Shown here in pieces: positions 1-41,951 of a stretch of DNA of 41,951 nt. Under the pieces are notes generated by a model. That model searched no databases. It was given only the letters and a program-made list of their open reading frames with translations, and was not told the origin of the DNA. The stretch lies in contig JBHHXN010000027.1 of NCBI GenBank assembly GCA_046757025.1, positions 1 through 41,951 on the forward strand. Reading direction: 5' to 3'. The number at the start of each line of letters is the position of its first letter. Position 1 is the stretch's first letter. This stretch comes from a bacterium (GTDB taxonomy: Bacteria > Zhuqueibacterota > Zhuqueibacteria > Oceanimicrobiales > Oceanimicrobiaceae). Position numbers and translations under genes: made by a program.

Positions 1-320
1 CGATCTTTATCCACCACCGGCACCAGCTCCCTTAAATCCACTTCATCTTTTTCCTCCGCTCTTCGAATATTTTGCACGGTCAGGTGCAGACGATCCTTGT
101 AATTGATCACCTTGCCTTTGACCTTCACAATGTCGCCGAGTTCCATGGCGTCAAAATGCGCCTGCACATCATCCCACACAGTCGCGCTTATCCGTCCGCT
201 GGCATCTCCGAGTTCCATGGAAAGGTAGTTTTCATCAGATTCTTTTTTGGTTTTAAGCTCTTTTTTTCGAAGAACAAAAAATGCTATCAAACTGTCGCCG
301 GCTTTTAATTGACCGATCAT
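1..320 (-). CDS. yhaM: 3'-5' exoribonuclease YhaM family (OB-fold plus presumed HD domain), N-terminal part, runs off the window edge
   Basis: Absent from the ORF track; manual translation from ATG 320 (GGAGGG RBS) gives MIGQLKAGDSLIAFFVLRKKELKTKKESDENYLSMELGDASGRISATVWDD...GDIVKVKGKVINYKDRLHLTV, matching the YhaM OB-fold pattern YL-x-x-x-LGD-x-SG-x-I-x-A-x-x-W. The HD domain would lie outside the window. Confidence 0.85.
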   Translation of the reverse strand, partial: MIGQLKAGDSLIAFFVLRKKELKTKKESDENYLSMELGDASGRISATVWDDVQAHFDAMELGDIVKVKGKVINYKDRLHLTVQNIRRAEEKDEVDLRELVPVVDKD

Positions 321-374
321 TTTTCCCTCCTGGCGTTATCCCACTTATTGTCAAAAGTTTTTAGATAATTAAAG

Positions 375-497
375 GTAACTATTCACCCTGTTTTGTCATT
401 CTGAAAGGATCTTGTTCATTTTTTAGCACTCTCTTGATCAGCCAACTAATTCTAAACTCAAAAAAGATTCTTCCAGAATGACAGGCTGAATAGTTAC
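375..497. mobile_element. MITE, 123 bp, with IS66-like termini and an 8-bp target-site duplication
   Basis: Terminal inverted repeats GTAACTATTCA (375-385) / TGAATAGTTAC (487-497); identical flanking AATTAAAG at 367-374 and 498-505; internal palindrome TGTCATTCTG...CAGAATGACA. Confidence 0.85.
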
Positions 498-627
498 AAT
501 TAAAGCGCTAAGTTTAAAATTGTTTTTAATTAGTTGCACTTTTTGCCGACCGCCATTTTATGCACCATCCAACAACCTGTCATTCTGAAGCTTAACTTTT
601 CATACCGGCTCAGCAGCCTGACCACCC

Positions 628-3039
628 TTAATTTGGTTTGAGAATTAAGCGCTCATCGGCGTTTTGGATAATTTCCTCCTCGTTGATGACCATGGGATGA
701 TAATTTCCGTTCAGCCACAGTTGGGTTTGGTCCTTATAATGCTCGCTCATGCGCTGGCCGGACTGCCCGGCGGTAATTACAGACAAGGTGTGCTCCGTGT
801 CACACAAATCCACAATTTGCCGGGTGGAAGCGCCCAGCACCGCATCGAACGGTTCGAGCAAACTGTATTCTGAATTGTTGATGGTGGTAGCGGATCCGCC
901 CCGGGGGTAGGGGCCTAAATTTAAAATTACATCCAGCGGTTTAGTGGCGCCCAAAGGATGTTTCATGAGCAGCTTGTGCACCCGCCCCCAGGTCCAGCCG
1001 CTGATTTCTTCTCCGGCTAATTCTGTCAGCAGCGTGCTGGCTTCCATCAAACTCTGCACCAGAATATTTTGTGCGGATTCTTTCTCCGGGGTGTTCACAT
1101 TGTCAAACCAGGTGGTGGTTTTCTTTTGTAACAAAGCTAAAATCACCCGCACCGGCACATTTGCCAAACGAATATAATTCTGATACAATTCCTCGCCCAT
1201 TTCGTCCCTGAAAGTGTTATCGAATAGCTTGATGACGAAAGCGTGGAAGAATGCCGGCGCCAGGCTTTCAGGGGTTTCCTGACCGTCCCATTCTTTGAGA
1301 AGGTTATAAGCCACGAGCAATTTTTCTTGGTGAGAAGCCGCCAGCTCAGCTTCAACCGATTCCATTAAAAAAGGCAAAATCTGCAGAGCAAAATCTGAGC
1401 GCACGTCTGTTTGCATTTCTTTGATATCGTTCACCGAAATTTTGTCCTTTTGAGCCAGCAGCTCGTGAATGCGTTTGGCGCGGCTCGGCGGCTCCCAGAG
1501 GTTGGAAAGATAGTACGGATAACGGCCATCGACAATTTTGTTGTTGGCGGTGACGATAAAATTTGACGGTGGATTCAAAGCATGCGGCAGCTTTTCAAAC
1601 GGTATCTCTTGCAGCCACTGTCCTTTTAACAGCCACCCTTTGTGGGGCAGAAAACCTGTGGTATTATTACGAATGGGCACCGCTCCCGCTAAATAATAGC
1701 CGATATCGCCGTCCGCATTTGCAAAAATAAAATTTTGAGCCGGCACGCGAAAATGCTTCACGGCTTCTGTAAAATCCTGCCAGGTGCGGGCTTTTTGCAA
1801 TTTGTTGAGTGCCAAGAATTCATCACTGGCCTGAGCTCCAGTCCAGCGCATGGCCACGGCGGCACCGCTGTTTTTCAAACCAGGATGGAGGCTGGTAATG
1901 ATGGGGCCGTTTCGACTGATTCGCACCGGTAAGTTGAGTGGGTTGCCATCTCGAACTGCAATCCGCTCCTCTACGCTTTCAAATTCAACCCAATCTTTAC
2001 CGGTCCAATATTGACTTGCACTATCCGGATTGACCTTTTCGAAATAAAAATCCACATCGTCGATCATACCGTTGGTCAACCCCCAGGCAGCCTCCAGATT
2101 GTGTCCGATCAAAACGCCGGGCGTACCCGGCAGAGTGACGCCGGCGACGTTTAAATCGTCACACACGAGGTGCATTTCGTACCAGATGGAGGGCATGCGC
2201 AACTCCAGATGCGGATCGTTGGCTAAAATCGGTTTGCCGCAATCGGTGAGGTTTCCAGAAACCACCCAGGAGTTGCTGCCGAGATGCGCGCCGGAGATGC
2301 CCAGAATTTTTCTTAACGACAGGCCTTTTTGCAGAAAGTGCTGCATTTCGAGGGAAGTTTTCTTCTGCTCGGACGCGACGATAAACGGTCCTTGCGCCGG
2401 AAAATCGGGAAATATTTCTCGAACTTTTTCCAAACCCAATTCGTTCACCAGGCGGTACAGGACGATTTCGATATACCAGCTAAAAGACAGTTTCCAGGCC
2501 ATGAGCCGGGAAAACGCCACGCTGTCGGTTACCTGCCATTTTTCTGGTTGGTATTTCAGAATGGCGAATTCGATCGGCAGGCGGTCGATGTGCGAGTCAA
2601 TAAAGGCGTTCACTCCTTCGGCGTAAGCTTCTAATATCATCCGAGACTCAACTGAAAGATTTTCAACGACTTTTGCTGCGATTCGATTTAACCCCAGCGT
2701 TCGGACGTAGATATCCGATTCAAGAGCGCTTTCGCCAAATATTTCAGCCAGCCGGCCGGTGGCGGCCCGGCGATGAAAATCCATCTGCCAGAGGCGATCT
2801 TGAGCAGTGACGAATCCTGCCGCTTTGTAGAGATCGCGTTCATTCTCGGCAAAAATATGCGGCACGCCAAAATCATCGCGGTACACCTGCACCTCACTTT
2901 CGAGAATAGACAAAGTCACCCGGCCGCGGGTTTCAGGCAGGGATTTGGTGAGCAGGAAGTAACTGAATAAAACAATCGTGAAAAAGACCACTAAAAGCAA
3001 AATGGAGAGTTTGAGGAGATAACGCGCGCCTTTTGTCAT
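628..3039 (-). CDS. Penicillin acylase family Ntn-hydrolase (peptidase S45), N-terminal membrane anchor
   Basis: RDDFGVPHIFA, AQDRLWQMDF, autoproteolysis site GSNSWVVSG, LANDPHL, WYEMHL, GQSG..SEHYKDQ motifs. Confidence 0.93.
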   Translation of the reverse strand: MTKGARYLLKLSILLLVVFFTIVLFSYFLLTKSLPETRGRVTLSILESEVQVYRDDFGVPHIFAENERDLYKAAGFVTAQDRLWQMDFHRRAATGRLAEIFGESALESDIYVRTLGLNRIAAKVVENLSVESRMILEAYAEGVNAFIDSHIDRLPIEFAILKYQPEKWQVTDSVAFSRLMAWKLSFSWYIEIVLYRLVNELGLEKVREIFPDFPAQGPFIVASEQKKTSLEMQHFLQKGLSLRKILGISGAHLGSNSWVVSGNLTDCGKPILANDPHLELRMPSIWYEMHLVCDDLNVAGVTLPGTPGVLIGHNLEAAWGLTNGMIDDVDFYFEKVNPDSASQYWTGKDWVEFESVEERIAVRDGNPLNLPVRISRNGPIITSLHPGLKNSGAAVAMRWTGAQASDEFLALNKLQKARTWQDFTEAVKHFRVPAQNFIFANADGDIGYYLAGAVPIRNNTTGFLPHKGWLLKGQWLQEIPFEKLPHALNPPSNFIVTANNKIVDGRYPYYLSNLWEPPSRAKRIHELLAQKDKISVNDIKEMQTDVRSDFALQILPFLMESVEAELAASHQEKLLVAYNLLKEWDGQETPESLAPAFFHAFVIKLFDNTFRDEMGEELYQNYIRLANVPVRVILALLQKKTTTWFDNVNTPEKESAQNILVQSLMEASTLLTELAGEEISGWTWGRVHKLLMKHPLGATKPLDVILNLGPYPRGGSATTINNSEYSLLEPFDAVLGASTRQIVDLCDTEHTLSVITAGQSGQRMSEHYKDQTQLWLNGNYHPMVINEEEIIQNADERLILKPN

Positions 3040-3062
3040 AGACCAATGAAGATTATGCCAGA

Positions 3063-3809
3063 TTAGAAGTATTCAAAATAGCCAATTTTGAATTCACGCA
3101 TGATATTATCCGGACCATTTTTCAACAGATTCTTCAAATTGAATTGTAGAAACAAACGGTCAGAAAAGGACCACTGCACGCCCGTGTTCAAATAACCGTC
3201 CCCCTCGCCAAACGCCGCATCGTCTTTATTATCGTTTCTCGCCAGATCGTATTCCATCACGAATCGAAATTCCCGGTTAAAGCTGACGTCTAATCCCAGA
3301 AACACGTTCAGGTCTTCGTCACCGTCGTCGTCTTCGAGACTGAAATTAATGCCGCCGTGAATGCCGAGATTCTGGAAAAAGGCATAATTTTTACTTGCCA
3401 CCACAAACAAACCCCGCGATTTATTGACATAGCGTTTGAAGGCGTCGTTGTATGGCCCGTAGCCTTGCGAGTTAAATCCTAAAGTCACCGCCGGTACGGT
3501 GTAGGTTTCATCGATCACTCGAAAGCGAGCCTGGATACCGGGGTCCGGGTTCCAGTTGACGTCTCCTTCTCCGATGATGTTTTCGCCGCCATAAGAAAGT
3601 CCGATCATGAATCGCGGCGTAATTCCGACAGCCACGCCGCTCAACAAACCGCCGTGGTTAAACATCCTCAAGCCGATGGCAAAGCTGCCGCGCTCCAGAG
3701 TGCCGGCGGTGGGAAGATCGATCAAAAGGCGATGCGGAAACTCACTCTGAGCTTGCAGACAGGTTGAAGTCAGCAAAAGTAAAATAAAAAACACGCATAC
3801 TTTTTTCAT
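3063..3809 (-). CDS. Exported outer-membrane beta-barrel protein (YjbH-like)
   Basis: Signal peptide, LIDLPTAGTL motif typical of YjbH-like proteins, alternating amphipathic beta strands, C-terminal Phe (GYFEYF). Confidence 0.65.
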   Translation of the reverse strand: MKKVCVFFILLLLTSTCLQAQSEFPHRLLIDLPTAGTLERGSFAIGLRMFNHGGLLSGVAVGITPRFMIGLSYGGENIIGEGDVNWNPDPGIQARFRVIDETYTVPAVTLGFNSQGYGPYNDAFKRYVNKSRGLFVVASKNYAFFQNLGIHGGINFSLEDDDGDEDLNVFLGLDVSFNREFRFVMEYDLARNDNKDDAAFGEGDGYLNTGVQWSFSDRLFLQFNLKNLLKNGPDNIMREFKIGYFEYF

Positions 3810-3832
3810 TCCGTGATCCTCATTTTTGCAAA

Positions 3833-4627
3833 TTAATAAATGCTTTTCACCGAACCGCCATCTACCTGAATGGAGGTACCCGTAAGGTAACTGGCGCGTT
3901 CCGAAGCCAGAAACACCACCAGATTCGCCAACTCTTCGGGTTTGCCCATGCGCGCTATTGGAATGTTGCTGGTAATGCTGTGGTCAATTTCTTCGGGGGT
4001 TTTGCCCTGCGAAGCCGCCAGGGCCTGTATCAGCTCGGCAACACGCTCGGTGCGGGTCCAGCCCGGACACACGTTGTTGATCAAAATGCCATCTTTCGCC
4101 ACCTGATTGGAAAGCGTTTTGGCCCAACCGATCACCGACAACCGCAAGCTGTTGGACAGCAGCAGCTCATCGATGGGCTGCTTAACGGAAACAGAAGTGA
4201 CATTAATGATGCGGCCCCAGCGCTGCTTTTTCATGAACGGCAGGACGGCTCGTGTCAGTCGAACGGAGGACATCAGGATTAAATCGACGGTCATTTGCCA
4301 GCTCTCATCATTCAATTCGCTGAAAAATCCCGGCGGCGGCCCGCCGGCGTTGTTCACCAGAATATGCACCGTACCAAATCGTTCGACGGTTTTTTCGACC
4401 AATTTCTCGATGTCTTGCGGTTGCGTGAGGTCGGCTACCACTGTCAGCGTTTCGACTTCGGCAGCCGTGGCGCGAATGTCCTCTTCTGCAGCCTGTAGAT
4501 TTTTGGCACTGCGGGAACAAATGACCACGTTAGCACCTTCTCGGGCCAGGCTTGAGGCGATGGCCTTGCCCAGCCCTTGACTGGAAGCCGCTACCAGAGC
4601 GACTCTTTTGTTTAATCCCAAATCCAT
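3833..4627 (-). CDS. SDR family NAD(P)-dependent oxidoreductase (FabG-like, atypical active site)
   Basis: ASSQGLG dinucleotide-binding loop, LVNNAGGP, NNVCPG, YLTGTSIQVDGG; the canonical YxxxK is replaced by SNSLR. Confidence 0.92.
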   Translation of the reverse strand: MDLGLNKRVALVAASSQGLGKAIASSLAREGANVVICSRSAKNLQAAEEDIRATAAEVETLTVVADLTQPQDIEKLVEKTVERFGTVHILVNNAGGPPPGFFSELNDESWQMTVDLILMSSVRLTRAVLPFMKKQRWGRIINVTSVSVKQPIDELLLSNSLRLSVIGWAKTLSNQVAKDGILINNVCPGWTRTERVAELIQALAASQGKTPEEIDHSITSNIPIARMGKPEELANLVVFLASERASYLTGTSIQVDGGSVKSIY

Positions 4628-4640
4628 CTCTGAAAACCTC

Positions 4641-5099
4641 CTACTTTATCTCCGGCCCCGATTCCCAATCAAAGCCAATTTCGGTATCGTTGTGGGGAAT
4701 GCGTCCTTCCTCTTTGATATCATAGACATTGGAAGTGATGTAAAATAAATGCGCCACGCCCCCGAGTACTTTGCATCCGTGGGCAACCCCGGCGGGAATT
4801 TTCAGAACTTTTGCGTTAAAATTTTCCCCCATGAATAATACTTGTGTTTGACCGCTGGTCTGTGAATCCGGGCGCTTGTCGTAAAGCGCGACTTTGAGAT
4901 TTCCCACAGGCACGTACCACCAATCGACCTGCGTTTTGTGGATGTGCCAGGCTTTGGCAACTCCTGGATACATCATGGCGTGGCTGAATTGTCCAAAACC
5001 CTCACCAAAAAAACCATCGGTCTTGCGAATTATTTCTCGAAAAAAACCTCTTTCATCTGTGTGTGTTTCAAGCTCCTTAATCTCTACGCCTGCAATCAT
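4641..5099 (-). CDS. dTDP-4-dehydrorhamnose 3,5-epimerase (RmlC)-like cupin
   Basis: DERGFFRE, PGVAKAWHIH, LYDKRPDS, IPAGVAHG motifs; no other rml genes nearby, so the substrate is uncertain. Confidence 0.85.
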   Translation of the reverse strand: MIAGVEIKELETHTDERGFFREIIRKTDGFFGEGFGQFSHAMMYPGVAKAWHIHKTQVDWWYVPVGNLKVALYDKRPDSQTSGQTQVLFMGENFNAKVLKIPAGVAHGCKVLGGVAHLFYITSNVYDIKEEGRIPHNDTEIGFDWESGPEIK

Positions 5100-5121
5100 C
5101 TACGCAATCTCCAAATTGTTG

Positions 5122-6501
5122 TCAATGGGTAATCTTGGTTTTATAAGAATCGTAGTTAAAATCCGGGCTATTGTCTTCTGTGTGACATTTTAAGCAAATC
5201 TGCTCAGACACCGGCTGAAAATCCGAAGCGTTCTGGCCGTTGGTTTTGCCATTGCTGGATTTTGCTGCATTTCGCCGGCGGTTGATATGGGTCAATATGT
5301 TGTCACCATTGAAGCGGTGGCACTGTGAACATTGCACATTGACCAGGTCGGGCGTTTCTCGGATGGAAGTAAATCCGTTGGTTTCGCCATTCATAGTGGT
5401 ATGGCACTGCTGACATTCGGGATTATGATTTTGCTTTTCGCGCACCAACGTTTCCCAGGCTTTGGCATGTAAAGTGGTGCGCCATTGATGGTCCTGTTTG
5501 CGGTGACAGGCCGCGCACGAACGCTCGCTGTACCGGCTAAATTTTGTCTGTGCTTTAGGACTCTGCAAGGGGTAAGTCGCTAACAATGCCTCTTCATATT
5601 CTTTTATCACCTTTGCCAGATTTGCTTCGTCTTTAATTTTATCGCTCAAATCAACCGTTTTTCCTCTTACTTGGGAAACGGTTTCACCCGTCACAACAAA
5701 ATCCAACTGTCCCAGATATTTGCCCTGGGAGCCCGGCTGCATAATCACGGTTTCGCCGATTTTTTCAGGCTGCCGGATGTGGCTGCCACCGTGTCCGCTG
5801 ATGATAAAATCGATACCCTGAACCTGTTTCGCAAGATCTCTTGAGCCATTTAAAGACATGTGTGCAAGCGCGATCACCACATCGCATTTTTTCCTGAGCT
5901 CCTTTACGGCTTTCTTAGCGGCCGTTAGCGGGTCTTTGACTTCAAAGCCGGTTTTGGGGGTTACCATGCGGCTGATGCCTTTGGTATTCATTATGCCGAA
6001 AATGCCAAATTTTACCCCGCCAATTTTTTTGATGATGTGCGATTTGGCAAAAAGTTTATCCGTTCCGGCCTGATACACATTGGCCGAAACAAAAGGCAAA
6101 TCATACTGATCGCGCATTCTCTCCAAAAACTCTCGTCCGTACTGGAGGTCCTTTTCAGCCAAATTGATGGCATCGTATTCCAAAAGCCCCATACCCTTCA
6201 ACAGATATTCGACTTTCAGGGTCTGGGCTTTGGCGGTGGTGTAGCCAAAATCGCCGCAATCCACCAACAGTTGGTGATGGTTTTCCATCTTTACTGTGTT
6301 GATATAACTGGCTCGCCGAGCCAGACCGCCAAGCTGGCGGGCTTTTCAGCCACACGGTTTCAAATAGCCATATAAATCACTGGTAAAAAATAATTGAAAA
6401 GACACATCCTCTGGAACAGCGGACAAACAAGACATCAAAAAGAGCAAGATCACAAATCCCAGGGCGGTGACATGAATAACTTTGAACTGTTTTCTATCCA
6501 T
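5122..6501 (-). CDS. Predicted selenoprotein, 459 aa: signal/lipoprotein peptide, UshA/5'-nucleotidase-like domain with C-G-U motif (Sec52), tetraheme cytochrome c domain
   Basis: ATG 6501 with AAGGAG upstream reads MDRKQFKVIHVTALGFVILLFLMSCLSAVPEDVSFQLFFTSDLYGYLKPCG[TGA 6348-6346]KARQLGGLARRASYINTVK and continues in frame into track ORF 5122..6288. Four CxxCH motifs (CAACH, CQQCH, CSQCH, CLKCH). Confidence 0.88.
6308..6345 (-). promoter_or_regulatory. Candidate bacterial SECIS element directly 3' of the in-frame UGA
   Basis: mRNA reads UGA-AAAGC-CCGCCA(GCU)UGGCGG-U-CUGGCUC(GGC)GAGCCAG: two perfect stems, the second with a G-starting loop 28 nt after the UGA. Confidence 0.65.
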
Positions 6502-6586
6502 GGCTGAATCAGAGCTCCTTATTTTTATTCAGTAAATCCTTTTGAAAGTGGTTTTTGAAATATAATTTTGATTCCATCCTGTCCAT

Positions 6587-6615
6587 AACATATTAAAAAA
6601 AATGCAGTGATGCAA
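6587..6615 (-). promoter_or_regulatory. Possible sigma-70 promoter of the selenoprotein operon
   Basis: TTGCAT-N17-TATGTT on the minus strand, between the upstream terminator and ATG 6501. Confidence 0.35.
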
Positions 6616-6635
6616 ATAAAAATTCAGTTTCTAAA

Positions 6636-6678
6636 TAAAAAAGGCAGAAGCGACGATGCATTGCACGCTTCTGCCTTT
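6636..6678 (-). terminator. Rho-independent terminator
   Basis: 13-bp stem AAAGGCAGAAGCG / CGCTTCTGCCTTT followed by a T-tract on the minus strand, downstream of the 6800..7909 gene. Confidence 0.8.
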
Positions 6679-6799
6679 GGATTAGAGGAGTATCTGGAAA
6701 AGATAAATTTATTTTGCGAGACTTGTATTTATATTTAAAGCCGATTCAGGCGAAATCAAAACCGTTTTGCATTTCAAAACTACCCGCCGAATTGAGCAC

Positions 6800-7909
6800 C
6801 TATCTGGCAGAAGCCACATTTCTTTTCTGCATAATAAATTGCCACGTATCATAATTTTCAAGGAGTTCTTTAATCGCCAGGCCGCCGCTTTCCCCGAACA
6901 CATCAACAAATTTTCGATAATCGACCATTTTCACATCGTTACCGATTTTGCGATTTAACTGTGCCATCAATTCCAGATAGTCCATATCCAAATCGGGGTC
7001 AAAGCTGAGGCCGAGTTTCGTTTGCAGATCGTCCGGATTGAATAAATACGCTCGCGACAGCGTTTTTTGCGCCACGTGATCGATGTATTCGATTTCCTCC
7101 GTTTTTTCCTGCCACTGAGGGTGGTTTAAGATCAGCTCCCTGATGCGGGATTCCGTAGCACTAAGCTGGGGTTGGACTTCCAGGTACCTCAAATACGACG
7201 CAGCCAATCCCGCCTCTAGTAAAGAGTTGACCAGCTCCTTATTTTCTATTTTATTCAAAGCTGCGCTGGCTTGCAATTTTTTAGCTCTTTCAACTTGAGG
7301 CAGTTTCACGAACGGCACCTTGGAAATGGTTTCCGAAGGAACGAGCAGATTGTTGTTGGCAGTCGCTTCTTTTGTTTTTGCTGATTTTTCTCCGGGGACT
7401 ACGGCTTTTGTGGAAGATTTAACTTCCTCGCCTTTGGAAGCCGCGTTTTCAGCCAGCAATTCGCGATCTTTCATCATCATAAAATAACGAAACTCGTTGT
7501 CGGTCATTTCTGAAATAGGTTTATTTTTTATTTCATCGTATTGAAAATCGCCTTCTTGCAATTCCTCTTCGGCCATTCTTGCAAATTTTACTTTTGCTTT
7601 TTTCCCATCAACTTGCAGCTCGCCCCCCTGTCGAAATCGATCATAATCTTCAACGGACAAGCGTGTACCATCGGCCAATTCAATTTCTTTGATGCGTTCC
7701 AGAATGAGCACCTCGCCGTATTCATAAGCTTTTTCCCAGTCGTTGGTCCTGAAAACTATTTTGTCCGGCAAAATATCTAACACGTCCGCTTTGATCTTGT
7801 CCCCATTTTTAAGCAAGAGGGTGACCGCATCCGTCCGTTTCACTGGAGTGTGGCCAGCGCAACCCAAAAACAACAAAATCCCTAAAAGCCCGATAATTTT
7901 CTTTTCCAT
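6800..7909 (-). CDS. Hypothetical lipoprotein
   Basis: 369-aa ORF, basic N-terminus, hydrophobic stretch and lipobox FLGC; no recognised domain. Confidence 0.75.
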   Translation of the reverse strand: MEKKIIGLLGILLFLGCAGHTPVKRTDAVTLLLKNGDKIKADVLDILPDKIVFRTNDWEKAYEYGEVLILERIKEIELADGTRLSVEDYDRFRQGGELQVDGKKAKVKFARMAEEELQEGDFQYDEIKNKPISEMTDNEFRYFMMMKDRELLAENAASKGEEVKSSTKAVVPGEKSAKTKEATANNNLLVPSETISKVPFVKLPQVERAKKLQASAALNKIENKELVNSLLEAGLAASYLRYLEVQPQLSATESRIRELILNHPQWQEKTEEIEYIDHVAQKTLSRAYLFNPDDLQTKLGLSFDPDLDMDYLELMAQLNRKIGNDVKMVDYRKFVDVFGESGGLAIKELLENYDTWQFIMQKRNVASAR

Positions 7910-7973
7910 GATTACACCCTTTTTTATTGATTCAAATGGTTCCTATCTTGAATTTAATCTAATGAAAGATTTT

Positions 7974-10301
7974 TTATCTCAGCTCCAGTGCAATGGTTTT
8001 ACTGATGGATTTATTTGCGAGTAAATCCGTTATTTTTATTTTCAATTCATATTCGCCTTTTTTGAGATTGTTGACGTCGTAGCCAACAAATTCCACCATG
8101 TTGGCGAGCTCGCTCTGTAGCGACTCCTTGATCGAAATGAGATTTTTACGACCGTCCGGAGAAATTCGAAACACTTTTTGCAAAAGATTCTTTTTCTTTT
8201 TTACCTGCGCAATTTCATTTTCAATCTCGAAGGAGGTCTGGCCCGAGGGATCTTTCACCAGATTGTAAATTTCAAAATAGACAAACACCGGTTCCGTCAA
8301 TTCAAACGTTTGGGTGGGGTTTGCCAGGATAGACACTTGCCTGCGAGAGGTCAGCGGGTGTGTACTTTCAGTTTGAATTTTGTAGGCCAAAACCAGATCA
8401 CTCATCTCTAGTTGGTTCACACTAAATTGTGGGATACTGGTTTGAAAGTTGTATCCACCTAATCGGGATCGCTGGTTTTGTCTCGCATAAAACGATACGT
8501 CATACTGGCCGGGCACTAACTCAAATTGGTCATGATAGAGGAAAATATCATGGTGATTATTTACCGAATCCTCGAAATCAAAACTGATTTGTTCAAACGA
8601 GCTGGTTTGCTCATGCAATTGAGTGTTGATAAACGCGGCGCCATATTCAATTTCTACTGAGTTTGAGGAGGCATGCTTTTTTGTTTTGAATTGATGCGTT
8701 GGTATTCCGTAAAAAATTTCCGTCCGAACTTTCCCGTTGGCGCCTTTGAAATTGGCCACGTGGTAAAATAACTCCAATTGCGCAATTTTCTTATCCCAGG
8801 TATGAAAATCCGTGGACATGGCGTTGAACACTTCTTCCTGAATCTCATAATCAAATTCAGCGGTGTTGTTGAAGCGGTCGGAAGTGCTCGCCACATATAA
8901 ACGATCTAATCGGTAATCCATACCCAGTCTATCTTCCAGCATACGGCGATCGGTTAAAATAGGCACCAGGCGCCAATTATTCCCCGTGGCGTATTGACCA
9001 ATTAAAAAGTGAAAGATTTGCTTCGGGCGGAAAGGGGTTTCATAGTAGAGCCAGGTTTCGTTACTGGGCACACCCGGTCCCGCTGTCTTAGCCACGTCGT
9101 TCGGCTCGCCATGACGCAAGTAAATCAGTCCTTTGTCGTTGAATTCTTTATTCAAAAAATAAGTTTCAGGAAAGCGCAGCAGAGACACTCTATCCGGATT
9201 GTTTACCGGAGAACGCACACCGTCAAACCAATAGTTACTCTCGGCAATAATCAAGCGCTTGAAATGCTCGAGTATACGGTAGTTGATTTTCATTGCGGGC
9301 ACCGGGTTCCGACTTAGCCAGAATTGACGAAAAAAATCGCGCTTTTCTTCCGCCTGGTTTAACTGCGTGTATTGTTGCCATTCCTTTTCCGTGAACACAT
9401 ATTTTGAATCCTCAAAGAAAAATTCTGCATCCACTTCGCTGTGAATTTCATTAAGGGCCTGAATAAAAAAATCTTCGGCTACCGCCGGTTTTACCTGTTG
9501 AATGTGGGATCGCACTAGGGCTAAATAAACCGGGATGGAGCTGATGTTAAGTTCATGGCTCAACAAATCTTTAAAAACAGAATCTGCCTGAGCAAATTTT
9601 TGCTGCCGGCGGGCAATTTCACCTTTGAAGTACCGCGACCAATCGTTATTTTGTGTTTTCAGCCATTGTGCAATTTTGTTGACATTTTTATTGTTAAGAT
9701 ACGAGCGATAAAATTGATACAAACCCACACGTGGACGCACCAAATCGGGTTTGACGACCACCTGCCGATGAGCCAGTTCGATGGCTTCAGTCCAATTTTC
9801 TCTTAAGAATTGGAGATTGGCGTATTGAAAAAAAACATCGAGAAAAGTCGAGTCCGATTGAATGACGGCAAGAAAGTGTTTTTTGGATTTATCAAAATCG
9901 AGTTTCCTGAACAGCAACGCCTTAAATTTACCCCGTTCGCGATAAGCCCTGCCTAAATTATAATGCGCCGTTAATTCCCCGGGGTTCATTTTCAGAATCT
10001 TTTGGTTCCATTTGATGACATCGCCCCATTTTTCTTTCTCAAACGCAATTTCACTCAATCCATCATAAGCTCGTGTGGATTTTGAATTCAATTTTAACGC
10101 TTTGTTATAGTAGGATTTTGCTGCTTTAAATTCTGCAACCACGCGCAGACTGTCCGCTATTTTTAAATAACGACTGATCCGATTGGTGCGGGATTGGGCA
10201 AAAAGAACCTCGGGTATGCTCAAAAGAAGACACAGCAGGATTGCCCAATGGCCGCCAATTCGGGCAAATTTTATGGAAAAATTAATGACAAACAACCTCA
10301 T
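7974..10301 (-). CDS. TPR-containing GWxTD-domain-like exported protein
   Basis: N-terminal TPRs; FFRQFWLSRNP...EHFKRLIIAESNY...NDKGLIYLRHGEPND...ETWLY matches the GWxTD family pattern (motif itself degenerate); beta-rich C-terminus with MSDLVLA and VFVYFEIYNL. Confidence 0.75.
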   Translation of the reverse strand: MRLFVINFSIKFARIGGHWAILLCLLLSIPEVLFAQSRTNRISRYLKIADSLRVVAEFKAAKSYYNKALKLNSKSTRAYDGLSEIAFEKEKWGDVIKWNQKILKMNPGELTAHYNLGRAYRERGKFKALLFRKLDFDKSKKHFLAVIQSDSTFLDVFFQYANLQFLRENWTEAIELAHRQVVVKPDLVRPRVGLYQFYRSYLNNKNVNKIAQWLKTQNNDWSRYFKGEIARRQQKFAQADSVFKDLLSHELNISSIPVYLALVRSHIQQVKPAVAEDFFIQALNEIHSEVDAEFFFEDSKYVFTEKEWQQYTQLNQAEEKRDFFRQFWLSRNPVPAMKINYRILEHFKRLIIAESNYWFDGVRSPVNNPDRVSLLRFPETYFLNKEFNDKGLIYLRHGEPNDVAKTAGPGVPSNETWLYYETPFRPKQIFHFLIGQYATGNNWRLVPILTDRRMLEDRLGMDYRLDRLYVASTSDRFNNTAEFDYEIQEEVFNAMSTDFHTWDKKIAQLELFYHVANFKGANGKVRTEIFYGIPTHQFKTKKHASSNSVEIEYGAAFINTQLHEQTSSFEQISFDFEDSVNNHHDIFLYHDQFELVPGQYDVSFYARQNQRSRLGGYNFQTSIPQFSVNQLEMSDLVLAYKIQTESTHPLTSRRQVSILANPTQTFELTEPVFVYFEIYNLVKDPSGQTSFEIENEIAQVKKKKNLLQKVFRISPDGRKNLISIKESLQSELANMVEFVGYDVNNLKKGEYELKIKITDLLANKSISKTIALELR

Positions 10302-10411
10302 TTATATTTGTAAAGGAAGAATGAATTCAATAAATTTTGTGACCCCACAAACCGTTTAGAACGTTTGATTCATCGACAGACAAGTCTAAAACACAAAGCG
10401 ACCATTTAATC

Positions 10412-10452
10412 GACAAGCTCATGGGGACTCTTTCGAATCCCCACGGCTTGTC
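10412..10452 (-). other. Long RNA hairpin with GAAA tetraloop in the 3' UTR of the barrel gene
   Basis: Minus strand GACAAGC-CGTGGGGATTC-GAAA-GAGTCCCCATG-A-GCTTGTC; mismatches resolve as G-U pairs only on the minus strand; no U-tract. Confidence 0.65.
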
Positions 10453-10532
10453 TTATGACACCGGACCAGAAAGGAAGGGAAAAAGAACAACAACCAAAAT
10501 CGGCTTTAAATAGCCAATTTTGAACACATTCA

Positions 10533-11852
10533 TTACATTCTAAAAGCAAGCGTCACAAACACGCGATTGGTTTTGATATCTTCAAAATAGGAACCGATAT
10601 CGTTGGTGCCTTCGAGACCAGAATTGAAGCGTTTCCAGAAACCGTGCACGAACGCCACATCCAGCTTGACCTGCTTGTCCACAAGAAAACCCACCCCAGC
10701 GGAATAGAATTGCTTATCCTCGTCGCGGTCACGATTTTGCAGGATAGACGGGTCATAAAAGTAACCCGCGCGGAAACTGAGCCCGGTCAGGGGCAGCGTA
10801 AACTCGGCGCCCAACCGATAACGCGTGGTGGCGCGATAATGATCGCGTATCAATCGATTTGCGGATGTTTGAGAGTACTGCTTATCCGGAGGATCTGATT
10901 TAAACTCCACTTGCGACCAATCACTATATTCGATATCGCCAGAGACCACCAGATTCAGAAGATTTAGAGAGGCGCCGGCAGAAAACGTCCAGGGTGACTG
11001 GATTTTATATTCAAGAAATCCTTCGTCAGGCGGATCCTGGATGAGCGTACCGTCGTCTAAAAGCGTGTCAACAAAGGTTGACCAGGTTTCATCCACATTA
11101 AAGGTAACCGGCGTGGAAATAGTGCCGCCTATTCTCAGCAGGCGTCCAATTCTGAACAGACCGCCGCCTTTTAAATTGAAACCGTTTATTTTAGAGTCCA
11201 CGTTTTTTTCTTTCGTTATGACGTCTTCAAACCAAATGTTGTCTATGTCCACATCCCTAAACGAGAATTCCGTATCATTGCCGCCGGTCCAAAAATTCAA
11301 ACCCAGGCCGAGAGAAACGTTCGGTGACACGTCCACCGCGCCGGAAAAATTCCAGACGTTCAAGCTACCTTTATGGATTTCACGCCAGGCCTGATTCACC
11401 GAATCGTCCGAAGTGGAGTTAAACCACTCAAAGGCAAAATTGGAATCGAACGTTTTCACCCGGTTAAAGCCAAAAGCAAATACCAGACTGCCCTGAATGG
11501 TGGGCACTGGGTAAGCAAATCCGAAGTCGTTGAGCTTGGTGAAGGAAGCATCGTGTTCCACATCATCGATTCCTGCGATGCCCAATCCGGCAACATTCTG
11601 GCGCATGAGATGACTCATGGATCCGAACACCTCGATGCGTTTGATATCAGCCAAGCCAGCCGGATTCCACAAAGAAGCAGAATAATCACCCCCAATGGAT
11701 GAATACGCACCACCCATGGCCAATGATCTCGCACCGGTGCCCAGTTGAAATCCCAATGAAAATATTTCTTCTTGCGCCCGAGTGCTGGTCGTGGTTGAAC
11801 AAATCAAAACCAACGCAATTAGATATTTGAGCATGCCTTTATTTGACGACAT
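10533..11852 (-). CDS. FadL/OmpP1/TodX-like outer-membrane beta-barrel
   Basis: Signal peptide; GTGARSLAMGGA and WNPAGLA plug motifs; YRLGAEF, FRAGYFYDPS, YSAGVGF strands. Confidence 0.82.
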   Translation of the reverse strand: MSSNKGMLKYLIALVLICSTTTSTRAQEEIFSLGFQLGTGARSLAMGGAYSSIGGDYSASLWNPAGLADIKRIEVFGSMSHLMRQNVAGLGIAGIDDVEHDASFTKLNDFGFAYPVPTIQGSLVFAFGFNRVKTFDSNFAFEWFNSTSDDSVNQAWREIHKGSLNVWNFSGAVDVSPNVSLGLGLNFWTGGNDTEFSFRDVDIDNIWFEDVITKEKNVDSKINGFNLKGGGLFRIGRLLRIGGTISTPVTFNVDETWSTFVDTLLDDGTLIQDPPDEGFLEYKIQSPWTFSAGASLNLLNLVVSGDIEYSDWSQVEFKSDPPDKQYSQTSANRLIRDHYRATTRYRLGAEFTLPLTGLSFRAGYFYDPSILQNRDRDEDKQFYSAGVGFLVDKQVKLDVAFVHGFWKRFNSGLEGTNDIGSYFEDIKTNRVFVTLAFRM

Positions 11853-11893
11853 TTTAATCCTCTCCGTTTATAAGATGATTAAAGACTACTACC

Positions 11894-13222
11894 TCATCGC
11901 TTTCTTCTACCGCCCGATGACTTGGACGATCCCGAAGATCCACTGCTTTTAGGTTTGGATGGCGGTGGACTACTTCTTTTTACGCTGGTACCGCCGCTCC
12001 GCGGTTTGGAATAACTTCTGCTTTTGACACTGGACTTTGGCGCGGATCTCCGGGGTGCGCTTTTTTTCACCGCTCTTGATTTAGTGTGATTCGACTTCGA
12101 CTTCACCTTGCGGCTGGGCTGAACGCTTTTACTTTTCGTGCGCCGATATTTTGTACTCTTTGTTCGCGACACCGGACCGGTCTTCGGTTTGTAAGATTTG
12201 GACCCGCTCCTTTTTTTGTGTGTGAGTGATTTCTTTTTGCTGCCCGTACTAATTTTGCTCTTTTTCGACACAGGCTTAGAAACCGGGCGGTACGAATCCG
12301 AGCGTTCATTTTTCGGCTTTCTGCGTGTGTTAGTTTGTTTTGTTTTTACGCCGTAATCTTTTTTTACGCCGGGCCGGGATACCGGTTTGTAAGAATCATC
12401 ACGAGTCTCTGTTTTGAGTCGTCGTTTTTTGGTGGTTTCGACGCCGACTTCGGTATTCTCCACTCTTTCGATATTTCCACTCGGCGCGCTGGAATTCCGT
12501 CTGCGTGTGGGCCGGATAGACTGATTTGGCGCGTTGTTATTGGTATTGTTGCTGCGTCGATTGCCGCCGTTGTTGACCGAAACCCGGTTGGGATTATATC
12601 CGAAATCATCCTCGATGGTCGTCCCACGCCGGGAAAAGCCGCGTCGTTTGTGTGGAACCGAGCTGCCATTGCCATAATAGCCGGGCGAACGATAAATTCG
12701 ATTGTAGGCAAAATAATAATCATAAGCCGGATAATTGTAGTAGGCAAAACCCCAACCATATCCGTAATGGTGCCGATATGAGTACGGCCCGTAAAAATAA
12801 AATGGATCATAATAAAATGGATCGTAGTAAAATGGGTCATAGAAGAATGGGTCGTAATAACCGATGCTGATGGTCACGTGACTTGAGTAAGGCGAAGCAT
12901 AGTTGTAATAGTATGGATCGAAGAACGGATCGTTCCACCAGGCACCGCCATAATAATGCACATCGTGGTAATATTTTCGCGTGACGTGAATCTCATCATA
13001 ATCTTCTTCGTCGAATTCTTCGTACGCCCCTTCCTCTTCATATTCCTCATACTCTTCTACCTCCTCCGCTTCCATTTCATCACTCTCATTCTCGACGTAA
13101 TATTCTTTCTCCACCGTTTTCGTCTGCGGTTTTGCAAGTTGAGTATAACACCCCGTCAAGAAAAAAGCCGATATGGTTAACAACACCGTCACAAGCAATG
13201 TTCTATATAATAGCTTTTTCAT
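11894..13222 (-). CDS. Low-complexity lipoprotein (acidic block, Tyr-rich repeats, basic Ser/Lys/Arg tail)
   Basis: GAGGAG RBS, lipobox LTGC, 442 aa; ends 41 bp before the barrel gene. Confidence 0.8.
   Translation of the reverse strand: MKKLLYRTLLVTVLLTISAFFLTGCYTQLAKPQTKTVEKEYYVENESDEMEAEEVEEYEEYEEEGAYEEFDEEDYDEIHVTRKYYHDVHYYGGAWWNDPFFDPYYYNYASPYSSHVTISIGYYDPFFYDPFYYDPFYYDPFYFYGPYSYRHHYGYGWGFAYYNYPAYDYYFAYNRIYRSPGYYGNGSSVPHKRRGFSRRGTTIEDDFGYNPNRVSVNNGGNRRSNNTNNNAPNQSIRPTRRRNSSAPSGNIERVENTEVGVETTKKRRLKTETRDDSYKPVSRPGVKKDYGVKTKQTNTRRKPKNERSDSYRPVSKPVSKKSKISTGSKKKSLTHKKRSGSKSYKPKTGPVSRTKSTKYRRTKSKSVQPSRKVKSKSNHTKSRAVKKSAPRRSAPKSSVKSRSYSKPRSGGTSVKRSSPPPSKPKSSGSSGSSKSSGGRRKR
12797..12856 (-). 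repeat. Four 15-bp coding tandem repeats (YDPF[Y/F])
   Basis: Plus-strand units ATAAAATGGATCATA, ATAAAATGGATCGTA, GTAAAATGGGTCATA, GAAGAATGGGTCGTA; differences are mostly synonymous. Confidence 0.85.
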
Positions 13223-13279
13223 TTTATTATCTCCTCAAATAATTTTTCTGCATCTTCTGCAATCGTTGGCATTTCTATA

Positions 13280-13295
13280 TGCAAAACTCATGCCA
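13280..13295 (-). promoter_or_regulatory. Sigma-54 (-24/-12) promoter of the lipoprotein-barrel pair
   Basis: TGGCATGAGTTTTGCA, exact GG-N10-GC spacing, 57 bp upstream of ATG 13222. Confidence 0.75.
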
Positions 13296-13437
13296 GTGCA
13301 CACAGACAATTTTTGTACTCATCACTTATAAAGTTAAACTCATTAGGCTTAAATTGCGTTCAATCTTGCGTAACATATTTTTTTTGCAAACCAAGCTATA
13401 AATAAATATACAAAACATGTTAACTTAGTTGGCAATA

Positions 13438-14064
13438 TTACTTTCGCAAATCAAAGCGGTATGGCTGAGTTAACCAAAAACTCACCGGTTTATTTCCTTC
13501 CCGCGCGGGGACAAATCGGCTGCCCAACGCGGCTTCTCTGGCTGCCTGTGCGCACTTTTGGCTACCCGTGGTATTTTCGAGCACCACAACCTCCACCACT
13601 TTACCGGTTTTATCGATGTGTATGCTCAACTTCACCGTGCCCTGCACGCCCTTTTTCTTTTCGTCTTCAGGATATTCCGGGAATACCCACGCAAGGGGTC
13701 GGGGCGGCGTCAATTTCAACCCTCTGACTCCTGGAAAACCATCCGGCGTTTGGTCAAAAATGTTGGAATAATTTAAGGTCGTCTCCATGATGGTTTCGTC
13801 TTCGGGGATGGTTTCATCGTCAGAGGGAATGGGAACGGTTGGTTTGGGTGGCGGCGGATTGCGACGTACCTGGCGCGTCATTGGAATGTTTTCGACATCG
13901 ATAATAATCCTGACTGGCGGTTGTTCTTCTAATCGGACACTTACACGAGGAGAAAGGTAAATCAACAAATTGAAAAAAAACAGAGTAATGATCAGCGATT
14001 TTTTCAGATTTAATCGGTAACTCGATTTTATATCAGCCCTGAATTTTTTGTAATCAATTTGCAC
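13438..14064 (-). CDS. tonB: Energy transducer TonB family protein
   Basis: N-terminal TM helix, Pro-rich linker (PPPPKPTVPIP), C-terminal domain with PEYPEDEKKKGVQGTV and FVPAREGNKPV; GTG start. Confidence 0.85.
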   Translation of the reverse strand: MQIDYKKFRADIKSSYRLNLKKSLIITLFFFNLLIYLSPRVSVRLEEQPPVRIIIDVENIPMTRQVRRNPPPPKPTVPIPSDDETIPEDETIMETTLNYSNIFDQTPDGFPGVRGLKLTPPRPLAWVFPEYPEDEKKKGVQGTVKLSIHIDKTGKVVEVVVLENTTGSQKCAQAAREAALGSRFVPAREGNKPVSFWLTQPYRFDLRK

Positions 14065-14305
14065 AAAGTTACCACATTATTTTGGACGCTTAGCGCCAAA
14101 CAGCGACCCTGTTTTGCGATTATTGAATTGTATAAATTCGGTCACCGAAATTCGCGAATCGACGATTAAGTTTCGTTTTCGATTCACTCGACTCTATTTT
14201 ATGACTTTCCCTTTCGATTTACGCCGACGCTTGTCAGGGCCATCTTTTCGCAACAGCGTCGGCGAAAAGGCCCCGTATCTCGGCACAGGAATCCAAACAG
14301 GAACA

Positions 14306-15085
14306 TCAAATTTTTTCAACCTGATCTTGTTTCATCCAACCGACTTTGCCATCGGAGAGCCGGATTTTCACCCAATTCAGAGACTGATCCTGCAGCTGCA
14401 CTTTCACGCCTAAATGCAAGGTGAAAACATCGGTTCCGGCTTCGCCGGGGGCACTTTTGACATCCACTTTATCCACCAACACAATGGCTTCAATTTTGTT
14501 TTCGGCTTCATAAATCCGAATAATAAATATAGACGAAAAAAAAGTCAGCAAGATGCAAGTAGCGATCAAAATTCCGGCTCCGAGTTTTTTAAACGACTTC
14601 GCTTTTAATAAAATCCGAAGTGGGATCATCGTTCCAAGCAAAAGATACAGCGAAAGCGTGATAATTCCCAGCGTTTGCAAATTAAAAACATTTGCAACTT
14701 GCGATATCCATGAAAAAATAAACAACGTCGGTAATTGTGGAATGCGATCCACCACCGAAAGGTTGGCAAATTCCAGATTAAAATTGATATCTTCATTTTT
14801 GGGGTTGAGTTTTTTGGCGCGTTCGAAATTTAAGATCGCCCGCGCTAACTGCCCGTCTTTATAATACGCATTTCCGAGATTATAATAAACCTCCCAGCTC
14901 TCAAAACCCAGGGTGGCTATTTTTTCATATTCGGAAATCGCAGCCAGATAATCACCCTGCTTGTAAAGTTCATTGCCCTTCAAAAAAATAGCCTCCACCT
15001 CGCTCGCCAACGAAAATTTCACCAGCACATTCATAAATACCAACAGGAAAAGAAAATATTTCTGTGTAATTACGAAGTTTTTCAT
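14306..15085 (-). CDS. batE: BatE-like protein (TPR, TM segments, SH3b)
   Basis: YYNLGNAYYK TPR, two hydrophobic segments, SH3b tail (FTLHLGVKV...WVKIRLSDGKVGWM); 4-bp overlap with batD. Confidence 0.88.
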   Translation of the reverse strand: MKNFVITQKYFLFLLVFMNVLVKFSLASEVEAIFLKGNELYKQGDYLAAISEYEKIATLGFESWEVYYNLGNAYYKDGQLARAILNFERAKKLNPKNEDINFNLEFANLSVVDRIPQLPTLFIFSWISQVANVFNLQTLGIITLSLYLLLGTMIPLRILLKAKSFKKLGAGILIATCILLTFFSSIFIIRIYEAENKIEAIVLVDKVDVKSAPGEAGTDVFTLHLGVKVQLQDQSLNWVKIRLSDGKVGWMKQDQVEKI

Positions 15086-16917
15086 ATCACTCTATCCAGA
15101 TCGATTAAGGCTTTTTTCGCTTTATTAAAAAATGTCTTCATTTCACCGTTGTCTGAATCAGTGGGCGCAAATCGCTTAAAATCGCAGGTATTTAAGCAAT
15201 CCAGAAAACGGGAGACGATCTGGTCCTCGATACCGCGTTTACGTAACAGCGCATCAACTTGTTCGGTGATCAAACCGGCGGCTGGTACGTTGATTTTATC
15301 TCCAATAAACCCCATCAAAGCTTTCGAAACTTCGCTGTAAAATTCTCCTGGCTTGCCCTCGCGCATTTTTTTATTGGCGGTTTTCAACCTTTTTAAGGCC
15401 ATCTGGTTAGCTCGACGGCTGCGCGCGTAAGCCACATTTGAGCTCAATTTTTCGGCATGTTTGTTATAGGCCAAAGCCAGCGCCAACGTGACTACCGGAC
15501 AAAATAACAAGACGAAAAAATAAATCCTTTTGTAAAATGCCGTGCCGATTTTTTCAAATTCTGGCAAATACAATTGAATAAAGCGGATATCTTTGCCAAT
15601 GAATTGCACGTCTTCTTTGGACGTTCCCACCGGTGCGCTGAGTATCGGCTTATCTCCTTTGAGCACATCGATGGTGATGGGGGACGTTCGAATGCGCTGG
15701 TAGTTTCTTTTGACTGGATCAAAATAGGAAAACGAAATGGGTTTGATCACTTGCTTGCCCGGGAAGCGCGGAATCAAAACGTATTCAAAAGTCTTGCTGC
15801 CCGATATTTGTCCACCTTTTCTTTGAATGGATTCTTTTATTTCGGGATCGTAAACTTCGAAATCGGCTGGAATGTCCACTTTTGGATTCGGTAAAATTTT
15901 TATATTCCCCCGGCCTGCCAATTTTACCTTGAGAGTAATGGCTTCGTTGGTTTTGACTGCATGTTTGTCCACGGACGCCTGTAAAGAATAATTTCCCACC
16001 GCACCTGAAAAATCCGACGGCTTCCCTTCTTCAGGCAAAGGCATAACTTCAATTGAAATGGCATCCGAACGAATGGTCCGCCTGACCGAACGACTGAAAA
16101 AGGGATCGTCAAAAAAACTGTCGAAAATATCTCGCCGTCTCCTTTGCCGCGGTAATTGCACTTCACAATCTACCACCAGCGGATCCAGCGTTTTCACGCC
16201 CGCACTCTGTGGATACAGCGCAACCTTTTTTATTTCAGCCACTCGATATTGCCGACCATTTATCACTTCGTCTGTTATTTTTGGACGATTGGAAGTGGGA
16301 AACTCTTCGCTCCAGAAACCGACAGTATTGGGCAACTGCGAAATGCCATAGTTTGTGATATTTACGGCGGTATAGATTTTATAGGTAATTATCACCGCCT
16401 CATTCTGGTATATGCGATTTTTATTGACCGCTGCTTTTAAAAACAACTGCTCGGACAAATCGAGAGGTTCGTTTGCCGACCTGCGGCTGGATGGGTTGCC
16501 CGGTTTTGGCGCAGCCGCCCCTTTGACGATTTCGATGGGAATGGCTTTCGTAGTAAAAGATTTACCCTTGAAATTTAACCTAATGGGGGGAATTTGAAAT
16601 TTGCCGACTCGCGTTGCCACAAAATGGAAAGTGAATATTTTCGAAACCGACATTTGGCCGTTGATAAATTGGATACTTTGTGAGCTGCTGGTACCTCTAA
16701 ACGCGGCAAAATCTTCGATGTCCGGCAGAGCAGGTTGGGGAGCATTTTGGGCGTCCGCTCCGTTCAATTCCACATTCAGTTCAAACGCCTGATCCAACGG
16801 CACCACGGTTCTGTTCAAATTCGCACTTACTTGCAAATCCTGGGCAAAAATAACCGGATTGCGTAACAGCAAAAACAGCAAAATCAAAGCTGATTTTTGT
16901 TTAAAAATGCAACTCAT
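15082..16917 (-). CDS. batD: BatD family protein
   Basis: SQSIQFING, DSFFDDPFF, PLPEEGKPSDFSGAVG, FEYVLIPR, FSYFDP motifs; position within the bat operon. Confidence 0.9.
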   Translation of the reverse strand: MSCIFKQKSALILLFLLLRNPVIFAQDLQVSANLNRTVVPLDQAFELNVELNGADAQNAPQPALPDIEDFAAFRGTSSSQSIQFINGQMSVSKIFTFHFVATRVGKFQIPPIRLNFKGKSFTTKAIPIEIVKGAAAPKPGNPSSRRSANEPLDLSEQLFLKAAVNKNRIYQNEAVIITYKIYTAVNITNYGISQLPNTVGFWSEEFPTSNRPKITDEVINGRQYRVAEIKKVALYPQSAGVKTLDPLVVDCEVQLPRQRRRRDIFDSFFDDPFFSRSVRRTIRSDAISIEVMPLPEEGKPSDFSGAVGNYSLQASVDKHAVKTNEAITLKVKLAGRGNIKILPNPKVDIPADFEVYDPEIKESIQRKGGQISGSKTFEYVLIPRFPGKQVIKPISFSYFDPVKRNYQRIRTSPITIDVLKGDKPILSAPVGTSKEDVQFIGKDIRFIQLYLPEFEKIGTAFYKRIYFFVLLFCPVVTLALALAYNKHAEKLSSNVAYARSRRANQMALKRLKTANKKMREGKPGEFYSEVSKALMGFIGDKINVPAAGLITEQVDALLRKRGIEDQIVSRFLDCLNTCDFKRFAPTDSDNGEMKTFFNKAKKALIDLDRVI

Positions 16918-17076
16918 AATCTGGCCACTTTGTCAAATCGAAGAAGCTTGTTCTTTTGATGCATTTTGTGTGATCCAATAGGGGTATCAAGTAATTGGGT
17001 TCCGTATGTAGCCCTCTTGTAACTTAATAATGATAACTCACGAAACAGATGCAAATCCTAATTCTCAAAAGATAAT

Positions 17077-17245
17077 GACTGTTTGAACGAAAACTCCGTT
17101 TTTGTTATTCTGAGGTGTGAACAACGAAAAATCTAAGACCACTCTCTTTCTAGTAAGTGTAAATTTGGTGGTCGGACATTTTTCACACTCCTGCTTGCGC
17201 GGGATGATTCAGAAGGACATTTCAAGTGTTTTCGTTCAGGCGCTA
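17077..17245. mobile_element. MITE-like element (family B, copy 1) between batC and batD
   Basis: Ends GACTGTTTGAACGAAAAC / GTTTTCGTTCAGGCGCTA; degenerate internal palindrome TGTTATTCTGA...TCAGAAGGACA; ends shared with 25795..25957. Confidence 0.7.
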
Positions 17246-17285
17246 ATTTGAACCATCGGGAACGGATACGCCGGTCAAACCCCAT

Positions 17286-18026
17286 TTACTTGCCTCGTCC
17301 TTTATATTTTCTACCACGACTTTTTATTTTGTGTTTTCTCAACAAATCCTCTTCCTCATTCTCCAACGCTTTTAAAATTCGTTCGGCATCCTCTTTGGAA
17401 ATTTCCTTTTCTTCGCCAGTCATCTGCTGTTCCTGCTGTTGCTCCTGCTGCGGGTTCTCCTCGTCGTCGTGGGTTTGGGGTGGTTCTTGCGGTTGTTGCT
17501 GCTGTTCAGAATTTTCATTCTGGTTCGATTCATTTTGCTGTTGTTGTTGTTGTTGTTGTTGCTGTTGATTGGGATTCTGCTGCTGTTTTTGGGCCTCATC
17601 CTTTATTTTGGCGCGTACAAACTCTAAATTGAATTTAGCGTCTTCATCATCCGGGTTCAGCTCTAAAGCTTTTTTATACATGAAAATGCTGGAGTCCAAA
17701 CGGCCAATTTTATAATAGGCGTTTCCCATATTGTAATAGCTTTTGGATTGCAACAAAATATCGTCTGTTACCAGCGCCTTCCCGAATGACTTTAGCGCTT
17801 CCTGGTAATTTTTCTTTTTATAGAGCACGTCGCCGATATTGAAATGGATGATCGGTGAAGTTGGGTCTTCCAGCAAAGCGTCGCGATATTTGTTGTTAGC
17901 TTCGTCGTATTTCTCCTGCTGGTACAATTCATTCCCCTGCTTGACTTTTTTGCGGCCGGCCTGAGCAAAAGCTACGCTGGCAGCCAATTGAAAAACAACC
18001 ATCACTAAGATCACGTTTCGCAACAT
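17286..18026 (-). CDS. batC: BatC-like TPR protein with poly-Gln linker
   Basis: TPRs, DAKFNLE, Q-rich linker, SKEDAERILKALENEE. Start moved from 18062 to ATG 18026 (GGGAG RBS, clean signal peptide, no overlap with batB). Confidence 0.88.
   Translation of the reverse strand: MLRNVILVMVVFQLAASVAFAQAGRKKVKQGNELYQQEKYDEANNKYRDALLEDPTSPIIHFNIGDVLYKKKNYQEALKSFGKALVTDDILLQSKSYYNMGNAYYKIGRLDSSIFMYKKALELNPDDEDAKFNLEFVRAKIKDEAQKQQQNPNQQQQQQQQQQQNESNQNENSEQQQQPQEPPQTHDDEENPQQEQQQEQQMTGEEKEISKEDAERILKALENEEEDLLRKHKIKSRGRKYKGRGK
17535..17567 (-). repeat. Poly-Gln tract (11 codons, including 7 consecutive CAA)
   Basis: TTG CTG (TTG)x7 CTG TTG on the plus strand, inside batC. Confidence 0.9.
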
Positions 18027-18045
18027 TCTTGTCTCCCTGGTGTTC

Positions 18046-19083
18046 TCATTCAAATCGGCCACGCCATTCTTGACGGAGCTTCACACATTCCGGGATGATT
18101 AGCTCAACCATGAATAAGACAATCGCAATTAACAGTACAAATTGGAAACGTTCTTCATACTGTGAAAATTTCATGGATGCCAGTTCTTTTTTTTCCATTT
18201 TGGTGATTTCTTCATAAACCTTTTCTAATTTGGTCTCGCCGGTTGTAGATTGATAATATTTGCCATCAGCAGTCAACGCAATCTTCTCAAGCGTGTAATG
18301 ATCAATTTTGGTTAAATCGACTTCACCTTGATCGTTTTTGTAAAAACCAACCGGCTTGCCGGTTTCGTCGTGCAGTGGAATAGGCACCCCCGCTGGTGAG
18401 CCCATACCGACGGTGTAAATGACTATCCCTTCTTTAATGGCTTGCCGGGTAGCATCGAGCGGATCTTTATCAGTCTGGTCCTGTTCCCCGTCGGTGATCA
18501 GTACCAGCACTTTGTATTTCCGTTCCTGTCGTTCAAAGGATTTGACCGCCAGCTCGATGGCCGAACTCAAATCGGTACCCGGGTCTTCGATGAGCTCCGG
18601 CACCATGATTTCCAGAAAGGTTTTGGCGGCGCCGTAATCCAGCGTTAAGGGGCATTGCAGAAACGCATCGCCGGCAAAAGCGATGAGCCCGATGCGATCC
18701 CCCTCCATCAAATCGATAAATTGGGATATTTCGTGTTTGGCTTTGGCCAGCCGATTCGGTTTGATGTCTTCCGCTAGCATGGAATACGACACATCCAGCG
18801 CCACGATCACATCCACGCCGGCTCTGTGCACTTCTTCGAGACGGGTACCGATCTGCGGACGCGCCAGAGCCAGCGTGATAAAGGCCACGCCGAGAACGAT
18901 CAAGAACGCTTTGAATTTTTGTCGGCCGCGGCTGGTGTTTTGACTGAGCTTTTTGATTAAATCGAGATCGCCAAACCGCGCCAGAGCCCGGGTTTTCCAT
19001 TTAAATACAAAATAATAAAACCCGATAAAAATCGGCGCCAGCAAAAACAACGCAAAAAATTCACTATCGGCAAATCGCAGCAT
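18046..19083 (-). CDS. batB: BatB-like VWA domain protein
   Basis: ALARPQIG, MIDAS DVSYSM, PNRL, CPLTLDY, LITDGE. Confidence 0.9.
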   Translation of the reverse strand: MLRFADSEFFALFLLAPIFIGFYYFVFKWKTRALARFGDLDLIKKLSQNTSRGRQKFKAFLIVLGVAFITLALARPQIGTRLEEVHRAGVDVIVALDVSYSMLAEDIKPNRLAKAKHEISQFIDLMEGDRIGLIAFAGDAFLQCPLTLDYGAAKTFLEIMVPELIEDPGTDLSSAIELAVKSFERQERKYKVLVLITDGEQDQTDKDPLDATRQAIKEGIVIYTVGMGSPAGVPIPLHDETGKPVGFYKNDQGEVDLTKIDHYTLEKIALTADGKYYQSTTGETKLEKVYEEITKMEKKELASMKFSQYEERFQFVLLIAIVLFMVELIIPECVKLRQEWRGRFE

Positions 19084-19085
19084 TT

Positions 19086-20081
19086 TTACGGAATCTTTCT
19101 AAATTTGGTGTTGGTCAGGACCACTTCCAGAACAATTACCGCCAAAGCCAGAAACAAATAGTTTGTGAACAGCTCTTTAAATCGCGTAAACTGTTTGACT
19201 TCAATTTTCGTTTTTTCCAGCTCATCGATTTCTTTAAATATTTGATCCAGGCTTTCTTTGTCCGTGGCTCGAAAATATCTGGCGTTGGTGATTTTCGCGA
19301 CCTGTTTTAACATCTTCTCATCAATTTGTACTGGCATTCGCACATATCGTTTCCCAAAAATTGGATCGTCTACCGGATAAAGCGCTTCGCCGCGCTTGCC
19401 CACTCCCACCGCATAAATTCGGATATTAAACGCTGCTGCGACTTTGGCCGCGGTGATGGGATCCAATTCGCCGCGGTTATTTTGACCATCGGTTAAAAGT
19501 ATCACGACCTTGCTTTTGGCTTTACTGTCGCGCAGACGCATGGCGGCATTGGCGATGGCCATACCAATGGCCGTGCCGTCTTCGATCAGGCCGATTTCCA
19601 CTTCTTCGATGAAGTTCATCAAAATGCCGTAATCCATAGTGAGGGGACATTGCGTAAAACTTTTCGCTGCAAAAACCACCATGCCGATTCTATCATTTTG
19701 CCGGCCGCGAATAAAATCCGTGGCGACCACTTTCGCGGCTTCCAGGCGGTTATTCGGCTTAAAGTCTTCTGCCAGCATACTGCTGGAAATATCCATGGCC
19801 AGTACGATGTCGATCCCTTCTGTGATCACTTCTTCTTCGGTGCTGCCCGATTGCGGCCGGGCAAAACAGATGATCAACAGAGAAATGGCGAAAATTCTGA
19901 GCACAAAAATCAAATGACGATATCGTTTTTTGTTGGAGATTTTATCGATGCGGTTTATGACACTCAGATTTGAATAGCGCAGGGTTCCGCCTCGATTTCT
20001 ATTTTTTCTCAAATACCAGAAAACGAGAATTGGAATAAAAACAAATAAAACCAAAAATTCCGGATTAGCAAAACGAAACAT
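19086..20081 (-). CDS. batA: BatA VWA domain protein
   Basis: MFRFANP, ARPQ, EGIDIVLAMDISSSMLAEDFKPNNRL, DGTAIG, LLTDGQNNRG, YFRATD. Confidence 0.93.
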   Translation of the reverse strand: MFRFANPEFLVLFVFIPILVFWYLRKNRNRGGTLRYSNLSVINRIDKISNKKRYRHLIFVLRIFAISLLIICFARPQSGSTEEEVITEGIDIVLAMDISSSMLAEDFKPNNRLEAAKVVATDFIRGRQNDRIGMVVFAAKSFTQCPLTMDYGILMNFIEEVEIGLIEDGTAIGMAIANAAMRLRDSKAKSKVVILLTDGQNNRGELDPITAAKVAAAFNIRIYAVGVGKRGEALYPVDDPIFGKRYVRMPVQIDEKMLKQVAKITNARYFRATDKESLDQIFKEIDELEKTKIEVKQFTRFKELFTNYLFLALAVIVLEVVLTNTKFRKIP

Positions 20082-20083
20082 AC

Positions 20084-21112
20084 TTATTTCGGTTCCTCCA
20101 CATTCTCAACCATCAGATCTTCCTTTACTTCTTCGGAAGCCTCATCGAACGGTTTTTCCGCTTCACTTTGCTCTTCCTCAATGTCATAAATCAATTTTGA
20201 CTTTTCTACAATTTCAATGGCTTGTTGAAAAACAGCGCTGTGCTCCGCATCGTTTGGCTGGTATTTTGCAAATTTGACCAGATCGCACCTCTCCAGAAAG
20301 TCTTGAACCATTTCGACAAGCTCGGAATTACTTTCGGAAGCAGATAACATCTCTATCAATTCATGCGTGGTCAATTCCAGCGCAATGATAAAATAGCGTC
20401 CTTCAATATATTTTCGAATGATCTCAGATATTCGCACATAATATTCTTTGGTCTGCCCTTCTTGCAGGTAGGTAGATTGCTGCAGAGCCCGTAACTCATC
20501 CAGGGCGATTTCATGAGCTGGCCGGGGCGGCACAATTTTTTGTGGCAGCAAACCTTTGCCGGCCCTTTTTCTGCGCCAGATGTAAATCGAAACACCGGTC
20601 AAAATCAGGAAGGCCAAGGCAACGCTGCCCCAGACAATCCATTGCCGATAATCCAGTAAAATTTCCAAAACAGATTTGATATCGCGCACGTCCCCGGCTT
20701 CACTATCGAGCAAACTTTCAACGACAATTTTGAGTTTTTTGGTTTTCAAGGTGTGCTGGGTTGAATCTCCCGGTAAAGTGTAACGAAAGACCAATGGGGG
20801 GATTTCAAATTCTCCTACATCAAAAGTCGAAATCTCATACTCCACGCGTTCCACAATTTGACCTTCTTGCGATTCGGGCTCGAAGGTTTGATAATTGCGG
20901 ATTTCAAACTGGTCTAGATTGGCTGCCAGGCCCGGCATCTCCACTTGAACTTCGGGAGAGCGCATTACTACGATGGCATATTTCACCACATCACCGATGC
21001 GGATGGTGGATTTGTCCACATTGGAATCGATAGAAATGGTATTTTCCTGGCCCCGCAGCCCGAAGCTGCTCAACGCTAAAAAACAAAGTGCAATTTTAAT
21101 TTGATTGTGCAT
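20084..21112 (-). CDS. Bat-operon accessory membrane protein (beta-rich N-terminus, TM helix, helical C-terminus)
   Basis: ISTFDVGEFEIPP, DVRDIK, TM, PAHEIALDEL, KEYYVRISEIIRKYIE, ALELTTHE, DLVKFAKY; usual position before batA. Confidence 0.82.
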   Translation of the reverse strand: MHNQIKIALCFLALSSFGLRGQENTISIDSNVDKSTIRIGDVVKYAIVVMRSPEVQVEMPGLAANLDQFEIRNYQTFEPESQEGQIVERVEYEISTFDVGEFEIPPLVFRYTLPGDSTQHTLKTKKLKIVVESLLDSEAGDVRDIKSVLEILLDYRQWIVWGSVALAFLILTGVSIYIWRRKRAGKGLLPQKIVPPRPAHEIALDELRALQQSTYLQEGQTKEYYVRISEIIRKYIEGRYFIIALELTTHELIEMLSASESNSELVEMVQDFLERCDLVKFAKYQPNDAEHSAVFQQAIEIVEKSKLIYDIEEEQSEAEKPFDEASEEVKEDLMVENVEEPK

Positions 21113-21115
21113 AAA

Positions 21116-22048
21116 TCACTTCAATTTGTCTTCAAATATTTCAACAGCTTCTGCGCGAATCAATCGTTGAATGAGAAGATCGTACGCCTCCTTTTGTTTC
21201 TCGCGAATGACGTCCTGCATCACCGCGGTCTTGACTTCCTCGAACGGCCGCGTACCGATGACTTTTCCTTGATCGTCTTTTTGAGCATATTTATCTTTGT
21301 GAGCTTCGTAATACAGCTTGATATCCAATTCTTTCACATCCACTTCCTTGGAGATTTCTTCTTCCAATAGTTTTTGCACCATGAAGTTTTTCTTGGCCTG
21401 AAAAGAAGCCTCGATCACATCTTTATCCTTTTCCAGTCCCTGGCGTTTGGCGGAGTCGTAAAGCAGCTCCGTGGCAATGTATTGTTTCAGGAAATCAATT
21501 TTTTTACTGCGGTCCGAAAGCTGCGATTTCATGAAGGGCGGCATCTGGCTGATTTCAAACTCCAGATCGCCGGTGGTGATTTTTCTTTTGCCAATTTTGG
21601 CCACTACCGCGCCGGGCCGGTTCTTTTTTGCCTGGGTTGGGTCCAACAATGCGGCCTCTTCCATCACTTGCTGCGCATCGGCCGAGCGCTCCAAACGTTC
21701 CAGGCAGGCGACCATTTTTTTGTTGATTTCATCGATCAAAGGACTTTCGGGGTAGAAGTGTTTTACCTTCAAATAATAGGTCAGGGCATTTTCATAATCG
21801 CGCACTCTTTCGAAATAGATGTCGCCGATGACATAATTCAAATTGGCCGCTTCCGCATCTTCCAGGGGGTAGTTTTGTAAAATATGGTGGTACTCCGTGA
21901 TGGCCTGCTGATAAAGCTGGCGATTGTAAAGCGCATTGGCATAATCCCGCACTTTGGTCTGTTCGAATTTCGTCTGAGTTTCCTGTTGTTGACAACCCAA
22001 TGCTGCAATCAAAAACAAAAGCAAAAACGCAAATCGTTTCGTTTTCAT
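21116..22048 (-). CDS. TPR lipoprotein fused to a SurA/PrsA-type chaperone (NC) domain, no parvulin domain
   Basis: Lipobox ALGC; TPRs; VVAKIGKRKITTGDL...ELLYDSAKRQGLEKD...DIKLYYEAHKDKY...RPFEEVK...EKQKEAYDLLIQRL. Confidence 0.72.
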   Translation of the reverse strand: MKTKRFAFLLLFLIAALGCQQQETQTKFEQTKVRDYANALYNRQLYQQAITEYHHILQNYPLEDAEAANLNYVIGDIYFERVRDYENALTYYLKVKHFYPESPLIDEINKKMVACLERLERSADAQQVMEEAALLDPTQAKKNRPGAVVAKIGKRKITTGDLEFEISQMPPFMKSQLSDRSKKIDFLKQYIATELLYDSAKRQGLEKDKDVIEASFQAKKNFMVQKLLEEEISKEVDVKELDIKLYYEAHKDKYAQKDDQGKVIGTRPFEEVKTAVMQDVIREKQKEAYDLLIQRLIRAEAVEIFEDKLK

Positions 22049-22088
22049 GTTGAATCATCCTTTAATTTATATTTTATTGTCAACGCAA

Positions 22089-22967
22089 TTATCGAAATCG
22101 TTTCGCTCGCATGCGAAAAAAACGTATGAGCGGCTCAACATAAGAAACGTCGGTTCGAACATCGATCATGTCCACATTCATGGACCGCAGCAATTTATCT
22201 CTTTCGATTTTCGCAGTGGACGTTTGCGCTCGAAACGCGTCGCGAACTACGGAGTCCGTGGTATCCACCAGCAAGATTTCGCCGGTTTCCGCATCCTCCA
22301 ATTCAATGATGCCGACATCCGGCAGCTCGACTTCCCGGGGATCGGTGATGGTGATGGCCACTAAATCGTGTTTTTTGTTGGCAATTTGCAAGGCTTTCTG
22401 GTAGTCTGCGGAAATAAAATCCGACGCCAGAAAAACCACCGCCCGCCGATGGACCACCCGGCTCAAATATTCCAGCGCCAGGGCTATGTCGGTTTTTTTA
22501 CCCTGCGGCTCAAAATACAGCAATTCGCGTAATACTCGCAACACGTGAGATTTGCCTTTTTTCGGGGGCACATATTTTTCAATCTGATCGGTGAAAATGA
22601 TCAGCCCCACTTTGTCATTATTTTTTATGGCGGAAAAAGCCAGCAAAGCGCATATTTCCGTGGCGATTTCCCCTTTCATTTGTTTGACGGTGCCAAAATT
22701 CCCAGACGAGCTCACGTCCACCAGCAGCATGACCGTCAATTCGCGCTCTTCTTCAAACACTTTTACGAAAGGATGTCCCATACGGGCGGAAACATTCCAG
22801 TCGATGGTTCGGATGTCGTCCCCCAACTGGTACTCACGAACCTCCGAAAATTCCATCCCCCGGCCTTTGAAAACCGAATGGTACTCACCGGAAAAGACTT
22901 CGTTTACCAGTCCGCGAGTTTGAATTTCAATCCGTTTTACCTTTTTAAGAATTTCCTTTGGAATCAT
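22089..22967 (-). CDS. DUF58 domain protein (MoxR-associated)
   Basis: GEYHSVFKGRGMEFSEVREYQLGDDIRTIDWNVSAR, FEEEREL, DVSSS, LEDAETGE. Confidence 0.95.
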   Translation of the reverse strand: MIPKEILKKVKRIEIQTRGLVNEVFSGEYHSVFKGRGMEFSEVREYQLGDDIRTIDWNVSARMGHPFVKVFEEERELTVMLLVDVSSSGNFGTVKQMKGEIATEICALLAFSAIKNNDKVGLIIFTDQIEKYVPPKKGKSHVLRVLRELLYFEPQGKKTDIALALEYLSRVVHRRAVVFLASDFISADYQKALQIANKKHDLVAITITDPREVELPDVGIIELEDAETGEILLVDTTDSVVRDAFRAQTSTAKIERDKLLRSMNVDMIDVRTDVSYVEPLIRFFRMRAKRFR

Positions 22968-22969
22968 TT

Positions 22970-23959
22970 TTACGGTACTTCAATTTTATTCAGTACATTT
23001 CTTACCACGTCTTCGGAGGTCATTTCTTCGGCTTCGGCTTCATAAGTTACGATGATTCGGTGCCGTAAAACATCCATGCCGATGGAACGCACGTCTTCGG
23101 GCGTCACGTAGCCGCGGCGCCGCAGAAAAGCATGAGCTTTCGCCGCCTGATTCAGATAAATCGAAGCGCGGGGAGAAGCCCCAAACGCAACCAGGTCTTG
23201 AAGCTCTTCCAGGCCGTATTCTTTGGGATTACGCGTGGCAAAGACAATATCCAGAATGTACCGCTCCACTTTTTCATCCATATAAACTTCGTTTACCAGC
23301 GCGCGTGCCGAAACGATGGCTGCCGGATCGACTACCGCTTTGGTTTCGGGCACGGCCTGACCCGCCATCCGCCGCATAATTTCCAGCTCTTCCTCTTTGC
23401 TGGGGTAACCCACCGACAACTTTAACATAAATCGGTCGATCTGGGCTTCCGGCAGCGGATAGGTGCCCTCCTGTTCGATGGGATTTTGTGTGGCCAGCAC
23501 TAAAAACGGATCATCCAGTGGAAAAGTGGTATCGCCGATGGTGACCTGTCTTTCCATCATGGCTTCCAAAAGCGCGGACTGTACTTTGGCGGGTGAGCGA
23601 TTTATTTCATCCGCTAAAATTAAATTGGAAAAAATGGGGCCCTTTTTGGTGCGGAATTTGCCGTTACTCTGATCGTAGATCAAAGTGCCGATCAAATCGG
23701 CCGGAAGCAAATCCGGAGTAAATTGTAAACGTTGAAATTTAGTTTGAATGGTTGAGGAAAGGGTTTTGACCGCCATGGTTTTGGCTAATCCGGGCACGCC
23801 TTCCAGTAGTACATGGCCGTTGGCAAGCAACCCGATGAGTAAACGCTCTATCATGTACTTCTGGCCGACGATCACTTTTGCTACTTCATTGGTAATCTTT
23901 TCAACAAATTCACTTTCTTTTTTGATCTTCTCATTTATGGCTTGAATATCAACTGACAT
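22970..23959 (-). CDS. moxR: MoxR family AAA+ ATPase
   Basis: GHVLLEGVPGLAKT, QFTPDLLPAD, LADEINRSPAKVQSALLEAM, ATQNPIEQEGTYPLPEAQIDRF, GASPRA, VLRHR. Confidence 0.96.
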   Translation of the reverse strand: MSVDIQAINEKIKKESEFVEKITNEVAKVIVGQKYMIERLLIGLLANGHVLLEGVPGLAKTMAVKTLSSTIQTKFQRLQFTPDLLPADLIGTLIYDQSNGKFRTKKGPIFSNLILADEINRSPAKVQSALLEAMMERQVTIGDTTFPLDDPFLVLATQNPIEQEGTYPLPEAQIDRFMLKLSVGYPSKEEELEIMRRMAGQAVPETKAVVDPAAIVSARALVNEVYMDEKVERYILDIVFATRNPKEYGLEELQDLVAFGASPRASIYLNQAAKAHAFLRRRGYVTPEDVRSIGMDVLRHRIIVTYEAEAEEMTSEDVVRNVLNKIEVP

Positions 23960-23994
23960 CTACCCTCCTATTTTTAACGTTCTCAGCATATTAT

Positions 23995-24948
23995 TTATCC
24001 TTTCTCATTTGGCTCTGTCAACTCCAGTCTTTCGGACTTGTTTCTTTTCAGAATATCTTCGACTAACGTGTACACCCGTTCCAGCACGCCGTGTTCGACC
24101 TGACCGCCTGAAAATTTCGCGAAATCGCACGACCGCAAAACCTCGTCGGTATTTTGCAGGATAAGCTCGGGTACCGAACGAATCTTTAATTCTTCACCTA
24201 TCTCGTTGGAGGTGATTTCCAGGGCAGCAATTTGAAAGTGCTCCGAGAGATATTTTCTGAACAACCGGGATATGGCAGATAGCGCTTCTACCTGGTTGGG
24301 CGACTTCAGATCGATTTGCTGTTTCAGCTCCGAGAGATATTTTTCTTCAAGCGGAATTTGTTGCAGCTCCCGAGCTCTTAACTCCGCTTCCCGGACTTTT
24401 TTTCTTTTTAGGACCTGCACCCCCGCAAGCGACAAAGCGACCACCAGAATAAACAGCCCCCCACCGACATAATAGACTCGATAATCTTTTTCGATAATCG
24501 GCTCGATAACTTTGATTTCCAAACGATTGGTAAACAAACGACTGGATTTATCCAATATTTGATCTCGATAATCCACCATCACACCGTCGATGTAAGCCAT
24601 GCCAATTGCCACCGGTTTCAACACAAATTCATACGTTTTGCGCACTTGCTGCACTCCCGAAATTTCGCCTACCCAATTAGCGGTGGCATTGCTGACGACT
24701 TCTAAATTGCTTAAAACAGGACTTTCGATATTCTCAATCTCATATCGCTCTAAATCGCCCTGCCAGCTAACGACCACAGTGTAAGTCACGTTTCGGTTTT
24801 GGGGTACTTCTTTAGGCTCGACTTTTACCTCGGCTTTGATCATCCCTTCCGTGGACGCAGCCGCAGTAGCGGTAGAATCAAGGGTTTGCAAAAAACCGCT
24901 CTCTGCTGAAAGTAAGATCAAAAATATGGTTGTTAGTTGCATTCTCAT
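23995..24948 (-). CDS. Second Bat-accessory membrane protein, paralogous in architecture to 20084..21112
   Basis: Start moved from 25044 to ATG 24948 (GAGG RBS, signal peptide). C-terminus AISRLFRKYLSE...ALEITSNE...CDFAKFS parallels ISEIIRKYIE...ALELTTHE...CDLVKFA. Confidence 0.75.
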   Translation of the reverse strand: MRMQLTTIFLILLSAESGFLQTLDSTATAAASTEGMIKAEVKVEPKEVPQNRNVTYTVVVSWQGDLERYEIENIESPVLSNLEVVSNATANWVGEISGVQQVRKTYEFVLKPVAIGMAYIDGVMVDYRDQILDKSSRLFTNRLEIKVIEPIIEKDYRVYYVGGGLFILVVALSLAGVQVLKRKKVREAELRARELQQIPLEEKYLSELKQQIDLKSPNQVEALSAISRLFRKYLSEHFQIAALEITSNEIGEELKIRSVPELILQNTDEVLRSCDFAKFSGGQVEHGVLERVYTLVEDILKRNKSERLELTEPNEKG

Positions 24949-25045
24949 TGGCGCCTCAAAAAAATCGAATAAATATACTTTTGAGTTAAATAAAAGTTCC
25001 AGCAAAAACCAACTGCCGAAACCAGCAAAGAAAGGTCCAAACAAT

Positions 25046-25107
25046 AAAAAAGCCGAACTGAATTAACTTCGAAAAAGGTGGCTTTCTCGAGCTTAATACC
25101 ATCGGCT
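25046..25107 (-). terminator. Long-stem Rho-independent terminator
   Basis: Minus strand AGCCGA...ATTAAGCTCGAGAAAG-CCAC-CTTTTTCGAAGTTAAT...TCGGCT followed by TTTTT, 28 bp after the stop at 25136. Confidence 0.6.
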
Positions 25108-25135
25108 CATTTTTTTGACAAAACTTATTGAAATT

Positions 25136-25654
25136 TCAATTCACTTTTGCTTCGCCATTCGATTTATCTTTGCTAAAAATGTGCTGCAACTGCTCATTGA
25201 TATCTTGGCCTAAATGTTCCAGCTCCCACTTCACGCTTTCTGCCAGCTCGTTATCGGAATGATATTTCAAAAATTCAGTATAGGATTCGCGCGCCTGGTC
25301 ATAATCTTTTAAATCGTTAGCATAAATATATCCGATCATGAATCTGGCCTGGGTTACAAATCTGCTATCGGGATAATCGTGGATCAAGCGTTTGTGATTC
25401 TCAATGGCTTTGTCAAAAGCGTTTTTATTGTTGTAGTTGATGAAAGCAATTTTATGCAAGGCTTCATCGGCAAATTTCCCCTCCGGGAAGTTTTCCAACT
25501 GCTTTGTATAAATTTCTAACGCCTCCTCGTACTTTTCTTCCTGCTCCAGTTTCTGCGCCTGGCTACGCAAACTTTCTTCGGTTGCTTTATTGCCGCAATT
25601 TAAAATAAAAAAACCGATGAGCAATAAGGATACTGAAATTTTTAAATGCTTCAT
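25136..25654 (-). CDS. TPR lipoprotein (BamD/CpoB-like repeats)
   Basis: Lipobox ILNC, GGAGG RBS, TPRs of the type ENFPEGKFADEAL and DYPDSRFVTQARFMIG. Confidence 0.8.
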   Translation of the reverse strand: MKHLKISVSLLLIGFFILNCGNKATEESLRSQAQKLEQEEKYEEALEIYTKQLENFPEGKFADEALHKIAFINYNNKNAFDKAIENHKRLIHDYPDSRFVTQARFMIGYIYANDLKDYDQARESYTEFLKYHSDNELAESVKWELEHLGQDINEQLQHIFSKDKSNGEAKVN

Positions 25655-25690
25655 TTTTTCAACTCGCCTCCATTATTTTGACTGACCCAA

Positions 25691-25718
25691 ATTTTAATAA
25701 AAAATCACAAAAAAGCAA
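25691..25718 (-). promoter_or_regulatory. Possible sigma-70 promoter
   Basis: TTGCTT-N16-TAAAAT upstream of ATG 25654. Confidence 0.4.
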
Positions 25719-25794
25719 GCAGTTTTTTATCATCTAACCGGTTGAGGAATCAGCAAGTCTTAGCCACGGTCAGACTTCTAAATTTTTATCTATT

Positions 25795-25957
25795 TAGCGT
25801 TTGAACGAAAACTCGATTCTTTATGTCATTCCAGCGATCTCCCTGCTAAAGACATGCAGGGACAAACTTTGCGCTGGAATCTCCTCACTGCAGTCAGGCG
25901 ATTCCAGCTAAAAACTTGCAGGAATGACAAGATAAGGCTGTTTTCGGTTAATCACTA
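25795..25957. mobile_element. MITE-like element (family B, copy 2)
   Basis: Ends TAGCGTTTGAACGAAAAC / GTTTTCGGTTAATCACTA (TA at both ends); internal TGTCATTCCAGCG...CGCTGGAATC...GATTCCAGC...GCAGGAATGACA with an extra TCCCTGC/GCAGGGA hairpin. Confidence 0.78.
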
Positions 25958-26108
25958 AGAAAAAGATGCCTCCCGCCTGCTCCGAACAGATACCGAGGTG
26001 TTACTTAATCAAGCAACAGATACGCGAGTAGAATTCCTGCTCACTTGTCCGTCGTAAAAGGTTCGTGAGATTTAATGATGTATGACGGATTAAACTACCG
26101 CTCAAATT

Positions 26109-26131
26109 CAGGCCATTAATTCGATGGCCTG
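26109..26131 (-). terminator. Hairpin immediately after the dnaK stop codon
   Basis: CAGGCCAT-N7-ATGGCCTG; weak U-tract, so it may stabilise rather than terminate. Confidence 0.5.
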
Positions 26132-26132
26132 C

Positions 26133-28079
<1,947 letters not shown>

Positions 28080-28164
28080 CTACCATAAGATTCTGATTGG
28101 CACGAATCCAGTTGCATTCGTTATAACTTGCCAATATAACACAATTGTTTATTGCGCTCATTTT

Positions 28165-28180
28165 TGCAAACTCTATGCCA
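28165..28180 (-). promoter_or_regulatory. Sigma-54 (-24/-12) promoter of dnaK
   Basis: TGGCATAGAGTTTGCA, exact GG-N10-GC spacing, correct orientation. Confidence 0.78.
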
Positions 28181-28360
28181 CTGCACTTTTGTAAACAATG
28201 AGCAAGTATTTTCTATTTGATTTTATTGGCCTTATAAAACTAAAGGACGAAACCAAATAATTTCTACAAAATTGATTCTCAATGAAAACCTGCCACACTG
28301 ACAGACCATCACTTTCCTGAAAACGGCACCCCAGTACCAGTCATGGCCAACTTTTTTGCG

Positions 28361-28621
28361 TTACTTTGACGTATCCGTGTCCGGTTTAGTCGATTTCTCA
28401 GTCTTGTTAGCTTCCGGTTTTGTCTCCGCTTTGCCGTTATTATTTTTGTAATCGGTAATGTAAAATCCAGAACCCTTGAAAATCAGACCATTGCCTGCGC
28501 TGATCAACCTTTGAACAAGTCCGTGGCATTTGGGACATTCTGTCAACGGGCTGGCAGTAATACTCTGAAATTCTTCAAACTGATAGTTGCAATCTCCGCA
28601 TTTGTAATCATAAGTTGGCAT
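28361..28621 (-). CDS. FmdB family zinc-ribbon protein
   Basis: MPTYDYKCGDC...FEEFQS...CPKC...FKGSGFYITDY; start moved from 28648 to ATG 28621. Confidence 0.9.
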   Translation of the reverse strand: MPTYDYKCGDCNYQFEEFQSITASPLTECPKCHGLVQRLISAGNGLIFKGSGFYITDYKNNNGKAETKPEANKTEKSTKPDTDTSK

Positions 28622-28743
28622 TTCTTTTTTCCTTAACAAGTTCAACAAACTAAATAAAATAAACCACGAGCCATTCTGAATCGAGATGAATAACCGATCA
28701 AAGCGGACTCTTTTCGTGAGCCCAATTTGGTCAGATGATTTAT

Positions 28744-30264
28744 TTATGATTTTGGTTTGCGCATGGCTACGAAGAAGTTTCGACTTCCGCGTTGTACCTG
28801 GAATAACAAAATATCGCTATCGTGCTCATCGATCAATTTCATAAGTCTTCTCACCGAAGTCACTTTTTGTCGATTGACTTCTTTGATGAGATCGCCTGGT
28901 CGCATGCCTTTTTCAGCGGCCACACTGCCGCGTTTTACTCTGCGCACGAACACTCCGCGCTGGTTTTCGTAACCATATTGTTCGGCCAATTGTGGGGTCA
29001 GATCCGTCAATTCCATGCCGAGCTCATCCAGCGTATCCTGATTTTTAGCCATCGCTGGTTTGGCTGGTTCCGCACCCGGTCGTTCACCCAGCTTCACATC
29101 CAAATATTTCGTACGGCCATCTCGTACAATTTTCAATTTAACCGTTTCACCGGGATTAAACGAGGCAATCATGTTGGTAAGCATTTGCGAATCTTCCACC
29201 TTTTTGCCGTTGACTTCTATGACGACGTCCCCCACTTCCAGCCCAGCTTCGTCTGCTGGGGTGTCTTTCATCACCTCATTTACGATGGCGCCACGTACGT
29301 CCTCCAATTTCAAAGCTTCGCTCATTTCAGCATCCGGAGTGCCGATCCTCACGCCGAGATAGCCGCGGGTCACTTTCCCTTCCGCAATCAAGTCATCCAT
29401 GACCCGTTTGGCCATGTTGATGGGAATGGCAAAACCGATCCCGATATTGCCGCCGGTGTTGCCCGGCAAAATGGCGGTATTGATTCCGATCAACTCCCCT
29501 CGAATGTTCACCAGCGCACCCCCGCTGTTGCCCGGGTTGATGGCCGCGTCGGTCTGAATAAAATCCTGATAAAACAATTCACCGCTCAATTCCAGATTGG
29601 AACGCCCTTTGGCACTGATAATTCCCGAAGTCACCGTGTGCTGTAATTTTAGATCAAACGGACTGCCGATAGCCAGAACCCACTCGCCGACCTCCAGCTT
29701 GTCCGAATCGCCAAGTTGAGCATAAGCCAGGTGGTCTTTGTCGATTTTGATCACGGCGATGTCGGTCATGGGATCGGTGCCGATGATTTCGGCATCAAAT
29801 TCTTGTCTATCGATGATGACGTTGACTTCGTCCGCATCTTTAATTACATGATAATTAGTTAAAATATATCCTTTCGGGGAGACAATCACACCCGATCCCA
29901 AACCCCGTTGTCTAAATTCCTGCTCGCCGCCGCTGTCGGGGACACGAAAGAATCTTCGAAAAAAATCATCGTTGTTAAAAAAATCGGCGAATGGATTTCG
30001 GACTTTCACCACAGTTTCGCTGGTTATGGCAACCACAGTGGGCGTGATCCTTTTGGCGATTTCTACAAACGCCCGGCTGGTACTTTCCAAATCCGAGCCC
30101 ACTGCCGGGGGCGGCTGCTGCAATACCGCTGTGGGGCTGTTTTTCTCGTTTTCAGCCAATCCGTTTTGAGTCCAGTTAAAATTGGAAGCAATTATCAATC
30201 CCAGAATAATACCTAAAAATAAGGATAAAACAATAATGGGCGTTTTTTTTGAAAGTTGTTTCAT
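28744..30264 (-). CDS. degP: DegP/HtrA (Do) serine protease with 2 PDZ domains, canonical triad
   Basis: GLGSGVI, TNYHV (His), TDIAV (Asp), FIQTDAAINPGNSGG (Ser), two PDZ domains. Confidence 0.95.
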   Translation of the reverse strand: MKQLSKKTPIIVLSLFLGIILGLIIASNFNWTQNGLAENEKNSPTAVLQQPPPAVGSDLESTSRAFVEIAKRITPTVVAITSETVVKVRNPFADFFNNDDFFRRFFRVPDSGGEQEFRQRGLGSGVIVSPKGYILTNYHVIKDADEVNVIIDRQEFDAEIIGTDPMTDIAVIKIDKDHLAYAQLGDSDKLEVGEWVLAIGSPFDLKLQHTVTSGIISAKGRSNLELSGELFYQDFIQTDAAINPGNSGGALVNIRGELIGINTAILPGNTGGNIGIGFAIPINMAKRVMDDLIAEGKVTRGYLGVRIGTPDAEMSEALKLEDVRGAIVNEVMKDTPADEAGLEVGDVVIEVNGKKVEDSQMLTNMIASFNPGETVKLKIVRDGRTKYLDVKLGERPGAEPAKPAMAKNQDTLDELGMELTDLTPQLAEQYGYENQRGVFVRRVKRGSVAAEKGMRPGDLIKEVNRQKVTSVRRLMKLIDEHDSDILLFQVQRGSRNFFVAMRKPKS

Positions 30265-30393
30265 TTTATGACTCCTTATTAATTTTCAAATCTAAAAATG
30301 TTAATTAATTCAAACCCCAGCAAAAATTAGAAGTTCCAATTTGGGCCAGGACGACTTTTTGATCGGTCATCCTAATGGCTACTTCTTTGTCCG

Positions 30394-31485
30394 TCATTTA
30401 ACTTTGATTTTAACATACTGATCGCCTGCTGTCTGATCGTTGCGTGCCCCCATCCCTTTTAATCGAAAAGTTTTACCGCCGTTTGAATTTGGCGGTATCT
30501 TCAGCTCCACAGAATTTCCGTGAATGGTTTTAACCCGCACTTTGGTACCCTTTTGAGCTTTTTGCCGGTCAATAGGCACTTCGCAATACACATCCAGGCC
30601 TTTGTTCCAGAAAAAGCGGTGACTGGCAACTTTCAGCTGAACGATCAAATCGCCAGCAGGGGCACCGGCTTCGCCCGGATTTCCCTGTCCGGGCAATCGA
30701 ATCTTCTTGCCGTCTTCTGAACCCGGCGCGATTTTCATGGTGTACTTTTTGGCTTTTTTAATACGACCGCTGCCGGCACAATGTTTACAGGGATTCATTA
30801 TCACCCGACCTTTTCCCAGACATCTCGGGCAGGGACGATTGACGGAAAAAGCGCCCTGGACTCTGGAAATCATGCCAGAGCCGTTGCATTCAGGACAACG
30901 CGCCGGACTTTTGGCATTGGCCGATCCCGTTCCTTTGCAGTGCGTACATAATTCATCTTTCATGATGGAAAAGGTGGCTTTGCCTCCTAAAACCGCTGTT
31001 TTAAACGGCAATTCCAAATTCACTCGAATATCGTTCCCCTGCCGCATAGTGGAGCTTTGCTGGTGAAAGCCATTATCCCGGCTGAAGATTTGACTGAAGA
31101 GATCGCCAATTCCACCAAAACCAAACAATTCATCGAGATTTAAGGATGGCTGTCCGGTCGTTCTACGCGGACCTGTTCGCTGCGCTCCCTGGAAAAGATC
31201 GCTTAAATCAAAATCAAAGCCTTGGGCGCTGAATCCCCCGCCCTGTCCGGCTCCGGCAAATCCAAACCGACGCATCTGGTCATACTGCTGCCGTTTTTTG
31301 GGGTCGCTCAACACGCTATATGCCTCGGAAATCTCCTTGAATCTTTCCTCAGCGCGTTTATCACCGGGATGGGTGTCCGGATGATTTTCTTTCGCTAAAC
31401 GACGATAAGCTTTCTTGATGGCTTCAGTACTGGCGTTTTCTTCGACGCCTAATATTTTATAGAAATCCTGGTTCCTCATTACCAT
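30394..31485 (-). CDS. dnaJ: DnaJ co-chaperone (class A, four CxxCxGxG motifs)
   Basis: J domain with HPD, G/F region, CTHCKGTG/CPECNGSG/CPRCLGKG/CKHCAGSG, C-terminal domains. Confidence 0.93.
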   Translation of the reverse strand: MVMRNQDFYKILGVEENASTEAIKKAYRRLAKENHPDTHPGDKRAEERFKEISEAYSVLSDPKKRQQYDQMRRFGFAGAGQGGGFSAQGFDFDLSDLFQGAQRTGPRRTTGQPSLNLDELFGFGGIGDLFSQIFSRDNGFHQQSSTMRQGNDIRVNLELPFKTAVLGGKATFSIMKDELCTHCKGTGSANAKSPARCPECNGSGMISRVQGAFSVNRPCPRCLGKGRVIMNPCKHCAGSGRIKKAKKYTMKIAPGSEDGKKIRLPGQGNPGEAGAPAGDLIVQLKVASHRFFWNKGLDVYCEVPIDRQKAQKGTKVRVKTIHGNSVELKIPPNSNGGKTFRLKGMGARNDQTAGDQYVKIKVK

Positions 31486-31679
31486 GAAATAAACACAACT
31501 ATATTAATAAATATGAACCTAACTTCTTAAATTACCGTTCACTTTAGGCTCCTTCACCACTCACCGACTTTCTTTCGGAAATGCGACTTCAATTTAAAAG
31601 TTAATTATTGAACTAAAAAACGAATTTCCCTATACCTTGCTTATTTAAGAAAGCCGGCAAATTACAACCTGATGTCACA

Positions 31680-31695
31680 AGCAAATTATATGCCA
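31680..31695 (-). promoter_or_regulatory. Sigma-54 (-24/-12) promoter of dnaJ-degP
   Basis: TGGCATATAATTTGCT, exact GG-N10-GC spacing, downstream of the terminator of the preceding gene. Confidence 0.75.
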
Positions 31696-31813
31696 CCCGA
31701 TTACATACAGATAACTGCCTTATTATTAATTTTTTAGAATAGTTTATACGTAAAGGCAGAATCGGTCTATTTGTCACAAAATGGATGATCAACTGTCAGG
31801 CATTCCACATTGC

Positions 31814-31843
31814 AATAAAAAAGGCAGAAACGAATTCTGCCTT
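31814..31843 (-). terminator. Rho-independent terminator after the second degP
   Basis: AAGGCAGAA-N5-TTCTGCCTT followed by a T-tract on the minus strand. Confidence 0.8.
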
Positions 31844-31924
31844 CTGAGAGTTTTTGACGCTGGCACGGAGCAGTTTGGTGGGCGTTACTGGTAACGCAGT
31901 TCGTGTGAAAATGGCTGTGAATTA

Positions 31925-33427
31925 TTAGGGTAATTCAATAAATAAATGGAATTCCTCTCCTCCCCGCACCACCGTCATCATAACCACGTCGCCTTTTTGC
32001 AATTCAGAAAAGACCAAAAGAAAATCATCGGCATTTTTTATGTCACTGTCATTAATTTCTGTGATGACGTCATTTTTGCGAATTCCGGCTTCCTCTGCCG
32101 GACTCCATCTTTCGATTTTACTCACGAGCGCCCCTTCCCGTCCAGTGAATCCGATCTCCGAGGCTTTTTCAGCGGTTAAACTCTCACAGGTAATGCCCAG
32201 ATTTTCAAACTCTTCCGTTTTGGATCGATTCACTACTTGCACCTGTTCGCTTTCTTTCAAACCCAGCATCACGGTCACATTGAGTTCTTTGCCTTTCCGC
32301 AACAAGGTCAAATTGATGTTTTCGCCGGGATTTTTTCTTGCAATTATCGCTTGTACCTGGTTGCTTTTACTCACTTCCTCATCGCCGATTTTCAGGATGA
32401 CGTCTTTTGGTTTGAGGCCTGCAGTTTCTGCCGGACTGTCGTCCAATACTTTGTCGATAAAAACGCCCCTCGGTCGATCCATCTCCAAAGCCCGCGCTTT
32501 CCGTTCGTCGATGTTTTGCATAGCAATGCCCAGAAAGCCCCGTTCCACCCGACCTTTATTGATTAAATCATCCATGATTTTTTTAGCCAAATTTATGGGG
32601 ATGGCAAATCCGAAGCCCGCATTGTAACCGGTTTCGGTGGCAATGGCCGTATTCACGCCGATCACCTGCCCGTTTAGATTTACTAACGCACCGCCGCTGT
32701 TGCCGGGGTTGATGGCCGCGTCAGTCTGGATGAAATTCTCCACACTGTACGAGTCTCTGATAATGTCGATCTGGCGTTCCTTGGCGCTGATGATGCCGGC
32801 GGTGACGGTTGAGCGCAGCTCTAGCGGGTTTCCAACGGCCAGCACCCATTCGCCAACCCGGCTGCGGTCGGAATCGCCTAATTTGGCTACGGGTAAATCG
32901 TTTGCATTTATTTTGATGACCGCCACCTCTGTCAGCGGGTCCAAACCCACAATTTCTGCCTGAAATTCCCGATTGTCATACAAAATCACCTGCACTTTTT
33001 CTGCTTTGTCGATGACGTGCACGTTGGTCAAAATATAACCGTCATCGGAAACGATGATGCCGGAACCCGAGCCTTGCTGTCGAAATCGTTCTGGGCGTCT
33101 GAAACGAAAAAAATCCCGCAGCTCATCCTGGTTGTGAAATCTTTCCAGATCTGCGGTATTTATCAGGCGTGTGCTTTGAATCGTCACCACGGTGGGGACG
33201 ACCAGCTCTGCAATGTAAATAAAAGCCTCGCTGGTGTTTTGCAAATTAAGCAACGTTTCAGACACCGTTTCCTGGGATCCTAACACCACTTTTCGGAAGA
33301 TTTTTTTAGAAGGAGTAGAGCTATTGGAGGTTTTGGTCACCTCAAGAGTTGAGGAGATGATTAATCCGATTATTGTACCAACAATCAAAATCAATCCTCC
33401 AAAACGCAGGGATTGTTTGCCACGCAT
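31925..33427 (-). CDS. degP: DegP/HtrA (Do) family paralogue with 2 PDZ domains and Glu at the triad Asp position
   Basis: GSGSGII, TNVHV, DPLTEVAVIKI, FIQTDAAINPGNSGG, two PDZ domains. Confidence 0.93.
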   Translation of the reverse strand: MRGKQSLRFGGLILIVGTIIGLIISSTLEVTKTSNSSTPSKKIFRKVVLGSQETVSETLLNLQNTSEAFIYIAELVVPTVVTIQSTRLINTADLERFHNQDELRDFFRFRRPERFRQQGSGSGIIVSDDGYILTNVHVIDKAEKVQVILYDNREFQAEIVGLDPLTEVAVIKINANDLPVAKLGDSDRSRVGEWVLAVGNPLELRSTVTAGIISAKERQIDIIRDSYSVENFIQTDAAINPGNSGGALVNLNGQVIGVNTAIATETGYNAGFGFAIPINLAKKIMDDLINKGRVERGFLGIAMQNIDERKARALEMDRPRGVFIDKVLDDSPAETAGLKPKDVILKIGDEEVSKSNQVQAIIARKNPGENINLTLLRKGKELNVTVMLGLKESEQVQVVNRSKTEEFENLGITCESLTAEKASEIGFTGREGALVSKIERWSPAEEAGIRKNDVITEINDSDIKNADDFLLVFSELQKGDVVMMTVVRGGEEFHLFIELP

Positions 33428-33452
33428 TATGGATTCCTTTATTCTATGATAA

Positions 33453-33659
33453 TTAAAATGTCAACTTTTTACGTATTTTTTTGAGAAAATCTTCACCTTG
33501 CCGGGGAAAAAGTAGAATAAATCCCAAAAATAAAAGCAGCACGCCGGGCAATACCGGCAGAATCAATCCGAACACGCCCAAAATAACGAGAATCGGAATG
33601 AGTTTCTTTTTATTTTGATTGAATTCTTTTATTTCGTCAAATAAGGATTTTTTTTTCAT
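33453..33659 (-). CDS. Small membrane protein (hydrophobic hairpin)
   Basis: 68 aa, hydrophobic hairpin GLILPVLPGVLLL with basic flanks; 25 bp upstream of degP. Confidence 0.65.
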   Translation of the reverse strand: MKKKSLFDEIKEFNQNKKKLIPILVILGVFGLILPVLPGVLLLFLGFILLFPRQGEDFLKKIRKKLTF

Positions 33660-34041
33660 GGGGATATGAACTTGAATATTATATCATACGAACGTTTATT
33701 GAAATAACGATATTTCAGCAAAATTGTTTTGCTGTGATAAAAATAAATTCAAAGCACACTTCGATGGGGGATAAATCGCATTGGCTTAAACGGATTTTTT
33801 TACCTGAATTCACATCTCCTGCGATTTATTCGCCAGACATTTTTCCCTCACACCCTGTTGTTTTTACCAACCGACTAACAGGATTGACAGATAGCATCCA
33901 TTTATCCAGCAATCATTCAGAAGCTTTCAGAACTCCGCTCCGTTTTTTTTATAAGATGGATTTGGAATTTTATTCAATTCTTTTATTTTTAATGGGCAAG
34001 AATATGTTCAATAAAAGCGAGTCGTATCCGACCAGACCTCA

Positions 34042-34953
34042 TTAAATATATTTTACCAGCTTCATGCGATTTCCGCGTACTTTATCGGCCTGGTACTCCA
34101 CTTCGTCCATGGATCGGCGGATAATATACAACCCGAATCCACCCGTTTTTCGATGGTCCATGGCGGACAGCACATCATAGTCTTTGGTATTAAACCCCTC
34201 AAATCCGACGCCATAATCCTGAATGATGACCGTAAACTTTTGGCTGTCGAATTCCACCCAGACATCTATCCAATTATCGGGATTCGAATGGTAGGCGTGT
34301 TCAATGATGTTTAGGCAGGCTTCATAAACCGCGATTTTGGCTTTGCCGATTTCTTTCGCGTTGAAACCGGCTTTTTCCGCGTAATCCGTCACAAAATCAC
34401 AAATGGTATATAAATTCTTGGCCATACTCCGGACACGTAGATGGTCGCTTTCGTGGGTGTCGGGTTCGCTTTCGGGCAAATCGACTTCTACATGTTCGCT
34501 ATCCATCGTGTTTACGGTTTCCTGCAACTTCTCGATGAGCGGGTCTTCTACGATGTCTTCGGTAATAATATTGGCCGGCGGCGGTTCCATTTCAGATAAC
34601 TGAAATTCCTGAAGCGCAAACGCTTCGTCCTTTTCCAGCGAAAGAAAACTTAGAGGCGAAAAGGTGGCCAGGTTATTTTTTGCAGAATGAGAAAGGTTGA
34701 CGATTTTGACATCGCCTTTAAAATTACGCGCCCGGGAGGTGGCAGAAATCAAAGTCGCGATCAAACTCGATGATGGGAATTGCACATTCGTTAAATCGAC
34801 AATAATTTTTGAATAACCGTTTTCAAAACACGTGTCAAACGATTCCTGCAATACTTCGTTGATGGCGTGGGTATTGGTAATATTTGCCAGTGGAATGCGA
34901 ACCACTTTGTTATATCCTGGAATACGCTGAATAACTTTTTTTACATCTGTCAT
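34042..34953 (-). CDS. STAS (anti-anti-sigma) / RsbW-type HATPase (anti-sigma kinase) fusion
   Basis: N-terminal KIIVDLTNVQFPSSSLIATL...GDVKIVNLS; acidic linker; AVYEACLNIIEHAY, DYGVGF, GGFGLYIIRRSMDEVEY. Confidence 0.85.
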   Translation of the reverse strand: MTDVKKVIQRIPGYNKVVRIPLANITNTHAINEVLQESFDTCFENGYSKIIVDLTNVQFPSSSLIATLISATSRARNFKGDVKIVNLSHSAKNNLATFSPLSFLSLEKDEAFALQEFQLSEMEPPPANIITEDIVEDPLIEKLQETVNTMDSEHVEVDLPESEPDTHESDHLRVRSMAKNLYTICDFVTDYAEKAGFNAKEIGKAKIAVYEACLNIIEHAYHSNPDNWIDVWVEFDSQKFTVIIQDYGVGFEGFNTKDYDVLSAMDHRKTGGFGLYIIRRSMDEVEYQADKVRGNRMKLVKYI

Positions 34954-35055
34954 AATCCTAAACTTCTATCCATACTTTTATTCAATAGCTTAATACGGGC
35001 ATGGGTGTAGGCACAAAGTAACTTTCATATTCATTCAGCGGTAAGGTAACCCCAA

Positions 35056-36720
35056 CTAAATCTTTGACTGTTCGATAAGGACGCGTTTTAAGACCTTGCC
35101 TATATTACTTTTCGGAAGGGAATCACAAAACTCAACCATTTTGGGTACCTTAAAAGACGCCAGTTTGTCTTTGCAATATAGAATGACTTCTTCGGCGGTC
35201 AGGGACTCCCCCTCCTTCACCACGATGACGGCTTTAACGGTTTCTCCGCGATATTCATCCGGCACACCAATCACCGCCGCCTCCAGTATTTTCGGATGTT
35301 CGAACAACACCTCTTCAATTTCTCGAGGGAAAATATTAAATCCGCCGGCAATAATCAAATCTTTCTTGCGATCCACTATGTAAAAAAAACCATCTTCATC
35401 CATTTTCGCCATATCACCAGTAAATAACCAGCCATCCTTGATAACGGCATTGGTTTCTTTTTCCATATTCCAGTAACCTTTCATAACCTGCGGTCCTTTC
35501 ACCACCAGCTCACCCACTTCACCCATGGGCAGTTCCTCTTTTGTCTCCGGATCGACGATTTTCGCTTCGGTGTTGGCCACCGGAATGCCAATGGAGCCTT
35601 CTTTGCGATTGCCCATGATGGGATTCACGTGCGTTACTGGCGAGGTTTCCGAAAGGCCGTACCCTTCCACCAGACGGCCTCCGGTGATGCTTTCGAATTG
35701 TTTGGCCACCTCCAACGGTAACGGCGCCCCGCCGCTGACGCAAGCTTTTATGGAGGCGATATCATATTTGGCAATGTTTGGAAAATTGTTGACAGCAATG
35801 TAGAGTGTCGGCACGCCCGAGAATAAAGTGGCTCGATTTTTTTTGATGGCCACTAAAATCGCTTTAATGTTGCGAGGATTTGGAATCAGCACCATCGTCG
35901 AACACAGCTTGACAGAAAGGTGCAAACCTGTGGTCAGACCGTAACTGTGAAAAAACGGCAAAGCACAAAGAATAACTTCCTGCGATTCTTGGATAGCCGA
36001 GTACCATCTCCGTACTTGAGTGACGTTGGAAACCAAATTTTTGTGGGTTAAAATAGCTCCTTTCGAAAGGCCGGTGGTGCCGCCTGTATAAAGCAGGATG
36101 GCGATGTCATCGGCCGTGACTGCGGCATCCGGCAGCTCTGAACAGAATTTTTCAGTCATCAATTCCCGAAAAAAATGAATTCCGGGTCTCGGTTTGATCT
36201 TAATCCAGCGGTCTTCTTTTCTGGCTTTAATTGGATAAAGTAATTTTAAATGGCCCGGCAGATATTCGTGCATGGAGGTTATGATGACGTTCTTAACCTC
36301 GGTCTCATGCAATATGTTGTCGAGTTTCGGAAACAGAATATCCAGCACAATGACCGTGCGCGCACCGCTATCATTGAGCTGATGTTTCAGTTCCCGTTCC
36401 ACGTACATGGGATTGGTGGGCACCAGAATGGCGCCAATTTCCAGCGCGGCAAAATGCGCCATGGGGTATTGCGGAATATTCGGCAAAATGATGGCCACCC
36501 GATCCCCTTTCTTTACTCCTAATCTGGTTAAAGCCACCGCAAGTTGATGCACCAGGTGATGCAATTTCCGGTAACTAATTCGGGCGCCGAGAAAAGACAT
36601 CGCCACACCTCGGGGATTGTTTTTTACGGCTGTGTTAAAAAGTTGAGAAAGCGTAAGATTGGGAAGTTCTAATTCATGAGGCACTCCCTTTTCATAAAAT
36701 CTGAGCCAGGGTTTCTCCAT
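35056..36720 (-). CDS. fadD: Long-chain-fatty-acid--CoA ligase
   Basis: YTGGTTGLSKG AMP-binding motif, EGYGLSETSP, GPQVMKGYW, GWLFTGD, VDRKKD, LPKSNIGK. Confidence 0.93.
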   Translation of the reverse strand: MEKPWLRFYEKGVPHELELPNLTLSQLFNTAVKNNPRGVAMSFLGARISYRKLHHLVHQLAVALTRLGVKKGDRVAIILPNIPQYPMAHFAALEIGAILVPTNPMYVERELKHQLNDSGARTVIVLDILFPKLDNILHETEVKNVIITSMHEYLPGHLKLLYPIKARKEDRWIKIKPRPGIHFFRELMTEKFCSELPDAAVTADDIAILLYTGGTTGLSKGAILTHKNLVSNVTQVRRWYSAIQESQEVILCALPFFHSYGLTTGLHLSVKLCSTMVLIPNPRNIKAILVAIKKNRATLFSGVPTLYIAVNNFPNIAKYDIASIKACVSGGAPLPLEVAKQFESITGGRLVEGYGLSETSPVTHVNPIMGNRKEGSIGIPVANTEAKIVDPETKEELPMGEVGELVVKGPQVMKGYWNMEKETNAVIKDGWLFTGDMAKMDEDGFFYIVDRKKDLIIAGGFNIFPREIEEVLFEHPKILEAAVIGVPDEYRGETVKAVIVVKEGESLTAEEVILYCKDKLASFKVPKMVEFCDSLPKSNIGKVLKRVLIEQSKI

Positions 36721-36765
36721 ATCAATCCTATGATGTTTGTAGAATTCAACCTCATTTATTGATTA

Positions 36766-36799
36766 AAACAAAACACCCACCCGAGAAATGGGGTGGGTG
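36766..36799 (-). terminator. Rho-independent terminator
   Basis: CACCCACCC-N8-GGGTGGGTG followed by TTTGTTTT on the minus strand, 20 bp after the stop at 36820. Confidence 0.75.
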
Positions 36800-36819
36800 C
36801 GCGTCTTGAGCGGATTAGC

Positions 36820-37869
36820 TTAGTTATTTCCGCCGTATTTATCACGGTTTTTTATCAGATCGATTTCATACTCTGCGGTTCTTCGCCACTGTCGGTCTTT
36901 GGCTACGATATCAAAATATCCGATGGCAGCATTAAAACGACCCAGACTTTTGCAGGCTTTGCCTGCTTCATAGGCGGCGGGAGCAAAATTCTTCTTGATA
37001 GCTAATGCCTGTTCGGCGGATTTTAACGCCTTGCTGAAATTTCCTTTTTTATTAAATACTACGGACAATCGATAATGGGGATCCGCCCAGCGCTTTCTTT
37101 TGGTCACGGCCAGAGCGTTCTCCAGCGCGACGACGGCTTCATCCAGACGGTTCAGCTCGGTTAAGCTGACCCCCAGGCTATAAAAGGCCAGATCATATTC
37201 TGGATTAATTTGGGTAGCCTTGGTGAAATTCTCAACCGCTTTTTTGTAATTCTTTTTCCGGTTCTGATACACCGCACCAAGCTCATAACATAACTTCGCT
37301 GATGTGGGATCGTATTCAATGGCTTTTGTATAGGTTTCGATGGCTTTGTCCGGCATTCCGCGCTGGCTGAATATTTTGCCTAGCGCGATATAAGCTAAAG
37401 AGTAACTTGGATTCTGACGGATGGCGCCCTGATAGGCTTTGGTGGCCTCTGCATATTTTCTCAGCTTCTTCAGCGCCAGCCCTTTGCCATAGTAAGCTTT
37501 GAAGAAGGTCGAATCCATGGAAATCGCTTTGTCATAACTGGTAACCGCCTGCTGATATTGACCCAGTTTATAGGCGTTGTTGCCGTCGTTGTAGGCCTTT
37601 TTCACCGCATTGATTTTTTTCATGGCTTCCACATCGGCCATCAACTTTGTTTCAATATCTTTAATTTCAGCTACCAATTTCTCACGTTCTTTTATCAGCT
37701 TGTTGTACTCATCAGCGGTGGGACTAGAGTTGAGTTTGGCATCGATTTCGCTGATGCGATTTCGTAAATGCTGCTTTTGTTGTTGCAAATCCTGGCTCAT
37801 TCCTGTGTTAGCGCAAAACAGGACAACCAGGAAAATTAATAATACCCGAATTTTTATTAACCGTTGCAT
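36820..37869 (-). CDS. Exported coiled-coil plus TPR protein
   Basis: Signal peptide, coiled coil, multiple TPRs; start moved from 37884 to ATG 37869 (GGAGGA RBS). Confidence 0.85.
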   Translation of the reverse strand: MQRLIKIRVLLIFLVVLFCANTGMSQDLQQQKQHLRNRISEIDAKLNSSPTADEYNKLIKEREKLVAEIKDIETKLMADVEAMKKINAVKKAYNDGNNAYKLGQYQQAVTSYDKAISMDSTFFKAYYGKGLALKKLRKYAEATKAYQGAIRQNPSYSLAYIALGKIFSQRGMPDKAIETYTKAIEYDPTSAKLCYELGAVYQNRKKNYKKAVENFTKATQINPEYDLAFYSLGVSLTELNRLDEAVVALENALAVTKRKRWADPHYRLSVVFNKKGNFSKALKSAEQALAIKKNFAPAAYEAGKACKSLGRFNAAIGYFDIVAKDRQWRRTAEYEIDLIKNRDKYGGNN

Positions 37870-37950
37870 AAGATATTCCTCCAAATCAGTTCTAAATAGA
37901 TTATTTTAACATAACTTTTTAATTTATAAAAAATTCTAATGTTGTTATAA

Positions 37951-38085
37951 GAATGACCTGTTGAAAAATAGCCTTCGACCCAGATCCGGCCGCAGCGTAT
38001 TTTTTCATTGTGAGTCCCGAAAAAATTTCGGGAACCATGAAAGCTCTTTAATAATCTATCAAAACAGATTTTCAACTGGTCATTC
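37951..38085. mobile_element. MITE-like element (family C), 135 bp
   Basis: 17-bp inverted repeats with one mismatch, GAATGACCTGTTGAAAA / TTTTCAACTGGTCATTC; central hairpin TCCCGAAA-AAA-TTTCGGGA (38015-38033); no clear target duplication. Confidence 0.6.
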
Positions 38086-38320
38086 CTACTAATTATTAAA
38101 ATTACTGGATGTTTATTCCCAAGAACCGAACGAACGTCAATTGGTGATTAACTAACCGTTTCCATGCGAAATTGAGTTACTGCGGTAGTTGAAACAAACA
38201 GACTCACATCTTAATCAGACTCTTCGACTCAGCAGTGTATTTGAAATCGTACTCACACTCCCTAATTGAAGATCAAAAATCCGACGCAAGTGCATGAACA
38301 CAATGGTGTTTTAAACTTTG

Positions 38321-38402
38321 TGCCGAAGGGGGGACTCGAACCCCCATGGGTTGCCCCACACGGTCCTTAACCGTGCGTGTCTGCCAATTCCACCACTTCG
38401 GC
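38321..38402 (-). tRNA. tRNA-Leu, anticodon AAG (CCA not encoded)
   Basis: GCCGAAG/CTTCGGC acceptor stem with A73, D-arm TGGTGGAATTGGCAGACAC, anticodon arm CACGG-TTAAGGA-CCGTG, long variable arm GGG-GCAA-CCC, T-arm GGGGG-TTCGAGT-CCCCC. Confidence 0.95.
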
Positions 38403-38421
38403 AATCATGATTTGACTTTCG

Positions 38422-38811
38422 CTATTTCGAGCTATCCGCGTTCGGCGGTATCGTTTGATCCGTTGTTACAGGTATTAACTGTTGAGCGTCACCCGGAGAT
38501 ACTACCGGTATCTGAGAGCCTGGAATGGTTCTTTGATTTTGCTGCGCTTGTTGTACTAATCCCTGGGCTTCGCCAACAGAGCCTTTATTGAGAAAAGAAA
38601 TAAACAACGACAACAACAAAAATGCGATAGCTAAACCCGTAGTGACACGACTTAAAAACGTAGCCGCGCCGCGACCGCCAAAAACCGCGCCCATGCCGCC
38701 GCCACCGCCAAATGCGCCAGCCAATCCACCACCTTTACTGGATTGCAGTAAAATGACCACAATTAAAGCAAAACATACGATTAAATAAATAAAATATAAA
38801 AATGGTAACAT
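38422..38811 (-). CDS. secG: Preprotein translocase subunit SecG
   Basis: VILLQSSKGGGLAGAFGG...FGGRGAATFLSRVT, two TM helices, tpiA-secG-tRNA-Leu synteny. Confidence 0.96.
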   Translation of the reverse strand: MLPFLYFIYLIVCFALIVVILLQSSKGGGLAGAFGGGGGMGAVFGGRGAATFLSRVTTGLAIAFLLLSLFISFLNKGSVGEAQGLVQQAQQNQRTIPGSQIPVVSPGDAQQLIPVTTDQTIPPNADSSK

Positions 38812-38823
38812 AAATCCTTTTCC

Positions 38824-39597
38824 TTAAATAGAAATTTCTTCTGCACCTTTGATTATTTCGGTGAAACTACTGGCATCCAGACTGGCGCCGCCAACCAGGG
38901 CGCCGTCAATATTTTCCTGCTGCAAAAGTTCTCTGGCATTTGCCGGTTTCACGCTTCCGCCGTATTGAATTCGCAGACCGTTGCCAATTTCAGCACCGAA
39001 CAGATCTTCTAAAAGACGGCGAATAAAAACATGGACTTCCTCAGCCTGCTGCGGAGTGGCATTTTCGCCGGTGCCGATGGCCCAAACCGGTTCGTAGGCA
39101 ACGACCAATTCGTCAGCATGGGTGAGCTGCACCTCTTTCAAACCGTTTCTCATTTGCGTTTCAACAATCTGCTCCGTTAGCCCCTGCCGACGCTCTTCGA
39201 TTTTTTCTCCCACACAAAAAATCGGGATGAGGCCCGATGCCAAGGCTTTTAAAACTTTTTTGTTGATGTCTGTGTCGCTTTCTCCGAAAACATGACGGCG
39301 CTCCGAATGTCCAATAATGACGTACTCACAGCCGGCGTCTTTCAACATGGCAGCGGAAACCTCGCCGGTAAAAGCGCCTTTATCCTGCCAGTGCAAATTC
39401 TGAGCGCCTAATTTCAACCTCGTCTCTTTCAAAAAGTTGCCCACAGGTACCAGCGCCGGAAACGCCGGACAAATGACCACGTCAACTTCCTGCACATTGA
39501 TCAATTTGACTTTCAAAGCCTTCGCTGCTGAAATCGCTTCAGAAGGCGTTTTATACATTTTCCAATTCCCCCCAATCACCATTCTGCGTTTTTTCAT
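38824..39597 (-). CDS. tpiA: Triosephosphate isomerase
   Basis: GNWKM, GAFTGEVS, IGHSERR, AYEPVWAIGTG, YGGSVK, LVGGASL. Confidence 0.99.
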   Translation of the reverse strand: MKKRRMVIGGNWKMYKTPSEAISAAKALKVKLINVQEVDVVICPAFPALVPVGNFLKETRLKLGAQNLHWQDKGAFTGEVSAAMLKDAGCEYVIIGHSERRHVFGESDTDINKKVLKALASGLIPIFCVGEKIEERRQGLTEQIVETQMRNGLKEVQLTHADELVVAYEPVWAIGTGENATPQQAEEVHVFIRRLLEDLFGAEIGNGLRIQYGGSVKPANARELLQQENIDGALVGGASLDASSFTEIIKGAEEISI

Positions 39598-39678
39598 TCG
39601 GCTGCCTCTGTCGGACGTGTGATTTATCTTTTTAACTCAATTCAAATCGTTTCGGGTTCCAAATTGGATGTTTGTTCC

Positions 39679-40689
39679 TTACAAAGATTTCGCCATTCGC
39701 CCGATAAGGTCGATCACCCGGCAAGAAAAGCCCCATTCATTGTCGTACCAGGAAAGTACTTTTGCCATGTTGCCGTCAATCACGTTGGTGGACTTGGCAT
39801 CAACGATGGATGAATGCGAATCGCCGTTAAAATCCTTAGAAACCAGGGGTTCATCGCAGTATCTCAAAATGCCGCGCAGCTCATTTTCAGAGGCTTTTTT
39901 GAAAGCTGCATTAAGCTCGTCGCGGGTGGTATTTTTTTCGAGCTGAAACACCACATCCACCAGCGACACATTCGGCGTCGGTACCCGAATGGCCATGCCG
40001 TCCATTTTGCCTTGTAGTTCCGGCAGAACCAACGCCACCGCTTTGGCCGCGCCAGTGGTGGTGGGAATCATGGAAACCGCCGCTGCCCGGGCTCTGCGCA
40101 AATCCTTGTGTGGCAAGTCCAGAATGCGTTGATCATTGGTATAAGAATGAATAGTGGTCATGAGCCCTTTCACGATGCCAAAATTATCAAGCACCACTTT
40201 TGCCACCGGCGTTAAACAATTGGTGGTGCAGGAGGCATTGGAAATGATGTGATGTTTGGACGGGTCGTACGTGTGATCATTGACTCCCACCACCACGGTC
40301 AGATCCGGGTTCTTGGCCGGGGCGCTGATGATGACTTTTTTGGCGCCAGCGTGGAGATGTTTTTCCGCATTTTCTCTGGCGGTGAACAAACCGGTGGATT
40401 CTATGGCCACATCCACTTCCAGATCTTTCCAGGGCAATTGTCCCGGTTCACGGATTCCCAGAACTTTAACTGCTCTGCCGTTTACATTGATATTTTCGCC
40501 TTCGGCTTTGACGTCGCCTTCGAATACGCCAAAATTTGAATCGTATTTTAACAAATGAGCCAGGGTATGTGAATCTGTTAAATCGTTCACCGCGACGATT
40601 TCGATATCACCTGCGCCCTGGCCGGTAACCGCTCTGAAAATGTTACGGCCAATCCTGCCAAATCCATTGATGCCAACTCGAACAGCCAT
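39679..40689 (-). CDS. gap: Type I glyceraldehyde-3-phosphate dehydrogenase
   Basis: [34 protein letters not shown]. Confidence 0.99.
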
Positions 40690-40740
40690 GTTTTTGTTCT
40701 CCTTTTGATTTCAGTGGGTTGTGAAATAAAAAACGATGCT

Positions 40741-40769
40741 AAAGTAATAATTATTTAAAAAAATGTCAA
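40741..40769 (-). promoter_or_regulatory. Sigma-70 promoter of gap-tpiA-secG-tRNA-Leu
   Basis: TTGACA-N17-TACTTT, 51 bp upstream of the gap ATG. Confidence 0.65.
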
Positions 40770-40917
40770 GAAGAAATTGCAAACAAATATTTCCTAAAAT
40801 ATTTAAAAACCTGATTATATAATACCGAATATAAGAAACTATGCGTGAATGAAAATTGCAGTTAATAAGCACGAACAACGCACCCCCTTATCACCGTTCT
40901 TTTTAATTTTTCATATA

Positions 40918-40966
40918 AACCAATGGTGGGGTGTTGAGCGGTGAATTACTCGAACGCTTGTTAGAA
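40918..40966 (-). other. Degenerate integron attC-like site
   Basis: Minus strand TTCTAAC-AAGC-GTTCGAG...CTCAAC-ACCCCACC-ATTGGTT: R''-like box, paired L boxes with one unpaired base, decayed R' box. Confidence 0.4.
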
Positions 40967-41086
40967 GGATGAATTCTAGTGTAAGAAAGTAACTGAAAAA
41001 ATTATTTGACAATTTAACGACATTTTTGTTTACTAAAATTAAGGCAATTGAAAAATTATGCACAATGGAAAACGGAATTCATAGAA

Positions 41087-41951
41087 ATGAAATTTCTCGT
41101 TATTTTTAGTCTATTTACAGTTATTATTGTTTAATCTCCCTTCTCTGGTCAGGCTTCTCAATTGATCTTGTTAAAAAGTTTTCCAGATCCTGAATCTGAA
41201 AAACCTAATGATTATCTCACGCATCCCTATGATCTTGTTTTATATAAACATTATTTTATTGTAACGGATGCCGTAGAAAGTTGCATGAAAGTATTTTCAA
41301 CAGCAGTAGAGTTACTAAGGGTACTTGGTTCAAAAGGGAAAGGCCCTGGCGAGCTTTTAGACCCATTTGTTTTAACAATCGACGAAACCAGGGGAATCAT
41401 TTAGTGTCAAGATGGAGGCAATCGTCGAATCTCCTGTTTCTCAATGAAAGGCAAGTACATAAATTCCTTCAGAACAACCTATCCAGTTTATGATATGATC
41501 TGGCATAAGGAAAAAATTTACACAGTTTCTAATGAGCAAACGAAAACCTTATTTGCATATTATGATACACTTAATAATATTCAAAAACTTTTCGGGACTT
41601 TTTTTGACCAAAAAATTAATAAATTAAGATACAAAAGATCCTTATATTCAAAGGTATTTTTAAAATTCATGAAAATAATCTATACGTATTTTATGCACAT
41701 TTACCGATTATCCAGGTTTATGATAGTAAAGAATCATTAATTCGAACGATAGATATTAATGTTAAACAAATTATTATGCTTGGAGAGTATAATTTTCATG
41801 CAAAAAAAGAAAGAGGTAGATTAAAAATAAAAATCTGGCTACGTGGATCAGATATCACGGCTGACAAAATATTTTGCTTTTCTCCCCCACTAAAGAGCCT
41901 TTTGGTTTTGCATCATTCGGGCAATTTAATTGACAAAATCTCATTTAAAGA
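41087..41951 (+). pseudogene. Disrupted exported 6-bladed beta-propeller/NHL-repeat protein, runs off the window edge
   Basis: ATG 41087 with signal peptide; in-frame TAA 41132-41134 and TAG 41402-41404; frameshift near 41660 (alternative frame KIHENNLYVFYAHLPIIQVYDSK... open to the window end); GSKGKGPGEL and DGGNRRISCFS motifs. Confidence 0.8.

Follow-up and report, generated by a model that had tools for sequence, protein, structure and literature searches.

The 41,951-nucleotide stretch of DNA analysed here (the window; GenBank contig JBHHXN010000027.1, from a bacterium of the Oceanimicrobiaceae, phylum Zhuqueibacterota) carries on its minus strand a gene for a predicted exported selenoprotein, in which a UshA-like domain with a Cys-Gly-Sec motif is joined to a C-terminal tetraheme cytochrome c domain. 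The gene is a member of the catalogued UshA-like selenoprotein family, and the in-frame TGA at its codon 52 almost certainly encodes selenocysteine. With a probability of about one half, its product is an exported periplasmic Cys/Sec oxidoreductase, built on a disarmed nucleotidase scaffold and recharged by its own four-heme domain. The features of the gene are collected in Table 1.

Table 1. Features of the selenoprotein gene and its surroundings, in window coordinates
Feature	Position	Strand	Details and basis
Full gene, UshA-like (seleno)protein with C-terminal tetraheme domain	5122..6501	minus	459 aa; NF041198; full-length orthologs with one TGA
Predicted N-terminal export signal, ~residues 1-28; lipobox doubtful	6418..6501	minus	basic N-terminus, hydrophobic helix 3-26
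5'-nucleotidase-type metallophosphoesterase fold, degenerate metal site	5566..6411	minus	residues 31-312; Foldseek, VIA
Cys50-Gly51-Sec52 motif (predicted Sec), TGA 6348-6346	6346..6354	minus	TGA in 57/60, Cys in 3/60 loci
Predicted SECIS, 7-bp stem, GGC loop, 28 nt past UGA	6308..6324	minus	synonymous covariation 47/47
Cytochrome c554-like tetraheme domain, four CxxCH and His345, His405, His459	5125..5538	minus	residues 322-459; PF13435, 1bvb
Shine-Dalgarno-like AAGGAG, putative	6520-6515	minus	sequence
Terminator-like hairpin and T run, end of upstream gene	6636..6678	minus	by eye; 13-bp stem, 13-nt loop

Reading frame and predicted export

The frame runs from the ATG at 6501 to a terminal TGA at 5124-5122 and comprises 459 codons, with a single in-frame TGA in the context LKPCG-TGA-KARQLGGLARRASYI. 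An earlier note, made from the letters alone, had described this gene (5122-6501, one TGA, four CxxCH), and its description is confirmed, including the codon-52 TGA as the sole interruption. The called ORF (5122-6288, 388 aa) indeed begins mid-domain, 71 codons past the ATG, and the truncation by gene callers foreseen in that note is seen in close database relatives (P0003-P0034), which are only 353-394 aa. The annotation is to be corrected from a truncated cytochrome to one exported selenoprotein (predicted); many close relatives in databases are cut short in the same way.

The putative ribosome-binding sequence is separated from the ATG by 13 nt, a spacer on the long side. The hairpin at the end of the upstream gene, whose 13-nt loop exceeds the 8 nt accepted by the hairpin scan and which is absent from the list of that scan, suggests that the selenoprotein gene has its own transcript start. 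A single hydrothermal-vent study accounts for all four sequencing runs that contain the stretch, and two of these, one of which may be its source, were compared with the window. In a second sample of the study, the contigs depart from the window at one letter (6233) and have the same TGA. No RNA runs were found among the sequencing runs containing the stretch, which says nothing on expression.

The extension to ATG 6501 gains a basic and hydrophobic N-terminus, and the N-termini of close orthologs are likewise hydrophobic, supporting the prediction of an exported 459-aa product. The LMSC lipobox and lipid anchor suggested by the earlier note are doubtful: a loose lipobox pattern is matched in just 2/21 close orthologs, the second of these matches lying early in the signal peptide, and neither lipobox nor anchor is conserved. 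The genome of the window (G000, 94.8% complete) contains four PF01578 matches, of sizes fitting CcmF and CcmC, and no match to ResB.

Predicted selenocysteine at codon 52

The loci compared comprised 40 stretches from the best matches in 60 relatives, 20 more and the window, giving 61; an ordinary nucleotidase that lacks the motif was removed from these, leaving 60. At the position of codon 52, the last residue of a PCGU motif (residues 49-52) that follows the first strand, TGA is present in 57/60 loci and a Cys codon in 3/60, at identities down to ~22%. The column contains only TGA or Cys, and both sides of the TGA are conserved among homologues, as the earlier note had anticipated. The search of the 60 relatives returned many full-domain matches each carrying one TGA, and full-length database homologues show PCGC or a similar motif at this site. 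The genome of the window encodes selA, selB, two selD over cut-off and tRNA-Sec, alongside the cytochrome c assembly genes. One selD, with its own in-frame TGA, adjoins selB (G000:C73:3532-6446); the second has no TGA (G000:C344:1415-2341) and is probably a fusion, because it sits inside a 755-aa open frame.

That the TGA is instead a true stop, marking a pseudogene, a split gene or an assembly error, can be given next to no weight: read-through of codon 52 is a prediction, but the same codon is TGA throughout the loci counted above with conserved flanks, a covarying hairpin follows it, and the genome has the Sec machinery. An assembly error in particular is ruled out by the 57 homologous TGA loci and by the identical letters at the TGA in the second sample. 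An alternative code with TGA as Trp is rejected because the codon column contains only TGA and Cys and the sole TCA-anticodon tRNA found by ARAGORN in G000 is the tRNA-Sec.

The Sec genes vary among the relatives. G011 (96% complete) has the sole Cys form within the family, a TGC without the hairpin; selA and selB were not found there over cut-off, and its tRNA-Sec score is borderline (47 bits vs 73-74 for two clear ones); this is a single case. G151 has the Cys form together with selA. Among genomes with the TGA form, neither selA nor selB nor tRNA-Sec scores over cut-off in G007 (76% complete), and a partial selA is all that G019 (80% complete) shows. In G006 and G008, selA and tRNA-Sec are present and selB has no match. 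The TGA gene is present in two copies in G019 (C310, C469) and in G047 (C29, C113), where one copy is full-length with hemes and the other short.

Downstream of the UGA are two hairpins (-20.3 kcal/mol, z -2.0 over 63 nt), as the earlier note had observed, but only the second (6324-6308) is conserved; the first (6340-6326) is not, and is ruled out as the SECIS. The second fits the bacterial SECIS model quoted in the available text of PMC13188914, and would be read by SelB for the insertion of Sec52. Taken alone, its fold does not stand out from those obtained when the peptide is recoded with synonymous codons (P 0.18), and only 5/40 TGA loci reach P <0.05 against synonymous shuffles. Its conservation is seen in covariation, assessed in those 47 of the 57 TGA loci with an [LVM]ARRA peptide: one wobble-wobble pair is kept in all 47 (36 U-A, 7 C-G, 4 U-G) and a second in 40, counts of which neither was matched in any of 5000 shuffles, kin loci not being independent. 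The commonest codon also has a larger share of conserved columns in the hairpin region than at 28 columns elsewhere (0.71 vs 0.44). Because the Arg62/Arg63 pair overlaps the SECIS, it may owe some of its conservation to the RNA.

The three Cys loci pair at 1-3 stem positions, and eight of the 57 TGA loci at no more than 3 of 7. The common hairpin is absent from TGA loci L080, L083, L086, L087, L103, L104, L105 and L110, most of which contain another hairpin of 4 bp with a GGUCUG loop nearer the UGA, possibly a second SECIS form.

Family membership

With C in place of U, the protein scores 287.1 bits against the NCBIfam model NF041198 (UshA-like (seleno)protein, UshA_like_PCGU; cut-off 275), and the DNA 279.3 bits. 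Model positions 6-268 match the N-terminal domain and positions 345-518 the heme domain (5152-5685, E 9.6e-24). Because NF041198 already spans the heme domain, the UshA-like/heme fusion is not new: of the hidden exported UshA-like C-G-U/tetraheme selenoprotein announced in the earlier note, the gene stands but is less novel than was put forward. The statement there that UshA-like CxU selenoproteins had been predicted computationally is borne out, the family having been catalogued since 2008 as 'COG0737, UshA-like, CxU', with 76 sequences, among the most abundant selenoproteins of the ocean metagenome (PMC2398784, available text). In the accessible part of its supplement, PCGU occurs 74 times, for example within PCGUKANPLGGL. 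The family is also tabulated in PMC9312934 and PMC13188914, and the survey papers, in the portions available, give its name and motif, with no heme domain and no function. A term search of the main texts of BSepDB (PMC13326102) and bioRxiv 10.1101/2022.07.06.499078 did not find UshA. Literature searches found no functional study of the family, which Haft and Tolstoy 2025 (mSystems) may discuss.

In the phylum sample, 14/151 genomes pass the NF041198 cut-off, and many more carry a shorter TGA form that scores below it. A scan of named genome contigs gave three loci, all weak distant matches, and a search for longer fusions gave 51 matches, mostly ordinary nucleotidases. P0155 and P0171 are large proteins with a vWA domain and a fused UshA-like domain whose loop is of the PCxxC type, and possibly belong to family-2 (NF049981).

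The nucleotidase scaffold and the proposed function

The UshA-like fold named in the earlier note is well supported. In an AlphaFold2 model of the 459-aa protein (pLDDT 92.9, pTM 0.88), residues 31-312 match the 5'-nucleotidase structure 3ivd by Foldseek (E 7e-25) and by VIA (Z 35.0, rmsd 2.2, 282 aligned), with Z of 33.8 to UshA and 32.1 to SoxB. The metal site is degenerate: relative to 3ivd, DxH is replaced by DLY, GNH by AEK and GHxH by GHGG, while GD and H stay and D42, D84, H214 and H237 are kept; the roles of these motif residues we take to be those of E. coli UshA. Of the 36 rows at class level, all have C50, C/U52 and R63, whereas D42 is present in 26, D84 and E116 in 25 each, H214 and H237 in 24 each, the His of DxH in one, and the catalytic His and the second His of GHxH in none. 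In a wider set of 31 rows, drawn from 15 DNA loci and from 16 database proteins of the Cys type, C50 and C/U52 are again present throughout and the metal ligands in 13-21; the invariance of the pair in both sets is partly built in, because the rows were chosen for the motif. The UshA family model gives 69 bits against a cut-off of 600, and the substrate-binding domain PF02872 gave no match at E up to 1, its place being taken by PF13435. In UshA, according to the available text of PMC10454023, the PF02872 domain swings onto the active site.

With C50 and C/U52 invariant while the nucleotidase His residues are lost and PF02872 is absent, a redox enzyme rather than a hydrolase is likely. In the proposed mechanism, the protein would be exported and then receive its four hemes, and Cys50/Sec52 would alternate between a selenenyl-sulfide and a thiol/selenolate beside the former active site. 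The pair would attack an anionic substrate, which Arg62/Arg63 may hold, at an S-S, S-O or Se-O bond, and the c554-like domain, standing in place of the nucleotide-binding domain, would supply two electrons. Heme-less orthologs would rely on a separate electron donor instead. Periplasmic Sec working with c-type hemes has a precedent in MccSep, as described in the available text of PMC13510729.

A counterpoint to the redox reading is that the subclade of the window protein keeps D42, D84, E116, H214 and H237, and because these five residues would suffice for one metal, some probability stays with a hydrolase. By this account the protein would be a remodelled one-metal hydrolase or thiohydrolase, SoxB-like or phosphoesterase-like, with the metal on those residues, Cys50/Sec52 as ligand or nucleophile and the hemes as a redox switch. 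All five candidate ligands are present in the window protein, with Glu replacing Asn; the CxU loop comes directly after the first metal motif, the fold aligns at Z >30 with nucleotidases and SoxB, and a PPDK_N/PEP-utiliser gene directly follows in 7/20 distant loci examined. We nevertheless consider a hydrolase unlikely, since the ligands vary over both row sets where C50/U52 never do, neither the catalytic His nor the substrate-binding domain remains, and the PEP-utiliser has no full-length match in G000.

The tetraheme domain

The C-terminal domain comes after a long linker helix (293-309) in the AlphaFold2 model. Its CxxCH motifs start at C329, C363, C391 and C436, and together with the PF13435 match (52.7 bits vs cut-off 20.8, E 8.6e-14) they support the four c-type hemes of the earlier note. 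The domain matches cytochrome c554 of Nitrosomonas europaea (1bvb) at E 5.8e-7 and, by VIA, at Z 10.4 (rmsd 3.2, 136 aligned), although the c554 family model NF043010 gives only 24.8 bits against a cut-off of 400. The three non-motif His recur in 22/22 tetraheme loci, and extra Cys in none of the 22; some of these loci contain further, unconserved His or Met. As there are seven conserved His for four hemes, one heme likely has no His as sixth ligand. By reference to c554 the open heme would be heme 2, which is named as the active site of c554 in the available part of bioRxiv 10.1101/641308.

An open heme 2 raises the alternative of an MccSep-like heme enzyme, with its active site in the distal pocket of that heme and Cys50 or Sec52 reaching in from the N-terminal domain. 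Here the Cys-Gly-Sec loop would close onto the open face by an UshA-type hinge motion and reduce polysulfide, selenite or a similar oxyanion as in MccSep, whose heme 2 has a distal Cys and receives Sec from a second domain (PMC13510729, available text). The His and Cys pattern of the 22 loci and the role of heme 2 in c554 agree with this, but the loci without a heme domain still keep CGU, the MccSep/ExtKL model NF040886 gives 10.7 bits against a cut-off of 250, and the open heme may be a mere inheritance of the c554 scaffold. We regard this alternative as doubtful.

The heme domain is present in 25/60 loci and absent from 35/60; within the family and order it is found in 12 of 21 loci and missing from the other 9. 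The same family contains nine heme-less loci, of which eight share the gene neighbourhood. Seven heme-domain changes are implied by a quick tree built from 78 rows of the N-terminal domain, and well-supported branches force at least five of them. Because of these absences and forced changes, the heme domain is optional in the family and heme wiring, judged from the sequences compared, dispensable. Loss through missing maturation is ruled out, since the assembly genes (PF01578) are present in 21/21 family genomes. A split cytochrome partner for the heme-less forms is also ruled out, as no cytochrome-sized relative adjoins them; stand-alone c554-like genes (~200 aa) occur in genomes both with and without the fusion. 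G000 has 37 frames with three or more CxxCH, and one of its regions (G000:C12:12717-60526) contains 15 multiheme cytochrome frames with 3-14 CxxCH each, several with c554-like domains. The distant Cys homologues P0112 and P0123 have a Cys-rich C-terminal module instead of hemes, for which thioredoxin/DsbA/GILT-like is a lead only, the named matches scoring <0.9.

Gene neighbourhood

Neighbourhoods were compared within this phylum. Upstream of the selenoprotein gene lie a 369-aa gene, a TPR protein, a FadL-type porin, TonB and a BatA-E/MoxR cluster, and downstream a sugar epimerase-like gene, a short-chain dehydrogenase, a YjbH-like gene and a penicillin amidase. The 369-aa gene (window 6800-7909) is lipoprotein-like, has no Pfam match and stands upstream in 16/21 close loci; over the stretches compared, the BatA-E/MoxR/vWA cluster with TonB (window 13438-25044) is syntenic in close relatives. 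In more distant families the gene that directly follows is the PPDK_N/PEP-utiliser or a DEAD helicase. The PPDK_N/PEP-utiliser, of ~800 aa, is found in L072, L075, L078, L079, L081, L084 and L088, which represent three distant families, and in three of these loci it is followed by a conserved ~250-aa gene with Cys and no Pfam match. The neighbours are housekeeping genes and offer no pathway or redox context; the earlier note had suggested sulfur, selenium or metalloid chemistry, to which nothing in the annotated neighbourhoods points.

The neighbourhood also bears on whether the protein could be a non-catalytic binder of soft metals or metalloids (Cu, Hg, As), or a redox sensor, acting through Cys/Sec with the hemes setting the redox state. 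CxC/CxU pairs bind soft metals, and the catalytic residues of the fold are lost, both in keeping with such a role. However, none of the genes that recur in the annotated neighbourhoods encodes a transporter, a regulator or a resistance function, and the gene sits at a fixed housekeeping locus within its taxonomic family, which makes this role improbable. An ordinary 5'-nucleotidase with a structural Cys-Sec bond, suggested by the best structure and sequence matches being nucleotidases, is very improbable given the UshA score, the absence of PF02872 and the loss of His from three motifs.

Comparison with known systems

With the periplasmic 5'-nucleotidase UshA and with CpdB and CD73 (PDB 1ush, 3ivd), the window protein shares the N-terminal fold (Z 33.8-35.0), the GGxARxA helix and a long linker helix to a C-terminal domain. 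It differs from them in the three altered motifs, where Tyr takes the place of the DxH His, AEK that of GNH and GHGG that of GHxH, in the tetraheme domain replacing PF02872, and in the CGU located in the loop past motif I. The thiosulfohydrolase SoxB (PDB 2wdc) has the same fold, but the window protein scores 114.1 bits against the SoxB model TIGR04486, far under its cut-off of 550. The window protein has no C-terminal nucleotidase-type domain, and no sox gene is among the annotated neighbours of its gene. The earlier note had pointed to the fold shared with SoxB, but SoxB is no closer than ordinary nucleotidases (114 bits vs a cut-off of 550; Z 32.1 vs 35.0).

With respect to NF041198, the window protein is somewhat shorter than the 519-position model, and many class-level orthologs lack the heme domain and score under the cut-off. 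The lineage offers natural controls, with Sec and Cys forms and heme and heme-less forms at the same locus. Cytochrome c554 has three extra His, and its four CxxCH occur in the same order, residues 322-459 aligning to 4-180 of 1bvb. Compared with c554, the window domain is shorter, is joined to a selenoprotein domain and has no adjacent hydroxylamine oxidoreductase.

MccSep/ExtKL, the Geobacter polysulfide reductase, is, like the window protein, periplasmic, with c-type hemes and a Sec on a separate domain, according to the available text of PMC13510729, which also gives it five hemes, a Sec in a C-terminal Ig-like domain and a heme-ligating Cys. The window protein has four hemes and an N-terminal Sec, and the likeness is one of functional analogy only. 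If Sec and heme do cooperate in the window protein, selenium-heme catalysis would have a second scaffold besides that of MccSep; and if the heme 2/Sec reading were true, selenium-heme enzymes would have arisen a second time, independently, in a family found in bacteria of vents, of the sea and of many other kinds.
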